A DNA stretch of 64,000 bases from NCBI GenBank assembly GCA_965207375.1, contig OZ242274.1:896001-960000 (forward strand), read 5' to 3'. Position 1 is the first letter of the stretch. Every line of letters starts with the position of its first letter. Shown here one piece after another: positions 1 to 64,000 of this stretch. Under the pieces are notes generated by a model. That model did no database searches. It was not told where the DNA came from and worked only from the letters and a program-made list of their open reading frames with translations. The position numbers were made by a program, and so were the translations under genes. Source of the DNA: Nitrosopumilaceae archaeon (GTDB lineage Archaea > Thermoproteota > Nitrososphaeria > Nitrososphaerales > Nitrosopumilaceae).

Positions 1-480
1 CATAATAAAAAATATCTTAGTTGGTGTACGAAACAAAACAAGGGCATAAGACTAGGTGAAATATCAAAAAGTCTACAAAACGCATATCTGAAAAAATCTC
101 AGGCTGCCCTAAAATCCATGCACATCAATGCAAGAGAAGAAATTAACGAATGGGCAATATCTGCAAGTTATTATGCAAAATACTTTGCAGTATATGCATT
201 ATTGTCTAGATTAGGCATCAAATGTGAGATACATGATTGTACCATTGCTTTGTTTGGTTATCTTTTTAGTCAGGATATATCTGAGATTCTTTTAAAAGAT
301 CTACGTAAATCAAAAGAGGATCGGATAGATGCACAATATTATACATCTGACATGTCAGTTGATCTAACTGATGTTATCTCAAAATGTTGCGATTTTGTAA
401 TTACTATAGAGTCAATAATTGACGGACTAGATCAACAAAAAATAGATCATCTTAGAAAAATAACAAGAGATCTGTTATAG
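1..480 (+). CDS. HEPN domain protein (5'-partial; possible MNT-HEPN toxin)
   Basis: Frame is open from base 1 (HNKKYLSWCTKQ...AYLKKSQAALKSM...). WAISASYYAKYFAVYALL...H...R.DAQY pattern is typical of archaeal HEPN proteins. Confidence 0.7.
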   Translation, partial: HNKKYLSWCTKQNKGIRLGEISKSLQNAYLKKSQAALKSMHINAREEINEWAISASYYAKYFAVYALLSRLGIKCEIHDCTIALFGYLFSQDISEILLKDLRKSKEDRIDAQYYTSDMSVDLTDVISKCCDFVITIESIIDGLDQQKIDHLRKITRDLL

Positions 481-1030
481 TTTTGTTTTTTGATGTCTGT
501 CCCCGAGTTTGTAATTTTTAACTAATAGAAAAGCACGCCTACTCTCTAAATCCAGGTGTGTAAGAACTTTGACTAGGTTTTTACAGTAAAACATGCCCAA
601 TACGTAGAATCAAGACATGGCGCCTAATGGGAAACATATACCTGAACCACTCAATATGATTGGTTCAATGATATTGTGTGCTGTTTGGCAACCTGTAGAA
701 TATTGTGGCAGTTGGTTCAGCTGGCCTGACTGGAGCTAGGACCATTCGGATGGCAACAGAGGCGCATAAAAATCACAAAACTATCTCTAAGGAATATTAG
801 TACATCAAAAAACAAAAGGTACCCAAAATATACGCAGTAAGATCCTCCAGATCACAAACTTAGTTGTAGTTTGTAACGCTTTAACTTTAAGTCACGTGCA
901 TAAAAAATTCCAAACCTATGATTTTTACATGTAATTTAGGTGTGCATTTCATAATCTCAATCTGTTGCAAAAAAACCAAAAGACATTTGTCAATAAAAAA
1001 TTCCTACCAGTCTCAGTTGACTTTTGTACT

Positions 1031-1552
1031 CTAAAGGTCTGGTGGTAAAAAGTCCTTGTCTTTTGTCTCATATTCTTTGGTGGTAAACTCTAGTCTGTAT
1101 GTGGATCCATCTTGGATTGGATGCTTTAGGAATTGTTCTGATTTTACATCATTGACATACAGTGCAGATTTTGATAATTCCATGTCTCTAATTGGATATT
1201 CTGCAATCCATAAAAAGTGACCAATCTCAAAGGTGTGCGCCTTGCTCCATTCTGCATATGCTATGCCGTCATTTGACAAAGTGTACAGGGCCCTTTGACA
1301 CCCGCCGTCCATAAACCCTACATTGGCAGGAACCTCCAACCTGTTATTATCTGCGTATAGTTCAACCTTGAACGAAATCTTCCAATTGGAATCAATATCG
1401 TTAATACATGCACTGTGTGGCTGTGCGTCTAAAAATGGATTTACTACTAGTACCGTTAACATAACTGCAACTGCACCGATTCCTGTACTGATGGCCAGAA
1501 ATCTTATGGTTTTTTTCCTCTTGTAAGGATCAGTAACTCCTGGCCACTTCAT
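1031..1552 (-). CDS. Conserved single-TM hypothetical protein downstream of amoB
   Basis: 173-aa ORF with an N-terminal TM helix and an extracellular domain containing two Cys (SACIND, GGCQR); same strand as amoB. Confidence 0.75.
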   Translation of the reverse strand: MKWPGVTDPYKRKKTIRFLAISTGIGAVAVMLTVLVVNPFLDAQPHSACINDIDSNWKISFKVELYADNNRLEVPANVGFMDGGCQRALYTLSNDGIAYAEWSKAHTFEIGHFLWIAEYPIRDMELSKSALYVNDVKSEQFLKHPIQDGSTYRLEFTTKEYETKDKDFLPPDL

Positions 1553-1659
1553 GATATAATTTCCAAAAGATTACTTAAAGTCTTTTCTAAGCAAATAGGA
1601 TTTTTTTTCTGACATGTCAAAGTTTGATATTTAGAAAATGAAAAGGAAAGATGAGGATT

Positions 1660-2232
1660 TTAGATTACTTGCCAAGGTCGTGTAGCGAATGTGATGACGT
1701 AACCAACACCAATGATTATTGATTGATATGCAATGTTAGTATATGGAATTGCTTTGATAATTGGTTCTCCTTCTACGACAACTGTTTGACCTGGACCTAG
1801 TCCTGGACCTACTTGAGCTACATTGAGTTGTGTGTGTACGTGATATACGCCTGCCTCAAGTGCTTTTGCAGAGATTGAGTATGAGATGACATCGTTACCT
1901 GAAATGTCAAAGACATTGCCTGGTGGATCTCTTGCTAGAATTTCCCATCTGTTACCTGCGTTAGTAGATTCTGAGAAGATAGATACCCATCCTCTAAGGT
2001 CTCTTTCTACTAAGCTGACTAGTTTACCACTTAATGTGAGTACTTCGCCAGTTTGTAAGGATTGTCTGTTGAAGGTTTCATCTTCAATTCTAATGAAACG
2101 GCCCTGAAGTTGTGCCTGAACACCGTGTGCCTCTGCAGGTGGCATGATGGATTCAACCCAGTTGAATCCTAACGTACCTAATGCAAGTACTACTGCGAGT
2201 CCAGTTATGATAAGTTTGTTGTTTGTGATCAT
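1660..2232 (-). CDS. amoB: Archaeal ammonia monooxygenase subunit B
   Basis: Signal peptide followed by AEA|HGVQAQLQ, GVYHVHTQLNV and a C-terminal TM ending TRPWQVI. Confidence 0.97.
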   Translation of the reverse strand: MITNNKLIITGLAVVLALGTLGFNWVESIMPPAEAHGVQAQLQGRFIRIEDETFNRQSLQTGEVLTLSGKLVSLVERDLRGWVSIFSESTNAGNRWEILARDPPGNVFDISGNDVISYSISAKALEAGVYHVHTQLNVAQVGPGLGPGQTVVVEGEPIIKAIPYTNIAYQSIIIGVGYVITFATRPWQVI

Positions 2233-2489
2233 GCTTATCCCTTATATCGTGGAAACAATCTTCGTCGTTATATGTTTTACCTTAATTGCCATGATCGATA
2301 AGATTGGCTTGTTGTTTAACATCAATGCTTAACATTAAAATGTTTAAATTTTATGTTATAATTTATGATGGAAATATCTTAAATTTATATAATTTTCATA
2401 GTATTTTTCCTCTTACATTCTAATTATCAAAAAAAATTGCTCTTATTTGAAACCCTTACTTTATATCTAAAACCTACATCATTGTAATC

Positions 2490-3053
2490 ATGGCACAAAT
2501 GCCGGCATTAATCCCAAAAGAAGTTGAGATTCAGAGACTAAAGAAAATCTGGCTCATCGTTATTGCTATGGGATCAACTGCAGCATCAGTCGAAGTGGAT
2601 AACTTCGTTGATGGTTCTCTACATCAAACATCTATCAGAGACAGCGCATTTACTCCAGCACATTGGTGGCTATATTCACACTTTGTAGCATTACCACTTG
2701 GATGGGGTTCAGTTGCAATCTATGATAGAAAAGTTCCAGTTCTCAGAGGTCCAAACAACTCAATGAACACTGGTCTCAAGATGACCATTCTAGGTTACTT
2801 GGCAACCATGTTTACAATTGGAGTCAATGAGATGTGGCACTTTTGGTTTGTAGAAGAAATCTTTGCAGTTCCAAATCACTGGATGTTTAACATGGGTGTA
2901 GTTGTTGCATTCATGGGAGCACTTGCGTACGTAGTCCGAGTTTATGCTCGACTTGTAGAATTAGGTGCAGAAACACCAGGTGAGAACCCATACGTTGCTG
3001 AAATGTACAAGATGGCCTTGGAAGGCAAACTGTACAGTAGAGCAATCCCATAG
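2490..3053 (+). CDS. amoC: Archaeal ammonia monooxygenase subunit C
   Basis: MAQMPALIPKEVEIQRLKK start; VDGSLHQTSIRDSAFTPAH and NEMWHFWFVEE motifs. Confidence 0.98.
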   Translation: MAQMPALIPKEVEIQRLKKIWLIVIAMGSTAASVEVDNFVDGSLHQTSIRDSAFTPAHWWLYSHFVALPLGWGSVAIYDRKVPVLRGPNNSMNTGLKMTILGYLATMFTIGVNEMWHFWFVEEIFAVPNHWMFNMGVVVAFMGALAYVVRVYARLVELGAETPGENPYVAEMYKMALEGKLYSRAIP

Positions 3054-3070
3054 ACACAGTGCAATCGCAC

Positions 3071-3091
3071 TTTTCTTTTCATTTTTTGATT
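3071..3091 (+). terminator. U-rich archaeal terminator after amoC
   Basis: ttttcttttcattttttgatt lies 18 nt after the amoC stop. Confidence 0.55.
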
Positions 3092-3225
3092 CAAACAAAC
3101 TTGAATATTGTATTGCCCTTTTCTGTTTTTGATTATCTAAATAATCAAAGTTAGCATTGTACAGTAGAATCTAGACAGAATACATCAGAAATGATTTTTT
3201 GCACATATCTTGTGGTACAATTTTT

Positions 3226-3316
3226 GTACAAACTCAGGTCGCCACCAACTTCATGCCTAATTTTTGAATCTACTTGAAAATTTTATGCCTGAAAAATTTA
3301 CGACCTGAGTATGTAC
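3226..3316. mobile_element. 91-bp MITE between amoC and amoX
   Basis: 16-bp TIRs gtacaaactcaggtcg / cgacctgagtatgtac (1 mismatch), flanked by the 8-bp direct repeat caattttt (3218-3225 and 3317-3324). Related copies start at 8367 and 57219. Confidence 0.8.
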
Positions 3317-3324
3317 CAATTTTT

Positions 3325-3990
3325 GGTGTTATCTGTAACTCTCGGATTGGAATTAGATACGAACCGTGGGGAGTGGTTCAATAAGATACAATACATGTCT
3401 GGATGATTAGATGAATTTTTAGAGATATGACGACGTGGTGTGAATCTGAATATGGGCAATTTTCCAGAGTTATTCAGTCATTACCATCTAGATTCAATGT
3501 TTTGCATCGGCTTGGGCGCTCTTGTAAAATAACTTGATAATCTTTGCGTAACATAGAATCATAGCACCGTTACAAACCATCTCATCATAATGATGCGCGT
3601 CATAGGGAGGAAAGGCCGCCCAAGAATCAAACTATGAAATGTTGTTTTACCGTGTGCTCTGATCTTATGTCTGATGATTCAGCCTATGATCTCATGGTGA
3701 CTCTTTAATCTGTTTGTCATACCTGAAGAAGGTATCAGAAGAGTTGTCTAGATGTCCCTATCCTTTGGTATTGAATTCTATACTGTGTATCGACTTGTGA
3801 AATAATATGTGTAAAATCATTCAAACCATGAAGGTATACCACTTTCATGATCTTGAGTAATAGACTAAATTCGGCATGACGAGTTTGGTTAACATAGATG
3901 CGTGGACAGTGCATAAAATCGGATATGCGGACACAATAAACATAGCCTCTTACGATCTGACTAATTTGCATCTGCCAGAATAGCACAACC
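3325..3990 (+). pseudogene. Heavily decayed transposase relic, IS1-like
   Basis: No intact ORF. Fragments IGRKGRPR (~3602-3625) and a frameshifted tail ending WTVHKI (~3870-3920) recall IS1-family C-termini (TPAMxAGLTDxxWT). Weak GG-starting inverted ends. Confidence 0.4.
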
Positions 3991-4047
3991 GGAACTATCG
4001 ATGATTTAAGAAAGACTTAAAAAGATTCTAAATGGTATAAATCCAGA

Positions 4048-4410
4048 ATGACTCTTCCTAAAGGATTCGGTTCAGCAGGCGGTTCTGGCGGTTCAAGCGC
4101 AGACGTCGAAAAAATGATCGGCCGTCGTGTCGAGAATATGACTGGAATAATTACATTATCCTTTATCGCAGCATGGCTAGCAACATTTGGAGGAACTGCA
4201 GCAGGATATTTCTATTATCCTTGGGCATATCCAACACCAAGTGGTCACTATGCGTTCATTGTCCTCACAATTATCGAGGCAATTGGCTACATCTTCTCAG
4301 TTAAGGTCTGTGAAGAGGGTTCCAATAAGAATAGCAATGGCCTCGTAGGCGGTGTAATAGCAGCCGTAGCCGTTGGTACAGTAATTATCTCCTTGTACGT
4401 AGGAAACTAG
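4048..4410 (+). CDS. amoX: Ammonia monooxygenase-associated subunit AmoX
   Basis: MTLPKGFG...DVEKMIGRRVENM, YYPWAYPTPSGHYAF, three TM helices; directly upstream of amoA. Confidence 0.93.
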   Translation: MTLPKGFGSAGGSGGSSADVEKMIGRRVENMTGIITLSFIAAWLATFGGTAAGYFYYPWAYPTPSGHYAFIVLTIIEAIGYIFSVKVCEEGSNKNSNGLVGGVIAAVAVGTVIISLYVGN

Positions 4411-4488
4411 AAGGACATTCCTTCGGATTTTCTCTTTTTAATTTTGATTTCAAAGGCTAATTTCTGCGATCTTCATCGCGTGGTAAAA

Positions 4489-4497
4489 TTTTATATA
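4489..4497 (+). promoter_or_regulatory. TATA box of amoA (leaderless-type spacing)
   Basis: tttttatata about 24 nt upstream of the amoA ATG. Confidence 0.6.
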
Positions 4498-4520
4498 CTG
4501 ACTACTTTATCATTTTTTTA

Positions 4521-5171
4521 ATGGTCTGGCTTAGACGATGTACTCACTATTTATTCATAGTAGTGGTTGCAGTTAATTCGACCCTGTTAACAATTAACGC
4601 AGGAGACTACATCTTCTACACAGACTGGGCCTGGACATCGTTTGTAGTATTTTCAATATCGCAAACGCTTATGCTTGCAGTTGGTGCAGCATATTATCTA
4701 ACCTTCACAGGTGTTCCAGGAACAGCAACGTACTACGCATTAATTATGACTGTATACACGTGGATTGCAAAAGGTGCATGGTTTGCACTAGGATATCCAT
4801 ATGACTTCATTGTTACTCCAGTATGGCTACCATCAGCAATGTTGATGGATTTGGTATATTGGGCTACAAAGAAGAACAAGCACAGCTTGATACTGTTTGG
4901 CGGAGTACTAGTAGGAATGTCTTTACCATTGTTCAACATGGTAAACCTGATTACGGTCGCAGACCCACTTGAAACGGCCTTCAAGTATCCAAGACCAACA
5001 TTACCACCATACATGACACCAATTGAACCGCAAGTCGGCAAGTTCTATAACAGTCCGGTTGCATTGGGTGCAGGAGCTGGTGCTGTTTTGGCGTGTACTT
5101 TCATGGCGTTGGGTTGTAAACTCAATACTTGGACTTACAGATGGATGGCTGCATGGTCAAAGTGGGACTAA
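4521..5171 (+). CDS. amoA: Archaeal ammonia monooxygenase subunit A
   Basis: MVWLRRCTHYLF...AGDYIFYTDWAW...WMAAWSKWD, 216 aa. Confidence 0.99.
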   Translation: MVWLRRCTHYLFIVVVAVNSTLLTINAGDYIFYTDWAWTSFVVFSISQTLMLAVGAAYYLTFTGVPGTATYYALIMTVYTWIAKGAWFALGYPYDFIVTPVWLPSAMLMDLVYWATKKNKHSLILFGGVLVGMSLPLFNMVNLITVADPLETAFKYPRPTLPPYMTPIEPQVGKFYNSPVALGAGAGAVLACTFMALGCKLNTWTYRWMAAWSKWD

Positions 5172-5305
5172 CCAATCCAACCTCTTTTCATTTTGTTAGA
5201 TTTTCTATAACGCATGTTATGCATGGTTATATTTACTAAAAAAATATTGAATAACTTGTGATCTTTTGTTGTCTATCTTGACAATATGTGATTCTGTGAT
5301 TAGTA

Positions 5306-6166
5306 ATGGTGAAGCAACAATACGGTCAGGTTTTACTATCCCCAAAACCATTTGTAAAATGGGCAGGCGGCAAGAGACAGCTACTGTCTACCTTGGAGCA
5401 AAATTTCCCCTCAAAGTTTGAAACATATTTTGAGCCATTTTTGGGCGGCGGTGCCATGCTGTTTCACATACTTACTTTTTCACCAAATCAAAAATGCCGC
5501 GTATCTGATTTGAATTCTGATCTGATATTGACCTATGTTACAATTCGAGACAAGGTTGAACCCTTGATATCCTCACTCAAAGATCACGCAAAAAACTATA
5601 ACAAAGATTCTAAAACATATTATTATCATATCAGAGATGCCACCCCTAGGAGCCAAATTGAAAAGGCATCTAGACTAATCTTCCTTAATCGTACCTGTTT
5701 TAATGGGCTGTATAGAGTAAACAGCAAGGGAAAATTCAACGTTCCATTGGGCAGATATGCCAATCCAAACATTACAAATGAAGAGAATCTACGCACAGTC
5801 AGCCAAATTTTACAGTCAAAAAACGTGGATATTTCGTGCCGTGATTTTTCCTCAATTTTAGATAATACGTCAAAGGACGACCTGGTCTATTTTGATCCGC
5901 CATATCACCCGATTAGCTCAACTGCCAATTTTACCAGCTATACCAATTGTGATTTTGGAACACAAGATCTTGAAAAGCTTGTCAAGCTTTGCGAGGATTT
6001 GGACAACAAGGATGTCAAAGTGATACTGTCAAATTCTGATTCAAAAAAGGTCTCTGATCTATTCCCAAGTAAATGGAGAAAACAAAAAATTGCTGCAAAT
6101 CGAGCAATTAACTCTGACTCTAAAAAGAGGACCGGTCATTACGAGTTGTTGATTACAAATTACTAA
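5306..6166 (+). CDS. dam: DNA adenine methyltransferase (Dam/D12 class)
   Basis: KWAGGK, EPFLGGG, FNGLYRVN and DPPY motifs. Confidence 0.92.
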   Translation: MVKQQYGQVLLSPKPFVKWAGGKRQLLSTLEQNFPSKFETYFEPFLGGGAMLFHILTFSPNQKCRVSDLNSDLILTYVTIRDKVEPLISSLKDHAKNYNKDSKTYYYHIRDATPRSQIEKASRLIFLNRTCFNGLYRVNSKGKFNVPLGRYANPNITNEENLRTVSQILQSKNVDISCRDFSSILDNTSKDDLVYFDPPYHPISSTANFTSYTNCDFGTQDLEKLVKLCEDLDNKDVKVILSNSDSKKVSDLFPSKWRKQKIAANRAINSDSKKRTGHYELLITNY

Positions 6167-6343
6167 CTGCTTGGAATCAACTATACAAAACAAGATGTTT
6201 GTCTTGGATGTAATTCCAATCATAAATTTTCCAACGGTATGAATCAGTTGATATGTCTCAAGTTTTGAGCTTGATGGATTCTATGCACACAAATTCCTAA
6301 AGATAGAAAACACGTCATACCAAATCATCTTGCACAAAACTAA

Positions 6344-6417
6344 AGCTCCGAGCGGGATCTGAACCCGCGACCTTTACCTTACCAAGGTAACGCTCTACCA
6401 GGCTGAGCTATCGGAGC
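6344..6417 (-). tRNA. tRNA-Thr(GGT)
   Basis: Cloverleaf on the minus strand; anticodon arm ttacc-ttGGTaa-ggtaa. Confidence 0.95.
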
Positions 6418-6509
6418 ACAACGTTTTGCAGTATGAATTCCTTATTAATTCTTGATTATTCTTTAAAAGTCTCTAAACTGTTAAATTTCTGTGATTTTTA
6501 GGATCACTT

Positions 6510-6630
6510 GGAGGAGTAATCAAGCCTGGCCAAAGTAAGCTGTTCGGCTTTTGGAAATGCAGGACTTAAGATCAAATAATGGGTGATCCTGTCTCTCAGG
6601 AGTTCGTGGGTTCAAATCCCACCTCCTCCA
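6510..6630 (+). tRNA. tRNA-Leu(TAA) with two introns (~6536-6556 in the D arm; 6571-6585 at 37/38)
   Basis: Acceptor ggaggag/ctcctcc, long variable arm, cagga-ctTAAga-tcctg after splicing; BHB motifs at both introns. Confidence 0.85.
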
Positions 6631-6633
6631 CTG

Positions 6634-7020
6634 TTATTTTGGATTTTTAATTCCCTTGGCGTTTAAAACCTCGTATACATCTGGCAGTGACCAAACAAAT
6701 CCAACATGTACACAATCCTTTTCCTCACATAACATACAGTATAATTCGCCTTTTTGAATTGCAATCTCTGCAATCCTGTTTTTGAGATTGTCCTTTAGAA
6801 TCACCCTGTCCTCATCAACTGAAATCTTTTCTAGTTTGGGAGCATATCTTGCAAAGGTCTCATCCTTTTGCATCATCTCCTCTAGCATGTACGTTACATA
6901 TCCTGCAAAACTATTGACTCCCTTCATTGTCAGGGCGTTCTTATTTTTCTGATAAACATCCTGGAATTTATCATAGACTGATTCTGAAACTGTTATTGAT
7001 TTGAAACCGGCTTTTGGCAT
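6634..7020 (-). CDS. Conserved hypothetical protein (RHH-like N-terminus, C-terminal CxxCxxxxCxH zinc site)
   Basis: KSITVSESVYDKF; CMLCEEKDCVH. Confidence 0.75.
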   Translation of the reverse strand: MPKAGFKSITVSESVYDKFQDVYQKNKNALTMKGVNSFAGYVTYMLEEMMQKDETFARYAPKLEKISVDEDRVILKDNLKNRIAEIAIQKGELYCMLCEEKDCVHVGFVWSLPDVYEVLNAKGIKNPK

Positions 7021-7139
7021 TTTACTTTTCCCTTACCGTACTATACAGTACAGAACTATATAACGGTTATTCTGGCATTTTATTTGACCTGCACTTTACT
7101 GAAATTAGACTTTATACCGCACTGTACAATTAATTCATT

Positions 7140-8039
7140 ATGACTAGAGGCTACAAAACAGAACAACTCAAACAGCAGATTGTTGATTTGTTAGGTGATT
7201 CTAAGACGGGATTATCTGGCGTTGAGATTTCTGAAAAACTTGGAATAAGCAGGGTAACTATGACAAAGTATCTAGGTATATTTGCAGCAGAGGGCCTAAT
7301 CAATCAAAAAAACATTGGAAATATCACGTTATGGTTTGTAGATGATGATATTGAGCAGTTTGATTTTCCAAATGATTATTTTACTGTACAAAAGAAATAC
7401 TCTGAACTTTTAACAAAGTTTTCCCAGAGGCAAATATCTAGACTTGTACAAAACTGCATACATTCTGGTGCTAGTGTCTCAAAGATGATAAACGAGGTCA
7501 TAGTTCCATCTATTTCAACAATAAATGATCTATTTGATGACGGCAAGATAGGTACTGCAGAGGAGAACCTGCTTAGAAACATTGTTTCTGAATCCATCAA
7601 AATACTAGATGCCACTCGTCACCTTGAGGATCCTGCAAAAAATGTAATTATACTATCTGCTGATTCTGACAGTCAGCTGATATCTGATGCCTCATCTACA
7701 CTTTATCATTCAGAGAATTGGACCGTTTTTTCATTAGGTGATATGGCCTCGTCTGCTGATGTGTTGTTTGATTTAGATCTGCAAAAATTACTGTCTAAAA
7801 TATGGAGGAAAAAAACCGAAATAATGCTAGTTACTGTATTTTCTAATTCTGTGGAAGGCCTAAACTTTTTTGCAGAGTCAATTAACATCGTAAAAGAAAA
7901 GTCCGGAAAAAAACTATTCTCAATTCTTTGCGGTCCGGTTGATAAAAAGACTAAACTCGATGCAGACTTGGTAACTGCAGATTTGAATACTATCTTGCAA
8001 TGGTCTGAAACCGTCTTTCAAAGTCATGTAAATAGATGA
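7140..8039 (+). CDS. HTH transcriptional regulator with a degenerate B12-binding-like domain
   Basis: N-terminal HTH (GLSGVEISEKLGISRVTMTKYL); cap-like segment LFDDGKIGTAEENLL; Rossmann-like C-terminus. Confidence 0.7.
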   Translation: MTRGYKTEQLKQQIVDLLGDSKTGLSGVEISEKLGISRVTMTKYLGIFAAEGLINQKNIGNITLWFVDDDIEQFDFPNDYFTVQKKYSELLTKFSQRQISRLVQNCIHSGASVSKMINEVIVPSISTINDLFDDGKIGTAEENLLRNIVSESIKILDATRHLEDPAKNVIILSADSDSQLISDASSTLYHSENWTVFSLGDMASSADVLFDLDLQKLLSKIWRKKTEIMLVTVFSNSVEGLNFFAESINIVKEKSGKKLFSILCGPVDKKTKLDADLVTADLNTILQWSETVFQSHVNR

Positions 8040-8042
8040 GCT

Positions 8043-8231
8043 TTGGTTGCTCCCCGTGCCATCAAAGAGATTGAGATACTGTCAAAGGCATATCGTCGTA
8101 GGTGTGCAATAGAGACAGGCTACAGACAGGAACAATACAGACCTAGAACTAGTCGCAATCATCTGTTTCAAACTTTTTTGTTTTTTATTTCTGTTTTCAT
8201 GCGCAACATGTTGGGCATTAAGGTACCCTGA
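8043..8231 (+). pseudogene. IS4/ISH3-like transposase C-terminal remnant
   Basis: YRRRCAIETGYR (YRxRWxIETxYR motif) followed by RPRTSRNHLFQTFLFFISVFMRN; short and truncated. Confidence 0.75.
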
Positions 8232-8366
8232 TGACGTCCCACAGTCAAGCATGACAATGAGGCAAATGATCGGTGCAGTTATGGTATGTGCTGTACAATA
8301 TATCCGAATTGTTGGAATGCCGTATGATGCAGGTGGCGCAGGATAATGGGTGAATTTCCATCTACT

Positions 8367-8427
8367 GTACATACTTATCGTCTATTTTTCAGACAACAGA
8401 ATTTCACTTGTTCAAAACTAGACACTA
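8367..8427. repeat. Degenerate partial copy of the amoC-amoX MITE
   Basis: gtacatact..atttttcag..cagaatttca..ttcaaaa aligns by eye with the reverse complement of 3250-3316 and with 57219-57280. Confidence 0.5.
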
Positions 8428-8503
8428 GTTTGAAAATGATTACCATGCGGGAAATTTTTTTACATAAACTAGAATGTAGGCGTTCTACTAGAGTTCCACA
8501 AGA

Positions 8504-8800
8504 TCATACTTTCTTTATACGAGTAATCAATTTATTTACAAACCATGCAATCGGCAACCAAAATATAATATTTGCTATAACAGACAACAACAAACCAACA
8601 ACTAATCTAGATTCATTTGACATTGATACCGTATCAAAAAGAAGGTAACCTGTGATGGTCCACATGGTAGTTGCAACAATATTTAAATTCATCAATACCA
8701 TATTCTCACCCTCGATAGGGGATACAGCTAATCCTATGATATTAATAAGAAAACCATAAAGTGGAAATCCGATGTATAGTGCAAGTTTTAATTTTTTCAT
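8504..8800 (-). CDS. Small three-TM membrane protein
   Basis: 98 aa, hydrophobic; starts 12 nt after the stop of the upstream secreted-protein gene. Confidence 0.7.
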   Translation of the reverse strand: MKKLKLALYIGFPLYGFLINIIGLAVSPIEGENMVLMNLNIVATTMWTITGYLLFDTVSMSNESRLVVGLLLSVIANIIFWLPIAWFVNKLITRIKKV

Positions 8801-8812
8801 GATAAAAAAAGG

Positions 8813-9754
8813 CTAGGGTACTGTGACCTTAGAATATATGGGATTGGTATCTGATGTGTCCATCATATGATTCCAAGTGTTGCTGACGTATACTGTTTGA
8901 GCAGGAATGTAGGTTTTAGTTTTGGTTCCATGACACACTAGTGTATCAAAAGACCCGGCCCCACATACATAATTATTAGTAGAACTCCAAGTGTTATCAA
9001 ATTTTATTTTGTCGTTGTTATAAATTGAGAACATTTCAATGTCGTGTGTTCTTTTATACATTATGAGCCTTATTTTGTCATATGCTTCATCTATGGTGGG
9101 ATGATCCTCGTCTTTAAAATATAGGGTGTATGTTCTCTCACAGGTTTTAGAATTGTCCTTGTACGATACAAGATACAAGTCATTATTGCCGTTAAAAGAA
9201 TTTGTTTTGAATTTTCCACCGTCAATATCCAATTTTAATTGTTTGTAGCTTGGTGGTGTGGTACTAGGACATGCTGCACTTACAGTTTGAATGCCGGGCC
9301 ATCCTAGCCAATTCACATCTATATTATCTGTGTCTTGTTCTTGCAGTGCCTTGTGCCTTTCATCCTTTATTGTCTCATAAAATATGTACTCTTTGGCTGC
9401 TTTAATTTCTGTATCAGTTAGCACTCTTGTGTTTGATTCGATACGGGATTGCTCAATTACTGTCCCAAAGAATTCGTCATATTTTGTCTTGATCTCATCT
9501 GTTCTTGCTTGAAATTCTTTTGAATTGTAATCTAACAGTGACCTGATGTCGTTTTTGAACTCTTGTTTTACAGTTTCGTCTATTTGAACCCGATACGTTT
9601 GATTTGACTGCATCTGTTTGTCAATATCGTAAGCATTTGTTTTTTCTGTCTCTTCGTTTACATTTTGTGCGTCTGCAAAGGTTACTACCGAAAGTGGTAG
9701 AATCATTGCAACAATCAATGAAGCAAACAAGATGGTTTTTGTCTTTAAAGTCAT
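8813..9754 (-). CDS. Secreted protein with a Nitrosopumilaceae-type leader
   Basis: KTILFASLIVAMILP leader; C-terminal domain with DEDHP, DIE and NTWNHMM motifs and 4 Cys. Confidence 0.8.
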   Translation of the reverse strand: MTLKTKTILFASLIVAMILPLSVVTFADAQNVNEETEKTNAYDIDKQMQSNQTYRVQIDETVKQEFKNDIRSLLDYNSKEFQARTDEIKTKYDEFFGTVIEQSRIESNTRVLTDTEIKAAKEYIFYETIKDERHKALQEQDTDNIDVNWLGWPGIQTVSAACPSTTPPSYKQLKLDIDGGKFKTNSFNGNNDLYLVSYKDNSKTCERTYTLYFKDEDHPTIDEAYDKIRLIMYKRTHDIEMFSIYNNDKIKFDNTWSSTNNYVCGAGSFDTLVCHGTKTKTYIPAQTVYVSNTWNHMMDTSDTNPIYSKVTVP

Positions 9755-10031
9755 TATATCTTTTACTATCTTTGATTATATAAAAATTGATATTAACTTA
9801 CGGTATGCTTCTTTTATATTCAGTGTTGGTAAAAATTCTAATTGATGTATTTGGTCTGTCTAGATAAGTCAAGAACAACTCAGAGAAGATTATGTTTTGT
9901 TAATGTGTGATTAAGCTGTTTGTGTAGGCAAAAATCTAGGCAGGAGCAACTAGGAGACAATTTGCATATTGACTTTTACCAACAATTTATGCTAAAGAAC
10001 CGTCGGATCTATTTTAGTCAGCAAAATGATA

Positions 10032-10106
10032 TGGGCCCGATGAGATTCGAACTCATGACCTTTCGATTATCAGTCGAACGCTCCAGCCAAGCTGAGCTAC
10101 GAGCCC
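10032..10106 (-). tRNA. tRNA-Ile(GAT)
   Basis: Minus-strand cloverleaf; ttcga-ctGATaa-tcgaa. Confidence 0.95.
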
Positions 10107-10138
10107 CAAGACTGACATCAAGCCGCAGTCATTTAAGT

Positions 10139-10693
10139 TTAATTTTCCTTCCACTTGATAGAGCATCCAATAGAGGGGTCAAAATCCTTTTCTATTTTTT
10201 GATTTGATAAAAGCAGATTGATATTTTGTATCATGGTTTTTTCTGAAGCCATATCTTCAGGCTTCATGGCATTATCAATACGCCCATGAAATACAAGCTT
10301 GCCATCTTTGTTAAACAAGAATGGATCAGGCGTACATGTGGCTCCATATTTTTTTGCAATTTCTTGCGTTTTATCTATCAGATAATCAAACTCTATGCCT
10401 TTTTCCTTGACTGTTTGCTTCATTGCCTCAAAGCTATCCTCTGGATAGTTTGTAGAGTCATTACTGTTAATTCCCACAATTGCAATTTTGTCCTTGAATG
10501 TATCATGAATTTCTTTTATTGCATCAATTTTGGCTTTAACATAGGGACAATGATTGCACATGAAAATTATCAACAGTCCCTGTTTTGACCTGTAACTGTC
10601 TAGTCCATGATATGCATCATCTGTACCCATTAATTCAAAGTCAGGTGCAGAATCTCCTGAATTTAATTTAATTTGAGATTCTAGCAATACCAT
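10139..10693 (-). CDS. Thioredoxin-family (AhpC/TSA-like) redoxin
   Basis: APDFEL, FMCNHCPYV, GATCTPD and SIGCSIKW motifs; likely start MVLLES at 10693. Confidence 0.9.
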   Translation of the reverse strand: MVLLESQIKLNSGDSAPDFELMGTDDAYHGLDSYRSKQGLLIIFMCNHCPYVKAKIDAIKEIHDTFKDKIAIVGINSNDSTNYPEDSFEAMKQTVKEKGIEFDYLIDKTQEIAKKYGATCTPDPFLFNKDGKLVFHGRIDNAMKPEDMASEKTMIQNINLLLSNQKIEKDFDPSIGCSIKWKEN

Positions 10694-10775
10694 GCTGTTT
10701 GTCCTCTTTTTTCCAATAAAACCCTTCTCACTTAAAGACAACAATTAAAATCCACACCCGATGTAATCCTTGTAT

Positions 10776-10849
10776 GGGCTGGTAGTATAGCCTGGTAGTA
10801 TACCCGCCTTGCACGCGGGGGGTCATGGGTTCAAATCCCGTCCAGTCCA
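10776..10849 (+). tRNA. tRNA-Ala(TGC)
   Basis: cccgc-ctTGCac-gcggg; G3:U70 pair in the acceptor stem. Confidence 0.95.
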
Positions 10850-10933
10850 TTTCATATTTTACGCACAACGATCCTGCACCAAATTTGTGATTTCTGGATG
10901 GATTTAAATAGGATAAGTTGAACCAAATGTATT

Positions 10934-11041
10934 ATGGCAAGCGCAGTAGACGGATGGCCAGTATGGATTCCACTTATTGTAGGTTTAGCACCAGGTTTGG
11001 TATACTGGTTGGCAATTACCGCAATGAAGAAAAGACGTTAA
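10934..11041 (+). CDS. 35-aa single-TM microprotein (not in ORF track)
   Basis: MASAVDGWPVWIPLIVGLAPGLVYWLAITAMKKRR; TATA tttaaata at 10903-10910; T-rich tract downstream. Confidence 0.7.
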   Translation: MASAVDGWPVWIPLIVGLAPGLVYWLAITAMKKRR

Positions 11042-11162
11042 ACGCCTTATTACTATTATTTTTATTACATTTCTAGCCTACCGTTAGGTTAATCCTGTCT
11101 AAGCTTCTTGTTGATATTTTGATATGTCCTACAAAATTAATCCCTTCATACACAATTGAATC

Positions 11163-12215
11163 ATGAAATCACTACTGTTTGTACTGTTTGCCATGCTGTT
11201 AATCCCTGCTGTATCGTACTCACAGGTTACTGACTCTGTCTCTACAATATCTGTAATTACCACAAATGAGGTTCCTTACGTTTATCAAAACTCACAAGGC
11301 TATACAGTTGTTGTAGGTGAGGTGGAAAATAGAAACTCCCTGACTGCCATGTCTGGTATAGTAGTAAGTGTTACATTCTTTGATGAATTTGGAAATATTT
11401 TAGATTCTGTTCAGGGAACCACAATACTAGATATAGTTCCCCCAAACAGCATCTCACCGTATGTTGTTACATCCAAGGTTGCTGGTTCTAGTGTTGCACT
11501 AGCCTCAGTTGATGTTTCTGCATTTAACTCGTCTCCCACTAAGGAAACCGGTCTTGACTTAGAAACTGTAGATATTTCCTATGGCGAAGAATTGGAATTT
11601 TCAGGAACAATTCAAAACACTGCCAACATTGCCTCATCTGAGACTCTGATTCATCTTGCATTTTATGATGTATTTGATCCGCCCAGACTGTTACATGTGG
11701 AGACACTTGAAATTGGTGATATCTTAGTTGGTGAACAAAAAGAATTTAAATTCTCAGGAATCCCAAATCAAAAGGCTGTAGGATTTAAAATACTGGCAGA
11801 ATCAACTCTTTTACAATCTGACTTTGTAAACGTGAATCTTCCGTCACAGCAAATCATTACCAGGCTTGTAACAATTTCTAATTTGTCAATAATTGACTCT
11901 GATGGAAAAAATCTATCTAGTATGCCTGTAGGCACCACCGTTGAGATTGGTAGCAATCTGCAATTCCAAACAACTGCTGATGATAGAATTCAACCCTACG
12001 TGTATTATGTTCAAATAAAACAATCTGGCCAAACCCCCTTTGTAGAATTTTTGGGCAGCTCAAGCGGTAATTTCTATGGAACCCCTTCTGAATATGCCTC
12101 AGTTTCGTGGACTCCCCAAAAGCCTGGATTGTATTTTGTTGAAACATTTGGCTGGGATCAAAATCATGTTCCTATTGCATCAAAGGGCCCCGTAGCTATA
12201 ATTTTGGTCAACTAG
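11163..12215 (+). CDS. Secreted FxLYD-like domain protein
   Basis: Signal peptide; VVGEVEN...VTFFDEFGNIL and a second HLAFYD repeat. Confidence 0.75.
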   Translation: MKSLLFVLFAMLLIPAVSYSQVTDSVSTISVITTNEVPYVYQNSQGYTVVVGEVENRNSLTAMSGIVVSVTFFDEFGNILDSVQGTTILDIVPPNSISPYVVTSKVAGSSVALASVDVSAFNSSPTKETGLDLETVDISYGEELEFSGTIQNTANIASSETLIHLAFYDVFDPPRLLHVETLEIGDILVGEQKEFKFSGIPNQKAVGFKILAESTLLQSDFVNVNLPSQQIITRLVTISNLSIIDSDGKNLSSMPVGTTVEIGSNLQFQTTADDRIQPYVYYVQIKQSGQTPFVEFLGSSSGNFYGTPSEYASVSWTPQKPGLYFVETFGWDQNHVPIASKGPVAIILVN

Positions 12216-12246
12216 GTTTATTTTCAAATGCTTTTGTTGTTATTTA

Positions 12247-12711
12247 ATGACACGTTATGATACTGTGGCCATGGGGGGAACATTTGATCTTTTACACAGG
12301 GGACATTTGGAACTGTTAAGAAAGGCATTTTCTATCTCCTCATTTGTCATTATTGGATTAACTAGCGACTATTTTGCAGCAAAACGAGGCAAAATCACAT
12401 TTCACAATTACATCCAAAGATTTGAAAATCTCACCTCCCTGATTTATAAAAATTTTCCAAATTCCAGCTTTGAAATCAGTCAATTAGATGATGATTTTGG
12501 TCCTGCAGTTTTAGAAAACAGAGTCCAAGCTCTAGTGGTCAGCAATGAGACCAAAGAACAGGGGGCAAGACTAAACAAAATCCGCAAAGACTGCAACCTT
12601 TGCCCAGTCGACGTGGTTTTAGTCCCAATGGTCATGGCACAGGATGGAAAACCGATATCTAGTACGCGTCTAAAGGCCTCTGAAATTGACTTTGATGGGA
12701 ATTTGAATTGA
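12247..12711 (+). CDS. coaD: Phosphopantetheine adenylyltransferase (archaeal)
   Basis: GGTFDLLHRGH, LVVSNET and ISSTR motifs. Confidence 0.88.
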   Translation: MTRYDTVAMGGTFDLLHRGHLELLRKAFSISSFVIIGLTSDYFAAKRGKITFHNYIQRFENLTSLIYKNFPNSSFEISQLDDDFGPAVLENRVQALVVSNETKEQGARLNKIRKDCNLCPVDVVLVPMVMAQDGKPISSTRLKASEIDFDGNLN

Positions 12712-12770
12712 CCTAAAACTCTTCTAACTTTGAGCTATTCTGATAAAACAAAACTGTACAATTCGTATAC

Positions 12771-13100
12771 ATGGCAATCATTAACCGCATGCTCAAAAAA
12801 CTAGACGATGATGTGTCTTACATGCAAAAGGGACTCCAGCCTGAAAGCCTCACTCATTGGTATGATATAGTTATTCGGGAGGCAAAAAGATTGGCTCCTG
12901 CACATCTGCAGCAAAAAATCAGCGTCAAACAGGATCCAATACTGCTTATGAAATTTAACCTAGATATTTCCAAGCGTGCAGTCAAATATTTTATGATGGC
13001 AGTAGATGACAATTTAGATAAAATGCCATACACTACAAAGCTATATTTTCTAAAGGTGCAAGAGACTCTTACTTGTGAAGTAGACCGGTCACTAGTCTAG
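12771..13100 (+). CDS. Conserved hypothetical protein
   Basis: 109-aa ORF convergent with 13097-13378. Confidence 0.7.
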   Translation: MAIINRMLKKLDDDVSYMQKGLQPESLTHWYDIVIREAKRLAPAHLQQKISVKQDPILLMKFNLDISKRAVKYFMMAVDDNLDKMPYTTKLYFLKVQETLTCEVDRSLV

Positions 13101-13378
13101 ACCTTTATAATTTCCACCTGACTATCATGTGTTGCAGCCGCAGTGATCTTGTGCTCGTCTTCAAGTACTGATTGGATAAAATCTGCAAATTTTTCTACCT
13201 GTGTGGCATCTTTTAGCAAAATGCTGTGTACTGATTCATCCTTGATTGCAATTATAACCTCGTTTTCTATTATGTTTAGAATTTTTTTGATGTATGTCTC
13301 TTTTTGTTGTGCTGCAAAAATCAGACTAGCTAACTTTTGTGCCTCGTAGATGTCTTCACAAATTATTATTGTCTTCAT
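13097..13378 (-). CDS. Hypothetical protein translationally coupled to trpS
   Basis: 93 aa; 4-bp overlap with the trpS stop. Confidence 0.7.
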   Translation of the reverse strand: MKTIIICEDIYEAQKLASLIFAAQQKETYIKKILNIIENEVIIAIKDESVHSILLKDATQVEKFADFIQSVLEDEHKITAAATHDSQVEIIKV

Positions 13379-14487
13379 TTGTTCTCAAACAAGAATTTGT
13401 CTAATTGGTCCTTTGCCTTTTGACGTCTTTGTTGATGTGTCTGCAAAAATTCGTTTATTTTTTGGATCAAGATTGCCTTTAGCTCACCTGTCAGCATACT
13501 GCCTGATTTGTAATTATCATGAATCTGTTTTAATTTCGAGTCATCTGGTTCAAAAAATATCCTCAGATACTGATATGATACGTCAATGTCCGGATTTGCT
13601 CCTAGTCTCCTGTGCTGTTCTACATCTGGCTGCCCTCCAGAAAACGCATACTTGTTAATTTTCTTTTTTACCGTACTTGGTGTATCAGTTGTGTATATGG
13701 TACCGTTTTCTGCAGATGCCGACATCTTACCTCCTGGCCCATGTAGTGACGGAATCATGATGTTGTGAATCAGGCTGGGCTTTGGCCTCCCAATTTTTGG
13801 AGCAACATCTCGTGTAAGTCTAAAATGAGGATCCTGATCTACGCCCAATGGTATCAGTACTGGCTTGTCTTCGATAAAGCAGGGTGCAGATTGCAGCGAC
13901 GTATAAAATATCATTCCTATGTTGGTCTGTCCAGAAAAGCCAAAGGTTGCCTTTGTGTTAGAAAAGTTAATCCTTTTTGCAACTTTAGCTGCAATTGGAT
14001 ACAGACTCTGTATGTTTTGCGTATTGATGATTATCTTTGTTTTTTCAGGCTTGAATCCTAGTGCAATAAAATCTAGTGCATTTTCATATGCAAAACTTTT
14101 TGTCTGCTCTAGTGTGAGATTCTGCTTTGAAAAGAATTTTTCATCGTCTGTCAGCTGAAAATACATGTTGACGTCAAATTTATCTTGTAGCCATTTGGCA
14201 AAAACCCACGGAACTAGATGCCCAATGTGGGTATGTCCTGACGGGCCACGGCCCGTATACAAAAAGAATTTGTCTCCCTTTTGATATTGGTCCAAAATTC
14301 GATCTAGTTCCCTATGTGAGAAGAAAATTCCGCGCCTAAGCATAAAATGATCCTCGCCTGCTGCATCCTCGATTTTATCTAAAAGTGACTGTGATATTTT
14401 CTCTGTTCCAAATTGCTTTATCAGCTTGTCATAATCAATGTCTCCCTCAACATGCCATGGAGTCACAACAAAATCATCAGTTGACAT
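13375..14487 (-). CDS. trpS: Tryptophan--tRNA ligase
   Basis: YTGRGPS, HIGH, DQDPHFR and KMSAS motifs. Confidence 0.97.
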   Translation of the reverse strand: MSTDDFVVTPWHVEGDIDYDKLIKQFGTEKISQSLLDKIEDAAGEDHFMLRRGIFFSHRELDRILDQYQKGDKFFLYTGRGPSGHTHIGHLVPWVFAKWLQDKFDVNMYFQLTDDEKFFSKQNLTLEQTKSFAYENALDFIALGFKPEKTKIIINTQNIQSLYPIAAKVAKRINFSNTKATFGFSGQTNIGMIFYTSLQSAPCFIEDKPVLIPLGVDQDPHFRLTRDVAPKIGRPKPSLIHNIMIPSLHGPGGKMSASAENGTIYTTDTPSTVKKKINKYAFSGGQPDVEQHRRLGANPDIDVSYQYLRIFFEPDDSKLKQIHDNYKSGSMLTGELKAILIQKINEFLQTHQQRRQKAKDQLDKFLFENK

Positions 14488-14532
14488 TGACAGAAACTTA
14501 GGTTAAGGTTTAAAAAGTCTTTTTGGGACTTT

Positions 14533-15924
14533 TTGCTATTGTCGCAGGTCTTTCATGACATTGAAAAAGAAATTATCAAGGCATTACAAGATTCTGGACA
14601 ATTAACTCCTGACAAACTTGAACAACAAACAGGCCTGTCTGCTGATCAAATAAGACGTGGTATAGAATGGCTCCGGCTCAAGGGCCTAGCAATTGTAGAT
14701 GAGACAAGTACAAAAACTGTTTCTTTGGGAAAAAACGGCATTGATGCATTAGAGCGAGGTCTTCCTGAGCGCAGACTGCTTGATTTAGTCAGGGCTGGCA
14801 CCTGCAAAATATCTGACCTGCAAAAGCAAATGCAATCACTTTTTGGCCCTGCCATGGGATTGGCAAGACAAAACAACTGGATTGAGACTAGCGGCAATGA
14901 GGTACATCTCAAGATGTATCCTGACAAATTAGCAGAAGAGCAAATTGTCTCACGTATAGGAAGAAACAAAATATCACCTGACTCTATCTCTGGCTCTCTT
15001 GATTCTATGAAAAAACGACCAGACTTTCTCATTGAAAATGTCTCAAAGTCCAAGACCATCAGCTTGGCTGACTCTGCCAAAAATCTAAATGTCAGTGATT
15101 CAGAGGGGGCAATTGATGTAGAGGCTACAGTTCCACTGACCCCACTTGCACGCAGACATCCGTTAAAGGAAACAATTGATGAGATTCGTGAAATCTTTGT
15201 CGCATTGGGTTTTACTGAAATTACAGGCAATCTTGCCCAGTCAAGTTTTTGGAATTTTGATGCACTGTTTACGCCACAGGATCACCCTGCACGAGAGATG
15301 CAAGACACCTTCTTTTTAGATAAAATTAACTCAAGACAAACCGGCACGCCGCAGCAAATAAAAAATGTGTCTACATCTCACAAAAAGGGCTGGAGGTACA
15401 TGTGGGATATCAGGCAAGCCCAAAAAATGGTTCTGCGAACCCATACTACTTGCGTTACAATCAAGCATCTTGCACAAAACAACTCCGAAGAAATTCGTGC
15501 ATTTTCCTTGGGCAGAGTTTTTAGAAATGAAAAGGTAAGCTACAAGCATCTAGTAGAGTTTACTCAGGTTGAAGGAATAGTTGCAGGCAAAAACGCGACA
15601 CTTCGGGATTTGATGGGAATCCAAAAAGAGTTTTACCGACGCATTGGAATAGACAAGGTAAAGTTTTGGCCCACATTTTTCCCATATACTGAACCGTCAT
15701 TGCAAACTATGGTGTACAATAAGAGACTGGACAAGTGGGTGGAGCTATTTGGAATGGGAATCTTTCGACCCGAGGTCACAAAACCATTGGGAATCAAAAG
15801 GCCAGTCTTGGCATGGGGCGGCGGAATTGAAAGAATTGCCATGTTAAAGTACGGATTAGATGACGTTCGCGAGTTTTACAACAACGATTTAGATTGGTTG
15901 AGGACTGTATCAAAATGCCAGTAG
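14533..15924 (+). CDS. pheS: Phenylalanine--tRNA ligase alpha subunit
   Basis: WNFDALFTPQDHPAREMQDTF, LRTHTT and FPYTEPS motifs. Confidence 0.97.
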   Translation: MLLSQVFHDIEKEIIKALQDSGQLTPDKLEQQTGLSADQIRRGIEWLRLKGLAIVDETSTKTVSLGKNGIDALERGLPERRLLDLVRAGTCKISDLQKQMQSLFGPAMGLARQNNWIETSGNEVHLKMYPDKLAEEQIVSRIGRNKISPDSISGSLDSMKKRPDFLIENVSKSKTISLADSAKNLNVSDSEGAIDVEATVPLTPLARRHPLKETIDEIREIFVALGFTEITGNLAQSSFWNFDALFTPQDHPAREMQDTFFLDKINSRQTGTPQQIKNVSTSHKKGWRYMWDIRQAQKMVLRTHTTCVTIKHLAQNNSEEIRAFSLGRVFRNEKVSYKHLVEFTQVEGIVAGKNATLRDLMGIQKEFYRRIGIDKVKFWPTFFPYTEPSLQTMVYNKRLDKWVELFGMGIFRPEVTKPLGIKRPVLAWGGGIERIAMLKYGLDDVREFYNNDLDWLRTVSKCQ

Positions 15925-17549
15925 TTGAGTTGAATCTTTTTAGATTGCAGAAATTATTGGGGGCAAAAGTTTCCAAAAAAGCAATCATTGAGACGCTGCC
16001 ATTTTTAGGATTAGACATAGAGTCTGAATCAAAAAGCAACATAAGGGTCGAATACAGCCCCAACCGGCCTGACTATTCTACTGATTACGGTATTGTCATG
16101 GGATTAGAGGGTTTACTGGGAATAAAAAAAGGAGGAATCAAACTAACCATAAAAAAATCCAACTATAAAATTGTGGCAAATTCTTCAGTATCTAAAATCC
16201 GCCCATATGTGACTGGCATATGTGCCAAGGGTGGCACCATAGATGAGGAGATGATAAAACAACTGATGAGTATGCAAGAAGACTTGCATTTTGGCATGGG
16301 CAGACGGCGAAAAAAATCCTCAATAGGAATTCATAATCTTGATGCTGTATCGTTTCCGTTGCGATACTGTGCATTGCCTAGAACTCACAAGTTTTGTCCC
16401 CTAAATGAAACAAAAACCATGACCGTAGATAAAATCCTGACAGATACTCAAACCGGCAGAGATTATGGCCATCTGCTTGGTTCCTCCAGACGGATTCCGA
16501 TGATTTTAGATTCTCAAGCAAAAACGGTGTCATTTCCACCCGTTATCAATTCCTCTGCAACTACAGTTACCACACAAACTAGGAATCTATTTGTGGAGGT
16601 AACTGGCATGAACAAAGACGACATTGAGGATGTCTTATCTGTAATTTCGGTCATTTTGCAAGGGGCAGGATTTACCCTGTACCAGGTAAAAATATCTGGA
16701 GCAAAAAACTCTACTCCGAAATTACTTGAGCAAAAACTCACACTTGATCCTAAAATGGTTTTAGATACTTTGGGATTGAACATATCTGATAATACAATTG
16801 TCTCCTGCCTGAAAAAATCTAGAATTGCAGCATCTTTATACCGCAAGAAAATCAGGTGTGTCATACCCCGGCATCGCTTTGATATTTTTGGCCCGATGGA
16901 TATTGTAGAAGAGGTTGCCTTGGGATACGGAATTGCAAAACTAGAACCAAAACTTTCACCATCCCAAACATTGGGCGAATCTAGCAGTATGGCCACAAAT
17001 TTGCGCATAATTGATGATGTGTTTGTAGGTCTGGGATATACCGAGGTTCTAAATTCTGGTCTTACTAGTAAGGGTGTGTTGTGTGATGCAACAAATCGTG
17101 ACTCTGAATTTGTATCAGTACTTGATTCAAAAAGCCAAGAGCATACAGTTCTCCGCAATTCTCTACTGCCTGGTATAGTCAAGAACCTTGCAGGCAACAT
17201 ACATAGGACGTATCCGCAAAAAATGTATGAGACAGGAACCGTGTTTTTGCCAGGCAAACCCATAGATGAGCAGATCAATTTAGCAGCAGTTCTAGCATAC
17301 GGGGACGCAAATTTTTCTGAATTAAAATCGGTTTTACAGTCTGCCCTCAAGGTTGGATTCAACTTTAACATCAAAACCAAGACATCCTCAGATCCACTTT
17401 TTGCAAGAGGCCGTGCTGCAGATGTATTAATTGATGGTGTACCAGTTGGCACAATTGGTGAGATCAATTCTAAAACACTACAATATTTTAAAATACGCGT
17501 ACCTGTGGTAGGTTTTGAAACAAAGCTAACTGGATTAATATTTGATTAA
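15915..17549 (+). CDS. pheT: Phenylalanine--tRNA ligase beta subunit
   Basis: MPVVEL start, PNRPD and DIVEEVALGYG motifs; overlaps the pheS stop. Confidence 0.96.
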   Translation: MPVVELNLFRLQKLLGAKVSKKAIIETLPFLGLDIESESKSNIRVEYSPNRPDYSTDYGIVMGLEGLLGIKKGGIKLTIKKSNYKIVANSSVSKIRPYVTGICAKGGTIDEEMIKQLMSMQEDLHFGMGRRRKKSSIGIHNLDAVSFPLRYCALPRTHKFCPLNETKTMTVDKILTDTQTGRDYGHLLGSSRRIPMILDSQAKTVSFPPVINSSATTVTTQTRNLFVEVTGMNKDDIEDVLSVISVILQGAGFTLYQVKISGAKNSTPKLLEQKLTLDPKMVLDTLGLNISDNTIVSCLKKSRIAASLYRKKIRCVIPRHRFDIFGPMDIVEEVALGYGIAKLEPKLSPSQTLGESSSMATNLRIIDDVFVGLGYTEVLNSGLTSKGVLCDATNRDSEFVSVLDSKSQEHTVLRNSLLPGIVKNLAGNIHRTYPQKMYETGTVFLPGKPIDEQINLAAVLAYGDANFSELKSVLQSALKVGFNFNIKTKTSSDPLFARGRAADVLIDGVPVGTIGEINSKTLQYFKIRVPVVGFETKLTGLIFD

Positions 17550-17550
17550 T

Positions 17551-17735
17551 TACGCCTTCTAGTGCCCAAGAGCAATCACGCAGACGGATTAGGATGATGT
17601 AGATCGTATTGATTCCTGTGATTTCTAATTCACCCAGGCGTGGTACATTCGGGCAACCCCCGGTTAGAAAACCCAAGATAGGTTTAATGGCTAAAATACC
17701 GATGATCTTGTGCGAGTCAGAACCGGGGAACATTT
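17551..17735 (+). ncRNA. Candidate structured ncRNA (two hairpins each followed by ACA; H/ACA-like)
   Basis: GC-elevated intergenic segment. Stem tacgcct/aggcgtg is followed by gtACA; stem ccccggtt/aaccgggg is followed by aACA and a T tract. GA-rich K-turn-like motifs in the upper stems. Confidence 0.5.
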
Positions 17736-17777
17736 TACATCAAAACAATTAAACACAAAAAAATTCTAAATTATTTC

Positions 17778-18197
17778 ATGGTAAATTACTGGCTGGCAAA
17801 GCAGGAACCTGACGGACCACGAGGTTATGATCTTGACCAGCTAAAATCTGATAAAAAAACTGCCTGGGATGGAGTACACAACAATCTTGCACTCAAACAC
17901 ATGAACAATATGAAAAAAGGCGATCTTATATTTTTTTATCATACCGGTAAACAGCGTGCAGCAGTAGGAATAATGGAAGTAATAAAAAATCCGTATCCCA
18001 ATCCTAAAGAGGACAATAAAAGATTCATAGTCGTTGATGTAAGGTATAGGGAACATCTAAAGAATCCGGTAACTCTTGAACAGATGAAAAAAGAATCAAA
18101 ACTCAAAGATTGGGAACTTTTACGCATCTCTAGGTTGTCTGTGATGCCGGTTCCCAAAGATATTTGGAACCACGTCCTTAAAATGTCTAAAAAATAG
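17778..18197 (+). CDS. EVE domain protein
   Basis: YWLAKQEP, WDGVHN, MKKGDLIFFYH and RLSVMPV motifs. Confidence 0.9.
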   Translation: MVNYWLAKQEPDGPRGYDLDQLKSDKKTAWDGVHNNLALKHMNNMKKGDLIFFYHTGKQRAAVGIMEVIKNPYPNPKEDNKRFIVVDVRYREHLKNPVTLEQMKKESKLKDWELLRISRLSVMPVPKDIWNHVLKMSKK

Positions 18198-18243
18198 CAA
18201 TTACAAGCGCTTTATTGATATACCTCTATTTGTCAAGTTATAC

Positions 18244-18483
18244 ATGGCAACAGCTTATGTTTTAATAAACTGTGAATTGGGCTCCGAAGAAGCAATTATT
18301 CAGCAACTAAAGGGTCTAGAAGGTGTCAGAGAGGTTCATGGAACCTTTGGCGCATATGATATCCTTGCTAAAATAGAGTCTGATACCGTTGAAAAACTCA
18401 GAGAAACAATTACCTGGAAAATTAGAAAGATCGAAAAAATCCGTTCAACGCTGACTCTGATGGGCATAGAAGGCCAAACATAA
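18244..18483 (+). CDS. Lrp/AsnC ligand-binding (RAM) domain protein
   Basis: AYVLINCELG...VHGTFGAYDILAK. Confidence 0.9.
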   Translation: MATAYVLINCELGSEEAIIQQLKGLEGVREVHGTFGAYDILAKIESDTVEKLRETITWKIRKIEKIRSTLTLMGIEGQT

Positions 18484-18494
18484 CTTTTTTTATT

Positions 18495-19058
18495 ATGCAA
18501 CTACATTTTATCTTTGTAATTAGGGATGGAGAGTTAGAGGCACGCAGCAAGGAGTTTGAATATGTCAAAGAAATGGCAAAGTTTTTTGCAGTATGGGCCA
18601 AAGAAAAATTTTCAAAGGATTTTACTATACAGTCTGATATCATGATTACAAAACCCCGTGGACTGTTTCGGCGCCTTGACACACATACGCTGATAGATGA
18701 TCACCGTTCCCGTGGACAAGACATTTATCATTTCTATCTGGCACACTTTAGACCTTTTTGGACCGATTGCACATGTGAAGGGTATCATGCAGAAAACTTT
18801 GGTATGATCTGGTGGCAGAAACCAAAAGACGATGACAAATTATTTTTGGCAGAAAAAAACTGCACTACAGTATCTCATGAAATTGCCCACGAACTGTTAA
18901 GACAAAATGGCGTCAAAAAATTCACCACTCTAGTTCATGACACATGGGTAAAACATTTTTTTGCTGATCTGCCATTTGAGCAATATGGCTCTGATTTTAA
19001 ACCTACAACTGACAAGCCACATTTTTTAACCATTGATACCCAGAGTCTACAGATATAG
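18495..19058 (+). CDS. Conserved protein with an HExxH zincin-like motif
   Basis: TVSHEIAHELL. Confidence 0.7.
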   Translation: MQLHFIFVIRDGELEARSKEFEYVKEMAKFFAVWAKEKFSKDFTIQSDIMITKPRGLFRRLDTHTLIDDHRSRGQDIYHFYLAHFRPFWTDCTCEGYHAENFGMIWWQKPKDDDKLFLAEKNCTTVSHEIAHELLRQNGVKKFTTLVHDTWVKHFFADLPFEQYGSDFKPTTDKPHFLTIDTQSLQI

Positions 19059-19134
19059 TATTTACAATCTTTGCATTGTGTTATACTATATCTTTGGATT
19101 ATCTTGATATTTTTTAAAACCAAACAAAATGCAT

Positions 19135-19770
19135 TTAGCATTTAGTTACAGAGTAAATATTGTTTTCAAAATTAGCCGTTTTAAAATCAAGTTTGTTTTC
19201 TGGATCATTTGATCTTGCCTTGTTAAGATTTTCTAATTCTACTAGCGCCTCTCCCTTGAATCCAACAGATGAGCCAAAGACTGCATCAGTTAGCATCGTT
19301 CCATGATCTCCCTTTTTGATGTCATCTACAATTGTGTAAAATTTTATGGTGTCTCTTTTGTTTACCTGTTTTCCGGTTGCCTTGTTTGTTGCAACTGCAA
19401 TGTACATTCCATTATTTTTTACTGCCACAGGTAACTTGTGGTTTTTACCTGATGCGCCAGGAATGGACTCGTTGATTAAAACCTCACACTTGTGGTACAT
19501 GCTAGATACATAAGCATAGAATCTGTATTGGGCAAAGTGACCTGCCTCATCTTCTTTGCATTCGACAAATATTCTGTGCAACAGTTCTAATGCCTCATCA
19601 TTCATGCTTTGTAATCTGTCATCTATGCGTCCCCGTTCCAACAATTCTGAATTGCATTCTTTTGAAACAAGCTCTAAAATGAAATCTGGCAGATTGTAAT
19701 TTTTTAATGCAGCAACAAACGATCCTGCCTGCGACATTCCGAATTTTGGAAAACCTTTGTTGACCATCAA
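19135..19770 (-). CDS. Conserved hypothetical protein (restriction-endonuclease-fold-like C-terminus)
   Basis: 211-aa ORF; ESIPGASGKNHKLPVAV resembles Mrr-type G.SG..H.D segments but lacks the Asp. Confidence 0.6.
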   Translation of the reverse strand: MMVNKGFPKFGMSQAGSFVAALKNYNLPDFILELVSKECNSELLERGRIDDRLQSMNDEALELLHRIFVECKEDEAGHFAQYRFYAYVSSMYHKCEVLINESIPGASGKNHKLPVAVKNNGMYIAVATNKATGKQVNKRDTIKFYTIVDDIKKGDHGTMLTDAVFGSSVGFKGEALVELENLNKARSNDPENKLDFKTANFENNIYSVTKC

Positions 19771-19860
19771 AATCTACCCCTAACTCTCCTCGTTTACAAA
19801 AATAGCTGTTTTGGCTTATAATTGTTAAGGAATAAATCCAAGCCATTTGGGAATATTTGT

Positions 19861-22128
19861 GTGAAAATAGAAACAACTGCCGATTTGGTATCTAATGTTT
19901 ATAAAAAAATTGATGAAAAATCTGCCAATTACCGTAAAATTATCAACAGACCATTGACGCTGGCTGAAAAAATTCTATCTGGACATTTTCATCAAATCCC
20001 TGACAAAAATCTTGATCATGGCAAAAATTATGTTTTTCTAAGACCTGATAGAGTTGCATTACAAGATGTAACCGGTCAAATGGTAATGCTACAGTTTATG
20101 CTAGCAGGACTAAAACAGACGACGCTTCCAACAACTGTTCACTGTGATCATCTCATCCGTGCACAAATACAGGGAGATGCCGACATGAAGACATCCCTTG
20201 ATGAAAACAGCGAGGTTTTTCAATTTCTACAATCATCTTCTAGCAAGTACGGTGTAGGATTTTGGAAACCGGGAGCTGGCATCATTCATCAGGTAATTTT
20301 AGAAAATTATGCATTTCCTGGAGGACTGATGATTGGAACAGACTCTCACACTCCAAATGCCGGAGGACTAGGCATGCTTGCAATCGGAGTGGGAGGCGTG
20401 GATGCTGCCGAGACAATGGCCGGAATGCCTTGGGAGCTTCTTTATCCAAAACGCATCGGCATAAAACTTGTAGGCAAGCTTCAGGGATGGAGCGCACCAA
20501 AAGATATAATTTTAAAGGTTGCACAAAGTCTGACAGTTTCTGGTGGAACAAATTCCATTGTTGAATACTTTGGTCCTGGCACAGAATCAATCAGCTGTAC
20601 AGGAAAGGCAACCATTACAAACATGGGTGCAGAAATTGGCGCAACCTGTTCTGTGTTTCCTTATGATATTCGAATGGAGACATTTCTAAAAAGCACAAAC
20701 CGCAGGCACATTGCAGAGCTTGCAAATAAAAACAAACATCTTTTGACTGCTGATCCTGAAATAGAACAGTGTCCTGAAAAATATTTTGACAAGGTAATTG
20801 AAATCAACTTATCGACACTAGAGCCCCACGTTGTAGGACCTCACACCCCTGACCTAGCAAGACCCATATCAAAACTAGAATCAGACGTCCAATCAGAAAA
20901 CTATGTTGATGATATCTCTGTTGCATTAATTGGAAGCTGTACAAATTCTTCGTATGAGGATATGTCTCGTGCAGCTAGTCTTGCAGAGCAGGCAAAAGCC
21001 AAAGGACTTTGCTCAAAGGTTCCATTGCTAGTAACTCCAGGCTCTGAACAAATACGCAGTACCATACAGCGTGACGGTCAGATGCAATCCCTTGTAGATA
21101 TTGGCGCAACCGTCCTAGCAAATGCATGTGGCCCTTGTATCGGCCAATGGAGGCGGCCAGAATTAAAGGAGGATGAACAAAACACGATTGTAACCTCATT
21201 TAACCGAAATTTCCCGGGGCGCAACGACGGCAGGCGCCAAACCTTTAACTTTATTGCTAGTCCTGAGATGATAATTGCCCTAGCATTAGGCGGAAGTCTC
21301 TCCTTTAACCCAATAACTGACCAATTAACTGCAGCTGACGGTTCTAAATTCAAACTAGAGCCTCCTGCACCTGCCCCAGAGGTCCCAGATAACGGCTTTA
21401 AAACCCCAGAGGGCATATATCTTGCGCCATCTGATGATCCTGACTCTGTCAAGGTAATAATTGATCCTGCAAGCAAACGACTGCAAAAGTTAATGCCGTT
21501 TGATGCTTGGGATGGAGGGGACTTTGTTTCGCTGCCTTTGATGGTAAAGGCCAAGGGAAAGTGCACTACCGATCATATCTCTCCTGCGGGGCCATGGTTA
21601 TCTTTTAGGGGGCATCTTGATAATCTCAGTGACAACATGCTTTTAGGTGCAGTCAATGCATTTACCGGCGATGTGGGCAAGGGACGCAACATACTGTCAC
21701 ATGAAACTGACATGTTTCCTAGTATTGCACGAGACTATAAGAAAAATAATCTAAAATGGATAATTGTGGGCGATGACAACTATGGCGAAGGCAGTAGCAG
21801 AGAACACGCTGCCATGACTCCAAGATATCTTAATTGTGCTGCCGTAATTACCAAAAGTTTTGCACGAATTCACGAAACTAATCTCAAAAAGCAGGGAGTA
21901 TTGGCACTTGTCTTTGAAAATCCTGACGATTATGACAGAATTTGCGAATCTGACAAAATCAGTATAGTTGATTTGCAAAATCTGGCACCTGATGAATCTG
22001 TCAGATGCATACTTGCTCATCAGGATGGTACACAAGACGAGATTTCCTTGATACATTCTTACAACAATGCCCAAATTCAATGGTTCAAGGCAGGATCTGC
22101 ACTAAACGTTCTTAGAGCAAAACAATAA
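19861..22128 (+). CDS. acn: Aconitate hydratase
   Basis: DRVALQD, HCDH, DSHTPN, GSCTNSS, ACGPCIG and GSSREHAA motifs; likely GTG start at 19861. Confidence 0.96.
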   Translation: MKIETTADLVSNVYKKIDEKSANYRKIINRPLTLAEKILSGHFHQIPDKNLDHGKNYVFLRPDRVALQDVTGQMVMLQFMLAGLKQTTLPTTVHCDHLIRAQIQGDADMKTSLDENSEVFQFLQSSSSKYGVGFWKPGAGIIHQVILENYAFPGGLMIGTDSHTPNAGGLGMLAIGVGGVDAAETMAGMPWELLYPKRIGIKLVGKLQGWSAPKDIILKVAQSLTVSGGTNSIVEYFGPGTESISCTGKATITNMGAEIGATCSVFPYDIRMETFLKSTNRRHIAELANKNKHLLTADPEIEQCPEKYFDKVIEINLSTLEPHVVGPHTPDLARPISKLESDVQSENYVDDISVALIGSCTNSSYEDMSRAASLAEQAKAKGLCSKVPLLVTPGSEQIRSTIQRDGQMQSLVDIGATVLANACGPCIGQWRRPELKEDEQNTIVTSFNRNFPGRNDGRRQTFNFIASPEMIIALALGGSLSFNPITDQLTAADGSKFKLEPPAPAPEVPDNGFKTPEGIYLAPSDDPDSVKVIIDPASKRLQKLMPFDAWDGGDFVSLPLMVKAKGKCTTDHISPAGPWLSFRGHLDNLSDNMLLGAVNAFTGDVGKGRNILSHETDMFPSIARDYKKNNLKWIIVGDDNYGEGSSREHAAMTPRYLNCAAVITKSFARIHETNLKKQGVLALVFENPDDYDRICESDKISIVDLQNLAPDESVRCILAHQDGTQDEISLIHSYNNAQIQWFKAGSALNVLRAKQ

Positions 22129-22132
22129 GACG

Positions 22133-22287
22133 TGGGGCCGACCGGAATCGAACCGGCGACCTACGGGTCACTACAGCTCCAAACTCACATCATTTTTTCA
22201 TCAGTAGTTTGAATTTTAACCTCTGGAGCCCTTAGCGGTGATCTTTTTCGTAGACACTGTCGCCCTACCAGGCTAGGCTACGACCCC
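22133..22287 (-). tRNA. tRNA-Trp(CCA) with two introns (22232-22258 at 28/29; 22169-22222 at 37/38)
   Basis: Spliced anticodon arm acggg-ctCCAga-cccgt; clear BHB at the 28/29 intron; C/D-like boxes in the long intron. Confidence 0.85.
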
Positions 22288-22373
22288 ACGAATTATCAGT
22301 TATCAGACTTGAATTTTAAGTTATATTTGGTCAAGCTTTATTTGTCAAAACCTTGTTAATGATTTTATACATA

Positions 22374-22904
22374 ATGGTTAAACCGGTAATTCTGGCAGTG
22401 GCTGCAATTCCTGCAATTTTTGCAATTATGATATCTGTTCCAATGCTGACTAAAACTGAGATCCCATACAGTGCTGCAAATCCCACCGATTCAATCTCAT
22501 TAGAGTATACCACACATCAACTCAAAACGATATCCTTTGGTGTAACAGAACGTGTTGGATCTGTAAAAAGCGAAATTTTAACAGTTGAAAACGATGGTGC
22601 TGCAACTTATACCCTGATTCAACACGGCACCTCAGAGCCTGAAAAAAAATTCAGAGTAGATGAGGCAACCATGCGTAAACTAACTGCATTTATCAAAGAA
22701 ACCGGAATTGTCTCAATTCCTACAGAGTCATTTCCTGTAACCGGTGATATATCAGAGTATCAAAAATCCACATTGAAAATTACACTCAACGACTATGATA
22801 CACAAATCAGCTGGCCAGAACAAAATGCTACTGACAGCTTTATTCCGCCTCTACTTACTCAAATTGAATTAGAACTTGATGATATAGTTGATGCTATTGA
22901 ATAG
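22374..22904 (+). CDS. Membrane-anchored hypothetical protein
   Basis: N-terminal TM followed by a soluble domain. Confidence 0.75.
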   Translation: MVKPVILAVAAIPAIFAIMISVPMLTKTEIPYSAANPTDSISLEYTTHQLKTISFGVTERVGSVKSEILTVENDGAATYTLIQHGTSEPEKKFRVDEATMRKLTAFIKETGIVSIPTESFPVTGDISEYQKSTLKITLNDYDTQISWPEQNATDSFIPPLLTQIELELDDIVDAIE

Positions 22905-22919
22905 GTACAAATACGGAAT

Positions 22920-23903
22920 ATGCAGATTAATCATATGATTTCATTAGCAGGTGATAATCCAAAAGCCAGAGGAATCGTTGATGGAAATTTAGATTCTGTT
23001 TATACAAAACAAGGAACATCCACCCTTAAGCGAGGTTTTGCCCACATGCTCAAAAACGGAGTAGTAATGGATGTTACAACAGTACAACAGGCCCAAATCG
23101 CAGAAGATGCAGGAGCAGTATCTGTCATGGTTTTAGATAAACTGCCTTCTGATGTCAGAAAGGCAGGAGGAGTTGCAAGAACTGCAAGTATTAAAATAAT
23201 TGAAGAAATAATGGACTCTGTTACCATTCCTGTAATGGCAAAATGCAGAATAGGACATGTGTATGAGGCGCAAGTTTTAGCCCAAACCGACGTTGACATG
23301 ATTGACGAGTCTGAAGTTTTAACTCCTGCTGATGAATCTCGTCACATCTGGAAGTGGGATTTTACTACTCCATTTGTCAACGGTGCAAGATCCCTTTCAG
23401 AGGCGTTAAGAAGAATTGATGAGGGTGCTGCAATGATTAGAACAAAGGGAGAGCCTGGAACCGGAAATGTTGCAGAGGCAATAACTCACATCAAAAAGGT
23501 AAACGAAGAGATACGCACAATAAAGTCCATTTATGATTCTGGGGATAATCAGGATCTAATCAGGATGTCAAGGGAGTTTAGGGTATCTTTTGATTTAGTT
23601 GAGCAAACAGCAAAACTTGGCAGACTACCTGTGGTTAATTTTGCAGCAGGTGGGATTGCAACACCTGCAGATGCTGCATATCTAATGTCCCTAGGATGCG
23701 ATGGAATCTTTGTAGGTTCTGGAATTTTTAACTCTGATGACGCACAAGAGCGGGCACGCTCAATTGTCTTGGCAACAACATTTTGGGACCAACCAGACCG
23801 GGTAAAGGAGGCACAAAAAATGATTGATGAACGCCAATCAATGCTAGGACTAGATGTAAAAACACTGGAATTACGCATGCAGGACAGAGGCGGTCAGGCA
23901 TGA
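22920..23903 (+). CDS. pdxS: Pyridoxal 5'-phosphate synthase lyase subunit
   Basis: GVVMDV, DESEVLT, IRTKGE and [10 protein letters not shown] motifs. Confidence 0.96.
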
Positions 23904-24517
23904 CTTTACAGCTGGGCGTTTTGGCAATTCAGGGAAATGTGCATGAAAATGTATTCTCCTTGGAAGATTCTGTACGTGAGTTAAATCAGGATGCTGTTGT
24001 TTTGGCAGTAAAAACACCTAAACAAATAGCTAAACTTGACGGACTGATTATTCCAGGTGGGGAAAGCACCACCATAGGACGGCTCTCGTTGGCAAACGAC
24101 TCTCTGAAGCAAATAAAACAAAGGGTTGAATCTGGAATGCCTGTTTTGGGTATTTGTGCTGGCATGGTTTTGCTTGCAAATGATGCCCGTGATAAAATAG
24201 TGGGAAAAACTGGACAGCCACTGTTTGATTTTTTAGATATTAAACTAGAAAGAAATTCGTTTGGAAGGCAACGTGAGTCTTTTGAGGCTATCGTTTCCTT
24301 GGATTCTATAGGAATCAAAAGACATGACGGTGTCTTTATCCGTGCACCTGCAATTACGTCCGTATCAGGAGATATCACAGTACTGGCAAAGTTGAATGAA
24401 AAAATTATTGCAGTCAAAAAGGGAAACATTATTGGTATTTCATTTCATCCTGAACTCACCGATGATCTGGCAGTGCACAAATACTTTGTAAATTTGGTAA
24501 AAGATTCAAAGCAATGA
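23900..24517 (+). CDS. pdxT: Pyridoxal 5'-phosphate synthase glutaminase subunit
   Basis: PGGESTT, GICAG and SFHPE motifs. Confidence 0.96.
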
Positions 24518-24891
24518 TGTTAAAAGAAATTCTCTCTGATCTAGTTTCTATTGATGATATCTTGTTTGTCATAAGGGCAAATGGTGTTACCGGTGAGATT
24601 CGCAGTGATACCCTTGATATTTTTGAGCGTGAAAAATACATAAATCTTGGAGACAATGACGGGCCCTGTCACATGCATATTAGTAAGGAATTGATAAAAC
24701 GGGCAGAATTTATAACTGAGCAAAAACCTGAACGAATCAGTTTCAGTGTTAGATTCTTTGATGAATATGACAAACGAGTTCTTGCCTGTTTTTTTACAAA
24801 AATGTATGATGATAACGGAGAACTCAAAGAAGACAAAAAGCAGCTATTTGATGAGCTTTGTACAAAGTACAATCAAAAAATAATCTTCTAG
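24514..24891 (+). CDS. ChuX/HutX-like heme/substrate-binding protein
   Basis: 125 aa; YINLG...CHMHI...SFSVRFFD...ACFF pattern; ATGA overlap with pdxT. Confidence 0.65.
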   Translation: MMLKEILSDLVSIDDILFVIRANGVTGEIRSDTLDIFEREKYINLGDNDGPCHMHISKELIKRAEFITEQKPERISFSVRFFDEYDKRVLACFFTKMYDDNGELKEDKKQLFDELCTKYNQKIIF

Positions 24892-25722
24892 ATTATCTTT
24901 ACATGCAACTATTTAATTACATACACATGGAGAAAGTTTGTCGATCTCTATGTTTGTTCTATGTTTTAATAATTATGATAGGGATTAAGTAACCTATACA
25001 ACGAACAGTTGCAATGACTAGAACAACTTGTGCAGCAATCATAATTACAATTATGCTTGTATCAGTGGGACTATCTAATGCGATTGTTCCTAATGCCTTT
25101 GCACAAGGCAGCGGTTCATCTGTTGTATGTGGATTGATGCTGTGCTCTGAATATTCTGGAGGTAGAGCAGCATATGAGGAAAACTGGGTTATGGCATTTC
25201 TAAATCCTAACCCTGTGTCCAAAATGCACCATGATGATACACGTGATACTGCTTTGATATCTCCGCACAATGCTGATGCAGAATTTGCAGCAAAGCTTGA
25301 TGTCTTTATCCACAAGTTCGAATTGGACAAGATTTCAGCCCAAGAGGCACTAGATGAAATCGTCAACATTCATAATCAGTATAAAAGTGCAGGAATCACA
25401 TCTGATATCATCGAAGCAGTTGATGAAAAAATCGCTCTGATAAACTCTGGCAAACTCTCAGGAGCTGCTGCAGTTGAGGCAATACACCTGACAGCAGAGC
25501 CACAAAACGTAGATCCTGAATACATTGGGGCGCTAGATGAATATCTGCACAAATTCGAGTTGAACCAATTATCTGCAGATGAATCTATTGCAGGTGTAAT
25601 TGAGGTACACGACGAATTGACTTTACTACATGTTTCCTCTGATCTTGTAGATACAGTTGGCATTCAAATCAACATATACAGATCAGGTGAGGATTCAGCA
25701 GAACACATTTTGGAAAAAATTC

Positions 25723-27504
25723 GTAACTGTTTCGCTTTTTGAAGCTCTCTCAGATAGTCATGCGCAACATCCCCTATCATTTGCAATTTGCCATTACTCA
25801 GGATATAATATACAGAAATAATGCTATCCTGGACTGTAGGAATTTTGTAAAATGTCATAAAAGACAGTATTTTGAATCTTGCTAGTTGCAAGTATTGTAA
25901 ACAGTATGGAATTGGCCTCCATGCCTGCAGCAGAACGATTCCCACCTCCATCATGCCGTATTGATACAAAACGCCGGTTCATTCTCTCCACTCCGTTGTT
26001 GTCAGGTTCAATCCCCTCCATTGTCAGAAACGTAGTGGTGTAGTATCCTTCCCTCCTCCATCTCTTTTGGAACCTGCGTATCGTGCCGTGCTTGTCATCT
26101 GTCCATTCTGCATTCATAAGCTGACGCATTTGACTGTCAAGACAGTTGGCTGCCACCTTTCTTGAGTGCATATCAGTTATCTTGTTTGCAGTATAGTGTT
26201 GCTTGCATAGATGTTCAAGTTCGTTTAGAAACTGTAGTACATCTCCCTTGGGATTGCCGTATTTGATTTCTTTTTTTGGCAGCCGAATCTGGTGTGCCAT
26301 GCACATCTGATGAATCAGTCCTATGTGTAGCCAGCCCGGATACGAGTCATGCGATGAAACTCCCTTGTATCCAGGCAGAAATTTCTTTAATGCCTCTATT
26401 TTTCTGGTTTGGGATACCTCCATCAGACAGTTATTCTTGCCTAGTGCAACTAGCACGTATCCTTGCTTGCCATCAATTGGCCACCAGAACTCGTCACACA
26501 TTAGGTTTTGCTCCTTGAGAATATCTTCTCTTATGGAATCCCGCATGGGTGTACATTTTTTGGCCAATGACATCTTGTCGCGATATGCTGCTGCGCGTGA
26601 TATGTTTACCCCCATTATGTCCTTTGAATGCTCTGCAGTCCTGCCGTGCGACATGCCTGACAGGTTCAAAGATGTGATTGCAGCCGTATGGCTTGATGAT
26701 CTACGCGCATACTTGTCCACTCCTGGAATGGGCTGGGATTTTTGCTTTTTACATTTAGAACACCAGCGTCTTTTCATGTTGAATAGTACGTTTTCCCGTA
26801 TGGTTTGTACAATGGTGGCCACCCTATCGTATTCACTAGTTATCGTTTCTGACATCTTTGCGCCACAGTCAGGACAGCAAGGATCATCTATTGTTTCTTC
26901 TCGGTCTATGTTGTCTGGTCGCCTGTTGATGGTGGCTTTTTGCCCCTTGGGTCTACCCCTAGGTTTGTCCTTGTTACCTGATTTGTCTGCTGCAGTTACT
27001 GCCTTGATGCCGTTTTTCTTTGCTCTTAACTCTTGGTTTGCCTTTTGATACTTTTTGTTGTCTTTGGTAAGAGATGTGTTTTCTATAATCAACCTGTCTG
27101 ATTTCTCTTGCTTTTTGGATATTATCTCAGATACCTCTTTGACATTATTTGTACATGACATCTTGTCAATGCCGGTTTGTTGCAACCACCATTTACAGCA
27201 CCTGCACTCTTTCTCAAGGCACGGTCTATCTGCGTGTGGTATGTTAGATTGGGCCTCAGAACGGGTCAATTCTTTTTGCCCCTGTAATTCTGATTTGATA
27301 CTGCTAATTCATTTAGCTTAAATAGGTAATCTACGAGTCTGTTTTGCTGGTGTGCTTGTTCCATCATTTGAAAGCCGATGGAACATTACATCATGCATGT
27401 TTTAGATAGAATGTAAAGAAAATTAGATCAACAGGTACGAATTACTTGGCAAGCAAATCTGAGGCATATAACTAGATTGAAGCTTCAAAAAGCGAAACAG
27501 TTAC
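25723..27504 (-). mobile_element. IS66-family insertion sequence (single-ORF, ISBst12-like), 1782 bp
   Basis: Perfect 24-bp TIRs gtaactgtttcgctttttgaagct; 8-bp TSD aaaaattc (25715-25722 and 27505-27512). Confidence 0.93.
25824..27269 (-). CDS. IS66-family transposase
   Basis: Coiled coil, KPRGRPKG, CPDCG...CSKC zinc finger, CDE, HDSYPGW, QMCMAH and DNNGVERMNR motifs. Confidence 0.9.
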   Translation of the reverse strand: MTRSEAQSNIPHADRPCLEKECRCCKWWLQQTGIDKMSCTNNVKEVSEIISKKQEKSDRLIIENTSLTKDNKKYQKANQELRAKKNGIKAVTAADKSGNKDKPRGRPKGQKATINRRPDNIDREETIDDPCCPDCGAKMSETITSEYDRVATIVQTIRENVLFNMKRRWCSKCKKQKSQPIPGVDKYARRSSSHTAAITSLNLSGMSHGRTAEHSKDIMGVNISRAAAYRDKMSLAKKCTPMRDSIREDILKEQNLMCDEFWWPIDGKQGYVLVALGKNNCLMEVSQTRKIEALKKFLPGYKGVSSHDSYPGWLHIGLIHQMCMAHQIRLPKKEIKYGNPKGDVLQFLNELEHLCKQHYTANKITDMHSRKVAANCLDSQMRQLMNAEWTDDKHGTIRRFQKRWRREGYYTTTFLTMEGIEPDNNGVERMNRRFVSIRHDGGGNRSAAGMEANSILFTILATSKIQNTVFYDILQNSYSPG

Positions 27505-27981
27505 AAAAATTCATAAAATAATTGAATCTAAAAAGGCAGAGATCAAATCTGTAGATGGTCAAATGATACCAAAAGAATTGCCCCCAAATACTGTTGACAT
27601 GCCTGTAGGTTCAGGAATTTTAGGATGTGAGAAAAACAACATGTGCTATGTTCCGACACACTTGACAGTTAGTGCAGGAACCACTGTAACTTGGATTAAT
27701 TCTGATGGTTTAATTCCTCATACAGTAACTGCAGGCTGGCCTGATTCAGATGCAATAGGTCTAGACTATCCCGGAGGCAATGGATTTGACAGTGACTTTA
27801 TGTCCGGCGGTGCCACATTTGAACATACATTTGATGTGCCAGGAGAATATGATTATTACTGTCTGTTACATCCGTGGATGACGGGCTCTATCAATGTAGA
27901 GTAATCCTTTTCTTTTTTTAGTAATTATCTAGATGCTATACATATTGTACAAAAAATGAATACATTTTTTGATCCTGAAAT

Positions 27982-28803
27982 TTACATAGATGTAAAAATA
28001 TACGGCGTATCTTTTTTCTGATCCATGGTCCAGCATGTTGGCAAGACAATTACATTTTTTACATCAAGACCGATTTTGTCAATGACAAAACCCCATCCCA
28101 ATTTTTCCTTGCTTCTTGAGAATTTTTTCAGCTGGAAACTTCCCATAAACACAAATGCTGATTCATTTTTTAGATTCCCATATGTAGATACTTTTGCAAT
28201 GATGCTTTTTGCCAACATCTCGCCCATCTCTGGTAGTCCGCCTATGAAAAATACCGGTTTTGTCAGTCCTAATGTGAGATAGTCAAATTCATCTGCATCT
28301 GCATGTTTTATGCCAAATCTTATGCCTGTGTCTTGTGCTATTTGCTGCTGCAGCTCCGACAAGCTCTCATCAATCTCAATTCCAAAAGACTCTAATCCGA
28401 CAATCTGTCCGCAATATGCAATTCTTCCGTCTCCAGAACCAATATCTACAATTTGCCTCATCCCCAATCTTTTTGATTCTAGTGCCACCTGATATGCTGA
28501 GAGAATCCACGTTGGATAAAATGGCTGATTACTTACATCATGCTTGATGCTGCTTATCCAATATTGATTAATGTCTCCCTCATAAACAACACATGGAATT
28601 TTTAAAATTTCCATTTCAAAGGAATTGTAGTATATTGGGTTTTTCCTAGCAAACTCATGCAGCTTTTCTAGCACCGATATCTCAATTGGAATTAAATCAG
28701 AAGATTCCTTTGGAATGGCCTCCCTAATGTGCCCATTGCCCTTGTATTTTCTAACAAACTCTGCCTTTAATTTTGAAATTGAACTATGTATATGCTCCAT
28801 CAT
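27982..28803 (-). CDS. Class I SAM-dependent methyltransferase-like protein
   Basis: IVDIGSGDGRI and GIEID motifs. Confidence 0.75.
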   Translation of the reverse strand: MMEHIHSSISKLKAEFVRKYKGNGHIREAIPKESSDLIPIEISVLEKLHEFARKNPIYYNSFEMEILKIPCVVYEGDINQYWISSIKHDVSNQPFYPTWILSAYQVALESKRLGMRQIVDIGSGDGRIAYCGQIVGLESFGIEIDESLSELQQQIAQDTGIRFGIKHADADEFDYLTLGLTKPVFFIGGLPEMGEMLAKSIIAKVSTYGNLKNESAFVFMGSFQLKKFSRSKEKLGWGFVIDKIGLDVKNVIVLPTCWTMDQKKDTPYIFTSM

Positions 28804-28806
28804 GAC

Positions 28807-31122
28807 TCATTGTAGATTGTGCATCGACTGCAAATCCTTTTTAAAATCGGCAAGATTTTCAGGAACCTCAATTGCAATAGAGTCACGCAACGATAACTCT
28901 TTTGATTTTTTCTCATTCCACACATTGGAGTTAAATCGCACTATATCCTCTGTAAGTCCTGTCAAATCTTTGCATTGTTGCGGCTCTGCTTGTCTCTCCA
29001 AGTGTATGCTGTTTTTAGAGTATAATGTCTGCCAAAGATACTCTGTGATAAATGGCGCAATTGGTGCTAAAAGTTTGAGGATTGTAGACAGTGTATAGTG
29101 TAGCGTATATACTGCTGCATCTCTTTGCTCATCTGAAAATCCTTCACCATAGGCGCGTTTTTTGACCATCTCGATATAGTGTGCAGCAAACAGATTCCAG
29201 ACAAATTCTCTAATTGCAATTGCAGGTACAAAGAAATTGTACTTGTCGTATCCTTTTTTGCATTCTTTGACTAGGCAGTCAAGTTCTGATAAAATCCACC
29301 TGTCAACTGCTGTAGGTTTTGCATCCTTGATTACCTCAAAACTAGACAAAAATCTTGAAACATTCCATAGCTTGCTTAGAAATTTTTTTGTACCCTCTAT
29401 TTTTTGCTCGTTACATCTAAAGTCAGAACCGTGACTTACCTCGCTTGCACTCCAAAACCTAAACGTATCAGCTCCGAATTTTTCAATTACTGGGAGGGGA
29501 TCAATTGAATTGCCCTTGCTCTTGCTCATCTTCATACCCTTCTCATCTAGACCGTATCCCATAATCCAGGCCTCGCCCCATGGTTTTTGTCCGGTCAGCT
29601 GATCACATCGCAACAGCGTATAGTACAGCCAGGTTCTTACAATGTCCTTTGCCTGCGGTCTAATTGCTGCAGGATATGTCTTTTCAAAGAATTTCATGTC
29701 CGTGCCATACCTTGAAACAAACAGTGGTGAAACACTAGAGTCCATCCACGTATCAAATGTCCTATCTTCGCCAATAAATTCTGCCGAATCGCATTTTGTA
29801 CACTTGTCTAGAGGACATTTTTCCTTCCAAGGCTGATAGTACCTTCCAGGTTCTGGAACATGTGGCTCAGAACAGCTCTTGCAATACCAAATTGGAATTT
29901 CTGTACCATAGTACCTTCTTCTTGAAATCGGCCAATCAATTGAGATCGAATCAAGCCAGTTCATCAAAATTTGCTTGTGCATTGAGGGATAAAATGTAAT
30001 TTCAGAGCCTAGTTTTTGCATTTTTTTGACAGACTCTTTTTGTTTTAGGTAATATTCCTCCATTGGAATAATTTCTATTGGAATTTTACTTCTCTCTGAA
30101 ACAGGTGTTCTGTGCGATATATCTTCGATCTTTTCTACAAATCCATTTGATTCTAAATCCTCAATTATTTTCTCCCTTGCCTGTTTTGGTCTCAGACCTG
30201 CATATGCTCCTGCAGCTTTTGTCATCTTGCCATCTAGTCCTATTGCAACAACTTCTTCTAGTTTCATCTCTCTGAACAGCGCAACATCGTTTTGATCACC
30301 ATAGCTGCACACCATTACTGCACCTGAACCAAAATCCTGCCGAGCCAAGTGATGCGCCTTAATTTGGACCTCTGCCCCAGTTAGTGGCACTATCACCTTA
30401 CTTCCAACAAATGCGGCATATCTAGAGTCTTGAGGATTTACAATAATTGCCTTGCATGCGCACAATAATTCCGGTCTAGTACTTGCAATGATAATTTGCC
30501 TGTCTGTATCTTTTATCTGAAATTTCATGTGAACAAGCCTTGTCTGCAAGTCTTGATACGCAATTTCTGCATCGGCAATTGTAGTACCTGAAACCCAGTC
30601 ATAGTTGTTGGGTCTTGTTGCAAGAACAATTTTGCCTTTCTTCCACAGTGTGATAAATGTGGACTGTGTTAATGCGCGATATTCTTTTGAATCTGTCCTG
30701 TAATGGTTTTTTAAATCACCGCTCAGGCCAAGATTTGTCATTATTAAAATCATCTCTTCTTCTAAATCGTCAAGTGCTTCTGTGCACAGGTTTAAAAACT
30801 CATCACGTCCTGTTTCTCTCATCTTGATGTTGTGTTTTTTCTCGGTGTAAAATTCTACGGGGAGTCCATTTCTGTCAATTCCTATTGGAAAATAGACATT
30901 TTTTCCATTCATTCTAGCTGTTCGTGCAATCATGTCAATTTGACAATAGTGGGCAGCAGCACCTATGTGCCAAGGCCTGCCGGAGGGATATGGAGGAGGC
31001 GTATCGATGGTATAGTTTTGTGCGGATATAGTGAAACTGTAAATATCATCTTCCTGCCATTTTTTTAACACCTGTGCTTCAAGCTCAGGATTCCATGCCT
31101 TTTGAGTAATTTTTGGGTTCAT
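28807..31122 (-). CDS. valS: Valine--tRNA ligase
   Basis: DTPPPYPSG, HIGA, DWPISRR and KMSKSKGN motifs. Confidence 0.95.
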   Translation of the reverse strand: MNPKITQKAWNPELEAQVLKKWQEDDIYSFTISAQNYTIDTPPPYPSGRPWHIGAAAHYCQIDMIARTARMNGKNVYFPIGIDRNGLPVEFYTEKKHNIKMRETGRDEFLNLCTEALDDLEEEMILIMTNLGLSGDLKNHYRTDSKEYRALTQSTFITLWKKGKIVLATRPNNYDWVSGTTIADAEIAYQDLQTRLVHMKFQIKDTDRQIIIASTRPELLCACKAIIVNPQDSRYAAFVGSKVIVPLTGAEVQIKAHHLARQDFGSGAVMVCSYGDQNDVALFREMKLEEVVAIGLDGKMTKAAGAYAGLRPKQAREKIIEDLESNGFVEKIEDISHRTPVSERSKIPIEIIPMEEYYLKQKESVKKMQKLGSEITFYPSMHKQILMNWLDSISIDWPISRRRYYGTEIPIWYCKSCSEPHVPEPGRYYQPWKEKCPLDKCTKCDSAEFIGEDRTFDTWMDSSVSPLFVSRYGTDMKFFEKTYPAAIRPQAKDIVRTWLYYTLLRCDQLTGQKPWGEAWIMGYGLDEKGMKMSKSKGNSIDPLPVIEKFGADTFRFWSASEVSHGSDFRCNEQKIEGTKKFLSKLWNVSRFLSSFEVIKDAKPTAVDRWILSELDCLVKECKKGYDKYNFFVPAIAIREFVWNLFAAHYIEMVKKRAYGEGFSDEQRDAAVYTLHYTLSTILKLLAPIAPFITEYLWQTLYSKNSIHLERQAEPQQCKDLTGLTEDIVRFNSNVWNEKKSKELSLRDSIAIEVPENLADFKKDLQSMHNLQ

Positions 31123-31931
31123 TTTCCTGCAATGTTGGATATTATGTGTGAGCCTTTATTATATCCCTCATAAATGTAAACGCCTACTGCTTCGACATTT
31201 TCTGGAAGTTTTGGTGACAGCAATTTTATCAGCTCCGTTGACAAGTTTTCAACTGTTGCCTCTCCTTTTAATAGATATGTCGTATGTTTTGGAACCTGTA
31301 AATCAAACATTCCTTTTGGACCTTCAAAAGAAATTCTGTAATGAATGTCGTCTTGGGACCGGAGATATCTCTCATTAATAAAAAATTTATGATCAAAAAC
31401 TCCTATTGCTTCTTTGATTATTCTTTTGGCCTCGCCAAAATCCACTAGCAAATTATTCTTCATCTGTCCTACTAGTTCTACCATCAGCGATGATGTATGT
31501 CCATGCAGAATAGAGCATTTTTCAACCAATGGAAGTATGTGCGCATAATCAAACGCAAATGAAGGATCCTCTAAAAATATCGAGCCGGTTTGAGGTGCTT
31601 TATCATAAAACACAATTTCCTCTAATTCCTTGATTTGAGCCGCATACTGTGGATGTCCCACTGCCATGATTTTTTTGTCTGGAAATTTTTCCTTTATTGC
31701 TTTGTATTTTGCAACGTCTTTGTCACAGTCTATTACTTCAATTAATCCCTCATCTGTTTTAAAATCAATCTTGATTAGTGGATCCTCATTAATTGTTACA
31801 TCATATTCGTATTGATGATTCAAAAATGCCAACATTTGTGCGATGGATAGTTCTGTTCGAGAGCGCATCAAATTTTCTTTTTTATCCAAATATCTAAAAT
31901 CTGAATCTACTACTGTGGGATCGGCAGTCAT
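31119..31931 (-). CDS. 6-pyruvoyl-tetrahydropterin synthase (QueD-like) with an extra N-terminal domain
   Basis: FDYAH...CSILHGH...DFG...FDH...TVENL; likely start MTADPT at 31931. Confidence 0.8.
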   Translation of the reverse strand: MTADPTVVDSDFRYLDKKENLMRSRTELSIAQMLAFLNHQYEYDVTINEDPLIKIDFKTDEGLIEVIDCDKDVAKYKAIKEKFPDKKIMAVGHPQYAAQIKELEEIVFYDKAPQTGSIFLEDPSFAFDYAHILPLVEKCSILHGHTSSLMVELVGQMKNNLLVDFGEAKRIIKEAIGVFDHKFFINERYLRSQDDIHYRISFEGPKGMFDLQVPKHTTYLLKGEATVENLSTELIKLLSPKLPENVEAVGVYIYEGYNKGSHIISNIAGK

Positions 31932-31986
31932 TTGGTGACTCTTTTTGTGTTCAGTATATAAATTCTGGAGGGTTAAAGGCGTAACC

Positions 31987-32268
31987 TCAGGTTTGTAGTG
32001 CATTTAGAATTCTTGCCAAGTTGATGTCGTTTTGTGTGATTCCATCTGCATCATGAGTCATTAGATCAACTGATAATTTGTTGTACACGTTGAACCATTC
32101 TGGATGATGATTCATTTTTTCAATTTCCATAGCAGCCCTAGTCATAAATCCAAATGCCTCATTAAAACTTGAAAAAACAAAGTCTTTGTGCAGTTTTTGG
32201 CCTTTTATGGACCATCCGTCTAATGATGATATCTCCCTTTGAATCTCTTGCTCTGATAGTTTTATCAT
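31987..32268 (-). CDS. Pterin-4a-carbinolamine dehydratase
   Basis: NHHPEWFNVYN and THDADG motifs. Confidence 0.92.
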   Translation of the reverse strand: MIKLSEQEIQREISSLDGWSIKGQKLHKDFVFSSFNEAFGFMTRAAMEIEKMNHHPEWFNVYNKLSVDLMTHDADGITQNDINLARILNALQT

Positions 32269-32339
32269 TATTTTGCAATGTTTTGCAATTTTATAATCAT
32301 TTGCAATAATTTTTGTATGGTCTTGACCTGTTGAGTATC

Positions 32340-33095
32340 ATGGATTCAGATATTTGCCTTTTATTGGAGAAAATAACGCTCAATATTGCCTCTACCATAC
32401 ATGATAAAAAAATTGGTGTCGCCTTTTCTGGAGGTGTGGATAGCTCCCTGATTGCAAAACTTTGCACTGACATGGATTATGATGTGACCCTGCTTACAGT
32501 CGGATTTGCAGATTCTCATGACATAAATTTTGCCAAAGAAATAAACAAAATTTATAATTTAAAGCATGAAATTTTAGAAATACAAAATGATTCGTTTCAA
32601 AAAGTCTTTCCAAGAGTTCGCAAAAAAATAGACACAGATAACCTGTCATGGAATGAAAATTCTATAGCGTTTTACTATGTATCTGAACTTGCAAAAAAAT
32701 CAGATATTTCAACGGTTGTAACTGCAAATGGGATAGACGAGTTGTTCTGCGGATATAACGCCTATCGAGATGCTTTTGATGGAGGCTCACAGCAAATAAT
32801 GAAACTAATGGATTTAAAACTAGAAAACGAGCTTAAAATGATGAGGGCAGTAAATTCTATCTCCTCCGAATTCGGAGTCACTATATGTCAGCCACTATTG
32901 TCTTGTGACTTTATCAAATATGCAAAAACCATCCCAATCTCTGAAAAAATTAACGGCCCAGACGATCTCATGCGCAAACACATCATAAGGCGTCTGGCCT
33001 TGCAATGTGGAGTTCCAAAATTAGCTTGTGAGAAAAGAAAAAAGGCACTACAGTATGGCTCCAAAATACACAAGACTCTGTTAAAATCTAGATGA
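32340..33095 (+). CDS. Asparagine synthase C-terminal (PP-loop) domain protein
   Basis: FSGGVDSS, GIDELFCGY and KKALQYGS motifs; no glutaminase domain. Confidence 0.85.
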   Translation: MDSDICLLLEKITLNIASTIHDKKIGVAFSGGVDSSLIAKLCTDMDYDVTLLTVGFADSHDINFAKEINKIYNLKHEILEIQNDSFQKVFPRVRKKIDTDNLSWNENSIAFYYVSELAKKSDISTVVTANGIDELFCGYNAYRDAFDGGSQQIMKLMDLKLENELKMMRAVNSISSEFGVTICQPLLSCDFIKYAKTIPISEKINGPDDLMRKHIIRRLALQCGVPKLACEKRKKALQYGSKIHKTLLKSR

Positions 33096-34449
33096 ATTTC
33101 TTACAGTTTCTTTGTACAGATTTTTGCACATTAGAAATGATTGCAGGTGCTGCCCCTAGATGATTTTCTGGAACAAATATTGCGCTAATTTCTTTTTCTA
33201 AAAGTTTTGAAGAAATTGCCTTGTCTGTACTGATTGCATTTCTGTAATCTGTTTCGTTATCTTTTGCTGCAAATGCAACTCTTTGAACGTCTCTGTATGC
33301 AATAAATCTGGGCACTCCTTTTTTGATTAATGCCTCTAGGACAAACTCTGCAAAGATCTGTCCCTTTGTGATATACAGGTTTTCTTTTACCCGTTTTTGA
33401 TCAACTAGGAGATTATCTACTATTCTAGTCATGGTTTCTAGCATTTCATCTACTAAAATTGCAGCCGTAGGCAAAACGAATCTCTCATTTGCCGAATTTG
33501 ACAGGTCGCGTTCGTGCCATAATGGAATGTTTTCAAATGTGACTCCTAGTTGACTTCGTAACAATTTTGATAATGATGATACACGTTCGCTTTTGATGGG
33601 ATTTCTTTTTACGGGAACTGCACTACTTCCCATCTGTCCTTTTTTGAATTGTTCTGCTACCTCTCCTATCTCTGTTCTCTGCAGATTTCTAATCTCAACT
33701 GCAATTTTTTCTAGTGTGGCACCAATTAATGCTAATTCAAATATGTATTCAGCATACCTCTCTCTTGGGACTAGCTGCGTTGTGACCTCGGCTGGTTGCA
33801 ATTTTAACTGCTTTGCAACCTTGGCTTGAACTTTGATTGCCTTTGCGCCCATAAGCGAGCCTGTGCCTACAACTCCTAGTATTTTACAAATTAAAACTCT
33901 TTTTTTGATCTCCTCGATTCTTTCTAGGTGCTTTGACATCTCGGCTGCCCAGTTTGCAAATTTTAATCCAAATGAAATTATGCTTGCATGCTGACCATGT
34001 GTCCTGCCTACTGCAGGAAGTGTCTTGTATTTGCCTGCCTTTTCTGCCAAAATTAGCGCAATTTTTGCAACTTTGGGCTCGATTATTTTTAGCGCATCTC
34101 TTATCTGCATAGAGTTGCTTGTATCTACTAGATCGTTGCTAGTTAGCCCAAAGTGTATCCAAGGTCGTGATGAGACCTTGCATTTTTCACTTAATGATTC
34201 AACTAGTGCTGCTGTGTCATGGTCACTTTTTGCTTCTAACTGTTTGATTCGTTTGGCTGTAATTTTTGCAGAATTTGCAGCCTTGAAAATATCTTCTCCT
34301 GCATCTTTTGGAATGATTCCAATTTCACTTTGTGAGATTGCTACTGCGCCTTCAATTTGCAGTTGATAATCTATCTTGCTTTGTTCATCAAAAATTGACA
34401 TCATTTCTTGTGTTCCATATCTTTTACTATCAATGGGTAAAATTGCCAA
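33088..34449 (-). CDS. purB: Adenylosuccinate lyase
   Basis: HFGLTSND, GRTHGQ and GSSAVPVKRNP motifs. Confidence 0.95.
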   Translation of the reverse strand: MAILPIDSKRYGTQEMMSIFDEQSKIDYQLQIEGAVAISQSEIGIIPKDAGEDIFKAANSAKITAKRIKQLEAKSDHDTAALVESLSEKCKVSSRPWIHFGLTSNDLVDTSNSMQIRDALKIIEPKVAKIALILAEKAGKYKTLPAVGRTHGQHASIISFGLKFANWAAEMSKHLERIEEIKKRVLICKILGVVGTGSLMGAKAIKVQAKVAKQLKLQPAEVTTQLVPRERYAEYIFELALIGATLEKIAVEIRNLQRTEIGEVAEQFKKGQMGSSAVPVKRNPIKSERVSSLSKLLRSQLGVTFENIPLWHERDLSNSANERFVLPTAAILVDEMLETMTRIVDNLLVDQKRVKENLYITKGQIFAEFVLEALIKKGVPRFIAYRDVQRVAFAAKDNETDYRNAISTDKAISSKLLEKEISAIFVPENHLGAAPAIISNVQKSVQRNCKKFI

Positions 34450-34524
34450 TGCCCAAACTGTATTTTTATTGAAAATAAATCTACTTATGGTTTAAATTGC
34501 ATGAGCAGAATCCTTTACCAATCT

Positions 34525-35970
34525 ATGTCTTTTATTCCCAAAAAGGTAGGCCCTACCCAATATGTCATAGAGCCTGATTCTGTCAATAAAATGAGGGTTC
34601 CTGTAAAAATTTACGCAGATGATAATCTGATCTCTAAAATGATGTCAGATAGAACGCTCAAGCAGGCAGCAAATGTTGCATCCATGCCCGGCATTGTAAG
34701 TCACGGCGTAGTTTTACCTGATGGTCATGAAGGCTATGGCTTTCCGGTAGGTGGGGTGGCAGCGATGGATGCCGAAGAGGGAATGATAAGTCCAGGCGGT
34801 GTAGGCTATGATATCAATTGCGGAGTTAGACTGCTTCGAACAAATCTTACAGAAGATGAGCTAAGGCCTAAACTCAAGGATTTGGTTACTGATTTGTTTA
34901 ATTCAATTCCTTCAGGTGTTGGTTCAAAGGGTGCAGTTAAGCTAAATCATTCTCAACTAGACGAGGTTTTGGTTCGCGGCGTTAATTGGGCAATTGATAA
35001 CGGATACGGCTTTTCAGATGATGGCAGCGTCTGTGAAGAGGGTGGACAGATTAAGCAGGCAGATCCTGACAAAGTTTCAGACAGGGCAAAAAAACGTGGA
35101 GCTCCACAACTTGGAAGTTTGGGATCTGGAAATCATTTTCTAGAAATTCAAAAGGTCCAAGAAGTTCATGATGAGGAGGCTGCCGCACAAATGGGTTTAG
35201 AAAAAGGAACTATAACCGTGCTGATTCATTGCGGTTCTCGAGGATTTGGACATCAGGTGTGCAGTGACTATTTACGAATTTCTGAACAATCTATGAAAAA
35301 ATATGGTATTGACCTACCTGACAGGGAATTGGCATGCGTTCCAAATACTTCTGAGGAGGGGCAATCGTACAGAAAAGCAATGTTTGCTGCATTAAATTTT
35401 GCATGGAGTAACAGACAGATGATTACTCACTGGACTAGAAAATCTTTTGAGCGTGTGTTTAATCAAACAGAATCTGATTTGGACATGAAGTTAGTTTATG
35501 ATGTGTCTCATAATATTGCCAAGGTTGAAAAACATAAAATTGATAATCAACATCGCTCTCTAGTGGTACACCGTAAGGGTGCAACACGTGCGTTTCCTGC
35601 AAACAGGGATGAAATCCCACAACGGTACAAAAGTATCGGACAGCCCGTGTTTATTCCAGGCTCTATGGGAACGGCTAGTTGGGTTTTACTTGGACAGCCT
35701 GGTTCGATGAATCTTAGTTTTGGCTCTACTGCACACGGTGCAGGACGTACAATGTCTAGATCCAAAGCCAGACGTGACTATACAGAGCAGGACGTCAAAA
35801 AGTCACTTAATGACAAGGGTATCTATCTCAAGGCACTAACACGTGACGGCGTGGTAGAAGAAACCCCTCAGGCATACAAAGACGTCGATGCAATTGTAAA
35901 TGTGTCTCATGATTTGGGAATAGCAACTAAAGTAGCAAGACTAGTACCGGTCGGTGTGATTAAAGGTTGA
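34525..35970 (+). CDS. rtcB: tRNA-splicing ligase RtcB
   Basis: PDGHEGYGFP, DINCG, GSGNHF, HRKGA and HGAGR motifs. Confidence 0.96.
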   Translation: MSFIPKKVGPTQYVIEPDSVNKMRVPVKIYADDNLISKMMSDRTLKQAANVASMPGIVSHGVVLPDGHEGYGFPVGGVAAMDAEEGMISPGGVGYDINCGVRLLRTNLTEDELRPKLKDLVTDLFNSIPSGVGSKGAVKLNHSQLDEVLVRGVNWAIDNGYGFSDDGSVCEEGGQIKQADPDKVSDRAKKRGAPQLGSLGSGNHFLEIQKVQEVHDEEAAAQMGLEKGTITVLIHCGSRGFGHQVCSDYLRISEQSMKKYGIDLPDRELACVPNTSEEGQSYRKAMFAALNFAWSNRQMITHWTRKSFERVFNQTESDLDMKLVYDVSHNIAKVEKHKIDNQHRSLVVHRKGATRAFPANRDEIPQRYKSIGQPVFIPGSMGTASWVLLGQPGSMNLSFGSTAHGAGRTMSRSKARRDYTEQDVKKSLNDKGIYLKALTRDGVVEETPQAYKDVDAIVNVSHDLGIATKVARLVPVGVIKG

Positions 35971-36365
35971 GTGATGATTCAGAATTAGAGATGTTAAAAG
36001 CAAAACGACTTGCAGAAATGCAGAGGAATTTGTCTGATAAACAAACCTCTAAAGAACCTGACAAAGAGCCAAAAAAAGTCAGCCCCCGTCAAATCGTAGT
36101 CAAAAATCTAGGATATCGCGGTATGGAGGTGCTGCAAAATGCAGAATTACAGTTTCCAAACGAGACACAACTTGTAGTACAAAAACTAGCCGAGTTGCTA
36201 TCATCTGGAGAAATCAATGAGCAATTAGATGGTGGAAAACTATTGGCCGTTTTCCGATCGATTGGTCTTAACATTAGAATGCAAACAAAGATTCATGTTG
36301 AAAAAGACGGCAAGTTTGTCTCTTTATCTGATAAACTAGGTTCTGCTAAAACTGATGATGAGTAA
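35967..36365 (+). CDS. PDCD5-like dsDNA-binding protein
   Basis: SDDSELEMLKAKRLAEMQ N-terminus; coupled to rtcB. Confidence 0.75.
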   Translation: MSDDSELEMLKAKRLAEMQRNLSDKQTSKEPDKEPKKVSPRQIVVKNLGYRGMEVLQNAELQFPNETQLVVQKLAELLSSGEINEQLDGGKLLAVFRSIGLNIRMQTKIHVEKDGKFVSLSDKLGSAKTDDE

Positions 36366-36676
36366 TGGCTGTATTTGAGCTGGGAACCATAACATATGCT
36401 GATGATATCATTCAAATCAAAAAGGCGCTGTCTCATTTAGAGACTCGCTGTGGCGTACCTAATTCATATGTGTTGAGCAGGCCTGTTTCAAAGTTTGGCT
36501 GGACCTTTTTTCAAATCGCCATGCAGCCCACACTTGTTGATGGAATTGAAAAAAAATTTGCCGACATGATTTTACAGTATAGAGAAAACAAACCTGAAGA
36601 AAGACTTGTAAAATTTCTGTCTGATTTCTTTGAATCACGGGATTGTAAAATAAGGCTAAAGACAGTAGAGTACTAG
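36365..36676 (+). CDS. Conserved hypothetical protein
   Basis: 103 aa; coupled to the upstream gene. Confidence 0.7.
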
Positions 36677-37233
36677 ACCCTTCTTCCCCTTTTGCCACCC
36701 TTCTTTCTTGTAGTGTCGTGTGGTATTGGGGTGACATCGTCGATTCTTCCAATTTTAAAACCGCCTCTTGCTAGGGCCCTAATTGCAGCCTGTGCACCTG
36801 GGCCTGGCACTCTTGAACCAACTCCGCCTACTGCTCTTACTCTTATGTGAAAACCTGTGAAACCTTTTGTATGAGCTGCTTCTACAACCTGATTTGCAGC
36901 CTTCATTGCAGCAAACGGGGATGATTCGTATCTGTCTGCATTGACATGTATTCCACCAGAGCTAATCGAGACTGTTTCGGCACCTGTAAGATCTGTCATG
37001 TGAATAATTGTATTGTTGTAACTGCTGTAAATGTGTGCTATTCCCCATTTTTCTATCTCTGTCTTTTTGGTTTCTTGTGGTTCCTGTGTTTTTTCTACCT
37101 CCTCTTTTTTTGTCTCTTCTTTTATCTCTGATTGGCTTATGGTTTCTGAAACCTCAACTTCTGAGACTTTGGGCTCTTCTGGAACATCGACCTCTTGGGC
37201 CTTTTCCTGTATCTGTACCTCAGTTTCTGACAA
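36673..37233 (-). CDS. rps11: 30S ribosomal protein S11 with an acidic N-terminal extension
   Basis: [27 protein letters not shown] and [11 protein letters not shown] motifs. Confidence 0.96.
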
Positions 37234-37462
37234 TGATTATCAAACTCCAAAGGGGTTTAAAAAACATTCAGAGTCTTGTACGTCTATGTTTGCTGCCTAC
37301 TCTCCAAAGGAGAACGCCTGTATCCATAAAGCCGATATGGAGTACAAAGAACTAACACTCTTCAAGCCTGAAACTTGACCAATTGTAGGTATTTCATTAT
37401 GTGAATAACTCGTTCGAGCTTTGAACCAATTTTTTTAAAAAACCTCGATTTCATTAATTATC

Positions 37463-37849
37463 ATGTTCAGAGCCGAGTATATCTTGGAGAAAAAATCCAC
37501 ACTATTTGGTCTGGTATTTGTAATAGTGGGCTCTTTGGCATTACCAATTATCACACCACACCTATTTCATGGATATCATTTTTTTCACATTTTACTTCAT
37601 GTGGCAGGAATCACTTTGTCCTCATTTCTTACTGCTATTGCAATAATTGCATTTTACCGATTGCGAACAAAACGTATGATGTTGACGATGATTGCCTTTA
37701 CCGTATTTGCTACTGCAGAGTCTGTTGCTCTAGTTGGCACAACATGGCCCACGTATGATGTTGGAATGATATCTTTATTAGAGGTCGGGCACCTGCTTGT
37801 AATTACCTCAATGGGCCTGCTGGCAATGGGAGTATTTAGAAATGATTAA
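37463..37849 (+). CDS. His-rich four-TM membrane protein
   Basis: PHLFHGYHFFHILLH loop, EVGH; overlaps the next gene by 8 nt. Confidence 0.75.
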   Translation: MFRAEYILEKKSTLFGLVFVIVGSLALPIITPHLFHGYHFFHILLHVAGITLSSFLTAIAIIAFYRLRTKRMMLTMIAFTVFATAESVALVGTTWPTYDVGMISLLEVGHLLVITSMGLLAMGVFRND

Positions 37850-38345
37850 AGATAGAAAATTACAATTAACTCAAATTATAGAAAAAAACCCAGGCCTTAA
37901 CTTTAGAGACTTGATGAGGAATACTGGAATGAAAAACGGTGTATTGAGTCATCATCTTTCCAATTTAGAAAAGCTCGGTTCTGTATGTGTGGTTCGTGGA
38001 CCAAGACAGTCAAGATTTTATCCGCCAAATTTATCAGAACAAGAATCCAAAATTATCAAGGCCCTAAGACGCCAAACTCCCAAATCGATTATTCAGGCAT
38101 TGATACTACATGATTTACTAGAGTTTAAGTCAATTGTTAATCATACAAAAAAATCCGCATCTACTGTTTCATTGTACCTGTCACAGCTAGTAGATGATGA
38201 AATTGTACGAATAAAAATGTCTGATAGAGTAAAACAGTACTATCTTGATGATAAGAAAACCATAGACAAACTAATTGACGACTATCATCCTGAACTATTG
38301 GACAAACCCACATCTGGATTCGAAGATATTATTAATTCACTTTAG
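37842..38345 (+). CDS. Tandem winged-helix transcriptional regulator
   Basis: PGLNFRDLMR...GVLSHHLSNLE and a second HTH SASTVSLYLSQL. Confidence 0.85.
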   Translation: MIKDRKLQLTQIIEKNPGLNFRDLMRNTGMKNGVLSHHLSNLEKLGSVCVVRGPRQSRFYPPNLSEQESKIIKALRRQTPKSIIQALILHDLLEFKSIVNHTKKSASTVSLYLSQLVDDEIVRIKMSDRVKQYYLDDKKTIDKLIDDYHPELLDKPTSGFEDIINSL

Positions 38346-38356
38346 AAACCATTGTT

Positions 38357-39433
38357 GTGAAGTATTTACTTGTATTTTCTGCTCTAGTGCTGTTTCTACC
38401 TTTGGCCCATGCCGAGGTCAAGATTTCAGACGGCGCGTATGTAAGTTATTTTGATAGCGAGGGAATCTATACTGTAGTAGGAGCCATAAAAAACACGGGA
38501 GATGACTGGATTGTACCCTTCATTACCGTATCATTTGAGGAAACAGAGTTATTTTCCAAAACCTTCTCATTTGTCCCAATTGGGCCAGATTCTGAACAAC
38601 CCTTCAAAGTAAAGTTTCCTCAACACAAACTGTCAAATCCGACTCTTCACGAGCCAAAATTAGAACATAAGGTTGTAACCAAACAAAATCCTCTAGACGT
38701 TGATGTCATTTATGATGATACTCTGATTACCCATTTGGATGGACACAAAACAGGCAGAATTGTAAACAATGGTAACTATACAGTTGACTATCTTAAGGTT
38801 TATGCGCTGATCTATTCTGAAGATGGGAGACTACTTGACATGGGACAAAGTGTTGAAATTTTTCAAAGATTAGGGCCCGGCGAAATTGGAGAATTTACTA
38901 TTTTTCCAGATCCTTCTGTGGCATCAGATGCCTACTATTACAGCTGTTTTGCAGTAGGTGATGCATCTGTAATTGAATACGAGACCCTTAGAAAAGGCGA
39001 TCCTTATTTGTTTCGTTATGATTCAGGCGCATGGTTTGCTTTTGCTACATTTAGTGATGATGGTAGTACATTGACGCTAAAAACACAAAATAGTTTTCCA
39101 TTAGAGATGGGAGCAAATTTAGAATTTCCACAACACTCTGATGATGAAAGCTTTGATGTTTTGCTCAACGGTGTATCTGTAGATGCAAAACAAAGTCTTG
39201 ATGAGATGGGAAACTGGCATGTTGTGTTCACGATGCCTGCATATTCTAGTGGTTTTATAACAATTTCTGGCTTTGAGGACAAAGAGTCAACATCTGCCTT
39301 TGACGAAATTTTATTAGAAACGCCTGTTGATACTGTTTTAATGGAATTTGATGTATCATATCTGTATTATCTGGGAATTATACCTGTAATTGCAGTTGCG
39401 GTAATAGTTATAGCGTACAAGAGAAGATTCTGA
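38357..39433 (+). CDS. Exported protein with a C-terminal TM anchor (FxLYD-like)
   Basis: Signal peptide, VVGAIKN / ALIYSEDG repeats, C-terminal TM followed by KRR. Confidence 0.75.
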   Translation: MKYLLVFSALVLFLPLAHAEVKISDGAYVSYFDSEGIYTVVGAIKNTGDDWIVPFITVSFEETELFSKTFSFVPIGPDSEQPFKVKFPQHKLSNPTLHEPKLEHKVVTKQNPLDVDVIYDDTLITHLDGHKTGRIVNNGNYTVDYLKVYALIYSEDGRLLDMGQSVEIFQRLGPGEIGEFTIFPDPSVASDAYYYSCFAVGDASVIEYETLRKGDPYLFRYDSGAWFAFATFSDDGSTLTLKTQNSFPLEMGANLEFPQHSDDESFDVLLNGVSVDAKQSLDEMGNWHVVFTMPAYSSGFITISGFEDKESTSAFDEILLETPVDTVLMEFDVSYLYYLGIIPVIAVAVIVIAYKRRF

Positions 39434-39437
39434 ACTG

Positions 39438-39462
39438 TTGGTACATTTGTAGAATGTACTAA
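39438..39462. promoter_or_regulatory. Palindromic operator candidate upstream of the CHRD gene
   Basis: ttggtacatt-N5-aatgtactaa (9/10 inverted match); contains TACAttTGTA. Confidence 0.45.
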
Positions 39463-39474
39463 GAGTTTCATATA

Positions 39475-42400
39475 GTGTCTGTGAAAATTCGTCTTGTGCA
39501 ACGATTCGGTGGAACTAGCTTCATTTTCTTGGTTATAATCATGGGATTAGGCTCATTTACAATTTTTACTGAAATTCAAACTGATGAAACTAGACACTTT
39601 GAATTTCCTTTAAATTATTTTTCTATACAAAAAGTATGGGGCCACGACGGTGATGGTGATGGAATTGATGATGATACGGGAATACCTGTAATTGATGAGG
39701 CATCAGTTGATCCATTTCCTAGTTCTGGGGATGATTTTCGGGCCACTTTGAATGCTGCTGGAATTATTGGTGCAGGCGGCTCTACAAATAGTACAGGCAC
39801 TGCCACTGCCACATTGCTGTGGAGTGAAAACCAAGAAAGATTGCAATATGAAATTGAATTTTCTGGATTTATCTTAGATTCTAATGGAAACAGCACGCAT
39901 GAAAATGTGACCAAAGTACACATTCATATCGGTGATGTGGATTCTGCTGGACCTCATGCATTAAATATATTTGGTGGACCTGTTCCTGCGACAACTCAGC
40001 CACGCTCTGATGATTTTGATTTTGAATTAAGGTCAGATGATTATGTAATGTATGGAATATGGGGAGACAATGATCAACGAACTACCGGGTTATCTGATGC
40101 AGGTCGAAGCAAACAACTTTCAGATATGAGAGAGGAGTTATGTTCTGAAGATCTATATTTCCAAGTTCATACGAATTGGAATCCGGCAGGTGCAATTCGG
40201 GGCCAAATAGAAAAAACATCTGAATTGTGTGATTTTGATTTGACCACCGATCAATTTTCTAGCATCTTAAATCGTCAAAAGGTTGTAGCAGTAGGTGGAT
40301 CCTCATCTCAAACCGGTACTGGAACTGCTGAATTTCATTTTAATGCAGATCATACCCAGCTATACTATAGAATTCAATTCAACAACATCGATCTTAACGG
40401 TACTACATATGATACTGATGATGACTTGACAAAACTTCACATTCATCAAGGCGATGCAGATGTAGGTCACGGTGATCATGCTCTTAACATCTTTGGATTG
40501 CCTTCTGAGGATGATGTACAGATGGACTTTGATGAAGAGCAGCTAATAATTACTGGAATTTGGGATGATTCTGATGCAGTTTTAACAGGTACTGATGCAG
40601 GACGCTCTCATAAACTATCTGACATGATTGGACAATTATGCTCTGATAACTTGTATCTGCAAGCACATACTGACATTGGAAACATTCGTGGACAAATAGA
40701 ACTGCAAAATCATGATTTGTGTGATTTTGATCCGCTACAAACTGACTTTTACACCGTCATAGACGAATCTCAAATAGGTAGTGGTACCGGAAGCTTGGCA
40801 ACTGGCACTGCAAAATTCAGATTTAATTCACACGGTGATCAGTTACAATATGAAATATCACTGATTGGAATAGATACTGATGATGTTCAAACAATTGATA
40901 CTGCACTTGATGATTTAACTGCAATTCATTTTCATAATGCCCCTGCTGGAAAAAATAGTACTGTACACCTTCTTAATATTTTTGGTCCACCTGCAAGAGA
41001 TGATGACGACTTTGTTTTAACTCCTGGCAATGGAACAATTACTGGAATTTGGGACGATGGTGATGAATCATTTTTGCCTAGTGAAAATGGTCGTACAAAA
41101 ACTCTTACCTCTAGTATAGGTGAACTGTGTGCCGGAAATGTGTACATAAACGTGCATACACAAAGTCATAGTACAGGGGAAATTAGAGGACAAATACTCC
41201 CAACAGATGATAATGTTAGATGTGACTTTGATTTGACTGAGCATGATTTTGTTGCTACACTAACTGAATGCAAAATTGATCTTGCCAACGGCGATATCGC
41301 TAAATGTAGTGAAAATAACGAACACGGTTCTGATGATCACAGTTCTAACGAACACGGTCATCAAAGCAATGATGCTGAAATATCATCTAGTGCTGAAATG
41401 TTCTTGAATGGAGATAAAAGCAAAATGTACTATGTAATTGACTTTGACGGAATGGATGTGACCGGAATGAACACTACCGGAGGTCAATCTATTGATACAC
41501 GAGAAGATGATCTTTATAAAATCCATCTTCATTTTGGGAACGCAACTGAGGTTGGAGGTGCACATGCATTTAATATCTTAAGGCCAAATGGAGATGCCGA
41601 TGACATGCACATTGATAATGGCACCGGTATTGTTACCGGAACTTGGGAGCCTACAGATACTGCAAATAACCCTGCCATAAGACTTGTTGATATATTTGAT
41701 GATCTTTGCAATGAAAATATTTACTTTAACATACACAGCCCCGGAGGAACACACGGTTCGGCAGGAATTATTCGCGGACAAATAGAGCCTGATAGACACA
41801 GTGCCATATGTGACCCTCCATCTGTTCTTAGTGCAACGCTTACAAATTCCACCTCGATTAAGTTTGTATTTTCAACTCCCATCAATTCCACGTCTCTATC
41901 TGTCGATGATTTTACTACATTAGATCTTAATGGAACTGCAATCAGTTCAGTAATTGCTTCTGACTTTGCCAGAAAAGGTATTGTAACTGTAATATTGGAT
42001 TCTCCTGTAAGTTCAGATTATGTTTCTAATGGTTTTGTCAACATTGAATCTACACTTACAAGCGATATAGGAATTGAATTTGATACTGATGCAAACCCCA
42101 TCCCTATATCAAATGCATTATCTGGAGTTCCCTTATCTGTAACTCCTGAAAATTCTAACATCGTTTTGGACCCTTATTCAACCCTTGATCTTATTGTAAT
42201 TCACCATGATGCTACTGCTCCGATACTTGACTTTCGTGGTTTGAGAACTACTGATAACATTACTGTTCCTGGACAAACCAAAATCATCTTCCCCAACGGA
42301 ATTAATACCACGTCTGGTTCTAGACAAAACACTTTGATTGAATTTCCAGACGGTTTAGAAATCACAGGCAATACGGTCAATTTTGATGGTCAATTTGTAT

Positions 42401-43725
42401 TACCATCTTTTTCAATATCCTGCGGTGATACCGAATCATGTGTATCTCTTGGCAGTCCATCTGCACAACTGTACCTGAGCAGTCCTGTCAGGATTACCTT
42501 TATTGGCGATGCAGGTAAAACTCCTATTTTCATAGTAGGTGATCAGCCTAGAATTATTATTACTGCTCAATGTGACGGCGTTGACACACCTAAGGTGGGA
42601 GGTATTACAATTTCCTCTGGCACTACCAATGAAGAATGCTTTGTTAACGATTCAGGAGATTTGCATATTTGGACAACCCACTTTACTGTCTTTGGTGCAA
42701 CAAGAGATGGCATATCTGACACATCTTTTGATGCAGGTAGCACATCTAGGTCATCTAGTGGAGGTGGAGGTAAACCTACTGCAATATTGGCACCAAACCT
42801 GATTTCTTACAATGTGTGTGACGAATCTATTGACGGACTAGTCAGAGTTTTAACATTTAATGTACGCAACATTGATCAAATCGGAGTCAATCTGTATACT
42901 GATGACTATATTGCTTATGGAAAAGACATCTCCAACTTAATGTCTCCCTCTATGTATATTGACAGGATAAGTAATGATTATGTTTATACAATATTTGATG
43001 CTAAAATCCCCTCTGGAACAGAAAAATTCTTTGTAACCGTTTATGATACAGAACGAAACAAGGCAACTACATCCACACTAGTGGATCTTCGAAATAATCA
43101 ATGCGCCGATAACTTGTTTCCTCATGAGCTGAAAGATAAGGATGCCAATTTCTTGCCTATTGAACCATTAGATCAGTCATCATTTATGGTTCCTATGGAG
43201 GAACTAGTCACCGAATCCTTGGATAAATCTATAAAATTTGTAAGCAATTCGGTTTCAGATGTTAACGGCAAGGAAATCAAGGTACTTGTTAGATCTTCAC
43301 AATATGTAACAAAAGCGCCCGAACAAATCGTCCAACCAACCGAAATAATTACAGAATCTACTCCTGAATCTGAGTCACTTGAAAACAATACTAGTACAAA
43401 ATTAATTGAACCAACTATACCTGAACCAACACTAGACTCGATACCTGAACCAACCATATCCGAACCAACACTAGAACCAACACTAGAACCAACACTAGAA
43501 CCAACACTAGACTCGATACCTGAACCAACCATATCCGAACCAACACTAGAACCAACACTAGAACCAACACTAGAACCAACACTAGACTCGATACCTGAAC
43601 CAACCATATCCGAACCAACACTAGAACCAACACTAGACTCGATATCCGAACCAACCATATCCGAACCAACACTAGACTCGAAACCTAACCTCTTTGAACA
43701 AATTATTTCTTGGCTGTTTGGATAA
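39475..43725 (+). CDS. Large surface protein with four CHRD domains and an EPT-repeat stalk
   Basis: Four repeats of HxH...H(A/L)(L/F)NI...LC..(N/D).Y..(V/A/I)H(T/S)..G.IRGQI; N-terminal TM; C-terminal FEQIISWLFG. Confidence 0.85.
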   Translation: MSVKIRLVQRFGGTSFIFLVIIMGLGSFTIFTEIQTDETRHFEFPLNYFSIQKVWGHDGDGDGIDDDTGIPVIDEASVDPFPSSGDDFRATLNAAGIIGAGGSTNSTGTATATLLWSENQERLQYEIEFSGFILDSNGNSTHENVTKVHIHIGDVDSAGPHALNIFGGPVPATTQPRSDDFDFELRSDDYVMYGIWGDNDQRTTGLSDAGRSKQLSDMREELCSEDLYFQVHTNWNPAGAIRGQIEKTSELCDFDLTTDQFSSILNRQKVVAVGGSSSQTGTGTAEFHFNADHTQLYYRIQFNNIDLNGTTYDTDDDLTKLHIHQGDADVGHGDHALNIFGLPSEDDVQMDFDEEQLIITGIWDDSDAVLTGTDAGRSHKLSDMIGQLCSDNLYLQAHTDIGNIRGQIELQNHDLCDFDPLQTDFYTVIDESQIGSGTGSLATGTAKFRFNSHGDQLQYEISLIGIDTDDVQTIDTALDDLTAIHFHNAPAGKNSTVHLLNIFGPPARDDDDFVLTPGNGTITGIWDDGDESFLPSENGRTKTLTSSIGELCAGNVYINVHTQSHSTGEIRGQILPTDDNVRCDFDLTEHDFVATLTECKIDLANGDIAKCSENNEHGSDDHSSNEHGHQSNDAEISSSAEMFLNGDKSKMYYVIDFDGMDVTGMNTTGGQSIDTREDDLYKIHLHFGNATEVGGAHAFNILRPNGDADDMHIDNGTGIVTGTWEPTDTANNPAIRLVDIFDDLCNENIYFNIHSPGGTHGSAGIIRGQIEPDRHSAICDPPSVLSATLTNSTSIKFVFSTPINSTSLSVDDFTTLDLNGTAISSVIASDFARKGIVTVILDSPVSSDYVSNGFVNIESTLTSDIGIEFDTDANPIPISNALSGVPLSVTPENSNIVLDPYSTLDLIVIHHDATAPILDFRGLRTTDNITVPGQTKIIFPNGINTTSGSRQNTLIEFPDGLEITGNTVNFDGQFVLPSFSISCGDTESCVSLGSPSAQLYLSSPVRITFIGDAGKTPIFIVGDQPRIIITAQCDGVDTPKVGGITISSGTTNEECFVNDSGDLHIWTTHFTVFGATRDGISDTSFDAGSTSRSSSGGGGKPTAILAPNLISYNVCDESIDGLVRVLTFNVRNIDQIGVNLYTDDYIAYGKDISNLMSPSMYIDRISNDYVYTIFDAKIPSGTEKFFVTVYDTERNKATTSTLVDLRNNQCADNLFPHELKDKDANFLPIEPLDQSSFMVPMEELVTESLDKSIKFVSNSVSDVNGKEIKVLVRSSQYVTKAPEQIVQPTEIITESTPESESLENNTSTKLIEPTIPEPTLDSIPEPTISEPTLEPTLEPTLEPTLDSIPEPTISEPTLEPTLEPTLEPTLDSIPEPTISEPTLEPTLDSISEPTISEPTLDSKPNLFEQIISWLFG
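43406..43680 (+). repeat. Intragenic tandem repeat (gaaccaacacta 12-mers nested in ~75-bp units) encoding EPTL/EPTIS/EPTLDSIP
   Basis: Directly visible in the sequence; all units in frame. Confidence 0.92.
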
Positions 43726-44803
43726 ATTGAACGCTAAAATATTTCTTGTCTTACTGTTCCTTCTTCCGTTAGGATTTTCTTATGCAGACCATGGTAGTGG
43801 CGGAGGCACCGGCAGCTGTGGCGGAGATTGTACTGCGCCTACCTTGGGCGAGGACAATTCTGGCAAACAGTTTGTGGCAGGTGGACTTGGAATTAACGGC
43901 AAGTTTTTTGATGTAAAAGGATTCAAACAGGACATACCCACTCAAACTCTCACTATAGGAGAGCCCAATGAAATAATAATCAAGGTATATGAAAACAAAG
44001 GAGTCCATCAATTTGCCCATGCTAGTTTAATGCTTGGCCTAGAAAATGAGATAATCAATGGAATCTCTGTAACCACTCATCCTGTAACTTTGACGTGGGA
44101 AAAAACTTTTGATGGAACAGTCTCAGTAAACGTAGATGATAAAAATAGCCTGCTTGCAGACATTGACATTTCCTCTGATCTAACTCGTGATATATTTGGA
44201 AATGAAGACAACCTACTTGAGATAACATTTAGCTTTGTCCCCCTACAGAATTTTGATCCTAGCGTCATAATAGTACAAATCTGGGATCAAAGCAGAAATA
44301 GCTGGACCAATTATTTTTATGATGCATTTGAAATCAATTCTGCTGATACCATAATATCTCAAATTGAAGATATTTCAATTAAAAATCCAAATGACGATAT
44401 ACTTGTCATTCCCACATGGCTAAAGCTAAATGCACAACTGTGGTCACAAAATCAACTAGATGATTCAACCTTTGTTGAGGCAATAAAATACTGTATAGAC
44501 AATAAAATAATGAATATTCCAAATCTGCCTAATTATCAGCCTGAAGATGTTTTGTCCTTTGTAGACGTAAAAAAAGGACCACAATACTATCTTGACAGAT
44601 ATTATAACGAGCCAATCTACAGAACATGGTTTGATGAAAACTTTCCAGACTATACCATAGAGCAGGCAGTGGGATTAAACACATCATCTATTCCTGCATG
44701 GGTAAAAAACAATGCCGATTTATGGGCAAACAACATGATCTCTGACTCTGATTTTGTTGTTGGAATAGAGTACTTGGTCAAAAACGGCATTATCGTCATT
44801 TAG
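43694..44803 (+). CDS. Secreted protein with IPxWxKxNA cell-surface repeats
   Basis: Signal peptide then DHGSGGG..CGGDCTAPTLG; IPTWLKLNA and IPAWVKNNA..W repeats typical of Nitrosopumilaceae. Confidence 0.8.
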   Translation: MNKLFLGCLDKLNAKIFLVLLFLLPLGFSYADHGSGGGTGSCGGDCTAPTLGEDNSGKQFVAGGLGINGKFFDVKGFKQDIPTQTLTIGEPNEIIIKVYENKGVHQFAHASLMLGLENEIINGISVTTHPVTLTWEKTFDGTVSVNVDDKNSLLADIDISSDLTRDIFGNEDNLLEITFSFVPLQNFDPSVIIVQIWDQSRNSWTNYFYDAFEINSADTIISQIEDISIKNPNDDILVIPTWLKLNAQLWSQNQLDDSTFVEAIKYCIDNKIMNIPNLPNYQPEDVLSFVDVKKGPQYYLDRYYNEPIYRTWFDENFPDYTIEQAVGLNTSSIPAWVKNNADLWANNMISDSDFVVGIEYLVKNGIIVI

Positions 44804-45748
44804 CTATTGAAAATGCAACCATCCTCTATTTTGAATTCTCACCGTTTTATCTCTAGTTTGCAACATTACGTGTCTTCCTAGTTCCACCCTTCCAATCTTG
44901 TACAACTTGATGCGCTCCTTTTTTGCAATATTTTTTATCTTTGTAAAATTTCGGGCCGACACTGTGAACACAAACTCGTACTCTTCTCCTCCAAAAAACA
45001 CCATCTTTTCCAAATCCAAACCGCTTTTGCTTGAAAATACCTCCAATTCATTCTCTACTGGAAGATTGTCTATGATGAATTTTTTGCCGCTTTGATTTGC
45101 CATTTCATTTAATGTTTTAGCCAGACCATCACTAGAATCCATTGACGATGACATGTATTTTTTTATCCTGACTCCAAAGTTTAATTTCGGCATAGGCTTG
45201 CAAAATGCTCTTTTTAACCGTGCTTGGCCGCCTGCGTGTCCTTTTTTCTCTTTTAACAACTGCAATCCGGCAGCAGCATTTCCAAATGATCCTGTTACGC
45301 AAATTAGATCCGCATTTTTTGCACCTGCTCTCCTGATAATTTTGTCTGTGTTTGCAAATAACGCAACACTGATTGAAAGCTCTCTGCCCTCATTTGTGTC
45401 TCCACCTAGAATCTTCACCTTGAACTCCTTTGATGCCTTTTGAAACCCTTTTGATAATTTGACTATGTGTTTTTTTGCAAATTTGTCAGGCAAAGTTATT
45501 GAGATTATTCCAAATTCTGGCCTGACCCCCTTTGCTGCAAAATCACTAATACATGCAGCTATGCTTTTTCTAGCAATATCTGCAAAATCCATACCCTGTG
45601 GAACATCTGTACTCTCAACTAGTGTATCTATTGAGGAAACCATACATCCTGTTTTATGCCTGAATATCTCCACATCTTCTGCAACAAACTTTTGCTTTAA
45701 ATTTTTTTGAAAAACCCTGATTATGTCTTCCTCATTTAATTTTTTCAT
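44804..45748 (-). CDS. thiL: Thiamine-monophosphate kinase
   Basis: ISDFAAKG, GGDT, MDSSDGL and GGEEYE motifs. Confidence 0.92.
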   Translation of the reverse strand: MKKLNEEDIIRVFQKNLKQKFVAEDVEIFRHKTGCMVSSIDTLVESTDVPQGMDFADIARKSIAACISDFAAKGVRPEFGIISITLPDKFAKKHIVKLSKGFQKASKEFKVKILGGDTNEGRELSISVALFANTDKIIRRAGAKNADLICVTGSFGNAAAGLQLLKEKKGHAGGQARLKRAFCKPMPKLNFGVRIKKYMSSSMDSSDGLAKTLNEMANQSGKKFIIDNLPVENELEVFSSKSGLDLEKMVFFGGEEYEFVFTVSARNFTKIKNIAKKERIKLYKIGRVELGRHVMLQTRDKTVRIQNRGWLHFQ

Positions 45749-47030
45749 AACACTGATTCACTATTTGTTTTGTTACATCTACAATATTTCTTACTTTTTC
45801 CAAGTCATTTGATTCTCCTGACACCCTGATGACATCTTCTGTATTTGACTTTCTAATTAAAACCCACGAGTTTTCATCTATGATTACCTTGATACCATCA
45901 GTTGTAATTATATTGGAAAACTTTGTTTGTAATTGTTTTGTCACCTCTTGCAATGTTTTATCATGTGATGCAGATTCAATTGTAATTTTGTCTCTTATTT
46001 GGTGATACTGTTTGATAAATTCTATGATTTCGTTGAACTGTTTGTCTTCTAGCATTGATGCTATTAGCCCGCTTGTCAAAATCCCATCTCTGCAATAGTT
46101 AAACTCTGGCAAAATAAATCCACCACTGCTGCCTTCTCCGCCTGCCTGAGATTGTGTTTTTAATATGGCATCTATGACATTTGCCTCTCCTACCTTGCAT
46201 CTTGTTACCTTTCCACCTCTTTCTTTGACAAATTTTTCAATAGCAACACTGGTGTCTATACTAAAAACAAATTTCTTGTATCCTAGTTCAATACATTTTG
46301 CCACGCCTAATCCTAATGTAACATCTGGCGTCTGTTTTACGCCATCCTTTACAACAACAAGCCTGTCCCCGTCAAGGTCAAATGCAAATCCTATATCGTA
46401 TTGTGTGGATTTTTCTACCAAATCCGATAATTTATCACTGGTAGGATCTGGCCCACGTGTCGAATTATCTATGGATTCATTAATCGTCTCCACATTGCAG
46501 CCTAGTTTTTCCAATAATCTTGGTGCAATATTGGCAGCCGCACTGCCCCCCAAATCCACTATTACATCAGGATTACCTGAGATTTTACCAATTTGCTTTA
46601 ATGCATCTTGCACATAATTTGAGAGTATTTGATTCTGCTCTCCTAATGCACCCTTTTGAATTTCCTGTTTTGTAATTACTGTGTGCAATTCTGATTCATT
46701 TATTCCCCTTCCTTCTACAACAAACTTGAGTCCATTCCATTGTAGCGGATTGTGTGACGATGACACGATTAATCCGGCCCCGTATTTTCGTGCCTCCCTA
46801 AATACTACAGGTGTAGGCGCAATATCTAATGTATACACATCTATTCCATTTTGTATGAGTGCTGCACTTGCAACCTCCTGTATTGCACGTCCAGATGGTC
46901 TTGTGTCTCTTGCTATTACGCATTTTTTTGATTTTACTAGATGAGAAAAATTATTTGTAAATTCTATTATTTCCTTTAGCGTCAACTCTTTGCCAAAAAT
47001 ACCCCTTATTCCTGAAACTGTTCTTTTCAT
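45732..47030 (-). CDS. Phosphohexomutase (PGM/PMM/GlmM family)
   Basis: SSSHNP, FDLDGDR, GGEGS and RKSNTE motifs. Confidence 0.9.
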   Translation of the reverse strand: MKRTVSGIRGIFGKELTLKEIIEFTNNFSHLVKSKKCVIARDTRPSGRAIQEVASAALIQNGIDVYTLDIAPTPVVFREARKYGAGLIVSSSHNPLQWNGLKFVVEGRGINESELHTVITKQEIQKGALGEQNQILSNYVQDALKQIGKISGNPDVIVDLGGSAAANIAPRLLEKLGCNVETINESIDNSTRGPDPTSDKLSDLVEKSTQYDIGFAFDLDGDRLVVVKDGVKQTPDVTLGLGVAKCIELGYKKFVFSIDTSVAIEKFVKERGGKVTRCKVGEANVIDAILKTQSQAGGEGSSGGFILPEFNYCRDGILTSGLIASMLEDKQFNEIIEFIKQYHQIRDKITIESASHDKTLQEVTKQLQTKFSNIITTDGIKVIIDENSWVLIRKSNTEDVIRVSGESNDLEKVRNIVDVTKQIVNQCYEKIK

Positions 47031-47083
47031 ATGTCAAAATCCAGCAAGACTTTTTATTAACTCTGACTACCTTCGGATTTCGT

Positions 47084-47157
47084 GCCTCGGTAGCTCAGCC
47101 TGGTAGAGCGAACGCCTCGTAAGCGTTAGGTCTTGGGTTCAGATCCCAATCGAGGCT
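47084..47157 (+). tRNA. tRNA-Thr(CGT)
   Basis: aacgc-ctCGTaa-gcgtt; cloverleaf. Confidence 0.95.
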
Positions 47158-47329
47158 TTAACATTTAAGAAATTTATTTTTCCTGGGATTCGATGTCTGT
47201 TTCTAGATCTTTTCCTAATCCAATCCACCACTGCGTTGATTCCTCTGTCATTCTCCCCAAAAGTAAATGAAAATCGTCCTTTATAGATCTGTCGGTTGAT
47301 TTTTAGCTGATAAGCATACGATCAAAAAT

Positions 47330-47509
47330 CTATTCTTTTAATTCTTTTTTCTTTTTTTGCTTTTTGTAAATTATGATCGCCAGGGCCCCGACTGCGCATG
47401 CCCAAAACAGTGGCCAACCGATGGGATCTTTTTGAGGAATAGGTCCTATGAATGCATAAATTGTACCTCCAATCAACCCAAATCCGATCAATTCTAGCAA
47501 TTTACTCAT
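47330..47509 (-). CDS. 59-aa two-TM protein (below ORF-track cutoff)
   Basis: MSKLLELIGFGLIGGTIYAFIGPIPQKDPIGWPLFWACAVGALAIIIYKKQKKKKELKE. Confidence 0.6.
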   Translation of the reverse strand: MSKLLELIGFGLIGGTIYAFIGPIPQKDPIGWPLFWACAVGALAIIIYKKQKKKKELKE

Positions 47510-47544
47510 GATTCTCTAATTATTCTAATTTTCAAAAAGATATA

Positions 47545-47760
47545 TTGTTTTATTCTCTGTCTTTTTTGTTGGACAAATATCTGATGGTGGTTCTAATGTT
47601 TATGATCGCAGGAATGGGCATTGCCATTGTAAGGGATCCTCCTCTTTTTGCAATGTTTTATGCAATGCTAGCAGGAGCCATTGCCATTATACTGTATAGT
47701 GCAATGAAGAGTAGAAGGTCTATACAGCGTGAAAAACGTAAAAAAAAATTTAAAAAATAG
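47545..47760 (+). CDS. Small two-TM protein with a basic tail
   Basis: Hydrophobic helices followed by a K/R-rich C-terminus. Confidence 0.65.
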   Translation: MFYSLSFLLDKYLMVVLMFMIAGMGIAIVRDPPLFAMFYAMLAGAIAIILYSAMKSRRSIQREKRKKKFKK

Positions 47761-47763
47761 ACA

Positions 47764-48042
47764 CTAGAGGTCTAAACCAAATGATTCTGCAATAGATGAG
47801 AATCTTTTGTAGGACTCTAGATATTGTCTTCCTTTTGGTGTAATTATGTATGTGTTTTTGCCGTCATATTCGATTTTGTTAATTAATTCTGCCCCGGTTA
47901 GATTTTCAATGAATTTTGCTAATCTTGAATGAGACAGATTTGCCTTGGTTAAAAGAGAAGTAACTTTGATGCCTTGCTGACCAGACTCTTGAGTAACTGA
48001 TAGCAGGTCTGCTACAATTTTCATACTAGTTCTATAAGTCAT
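47764..48042 (-). CDS. Winged-helix DNA-binding protein (HTH_45/ArnR1-like)
   Basis: YRTSMKIVADLL...KANLSHSRL...YIITPKGRQYL. Confidence 0.85.
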   Translation of the reverse strand: MTYRTSMKIVADLLSVTQESGQQGIKVTSLLTKANLSHSRLAKFIENLTGAELINKIEYDGKNTYIITPKGRQYLESYKRFSSIAESFGLDL

Positions 48043-48126
48043 TATAATAAAGTAAAACTACCATGATATAAGGGTATTATCCAAATTACGATCAGATAAA
48101 TATGATCTGAGAACAACCCCTCAACG

Positions 48127-48711
48127 ATGTCTTCAGAACATTCGGTACCTTGGAATGGTGATTTTTTGGGCATTGCGTATAGGTATTTTGATCTACGGAT
48201 GAATGTAGCACCTCTTTTTGCTGACCGAAAACCCGCAGCCGGTTTGTGGCATGAGACAATTCATTGGTGGCCAGACTATTCAATCAAGCTGAGATTTGTA
48301 GAAACGACTGATCAGTATTGGTTTATTCTCGGCTCTGATTCCCAACGTCCTGCAACAAATCTTGGATTTTGCAAGCTATTAGATAAATCCCAAAGCTATG
48401 AGCGATTTAAGAAAGGATATGGCGGGGAGGCCTATCTTCGATTGGGAGTTTTTTCTAAAAAATACAAAAAAGATGTCAAAGATGATGCGCTGTGCAATTG
48501 CGGCCATGAGATGTTTGATCATGGTGAAACTCCGTCTGAAGAGGACTGTTTATACGAAGAATGCAACTGCAAAAAATTTGAAAGCTTTGAGGTAAAACTA
48601 TTAAAAAAGAAAAAGACTATCACCGATATAAAATTTCTAAACGAATCCCAAGTCCGAGACGATGCATTGGCATGGAACTGTTTGAATTTCAACAAATATT
48701 CTAAAAACTAA
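48127..48711 (+). CDS. Conserved hypothetical protein with a CxCxH..H..C..CxC zinc site
   Basis: CNCGHEMFDH...CLYEECNC. Confidence 0.75.
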   Translation: MSSEHSVPWNGDFLGIAYRYFDLRMNVAPLFADRKPAAGLWHETIHWWPDYSIKLRFVETTDQYWFILGSDSQRPATNLGFCKLLDKSQSYERFKKGYGGEAYLRLGVFSKKYKKDVKDDALCNCGHEMFDHGETPSEEDCLYEECNCKKFESFEVKLLKKKKTITDIKFLNESQVRDDALAWNCLNFNKYSKN

Positions 48712-48866
48712 CTTGTATCCATTCTTACATGATCCCCTGGATAATGCTCTGCAATTTTTTTAGAATAACAGTCCCCACACAGTGGACCCTCTATTTTCCA
48801 GTCCTCCATTGGATAAAACGTGTTTGTAATTTGGCCTTTGCATATTTTACATTTTTCTTTGGCCAT
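48708..48866 (-). CDS. 52-aa zinc-finger microprotein
   Basis: MAKEKCKICK...PLCGDCYSKKIAEHYPGDHVRMDTS; TATA-like box upstream. Confidence 0.7.
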   Translation of the reverse strand: MAKEKCKICKGQITNTFYPMEDWKIEGPLCGDCYSKKIAEHYPGDHVRMDTS

Positions 48867-49012
48867 TTTGAATTCTGTCTTTTTAATCTATATAAAAATC
48901 ATTTTGGTAGTCTAGAAAAATCATGTTAAATAATACCCTACCTTACAAATTGCAGGTAGCTGGTCTAGTCAATGTAACCTCCTGCAAGTTTTTACTTGAC
49001 TGGGCTTTCTAC

Positions 49013-50764
49013 CTATAGTAGATTTTCGACAAATTTTTTGACAGATGCAATGTCATCTTCGGACTGTTTGATTTTCTTGTCAACTACTCGAAGCATTGCA
49101 TCATTCCAGACGTGCTGTGAAAAAAAGTTGTGCTTTGTATTTGCCAACTCAATTTCATCATCTACTGCTGTGTCTTCTAAAAATTTTGTAACAACTATAT
49201 CTGCCAATTTTAACAGTCTGGTGTTGAGTTTTGTACTTTTAAACAGTGGTTCCAATTTGGTTATGTCCTTTTTATAATCGCCCTTTGATGCCAGAATTTC
49301 TTTGTGGACTATTCTAAAATACACTGCCACATAAAATAACGTGGCGTAACGCTTTGTTTTGTGACCTCCCTGCTTTCCGTATTTTAGAATTTTTTTTGCA
49401 TACTCTTTTACTAGATAAGGATACAGTAGCAATCTATAATCGTCTTTTAAATTCTCATTGAAGACGTCGTCATACTTGCTTCCTCTTGGTAGGAATTGGG
49501 CAGGTGAACTATATGCCTCTGTTGGACGCTGTTCAATACCTGCTATCGATGCCTGAATTGCATCCTTTGCTACTATGACCTTTTTGTGATTATCTGGAAG
49601 ATATTGATTGTAGATTTGATCTCCTTCGTATTCTGATTGTTTTGATTTTGTTTTGCTGTCAAACGAGCCTGCCTGAATCTCGTAAAAATATCCGTTATTT
49701 TTTAACTGGGATTTGATAGATTTGTGAAAATCCATCAATGAGACCAGATCTTTTCCGCGTACTGAGTTTTGAGAGTTTCTGTATTTTGTAATGTTGTTTT
49801 GTTCTTGCTCATCATCTGCTTTTATGATGGTTACTGTCATAGAGCCTTCCATGTTTTTGGTTCTTTTTGCATGATCTAAAATTGAGTTTGATGTTTGTGC
49901 ACCATTTACAATTTGCGGTGCATGTAATTTCAACAAGTTATCTCCCAACTCTTCAAAATCGCTGACCACTATTGTAATTCCGTTATTATAGTAGAAAAAC
50001 TTGTTAGGATTTGCCTGCAATGTTTCTCGCAGTCCTTTGTTTACTGTTGTTTTGAACTGCATCCATTGTCTTATATTTGATTCAAAAACGTAATCCCGAT
50101 TTTTTGATACAAACTCTGTCAATTCTCTTAACTTTAAAATTCCCAATATTGTATTTTCATGTCTGAGAAGCTTTTCTAATCTTAATGACGATTTTTTACC
50201 GGCGGCGGGTTTTTTTATCCTGCTCCACAATCTCTGTATTATGTCATCAATGTCTACGATTTCTACGTCTTCATCTACTATGCTTATTTTTTGATTTGTC
50301 ACATAACAGCATTCTATCTTGAGATTTTTTTCTTTAATCTTTGTGATTAGCTGCGCCAATTCTGGTCTGACCTTGCTTATGTCCTTTTCTAGTAGGTGCT
50401 TTACATCCTCTTTGAACTTTGCAATTGCCTCTAGCGAATGAGAGGTTCCGTATTTTGACTGAAACAACCTGATTTTGTTGTCTGAAAAATCTACCGGCAA
50501 ATAGGCATCAATTCCTAAATCGTTTGCACCATCGACTATTGCATCTGATGCGTCATCTTCTGTAGCCTCAAAAACCCTTGTCAATACCCAGTGAAGAAAG
50601 TTATTTCCTTTTTCTACGTCGCTTTGTGAGTTTTCGGCGTTTGCGATTATGCTTTCCTGAATATTTTCAGCAAACCCTTCCAAAGGCTCACTTGATGTCT
50701 TGTGTATTAGCAATGATCTTGAACCTGGAATGTATTCTAATAACCCGTTACCGTTTTGCGCCAC
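49013..50764 (-). CDS. AIPR family protein
   Basis: DGANDLGID..FQSKY N-terminal nuclease-like part; FESNIR, FFYYNNGIT and QIVNGAQT motifs. Confidence 0.9.
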   Translation of the reverse strand: MAQNGNGLLEYIPGSRSLLIHKTSSEPLEGFAENIQESIIANAENSQSDVEKGNNFLHWVLTRVFEATEDDASDAIVDGANDLGIDAYLPVDFSDNKIRLFQSKYGTSHSLEAIAKFKEDVKHLLEKDISKVRPELAQLITKIKEKNLKIECCYVTNQKISIVDEDVEIVDIDDIIQRLWSRIKKPAAGKKSSLRLEKLLRHENTILGILKLRELTEFVSKNRDYVFESNIRQWMQFKTTVNKGLRETLQANPNKFFYYNNGITIVVSDFEELGDNLLKLHAPQIVNGAQTSNSILDHAKRTKNMEGSMTVTIIKADDEQEQNNITKYRNSQNSVRGKDLVSLMDFHKSIKSQLKNNGYFYEIQAGSFDSKTKSKQSEYEGDQIYNQYLPDNHKKVIVAKDAIQASIAGIEQRPTEAYSSPAQFLPRGSKYDDVFNENLKDDYRLLLYPYLVKEYAKKILKYGKQGGHKTKRYATLFYVAVYFRIVHKEILASKGDYKKDITKLEPLFKSTKLNTRLLKLADIVVTKFLEDTAVDDEIELANTKHNFFSQHVWNDAMLRVVDKKIKQSEDDIASVKKFVENLL

Positions 50765-50833
50765 AAAAAATCTAACATCCTATATATTTAGTAAGGTGGG
50801 TAATTACATAATAACTAATTTCTGTGTGATGAT

Positions 50834-51256
50834 ATGGAAAAAAAAATTATACTTGGAATTATTGCTGTGGCAACTGTGTTGATTGCAGCATCTCTTGCTT
50901 TTGCTGGCATATCTTCTGATGATCCTAGACCTGTAGATGAAAAAGACACAGATATAGAAATCTCAGCCGATGTAATTATGCCAACCAAAGTATCAAGACC
51001 TGGTTGTGAAAAAATCGACAACTGTTATGTGCCTTCACAATTTTCAATCACCTCTGGAGAATCTGTTTCTTGGTTAAATGATGATTCTGCATTTCACAGT
51101 GTAACTAGTGGAGAATATGGCTCCGCTACAGGACTATTTGATAGTGGATACATGGATCCAGGTGATGTCTTTACACACGTGTTTGTTGAATCGGGCGAAT
51201 TTGTGTATCATTGTACCTTACATGAATGGATGCGAGGTATTGTTTTGGTAAACTAG
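50834..51256 (+). CDS. Blue (type 1) copper, plastocyanin-like protein
   Basis: Signal/TM; PGCEK..CY.P, FHSVTSG and YHCTLHEWM motifs. Confidence 0.9.
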   Translation: MEKKIILGIIAVATVLIAASLAFAGISSDDPRPVDEKDTDIEISADVIMPTKVSRPGCEKIDNCYVPSQFSITSGESVSWLNDDSAFHSVTSGEYGSATGLFDSGYMDPGDVFTHVFVESGEFVYHCTLHEWMRGIVLVN

Positions 51257-51263
51257 TCAAAAA

Positions 51264-51335
51264 AGGTACCCGAGGGAGTCGAACCCCCTTGTATAGGCTT
51301 TGCAGGCCCACGCATAACCGTTCTGCCAGAGTACC
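51264..51335 (-). tRNA. tRNA-Cys(GCA)
   Basis: tgggc-ctGCAaa-gccta; U73 discriminator. Confidence 0.9.
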
Positions 51336-51516
51336 GCTTTAAAAAACACAAAATGAACAATTAAACTCTTTTCAATACTATTAAAATTCGCAAAGATGTT
51401 CTGCGTACCTGTATAGTTTTTACACTAGTGTGGTCATGAAGACACTAGACTATCAAGAATTTCAAGGCATATTATTTGTACTACCTTGGAGATGAACTAT
51501 TGGAACTAGACACTTG

Positions 51517-51738
51517 TCATGATTTCAAAAATGATTTTGAAGCTAATTTGATGTCATCTGCCTTGACTGTTTTTCTTCCCGCATGAATTGACATGTCTAC
51601 TGCATTTTTTGCTATATCTGAGGCTACATCCTCTATAATTCTACGTAATTCATCTGCTGATTCGTCGCTTACTCTACTTGCTCCTGCCTTTTTCAAAATT
51701 CTATACATTGCAGATAATCCCAATTCTGATGACTTCAT
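51517..51738 (-). CDS. Archaeal histone
   Basis: RILKKAGASRVS...HAGRKTVKADDI. Confidence 0.93.
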   Translation of the reverse strand: MKSSELGLSAMYRILKKAGASRVSDESADELRRIIEDVASDIAKNAVDMSIHAGRKTVKADDIKLASKSFLKS

Positions 51739-51824
51739 CAGTATGATTTTTACATTTTGACGATAAAAGATATTGAGTAAAAAAATATCACAAACAAATC
51801 GATTAATACAGACTATTTAATGAC

Positions 51825-52595
51825 TTGTTTTCAAGTGATATATTGACTTGGCTATTTGATTCCCACATTCACTTGTCCGATCCTGCCTACAAATCTGATA
51901 TAAATTTCATTTTTACAAACATGCAGAAAATGCAAATTAAGGCATGTTGTGTTTCTATGGATAATGAAAGTTCTGAACATACCTTATCGCTATCTGCTGA
52001 CAATCCGCTAGTTTTGCCCTTTATTGGAATTCATCCTGAAAAGGCATCTGATGATCTTGATTCGATGATCTCTAAAATACATCAACACCATGATCATATA
52101 TCGGGTATAGGTGAAATAGGCCTAGACCCTACCTATGCTGCAAATAATGATTCTAAACGACAACTTTATGTTTTTGAAACATTGCTTTCACTTGCTGAAA
52201 AGTATCAAAAACCGGTATCTATTCATTCTAGAAAATCACTAGAAAGTATTATTGAAATTTTGCCATCTTTTTCCTTAAATGGAAAATTACTTCATTGGTT
52301 TGATGGAAATAAAAAACAACTACAAAAAGCAATGGATTTGGACTGTTATGTTTCTTTTGGGCCTGTACTGATTTATGCCAATGACAAGCAAACTCTTTTA
52401 CAAAAAACCAATCTAGAACGAATTCTTGTAGAAACTGATGGCCCCGTTGCATTTTCTAGGTGTTTTGAACAAAAACCTGCACAAATCAGCTTTATTCCAA
52501 GTGTTATTTTTTGCGCTTCAAAGTTACTTTCCAGATCATATGATGAGTTATCTCTAATACTGTACAACAACTCAACTCGTTATCTTGGTATATAG
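51825..52595 (+). CDS. tatD: TatD family hydrolase
   Basis: DSHIH, GIHP, GEIGLD, IHSR and ETDGP motifs. Confidence 0.9.
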   Translation: MFSSDILTWLFDSHIHLSDPAYKSDINFIFTNMQKMQIKACCVSMDNESSEHTLSLSADNPLVLPFIGIHPEKASDDLDSMISKIHQHHDHISGIGEIGLDPTYAANNDSKRQLYVFETLLSLAEKYQKPVSIHSRKSLESIIEILPSFSLNGKLLHWFDGNKKQLQKAMDLDCYVSFGPVLIYANDKQTLLQKTNLERILVETDGPVAFSRCFEQKPAQISFIPSVIFCASKLLSRSYDELSLILYNNSTRYLGI

Positions 52596-52626
52596 GTATA
52601 AAAAACCCCGTATGATAATGCCGTGA

Positions 52627-53034
52627 GTGGATAGAATAAAACGACTTTCAATGGAGGTCATGGACAAACACAAGCCAAAATTTGGTCAAGATTTCTCCGA
52701 TAATAAAAAAGCGTTAGATCAAGTCACAATTATTCGTTCCAAATGCCTGAAAAATGAAATTGCAGGTTATATCACCAAATATATCAAACATGAAATCCGT
52801 GATAATGAAATTCGTCATGCTCAACAAGAGGCGGCCGAATCTGCTACTAGGGACGTAACCGAAGCTACATCACCAGTTGAAACCATTGAAGAAACTAGTG
52901 TAACTGAAACTACCACCGCCGAGCCTACAGTACTAGATGTAACTGAAACAGAACCTACAGTTGAAACCATTGAAGAAACTCCACAGACTAATGTGGATAC
53001 TGCTGAAACCCCCTCTGAATCAGAAACTAGGTAG
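52627..53034 (+). CDS. rps17e: Ribosomal protein eS17 with a T/E-rich C-terminal tail
   Basis: IKRLSMEV...FGQDFSDNK...SKCLKNEIAGYIT; duplicated VETIEET in the tail. Confidence 0.8.
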   Translation: MDRIKRLSMEVMDKHKPKFGQDFSDNKKALDQVTIIRSKCLKNEIAGYITKYIKHEIRDNEIRHAQQEAAESATRDVTEATSPVETIEETSVTETTTAEPTVLDVTETEPTVETIEETPQTNVDTAETPSESETR

Positions 53035-53068
53035 ATTTACGTTTATTTTAGTTGAAATTTATTGATAT

Positions 53069-53839
53069 TTGTTGATTCAGGTAAACTTTTTTGGCGGTGC
53101 AAAGAAATCTTTTGGTACCCAAAGCATTGATTTTGATTTTGACAATATTTCAATTAACTACCTTTTACAACATTTGGCAAAGAAAATACCAGATGATGCA
53201 GAATTGGATGCAAATAACATCTTAATTGCTGTAAATGGGGTTGATTCATCTGCCATCGACGGCAAAAAAACCATTTTACATTCTGGCGATGTAATTAGCA
53301 TAATTCCTATAATTCATGGTGGCTCTGCAAACTCTTTTACCGTTCTTAACCATAATGTCATAATATGTCCTGTATCTGGACACAAAAATTTAGATCATAA
53401 CTTTCTTGATTCATTACGTTCTAAATACTCAAAACTAACAATTCAAGCAATTTCCTCAAAATTCATTCTAAACAGATTACACATTAAAAAAATCCTCATC
53501 ATTTCTTTAGAATCTAAAAAGCGCAAGATATTACTTTCTGAGAAACTAGAAACTGACATTTTGTTGAGATTTGCAGGCACCACTCAAATATCTCGGGCCA
53601 TATCTGATTTGGGAATAAAGACCAAAACAGATTTTATAATTATTGCAATTGGCAACAAATCATCTCTTGAAAAACTCCAAAAGCAATTATCTGACAAAAC
53701 AGATGCCAAAATACTAGCAAAATCCAATGAAGCTCATATTAGAAAATACTTTGACATATCAAAAAAGCAATTGGATTCTGTCTATACAAAAACTCCCCTA
53801 GAGGACATATTACAGGAAAAATCCTCAATTTTATTCTGA
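53069..53839 (+). CDS. cgi121: MoaD/ThiS (SAMP-like) - Cgi121 fusion protein
   Basis: N-terminal beta-grasp ending IIPIIHGG, then SEKLETDILLRFAGTTQISRAI (Cgi121 signature). Confidence 0.8.
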   Translation: MLIQVNFFGGAKKSFGTQSIDFDFDNISINYLLQHLAKKIPDDAELDANNILIAVNGVDSSAIDGKKTILHSGDVISIIPIIHGGSANSFTVLNHNVIICPVSGHKNLDHNFLDSLRSKYSKLTIQAISSKFILNRLHIKKILIISLESKKRKILLSEKLETDILLRFAGTTQISRAISDLGIKTKTDFIIIAIGNKSSLEKLQKQLSDKTDAKILAKSNEAHIRKYFDISKKQLDSVYTKTPLEDILQEKSSILF

Positions 53840-54352
53840 CATGTGGCGTTTTATTTTTTCTATGCTGATTATTTGATTCGGCCTAATTACAGCTACTCCT
53901 GCCTTTGATCCTATTATTTCCACTAAAACTATCCAATCTGAATTCTCAAGTGAAACTTTATTTGGAATAATTTTTGCAATTTCTGTAATCATCTCTTTAC
54001 TAGAAATCTCCGAATGTCTTTTTTCAATTGTTATTCTGTAGGTTTCATTGTTTTTCATTATTGTATATATTTTTGATATATTTTGTACAATTTGGCCAAT
54101 CTCACTTTTAGATGTCTTTTGAATTGGAATAATTCGCTGACAATATCTGATTGCCCATGGCTCATCTTCTATCAATTCTCTTGCTTTTTCTGCCATTTCA
54201 ATTGGATTTTCAACCATACTTACAGTCAAAATTCCTGGCATCTCAGTAATGGTAATTTCAGGCTTGTCATATCCAAATTTTTCAAAAAGCACTTTGATTT
54301 CACATACTGCATCCTCTTCAAAATGTCTGGGACAGGTTATGATTAAATTCAA
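53831..54352 (-). CDS. THUMP domain protein
   Basis: TYRITIEKR and KVSLENSDWIVLVEIIG motifs; likely TTG start overlapping the sua5 stop. Confidence 0.85.
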   Translation of the reverse strand: MNLIITCPRHFEEDAVCEIKVLFEKFGYDKPEITITEMPGILTVSMVENPIEMAEKARELIEDEPWAIRYCQRIIPIQKTSKSEIGQIVQNISKIYTIMKNNETYRITIEKRHSEISSKEMITEIAKIIPNKVSLENSDWIVLVEIIGSKAGVAVIRPNQIISIEKIKRHMSE

Positions 54353-54951
54353 ATTAACTCCTTTAACTCTTGGGATTTTATTGCACCCTCTCTTAATATT
54401 GCTAGTTCCTTTAAAGTACAATCTATTATTGTAGATTCGCCGGTACTTTTTATGACTCCGCCATCTACAAAAACATCATAGTCTTTGATATTTTCTAGAC
54501 AATCTTTTGGATTTACAAAAGATTTGACTCCTGCCTTGTTTGCACTTGTTCCCACAAGCAGCCTGCATTTTTCTAAAATAGACAATGCACACTTGCTGTT
54601 GGGCACTCTTACGGCAATCTTTTCTGTAATGCCTAATGATTCTTGCAGTTTTTCTTCCTTTAATTTTAAAACAAGTGTAACTTTGCCTGGCCAGTATTTT
54701 GCTGCAATTTTTTCCGCATTTGGTGTAAATTCTACAATAGATTCAATATCTCTTTTGGAAAAACCCAATATCGGTAATTTTTTTATCTTTTCCCTTTGCT
54801 TAATCTTGTAAATTTTTTCTACTGCTGCCTTGTCAAATGGATTACATCCTATTCCGTATACTGTATCTGTGGGAAATACAATCGTGCCTCCCTCTGCAAT
54901 GATTTTTGCTATTTTTACAGCATTTTCTTTGTCACATGATATTTTTTCCAA
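54349..54951 (-). CDS. sua5: L-threonylcarbamoyladenylate synthase (Sua5/TsaC)
   Basis: FPTDTVYGIG, AVRVP, TSAN, STIID and REG motifs. Confidence 0.92.
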   Translation of the reverse strand: MEKISCDKENAVKIAKIIAEGGTIVFPTDTVYGIGCNPFDKAAVEKIYKIKQREKIKKLPILGFSKRDIESIVEFTPNAEKIAAKYWPGKVTLVLKLKEEKLQESLGITEKIAVRVPNSKCALSILEKCRLLVGTSANKAGVKSFVNPKDCLENIKDYDVFVDGGVIKSTGESTIIDCTLKELAILREGAIKSQELKELI

Positions 54952-55021
54952 TTTGTATTATGTGCCGACCTAGCTATTTTAAGATAGATTTGTTAATATT
55001 ACAATTCAGATAATTGATAGT

Positions 55022-55105
55022 ATGAGTTCAGCTTCAGATTATGAGGATACCGAATTTGAAGACGATTTTGATGACAATTTAGATGACTTTGAATCTGAAG
55101 ACTAA
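55022..55105 (+). CDS. 27-aa acidic microprotein
   Basis: MSSASDYEDTEFEDDFDDNLDDFESED; ttaata TATA-like box upstream. Confidence 0.45.
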   Translation: MSSASDYEDTEFEDDFDDNLDDFESED

Positions 55106-55407
55106 ATTCAAAATCTAGATTTTAAATTTAATTTCTGCACTGTTTATGCAGTGCATGAATTTTTGTATAGTAATTTCACAAAAGAAATCTAAATCCATGC
55201 AATCATATGCATGGCCACACCATAATAGTGCGATCCTTGATTCCAATCTTTTTTTGTGATTACTATGTGTATGCAATTCTGGCAGTGCTATGGCAGAAAT
55301 GATTAAGTGTTAACAATACGCCTGAATTTTTATTTTTTGATGACAAAGTAATTTCATGTCTAAAACTATCATAAATTCAAAACAACGTTAACTGACACAA
55401 TTTTTTA

Positions 55408-55695
55408 CTATATTGATAATCCAAAATTATCTGAAAATGCACTAAACGATTGATATTCCTGCAAGAACTCCCGTCCTGATTGACTGATTTTATATTTTGA
55501 CGTGTTTGAATTATTCACCTGTTCTAACAATCCCTGTGCCACCAATGTCTTCAAAATTCTTGAAATTCTAGCATGTGATATGTTGGCCTTTCTAATCAGA
55601 TATGTTACACTTGCACCATCGTCATCTTGTAGATTGTCTCTAGTAGTGCATAAGATATCTCCTATTATTTTCATATGGGTTCTATATTCGGCCAT
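55408..55695 (-). CDS. Winged-helix DNA-binding protein (paralog of 47764-48042)
   Basis: YRTHMKIIGDIL...KANISHARI...YKISQSGREFL. Confidence 0.85.
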   Translation of the reverse strand: MAEYRTHMKIIGDILCTTRDNLQDDDGASVTYLIRKANISHARISRILKTLVAQGLLEQVNNSNTSKYKISQSGREFLQEYQSFSAFSDNFGLSI

Positions 55696-55912
55696 TTTAT
55701 CTCACTATGTATAAAATAGTTATTTCCCAATATATTTATGAGATAAAAGAAATTGACAATGTAATTGGATTATTAGACCTTATACTCAAAACCCCATGCA
55801 CAATTGATCGATTCAAAATAAAATTTTCAAATAAAGGCTAAAAATTAAGCATTTTTAATTCAAAATTTGATTATGCACAAGGTCTACATGGTAGGACATC
55901 AGTGATCATTTC

Positions 55913-56281
55913 ATGTCTAGATCAAAGAAAATTATGATCGTTGATGACGATTATGATTTTTTGGAATCTATTCAGCTGTTGCTTCTAAACGACGGACATG
56001 ACACTATTCCTATATCAAACGGCAAGTATGCCATAGAGCAATACAATGAATTTGAACCAGATCTTGTTCTACTTGATATTCGGATGCCGGGAATCGATGG
56101 CTATGAGACATTCTTGCACATGATCAGAAACGATGCAGACGCAAGAATCATCTTCACCTCTGCCTATGATTTAAGCAGTGAACAGTACAAAAAGGCAAAG
56201 AATCAATCGCTTTCAGGCATACTCTCAAAGCCCATAGAGTTTACAAAGCTTAGACGGATAATTACAAAACATGCAAAGTAA
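55913..56281 (+). CDS. Single-domain response regulator (CheY-like)
   Basis: IVDDD, LLDIRMP, TSA and KP motifs. Confidence 0.92.
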   Translation: MSRSKKIMIVDDDYDFLESIQLLLLNDGHDTIPISNGKYAIEQYNEFEPDLVLLDIRMPGIDGYETFLHMIRNDADARIIFTSAYDLSSEQYKKAKNQSLSGILSKPIEFTKLRRIITKHAK

Positions 56282-56306
56282 CGTGCTAGGGATCGATGTA
56301 TCTAAA

Positions 56307-57170
56307 TCACGAAGGAATCCAACTGCAATCACTTTTCATGGCACGTAGCCTTTTTTTGTAGTGATCCATGGCCTGATTGAAAAATTCCTGATACCATTCT
56401 CGAAGATTTACATCATGCTGTAGCATATTCGTTACTCTGTTGATTCTGGCCTGATTTCTTTTGATATGTGAATCTGATCCTACATAATATTGTAAAAAGG
56501 TGTAAAACCAGTATGATATCTGTTCGGCCAAATCAGTCTCAGAAATAGACTCAAAATTACTGTTGTACTTTATGTGTATAAACGACATGAGCTCATAAAG
56601 TGGTGTATCCTTTTGCGTCTTGATTATGTCCGAATTGTTCAAAAGTAATCCCTTTGCCAATACGCGCATCTTGTAGACGTCCTTTCTGGCTACTGATTTG
56701 ACTATCTTCCATTGACCAAATATCTTAGGAAGTACATCTGCATACCTTTGTGCCATTGCATCATAATCCTTATCGTGTGGGTTCAACACATCTATACAAT
56801 ACAATATGCCATGTAACGATAACCGATATTTGTTGTAAGTACCTGCTTGTTCTCTAACTACTAAACCAACATCGAGCATACCTCCTGATCGTTTTTTGGT
56901 ATCATACCTTCCATGAAACAATCGTCTGTATTCCTTCTCTTTTGCTCTGATGAGGGATACGTTGGTGGTATGAAGCATGATCTTTGCTATTTTCCATGTA
57001 GTGCATGCCCCATTTGTAAACATGATGCGGAGAATCTCCTGCATGCCTTGCTGATGTTTGGTCTTGTATTTTGACGAACTGCCATACAGTTTGTATGCTG
57101 CAGGGCGTGTGTAATGCTTGTATGACATCAGGTTTCCGTACGGTGTATCATAATTCTTCAGGTGAGGCAC
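56307..57170 (-). CDS. Conserved winged-helix-like hypothetical protein
   Basis: GACTTWKIAK...YRLSLHGILYC. Confidence 0.7.
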   Translation of the reverse strand: MPHLKNYDTPYGNLMSYKHYTRPAAYKLYGSSSKYKTKHQQGMQEILRIMFTNGACTTWKIAKIMLHTTNVSLIRAKEKEYRRLFHGRYDTKKRSGGMLDVGLVVREQAGTYNKYRLSLHGILYCIDVLNPHDKDYDAMAQRYADVLPKIFGQWKIVKSVARKDVYKMRVLAKGLLLNNSDIIKTQKDTPLYELMSFIHIKYNSNFESISETDLAEQISYWFYTFLQYYVGSDSHIKRNQARINRVTNMLQHDVNLREWYQEFFNQAMDHYKKRLRAMKSDCSWIPS

Positions 57171-57218
57171 TCCGTACGTGGATATATCTAGACATATAAT
57201 ATTGATGTTATAGCCAAG

Positions 57219-57304
57219 GTACGCACTCAGGCCGTAAATTTTTCAGGCACAGAATTTTCATGTGTTCAAAAACTATGCATAGAATCAGTGTGGCGAGTGT
57301 GGAC
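57219..57304. mobile_element. Second, diverged copy of the amoC-amoX MITE
   Basis: gtacgcactcaggccgtaaatttttcaggca..aattttca..ttcaaaaa..tggcga matches the reverse complement of 3239-3316. Confidence 0.7.
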
Positions 57305-57344
57305 ATGAACTGTTACCGGTGGGTTAACTGATTGAAGCACAACA

Positions 57345-57902
57345 TTAAAGATCTAGGGATTTTACCAATGCCCTAAGGTCAATTGAACTATTACCGTATA
57401 CCGACAACCGAATATTTTCATCAATGTAGGCAATTGTGAGATATTCCCCATTAAGACCAGAATCCGTATAAACGGGATTGGAATTTTTTGTCATGAAAAT
57501 CGGCGTATTTTTTAAGGTTCTATCTTTTAAATTATCAATTTTTTCATAGTCAAAGACAATTACACCTTTTTTGACTAGATTCTGAATAGAATCGTTATAG
57601 GAAATAGTTTTTTGTACTTTTGGGGTTGCGTAGAACAAGGTGGTCTCACCGTAAAAGGAATCTTGTTTGACAGATATTAGATCATGGCCGCCTGCAAGCT
57701 CCATTACATACTCTGAATTTTGCATTGATGTGCCCGAAACAATTCCGTTCACTACTTTGGCGCTAGGCAGTGTGGGCATTGGAAAATAAGAAAAACCGGT
57801 GATTTCCTCACTTTGCATTACATTTACCTCATACATTGTACCAATCAATGCGCCTAAAGCAACCACCATAGCTATTGCAGGAAGAACCAGTCTCTGCTGC
57901 AT
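57345..57902 (-). CDS. Membrane-anchored hypothetical protein
   Basis: N-terminal TM, 185 aa. Confidence 0.65.
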   Translation of the reverse strand: MQQRLVLPAIAMVVALGALIGTMYEVNVMQSEEITGFSYFPMPTLPSAKVVNGIVSGTSMQNSEYVMELAGGHDLISVKQDSFYGETTLFYATPKVQKTISYNDSIQNLVKKGVIVFDYEKIDNLKDRTLKNTPIFMTKNSNPVYTDSGLNGEYLTIAYIDENIRLSVYGNSSIDLRALVKSLDL

Positions 57903-57908
57903 GATGGA

Positions 57909-58157
57909 TCATCTAGCATAGCAATGACTTGAAAGAGAACAGGCATATGCTTCATCAATCCCTCCAATCATTAACAAGCATGTGCCAATGACTGTCAGAA
58001 ATAGAATGTTTCTTGCCTTTGAATCGCGTAATATTTTTGCTTCTTTTAAATCACCATTCATGTCATTGTCAAGCTGGTACAAAGTACACCGTTTAGATTC
58101 AAATGACGGAATTATTGCGCTAATCAAGGGTGCAAACCGCATCGTTTTCGTAATCAT
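57909..58157 (-). CDS. Short ORF: signal-peptide-like segment plus a 10-aa Cys-containing tail (truncated gene or peptide precursor)
   Basis: ILFLTVIGTCLLMIGGIDEAYA|CSLSSHCYAR-stop. Confidence 0.45.
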   Translation of the reverse strand: MITKTMRFAPLISAIIPSFESKRCTLYQLDNDMNGDLKEAKILRDSKARNILFLTVIGTCLLMIGGIDEAYACSLSSHCYAR

Positions 58158-58743
58158 TGTACCTACTTGTATCCTGCGTTATATAATCAGGTCTATCTTA
58201 ATCTGGAGTGCCTTTTGATTATCTGCCTTGAGCCATATACTTGAGAAATTATATTTACAAAACATGAAATTAGGCGCAATTTTATCAGATTTACAACAAT
58301 AACTGATCATGATACTATGAAGATACTTGGTCTAAGACTTACAGATGAGACGTACAGGATGCAGCAATGGGACTTGAAAACATGATTGAAATTGCTTTGG
58401 AGAATTTAGGTATAGATGCACACAAGATAGACACAAAAAAGCAGGAGATTAAAGACTGGTACTAAAAAGCAAGGTACAAAACAGAATATGATTCAACAGG
58501 CGTAATTCCGATTCACTTGGAAGAAGGGGATCAAACGAATCCCAATATCAAACTGTTAGAAAATGAACTGTATTTTAAAATTTAAGTTTTTTGTTATGTG
58601 TGATTAGTTTGGAATCGCGTTGATAATGCAGGTGATTTTTTTAATACTGCCAATGTCCTAGTACGATACAATAAATGTGATAAAACATTTGATGCTGCAA
58701 ATGCCCAAAAAAATTAACGGTTTTCGGGCAATCATCTACTAAA

Positions 58744-59409
58744 TCATTCAGATTTATCATCTTCCAAATCTGCAAATTCGTCATCAATTTTGATCTTAGT
58801 CAGAGGTATCTTGCTTACCGGTATGAATAATGCAACTAGTCCCCCAATTTTGATAACATTTGAAATAAAGTACAATATTGATTCAGGAAACACAAAGGAA
58901 TACCATGACAAAAATTCTCCTAATGCCAACATTGCCAAGCCTACTGCCACCACCATTGTACCTTTTTTTCTATTTTCAAAATATGACATCATAGTTTCAA
59001 TTGCACCATATACTAGTAAAATAAAGGAAACGGATCTAAGTATGTGCGCTATGTGTACTGACGATACCAAAAACAACGGAAAAACCGTAACTGATCTAAA
59101 ATATCTTGATTTGGGCAAAAACGCCTTCAAACTATGAGAAAATGCAATAAAGAAGTATCCGACCGTTTGAATTCCTATCCCTAATGTTTGAACCCATTTC
59201 TCTATATGTCCTGATTTTATAATTAAATCATCTATCATAAATCCTATCCAAATCACACAAAACCCTGCACTAATGGCAAAAAATGCAATTGATAATCTAA
59301 ACAAAGTGGGACTACCTGTGTTTCTAAAACCAATAGCTGACATTATTCCAATGGCTAATCCTACCAAAAATCCAACTAAATTTAGTATGCTTTCTATGGG
59401 TATGTCCAA
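58744..59409 (-). CDS. Multi-pass (about 6-7 TM) membrane protein
   Basis: 221 aa, hydrophobic. Confidence 0.75.
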   Translation of the reverse strand: MDIPIESILNLVGFLVGLAIGIMSAIGFRNTGSPTLFRLSIAFFAISAGFCVIWIGFMIDDLIIKSGHIEKWVQTLGIGIQTVGYFFIAFSHSLKAFLPKSRYFRSVTVFPLFLVSSVHIAHILRSVSFILLVYGAIETMMSYFENRKKGTMVVAVGLAMLALGEFLSWYSFVFPESILYFISNVIKIGGLVALFIPVSKIPLTKIKIDDEFADLEDDKSE

Positions 59410-59467
59410 TGTTTAAGAGAAATTATCTTTGTTAATTATTTTAACATGCTGCCATGATCTTACCTTT

Positions 59468-59677
59468 TTAATCCCATTCGTCTAATGATCCTGCAGCTTG
59501 TCCCTCTGTACTGCCTGTATAGTCTCCAAGTATGTCTGAATACTTTACATCATTGTGTGCTACATATTTTACATATTCTCCATAACTCATATCTAAATCG
59601 CAACTTGTACATTTGACAAATGAAAAGTCCGGCGGCAGCTCTGCATCCTCTTTGCATTTTGGACATCTGATCTTCAT
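59468..59677 (-). CDS. Small zinc-ribbon protein
   Basis: CPKC...CTSC. Confidence 0.75.
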   Translation of the reverse strand: MKIRCPKCKEDAELPPDFSFVKCTSCDLDMSYGEYVKYVAHNDVKYSDILGDYTGSTEGQAAGSLDEWD

Positions 59678-59730
59678 ATGTTTAGTACAGTATCATTTGT
59701 ATTAGTCAGTTGTGTCACAAAACAATAAAA

Positions 59731-60039
59731 ATGGCCAAAAAACCCATCCTTATTATGGAGAGAACATGCACCAAATGCAAAAATTCAATCCCAGATGAGG
59801 AGCAGCTAGACATTGTGGCTGAAAAATATCCATGCTGTAACAAATGCTGGGCAGAATGGAAGGAATACCGAATTATGGTTATGAACGAAATGCGACTTGA
59901 CATGTCAATGCCTGATCACCGCAAGGTCATGAAAAAACACGAAAAGGTATTTGCCGGTGTACTTACCCCCGAAGGCGACGTTATTGATTATGCCAATGAA
60001 GACAACAGAAACCCAGAAGAAAAATCTACATCCCAATAG
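59731..60039 (+). CDS. Fe(II)-trafficking protein (YggX-like)
   Basis: CWAEWKEYRIMVMNEMRLDMSMPDHRK. Confidence 0.8.
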   Translation: MAKKPILIMERTCTKCKNSIPDEEQLDIVAEKYPCCNKCWAEWKEYRIMVMNEMRLDMSMPDHRKVMKKHEKVFAGVLTPEGDVIDYANEDNRNPEEKSTSQ

Positions 60040-60487
60040 TTTTTTTGGCATTATCTGGAATTAATTTTAACATCAAACTCTTTTTTGATTCGTCCAGACT
60101 TGATATTATTTGCTTGATGGTATTTCCGATTATGTCCTGTTGTGATTTTTCCATCGACATCAGTATTTCTAATATGCCATCCAAATTGAATGTAATTATT
60201 TTTTCAGGATGATGTGTTATCTCTTCGATATATTTTGCAAACATCATCCTTCTTTGCTTTTCATCGAATCCAGATAGAACCTCCAGCCATGTTTTGCATA
60301 ATTTTGAAAAGTTTGGAAATGGAATTTGAGGTCCTGCAGACAAGGCATTGTTGATGATCTCCTTTTGTTCTAATTCAGACATTGTAAAAAACTCTTGTAG
60401 TCTTTTTGTCAGGATTGGTCTTCTTAAAAAATCCGGCAGACTTGCCAGGTTGACAATAATATTTCCTGCATAGTTGGGCTCTGACAT
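60026..60487 (-). CDS. Conserved hypothetical protein
   Basis: 153-aa ORF. Confidence 0.7.
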   Translation of the reverse strand: MSEPNYAGNIIVNLASLPDFLRRPILTKRLQEFFTMSELEQKEIINNALSAGPQIPFPNFSKLCKTWLEVLSGFDEKQRRMMFAKYIEEITHHPEKIITFNLDGILEILMSMEKSQQDIIGNTIKQIISSLDESKKSLMLKLIPDNAKKTIGM

Positions 60488-60565
60488 TTATTCTGATCGG
60501 TTTTGTTTGATATTAAATGATTTAGAAATATCTTAGCTTAAATACACAAGCCTGCATCAAGCAAT

Positions 60566-61567
60566 ATGCCCTCTACATTGGTAATAGGTGGTTTTTTTGG
60601 AGATGAAGGAAAGGGAAAAATCATCTCATATCTTGCACTACATGATGACCCTTCAATTATAGTAAGGGGCGGCGCAGGACCTAATGCTGGCCACACCATC
60701 AAAGACGGCAATGACACATTCAAGGTTAGAATGCTGCCAAGTGGCTTTATGAACAAAAGTGCAAAAGTCATGATAGGTCCAGGCGTAGTAGTTGATCCCA
60801 AAGTCTTACTTGCAGAAATAAAAAACTTTGATGCTCAAGGACGCGCATTTATTGATAAACATTGTGGAATAATTGAGCAAGACCATCTTATTCGTGATTC
60901 ACAAGGTCAATTAAAGCAAAAGATCGGAAGTACCGGCTCTGGTACGGGCCCTGCAAATGCAGATCGTGCCATGCGCACACTACATCTAGCCCAAGATTTT
61001 GACTCGCTATCTCAGTATCTAGTAGACGTTGCATCCCAAATCAACGATGCCTTAGATGCAAATCAACGCGTACTTGTAGAGGGAACACAGGGAACCTTTC
61101 TTTCTTTATGGCACGGCACCTATCCCTTTGTTACCTCCAAGGATGTCACTGCCTCTGGAATTTGTGCCGATGTTGGATTGGGTCCTACGCGTGTTGATGA
61201 GGTAATTGTAGTGTTTAAGGCATACGTTACCCGTGTAGGTACAGGACCTCTTACTGGAGAACTTGTACCTGAAGATACTGATAAACGAGGCTGGTCTGAG
61301 TTTGGTACAGTTACCGGACGCCCACGCCGTGCTGCAGAATTTGATTTTGAGCTAGCAAAGCGTGCCATCATGCTCAACGGTGCAACACAAATTTCCATAA
61401 CCAAACTTGATGTGTTATACCCTGACTGTGCCAGAAAAACCTCTTATGACGCATTAAACGACGAGGCACGCAAATTCATAAAAAACATCGAAGACAAACT
61501 TGGCGTGCCTGTAACTATAATTGGTACTGGTCCTAATATTGCAGATGTAATAGATAGACGCACCTAG
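60566..61567 (+). CDS. purA: Adenylosuccinate synthetase (short archaeal form)
   Basis: GDEGKGK, NAGHT, EGTQG and GTVTGRPRR motifs. Confidence 0.96.
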   Translation: MPSTLVIGGFFGDEGKGKIISYLALHDDPSIIVRGGAGPNAGHTIKDGNDTFKVRMLPSGFMNKSAKVMIGPGVVVDPKVLLAEIKNFDAQGRAFIDKHCGIIEQDHLIRDSQGQLKQKIGSTGSGTGPANADRAMRTLHLAQDFDSLSQYLVDVASQINDALDANQRVLVEGTQGTFLSLWHGTYPFVTSKDVTASGICADVGLGPTRVDEVIVVFKAYVTRVGTGPLTGELVPEDTDKRGWSEFGTVTGRPRRAAEFDFELAKRAIMLNGATQISITKLDVLYPDCARKTSYDALNDEARKFIKNIEDKLGVPVTIIGTGPNIADVIDRRT

Positions 61568-61614
61568 ATTTTTTTGTATGAAAGTTTAAGTTACCAGCAT
61601 CTTTTAAACAACTC

Positions 61615-62277
61615 ATGGACAAGTTGCCACGCTACGTTCAAGTTGCATCGACACTTGAATTTTCTCGTCTCGTGTGCGCCTTGGAGCGTGCCCCTCGTGT
61701 TTCCTTTCTACATGAGCATGAAGGACAAAAGGTTCTTTCGGTTCAAATGGATTTGTTAAAGGACAAACCCGTAATTTACTATACTCCTTTTGATAATGCG
61801 GGCCATTACATTTGTTACGGCTTTAAATCAGGCCAGGAAGAATCCGAAATAGTTGATTCTACCACAGATACTAGCAGACTGTATTCTCCAATTGTCAAGA
61901 TTAGATCCCTGCCTGCAAATCTTAAACCAGGAAATGGAACCGACGATAAATACCATCCAATCGTATTAGAGGATCTAGCAAGTCTAGCAAAACTAAGCTG
62001 CGGATTTGAAGAAGCACCCTTTCCATTATTTTCATTTCCACATGGTAGTAAATGGCTTGTAGGACTATTCATGAATTTTAATGAGGAGGGCTCGTCTTAC
62101 TTTTGCCATGTCATATTAGATGATGAACCAAAAAAACCATTCCTAAAGTTTACCACCTCTAACGGCGCATCTCCATCCTTTGTTAGCAGTCCTAATGAAC
62201 ATGGATATTCATATATCAAACTAGTAAAACTTGTTGACACACACCCTCTAATTGACTATGACCAGCTTCAAAACTAG
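61615..62277 (+). CDS. Conserved hypothetical protein
   Basis: 220-aa ORF between purA and pyrF. Confidence 0.7.
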   Translation: MDKLPRYVQVASTLEFSRLVCALERAPRVSFLHEHEGQKVLSVQMDLLKDKPVIYYTPFDNAGHYICYGFKSGQEESEIVDSTTDTSRLYSPIVKIRSLPANLKPGNGTDDKYHPIVLEDLASLAKLSCGFEEAPFPLFSFPHGSKWLVGLFMNFNEEGSSYFCHVILDDEPKKPFLKFTTSNGASPSFVSSPNEHGYSYIKLVKLVDTHPLIDYDQLQN

Positions 62278-62995
62278 AATCAAAAAAATATCCAAAACCC
62301 GCGGACCCGTAATTCTTGCAAATGATTACAATTATGGTACGGCAAATTTAGAGCAAAAAACCATTGCTAATATAAAAAATCTTCACCGCCATCTGTGTGG
62401 AATCAAATTAAATTTTCACCTATTATTGCCACTAGGCGCACAAGAAATAAAAAAAATTACAAAAGTAGCAGGTGACTATGGTCTGATTACCATAGCCGAT
62501 ATGAAATTAAACGATATTGGCAATACCAACATGGTCACAACCAAATATCTCTGGAATCTGGGATTTGACTGTGTAATTGTCAACCCCATTATGGGCACAG
62601 ACAGCCTTCATGCGATAATAAACCATGCTCACAAACAAGACAGGGGAGTAATCACGTTGTGTCATATGAGTGCACCTGAGGCACAGCTGAGCTATGACTT
62701 GAATCTGAAATCTGCCCCCTCAAAACTGTACAAATTATTTTTAAAATGGGCACTAGCACAAAAAGCAGATGGAATTATTGCAGGTGCCACCTTTCCTGAT
62801 ATCATAAAATACTGCAAAAAGACTTCTAAAGGAAAATTACCCATATACTCTCCCGGTGTCGGAACCCAAGGCGGAGATCCTAAAGAAATTGTATCTGCCG
62901 GTACTGACTATTTGATTGTGGGCAGAACCATCTTAAATGCAAAAAATCCTCTAGACAAACTGACAGAAATTCAGCGACTTGCCCTTGACAAATAA
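62252..62995 (+). CDS. pyrF: Orotidine 5'-phosphate decarboxylase
   Basis: DMKLNDIGNT, PGVGTQGG and IVGR motifs. Confidence 0.93.
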   Translation: MTMTSFKTRIKKISKTRGPVILANDYNYGTANLEQKTIANIKNLHRHLCGIKLNFHLLLPLGAQEIKKITKVAGDYGLITIADMKLNDIGNTNMVTTKYLWNLGFDCVIVNPIMGTDSLHAIINHAHKQDRGVITLCHMSAPEAQLSYDLNLKSAPSKLYKLFLKWALAQKADGIIAGATFPDIIKYCKKTSKGKLPIYSPGVGTQGGDPKEIVSAGTDYLIVGRTILNAKNPLDKLTEIQRLALDK

Positions 62996-63393
62996 TTATT
63001 TGCATTTGTTAAAACCGAGCGTGCATTTTCAAATGTTATCTTTTTTATTGCATCTTGAAGATTCAACCACACATAATCCAAATGCTCGTGCGATAATTTA
63101 ATTTCTCTTGTCTGCGTTTGTGCCAAAAAAAATACAACCTGTTTGTGTATGGAAATCCCCTCGTACTGAAAATCATACTGTATGGTTTGCTCAAAACCCT
63201 TGACAAATTCCAAATCTACAATTCCTGTCTCCTCTCTTGACTCCCTTATTGTCGTTTGATACTCTGTCTCCTCTCTTTCCATTTTTCCTTTAACAAAATC
63301 CCAGTGTCCTGTCGGATAATTTAACAGCAAAAAAAGGCGCTCCTCATTTTGACTCCTAAATATTACTGCACCTGCTGATTTTTCTTCAATCAT
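62971..63393 (-). CDS. Nudix hydrolase (Ap4A hydrolase-like)
   Basis: WDFVKGK..RESREETG and LSHEH motifs. Confidence 0.88.
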   Translation of the reverse strand: MIEEKSAGAVIFRSQNEERLFLLLNYPTGHWDFVKGKMEREETEYQTTIRESREETGIVDLEFVKGFEQTIQYDFQYEGISIHKQVVFFLAQTQTREIKLSHEHLDYVWLNLQDAIKKITFENARSVLTNANNYLSRASR

Positions 63394-64000
63394 TTATTTT
63401 CCTACTCTTCGCTTTCTTTTTTGGAATGTTCTAATAGCCCGCATGAGATCTATTTTTCTAAACTCTGGCCAAAAAATATCCATAAAAACTAACTCACTAT
63501 ACACGCTTTGCCACATTAAAAAGCCGCTCAGTCTTTTTTCTCCCGAGGTTCTTAGAATCATGTCCGGTGATGACTGTGGCAAATGTGATGTATACAAATT
63601 AGCCTCAATCTCATTTTTGTTTATGTCTTTGATATCTAACTGTCCTTCTTTGATTTTGGTGCCGATTTTTTTTACTGCATCGACTAGCTCGTTTTGTCCT
63701 CCGTATGCTAGGGCTATATTTAGAAAGTGACTGTCGTAATCCTTTGTGGCCTCGTCTAACTTGCTCAAAATTTCCTTAATCTTATCGGGCAAACGATCTA
63801 TCTGTCCTATCCCCTTTACCCTCATTTTGTTTTTATGAATTCTAGGATCATTGTATAATTTGTTTAAACGCTTTTCAATTAACTCAAATAAATAATCTAG
63901 TTCATCATCTGTTCTTTCTAAATTTTCAGCAGACAATGCATACAATGTAATTATTTTAATGTCAAATTCTTCACACCAATCCAGCAGGTTCTCTACTGCA
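63394..64000 (-). CDS. uppS: Polyprenyl diphosphate synthase (5'-partial)
   Basis: YALSAEN, YGG and RTSGEKRLSGFLMWQ motifs; frame runs off the window end. Confidence 0.93.
   Translation of the reverse strand, partial: AVENLLDWCEEFDIKIITLYALSAENLERTDDELDYLFELIEKRLNKLYNDPRIHKNKMRVKGIGQIDRLPDKIKEILSKLDEATKDYDSHFLNIALAYGGQNELVDAVKKIGTKIKEGQLDIKDINKNEIEANLYTSHLPQSSPDMILRTSGEKRLSGFLMWQSVYSELVFMDIFWPEFRKIDLMRAIRTFQKRKRRVGK

Follow-up and report, generated by a model that had tools for sequence, protein, structure and literature searches.

A four-CHRD surface protein in a genus-restricted archaeal gene block with a possible link to the CopC/D copper-acquisition regulon

Within the 64,000-nucleotide stretch of Nitrosopumilaceae DNA analysed here (the window), five same-strand open reading frames, A to E, lie nearly without gaps at positions 37463-44803, and their arrangement, promoter elements and encoded domains may point to metal handling at the cell surface. 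The block may be an offshoot, restricted to one genus, of the CopC/D regulon through which archaea acquire copper, with CHRD barrels serving as surface copper binders, a tentative reading to which a probability of about 0.42 is assigned. A first-pass annotation of this DNA had proposed an undescribed copper capture system; its copper link is partly supported, by CopC/D synteny and a shared Cu-limitation promoter motif, whereas "undescribed" is too strong, given that a pair comprising an ArsR regulator and a hypothetical protein beside CopC/D has already been reported to be induced by Cu limitation (PMC7785015). What would be new is the association of a CHRD surface protein with such genes.

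Organization and distribution of the block

The ORF coordinates (Table 1) bear out the tight packing of the genes, with an overlap of 8 nt between A and B and gaps of 11 nt between B and C and 41 nt between C and D; E probably starts at the TTG at 43727, one base past the D stop. The gene order A-B-C-D-E is the same in two further genomes of the genus (G004 and G002). A fourth (G001) retains only residues 1-76 of A at the same S11/thiL site, and G019 has A-B-C and an IPxW protein without D. The block thus behaves as a conserved unit that can be deleted down to a truncated A, and the synteny survey suggested earlier shows the CHRD gene to be a variable insertion. D occurs in only three of the five genus genomes, although contigs from another study contain it too, at approximately 95% identity. 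Public assemblies break in the repeat linker of D, with pieces ending at 43452 and 43615, and no RNA run was found to contain the locus.

Table 1. Positions of genes, protein domains and promoter elements in the window
Feature	Coordinates	Strand	Extent	Description
Promoter element	37413..37430	+	18 nt	TTCGAGCTTTGAACCAAT; begins 50 nt before A start codon
T/A run	37431..37442	+		TTTTTTAAAAAA; immediately 3' of element; conserved as TTTTTTTAAA in three orthologous loci
Gene A	37463..37849	+	128 aa	four-helix membrane protein, conserved His/Glu cluster
Gene B	37842..38345	+	167 aa	tandem winged-helix (ArsR-like, HVO_0163-type) DNA-binding protein
Gene C	38357..39433	+	358 aa	exported FxLYD-domain protein, C-terminal membrane anchor
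Second element copy	39437..39454	-		TTCTACAAATGTACCAAC; 17/18 of consensus; ends 21 nt before D start
Gene D	39475..43725	+	1416 aa	acidic surface protein, pI 4.2
CHRD repeat 1	39730..40236	+	D residues 86-254	
CHRD repeat 2	40243..40728	+	D residues 257-418	
CHRD repeat 3	40735..41229	+	D residues 421-585	repeat chosen for modelling
CHRD repeat 4	41233..41817	+	D residues 587-781	non-conserved His-rich insert at 41314-41361
D domain X	42433..42774	+	D residues 987-1100	common to giant surface proteins of related genera
Repeat linker of D	43345..43680	+	D residues ~1291-1402	EPTL/Pro-Thr-Glu-rich
Gene E	43694..44803	+		secreted protein; likelier start 43727

Genes C and E both encode exported proteins. 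The former combines an N-terminal signal peptide, an FxLYD domain (NF038353, 28.3 bits, cut-off 23) and a C-terminal hydrophobic anchor, and is found in 18 of the 24 family genomes. Read from TTG 43727, E begins with a signal peptide (MNAKIFLV...SYA, followed by DHG) that would leave a mature N-terminus DHGSGGG, and continues with an N-terminal domain, Y, and three C-terminal IPxWxKxNA repeats of ~45 aa from ~44387; no Pfam family was found in E. Of the His-leading mature N-termini proposed for the two surface proteins, the DHG of E follows a plausible signal-peptidase site conserved in orthologues, whereas the HDGDGD of D has no obvious cleavage site nearby.

The A-B cassette

A and B had been read as a sensor-regulator pair, and they do look like a metal-linked membrane protein with a putative winged-helix (wHTH) regulator. 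The AF2 model of A (pLDDT 85.7) contains helices at residues 11-33, 37-67, 70-93 and 105-127, and the stretch HLFHGYHFFHILLH noted earlier is confirmed in its sequence. H42, H46, E86 and H110 do not vary among 18 homologues, and at least 90% of these keep H33 and H36; together these six residues are predicted to cluster near the outer face, the topology being inferred from the basic loop RLRTKR. B, which is translationally coupled to A, consists of two wHTH halves (Pfam HTH_5, two stretches, E 4.3e-13) and scores 36.3 bits against HTH_HVO_0163_N (cut-off 31) and 33.4 bits, below the cut-off of 55, against an NCBIfam metalloregulator model.

Outside the genus, A and B are adjacent in eight loci, as they are in both genus orthologues, and A is present in 39 of the 41 genomes of the sister family. 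In four genomes of other ammonia oxidisers (G009, G014, G204 and G179) the cassette directly adjoins the copper importer CopC/D, encoded there as a CopC-CopD fusion, and homologues of C are located within 4-6 kb of CopC/D in four other genera (G007, G020, G022 and, broken, G006). In the source genome the block and CopC/D are 480 kb apart.

Promoter elements and the CopC/D regulon

The element before A matches the Cu-limitation motif of N. viennensis (PMC7785015) at 17 of 18 positions (one mismatch). Thirteen cassettes from two families carry it at -50 to -55 relative to A, its core is identical in G004 and G002 amid diverged flanks, and the T/A run that follows is likely the TATA box of the A promoter. 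In the window, four matches with at most two mismatches were observed against 0.26 expected. The second copy, antisense to D, lies within an inverted repeat (GTACATT-N5-AATGTAC) and occupies the equivalent site in G004 and G002, with one mismatch each, amid diverged GC-rich sequence; its persistence in three genomes despite diverged flanks and GC content argues for function.

The exact consensus TTYNANNNNTGWACCART occurs twice in the 4.3-Mb genome (2.6 expected), once before A and once in the 127-nt spacer between a p233-like gene and CopC/D; from the 2.6 expected per genome, the chance of an exact match inside that spacer is ~7e-5. Across 23 CopC/D loci (336 kb), nine exact matches were found against ~0.2 expected, or seven without the two that built the consensus, and 7 of the 14 divergent p233/CopC/D spacers contain the motif with at most one mismatch. 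Genome-wide enrichment is absent (87 matches at no more than one mismatch, 82 expected). Some genomes without A-B nevertheless have the motif in their CopC/D clusters, so B need not be its binding factor. Within 200 nt upstream of 30 single-domain CHRD genes from other ammonia-oxidising archaea, its core was never found, so CHRD genes in general do not appear tied to the regulon.

Under Cu limitation in N. viennensis, CopC/D (NVIE_014300) shows a log2FC of 2.68 (PMC7785015, supplement file 3), the adjoining hypothetical protein NVIE_014290 one of 2.72 and the ArsR regulator NVIE_014280 one of 2.47 (PMC7785015). The upstream region of NVIE_014290 contains ttctggctttgtaccaat, which begins ~55 nt ahead of the start codon. 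NVIE_014290 and NVIE_014280 are likely the counterparts of A and B, an assignment based on gene order and promoter and not on protein sequence. CHRD has no occurrence in the parts of that paper and its supplements covered here (PMC7785015).

CHRD domains and their fold

D opens with a hydrophobic segment and an acidic DGDGDG stretch; four CHRD domains (Pfam PF07452, E 4e-54, 182.9 bits) come next, then unnamed domains and, towards the C-terminus, the EPTL-rich linker followed by a conserved LFEQxxSWL tail. Each repeat carries an HxH (149/151, 322/324, 485/487, 684/686), a further single His (161, 335, 498, 697), a YxxxH His (232, 398, 561, 754) and a Cys pair (223-252, 389-416, 552-583, 745-779). 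The four His and Cys pair that had been described for each repeat therefore hold for all four, and none of these residues varies across the 12 repeats of the three orthologues. The extra insert of repeat 4, NEHGSDDHSSNEHGHQ (D residues 614-629), is indeed present in the sequence but is missing from both orthologues. Among 138 near-full CHRD domains drawn from the 150 best matches, the HxH His are kept in 134 and 131 and the YxxxH His in 132. Fusion of CHRD to copper domains was seen in 2 of the 66 representatives scanned (one MbnP, one tyrosinase).

The AF2 model of repeat 3 (pLDDT 93.4) is a superoxide dismutase (SOD)-like barrel, as the first-pass annotation had stated for CHRD. Its best structural matches are Cu,Zn-SOD, Cu-only SOD or CCS; the best 14 rows in VIA-align comprise nothing but SOD, SOD-like and CCS structures (Z 7.0-9.1), and all of the Foldseek matches listed are SODs. 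In the model, H65 and H67 end strand 60-68, H78 lies in strand 77-83, and Y137 and H141 lie in strand 136-142, so the predicted positions of the His are on the strands bearing the SOD copper ligands. The zinc loop of SOD is missing from the model. SOD has a long electrostatic loop between its last two strands. The Arg-Gly-Gln motif in the last CHRD strand, which we take to resemble the active-site Arg of SOD, is nearly invariant (R in 135, G in 136 and Q in 119 of 138). At the sequence level, no relationship between CHRD and SOD was detected: Pfam Sod_Cu has no match in the genome, and hhalign against E. coli SodC gives a probability of 0.5%. The literature search found no description of a prokaryotic CHRD function, in line with what had been claimed.

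Proposed role and alternatives

In the proposed mechanism, the cassette promoter and the second site upstream of D would place the block under the CopC/D regulon element, and it would be expressed together with CopC/D when copper runs short. D would display four acidic SOD-fold barrels, each with a putative His3-4 site at the SOD copper-ligand positions and without a zinc loop or long electrostatic loop; these sites would bind copper at the cell surface and pass it towards CopC/D, and E, via its IPxW surface-attachment repeats, may dock D. Gene order, conservation, fold, motif positions and synteny are observed, whereas induction of the block by Cu limitation, binding of copper by the barrels, its transfer to CopC/D and the docking of D by E are all steps that we infer.

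The same conserved residues could instead be catalytic, with D a Cu-only SOD-like or redox protein (extracellular SOD or cupric reductase) that guards or serves the surface-exposed ammonia-oxidation machinery and is co-regulated with copper supply because it requires copper. The fold and His positions that mirror SOD, with SOD5 among the best matches, favour this, as do the Arg-Gly-Gln motif, the lack of a canonical Cu,Zn-SOD gene (Sod_Cu) in all 201 genomes of the class and the presence of up to 14 secreted single-CHRD genes in sister-family genomes. It is rather improbable, however: only 78 of 138 domains keep the fourth His, residues 143-149 are all that the model has in place of the long electrostatic loop of SOD, and, if regulation here means induction, a copper-requiring enzyme induced at copper shortage is counter-intuitive. 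That D and E are no more than modular proteins of the cell surface or of adhesion, of an ordinary kind and with CHRD structural or glycan-binding as in chordin, is unlikely though by no means far-fetched; the conserved His would then stabilise the fold or bind a non-copper ligand, and the nearby motif would be a relic of descent from a CopC/D-cluster neighbourhood. An E-type N-terminal domain directly follows domain X in all five ORFs that match X, giant surface ORFs of 1,800-25,697 aa in related genera, the IPxW repeats that end E occur in 24 of 24 family genomes, and most fusion partners of CHRD are secretion tails (T9SS among those on CHRD arrays elsewhere), RTX repeats or SusE, as expected of a generic surface module; the absence of the motif from the other archaeal CHRD genes fits as well, and chordin CHRD binds heparan sulfate without metal (PMC13382577). 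Against it, the His triad is kept in ~95% of microbial domains and lost in chordin, the repeats are strongly acidic and ill-suited to polyanion binding, and the D-upstream element is conserved amid diverged flanks.

It is quite improbable that A-B senses another metal (Zn, Ni, Fe or Mn) or a redox or envelope signal, with C-D-E serving that response. His/Glu sites are not exclusive to copper, the same gene clusters often include a NikR-like gene, the cassette in G009 has ZnuABC downstream of it, and a second A-B copy in G023 adjoins a CDF exporter and a Dps-like ferritin; with paralogues near other metal genes, the metal could differ. The source genome, however, has this single cassette, whose promoter shares its element with that of CopC/D, and in the best-documented counterpart the response is to copper limitation (PMC7785015).

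Comparison with known systems

Cu-only SODs such as SOD5 have no zinc-binding loop, and the CHRD barrel resembles them in this, in its Greek-key topology (Candida albicans SOD5, PDB 4n3t, Z 8.6, 123 residues aligned; loop-deleted SOD1, Z 9.1) and in its extracellular location. As in Cu-only and Cu,Zn-SODs, HxH ends the fourth strand and a His ends the seventh; in contrast to both, the Cys pair is positioned differently and the fourth His belongs to a strand instead of a loop.

Human chordin, whose CHRD domains (PDB 9RD6/9IGM) are the only ones solved, likewise presents four tandem SOD-like barrels of PF07452 in a single extracellular protein; no metal was seen in them, and they bind heparan sulfate and sulfated glycosaminoglycans at a site mapped with an R193A/R239A/R530A/H566A mutant (PMC13382577). 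The archaeal repeats differ in being acidic (pI 4.25-4.41) and in preserving the set of His along with a Cys pair inside each domain; chordin, when aligned, has lost these His, with G or T in place of the YxxxH His. The chordin mimicry raised earlier as a host-interaction role is thus unlikely on charge, given the Arg/His site of chordin (PMC13382577).

B shares the winged-helix fold (HTH_5) and the metal-gene setting of ArsR/SmtB metalloregulators, but it has two wHTH halves in one chain, its alignment contains no conserved Cys or His able to form a metal site, and it is partnered with a His-rich membrane protein, A, which may do the sensing. The closest parallel is the N. viennensis CopC/D cluster, NVIE_014160-014340 (Reyes et al. 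2020, PMC7785015), which likewise has an operon of an ArsR-type regulator and a small hypothetical protein, the element core TTTGWACCA 50-55 nt before the operon start and a regulon that includes exported proteins of unknown function; here, by contrast, the cassette stands 480 kb away from CopC/D, with C, D and E downstream of it.

Setting, composition and distribution of the gene block

The source genome (4.3 Mb in four contigs, rated 99.95% complete; window C1:896001-960000) carries an archaeal amoA within the window and therefore belongs to an ammonia-oxidising archaeon. The first-pass annotation had singled out five same-strand, tightly packed ORFs, and these are indeed present at 37463-44803, separated in order by -8, 11 and 41 nt and then by a 32-nt overlap of D and E, which turns into a 1-nt gap when E is started at TTG 43727, a start that yields a canonical signal peptide. 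Pfam recognizes two ArsR-type winged helix-turn-helix (wHTH) halves in B and four CHRD stretches in D (E 4e-54), and residues 132-183 of C form an FxLYD domain (NCBIfam NF038353, 28.3 bits vs a cut-off of 23). A and E have no family above cut-off in Pfam or NCBIfam, A scoring 15.5 bits against 27 for DUF7471 (Pfam PF24283). D is the sole CHRD gene found by a search of the genome, and it is strongly acidic (pI 4.2; CHRD repeats 4.25-4.41). One acidic stretch, residues 57-85, is invariant in three orthologues and has no Pfam match; its sequence is reminiscent of DxDxDG-type calcium-binding motifs.

Features of the window (nucleotide positions)
Feature	Position	Description
Motif copy near amoA	4031-4048 (-)	TTCTGGATTTATACCATT; 2 mismatches; abuts start of ORF 4048-4410, just upstream of amoA (4521-5171)
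Motif copy before A	37413-37430	TTCGAGCTTTGAACCAAT; 17/18 positions; starts 50 nt before A; then TTTTTTAAAAAA
A	37463-37849	128-aa membrane protein
B	37842-38345	tandem wHTH protein
C	38357-39433	exported FxLYD protein
D	39475-43725	1416-aa surface protein, four CHRD repeats
Acidic stretch of D	39643-39730	WxHDGDGDGxDDDT...DPFP
E	43694-44803	secreted IPxWxKxNA protein

A search of 40 relatives recovered D at full length in two congeneric genomes, G004 and G002, at ~50% identity; in both, the order A-B-C-D-E is kept and the flanking housekeeping genes are the same. In G001, a third genome of the genus, all that remains at this site is residues 1-76 of A, and in a fourth (G003), neither A nor D was found. 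D had earlier been suspected of being a variable insertion, and a synteny survey makes it look so, because D is absent from G019, a genome of a different genus in which A, B, a broken C and a match to the IPxW repeats are present. Contigs of a further study carry the locus, D included, at ~95% identity. Contigs from four sequencing runs show only that the DNA of the locus, including D, is present, and the runs listed as containing the locus include none of RNA.

The C-terminal ~45-aa IPxWxKxNA repeats of E give hundreds of matches, spread over 24/24 genomes of the family. Residues 987-1100 of D match giant ORFs of related genera, and in 5/5 cases the N-terminal domain of E follows directly in the same ORF, an architecture suggesting that D and E may work together. 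Given that BLASTP of D residues 1090-1300 against the N-terminal domain of E returned E 0.49, no relationship between these two regions is claimed. Among protein atlas matches, C and the N-terminal part of E hit only unnamed archaeal clusters.

The copper-limitation motif and the CopC/D regulon

According to PMC7785015, the N. viennensis gene for the archaeal copper importer CopC/D, NVIE_014300, rises under copper limitation (log2FC 2.68; supplement file 3), as do the adjacent genes for a hypothetical protein, NVIE_014290 (2.72), and an ArsR regulator, NVIE_014280 (2.47); the motif TTCSGSMTTTGWACYANT is placed at -35 to -70 of copper-limitation genes, and the regulation of the Cop genes is described as still an open question. 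The listed upstream sequence of NVIE_014290 holds ttctggctttgtaccaat, followed by a TATA-like run. Scored against TTCSGSMTTTGWACYANT, the window has four matches at ≤2 mismatches vs 0.26 expected. One stands upstream of A within the -35 to -70 range. A second copy of the element, antisense and with 1 mismatch to the consensus given below, precedes D; it ends 21 nt before the gene within a conserved inverted repeat and is kept in three orthologues.

In 13 cassettes drawn from both archaeal families, the same element precedes A at -50 to -55, and its core there is identical in G004 and G002, two genomes with diverged flanks and GC content. The derived consensus, TTYNANNNNTGWACCART, has two exact matches in the genome, one of which, before A, is exact by construction; the other falls in the 127-nt divergent spacer between a p233-like gene and the genome's own CopC/D, where by our arithmetic the chance of an exact match is ~7e-5. 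Genome-wide, the motif is not enriched (exact, 2 vs 2.6 expected; ≤1 mismatch, 87 vs 82 expected), so the weight lies in its location. Across 23 CopC/D loci (336 kb), 9 exact matches occur vs ~0.2 expected, or 7 without the two that built the consensus, and the motif (≤1 mismatch) is present in 7/14 divergent p233/CopC/D spacers. Moreover, four genera have a homologue of C at a distance of 4-6 kb from CopC/D. The block's putative regulatory link to the CopC/D regulon is well supported by this comparative evidence.

Judged by eye from sequence and dense all-frame ORFs, the G004 and G002 loci (L016, L017) appear much higher in G+C than the window (36-41%), and this apparent shift has left the promoter element and the inverted repeat between C and D intact. 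CopC/D clusters of both archaeal families (L019, L020, L063, L066, L067, L070-L087) have unnamed exported protein families in common, the predicted mature N-termini of which begin with or beside His: AHxT/AHITKV ('p233'), HGxGG[DE] ('HGxG') and YAHNFGGDES ('p339'), none with a Pfam match at E ≤ 1e-3. A NikR-like gene is another frequent member of these clusters and is frameshifted in the source genome, where it lies outside the window between CopC/D and an HGxG-type gene (L068:4650-5053; C1 ~454,900-455,330) and has an early stop; 9 other genomes have an intact homologue in their CopC/D clusters, and the source genome has a second copy at C1 ~361,000.

The A-B cassette

A followed by B is found in eight loci beyond the genus, and a profile of A detects it in 39/41 genomes of the sister family, often in multiple copies, a tally that counts one unpublished genome (G336), which enters no other result given here. 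In A, residues P32, H42, H46, F55, E86 and H110 are invariant, and H33 and H36 are at least 90% conserved. Its AF2 model is a four-helix bundle (pLDDT 85.7), for which a fold search returned generic helical bundles only (best Z 7.9), so that no family can be named; the openly accessible literature likewise yielded no description of an A-type membrane protein. From the basic loop RLRTKR, we infer that the His/Glu cluster would face outwards.

B is an ArsR/SmtB-type wHTH protein by HTH_5 (49.4 bits vs a cut-off of 22, two stretches) and falls below the cut-off of the curated ArsR/SmtB family NF033788 (33.4 bits vs 55). An alignment of 10 homologues has no Cys or His among its invariant or near-invariant columns, and for HVO_0163 the literature search listed one acetylome paper, which is unrelated. 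Complex prediction for A and B from their own alignments scored 0.00, which is evidence neither for nor against pairing.

The neighbours of the cassette are informative and tie it to copper genes. A CopC-CopD fusion lies directly upstream of A-B in G009, where ZnuABC is located downstream, and in G014; a second A-B copy in G023 is adjoined by a CDF exporter and a ferritin-like protein, and CopC/D adjoins A-B in the sister-family genomes G204 and G179. The source genome has one A-B cassette and its own CopC/D 480 kb away, the latter accompanied, as is usual, by exported proteins of the p233-like and 'HGxG' types. A also adjoins a CHRD gene in two more genomes, G181 and G205, and in G205 the pair has a common divergent spacer with a 1-mismatch motif. 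In G181 (L064, 8131-10474), A is degenerate, Arg having replaced its first His, and instead of B the genes that come next are one with a single CHRD domain and one for a small wHTH protein of 83 aa.

The CHRD domains of D

The original description of the CHRD domain is credited in PMC13382577 to Hyvonen (2003). D belongs to this family (Pfam PF07452) with 182.9 bits vs a cut-off of 24.1 over four stretches, each of which exceeds the cut-off in the genome search. As had been claimed, every repeat has the HxH, a further His, YxxxH and a Cys pair, and these are invariant across the 12 repeats of three orthologues, whereas the His-rich insert reported for repeat 4 exists in D but is missing in both orthologues. 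A profile of the 12 repeats found 3,895 representative proteins or clusters at E ≤ 1e-3. The top 150 of these provided 138 near-full domains, of which 134 and 131 keep the two HxH histidines, 136 and 132 the Tyr and His of YxxxH, and 135, 136 and 119 a last-strand Arg-Gly-Gln; conservation is lower for the fourth His (78) and lower still for the two cysteines of the pair (35 and 29).

The AF2 model of repeat 3 (residues 421-585; pLDDT 93.4) is an SOD-like Greek-key β-barrel of eight main strands. SODs alone appear among the matches listed by Foldseek, and the first 14 rows from VIA-align are SOD, SOD-like or CCS (Z 7.0-9.1). Copper in SOD is liganded by an HxH on strand 4, a bridging His and a His on strand 7. 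In the model, strands 4 and 7 each end in conserved His and strand 5 begins with one, positions that would correspond to the copper-ligand strands of SOD1. The zinc-binding loop of SOD, with its His3Asp site, has ~34 residues, for which the predicted link of 8 residues (69-76) between strands 4 and 5 leaves no room; the loops matching the zinc loop and the electrostatic loop are both predicted to be short. At the sequence level, the genome has no match to the Cu,Zn superoxide dismutase profile (Pfam PF00080), comparing the CHRD alignment with E. coli SodC by hhalign gave a non-significant probability of 0.5%, and no canonical Sod_Cu gene was found in 201 genomes of the class. Against the PDB, phmmer of D had 0 matches, and the 12-repeat profile gave only sub-threshold matches to chordin (E 0.25) and ModA.

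CHRD genes occur in 45/301 genomes of the class by Pfam family search, including 29/39 genomes of the sister family, with up to 14 per genome, and 14/180 in the window's own family. In 30 sampled genes, a hydrophobic signal-like start was read in 28/28 complete N-termini. Among 66 representatives scanned of 150 listed, the fusion partners comprise one MbnP and one tyrosinase, and most of the 66 carry T9SS tails, RTX repeats or SusE.

Interpretation and significance

The block is most likely part of the copper-limitation (CopC/D) regulon, with D most likely its genus-specific surface component. A link between the regulon and CHRD genes in general was rejected, because the motif core is upstream of 0/30 other archaeal CHRD genes sampled. 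That B itself binds the motif was considered and not adopted: the motif is also present in the CopC/D clusters of genomes in which no A could be found, and it therefore marks the regulon, while its binding factor need not be B. Membership of the CopC/D regulon remains the favoured reading, under which A and B might act as sensor and regulator, D and E might dock, and the direction of regulation would presumably follow that of the N. viennensis genes. The His sites of the CHRD repeats are the best candidates for copper binding in D.

A wider proposal, tentative and with a little over one chance in four of being right, is that microbial CHRD domains are SOD-fold copper sites devoid of a zinc loop, for which this locus would be the first regulatory handle. 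In ammonia-oxidising archaea, they would work outside the cell, capturing copper or acting as Cu-only redox modules, as an integral part of the CopC/D regulon, with A and B as the missing sensor-regulator pair. The energy metabolism of these archaea runs on copper enzymes. To the question of how they sense and acquire copper, the locus brings a candidate sensor-regulator pair, an 18-nt element conserved in two archaeal families, and a surface protein in which sixteen conserved histidines are predicted to be arranged as in the SOD copper site. A concrete hypothesis also follows for the biochemistry of the CHRD domain, a family of thousands for which the openly accessible literature assigns no metal function, and in which we found no function at all, in microbes. 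The CHRD domains of chordin are described as having the same fold, metal-free and glycosaminoglycan-binding (PMC13382577); in our alignment, the YxxxH histidine of the D repeats sets them apart from those of chordin, which are without it.
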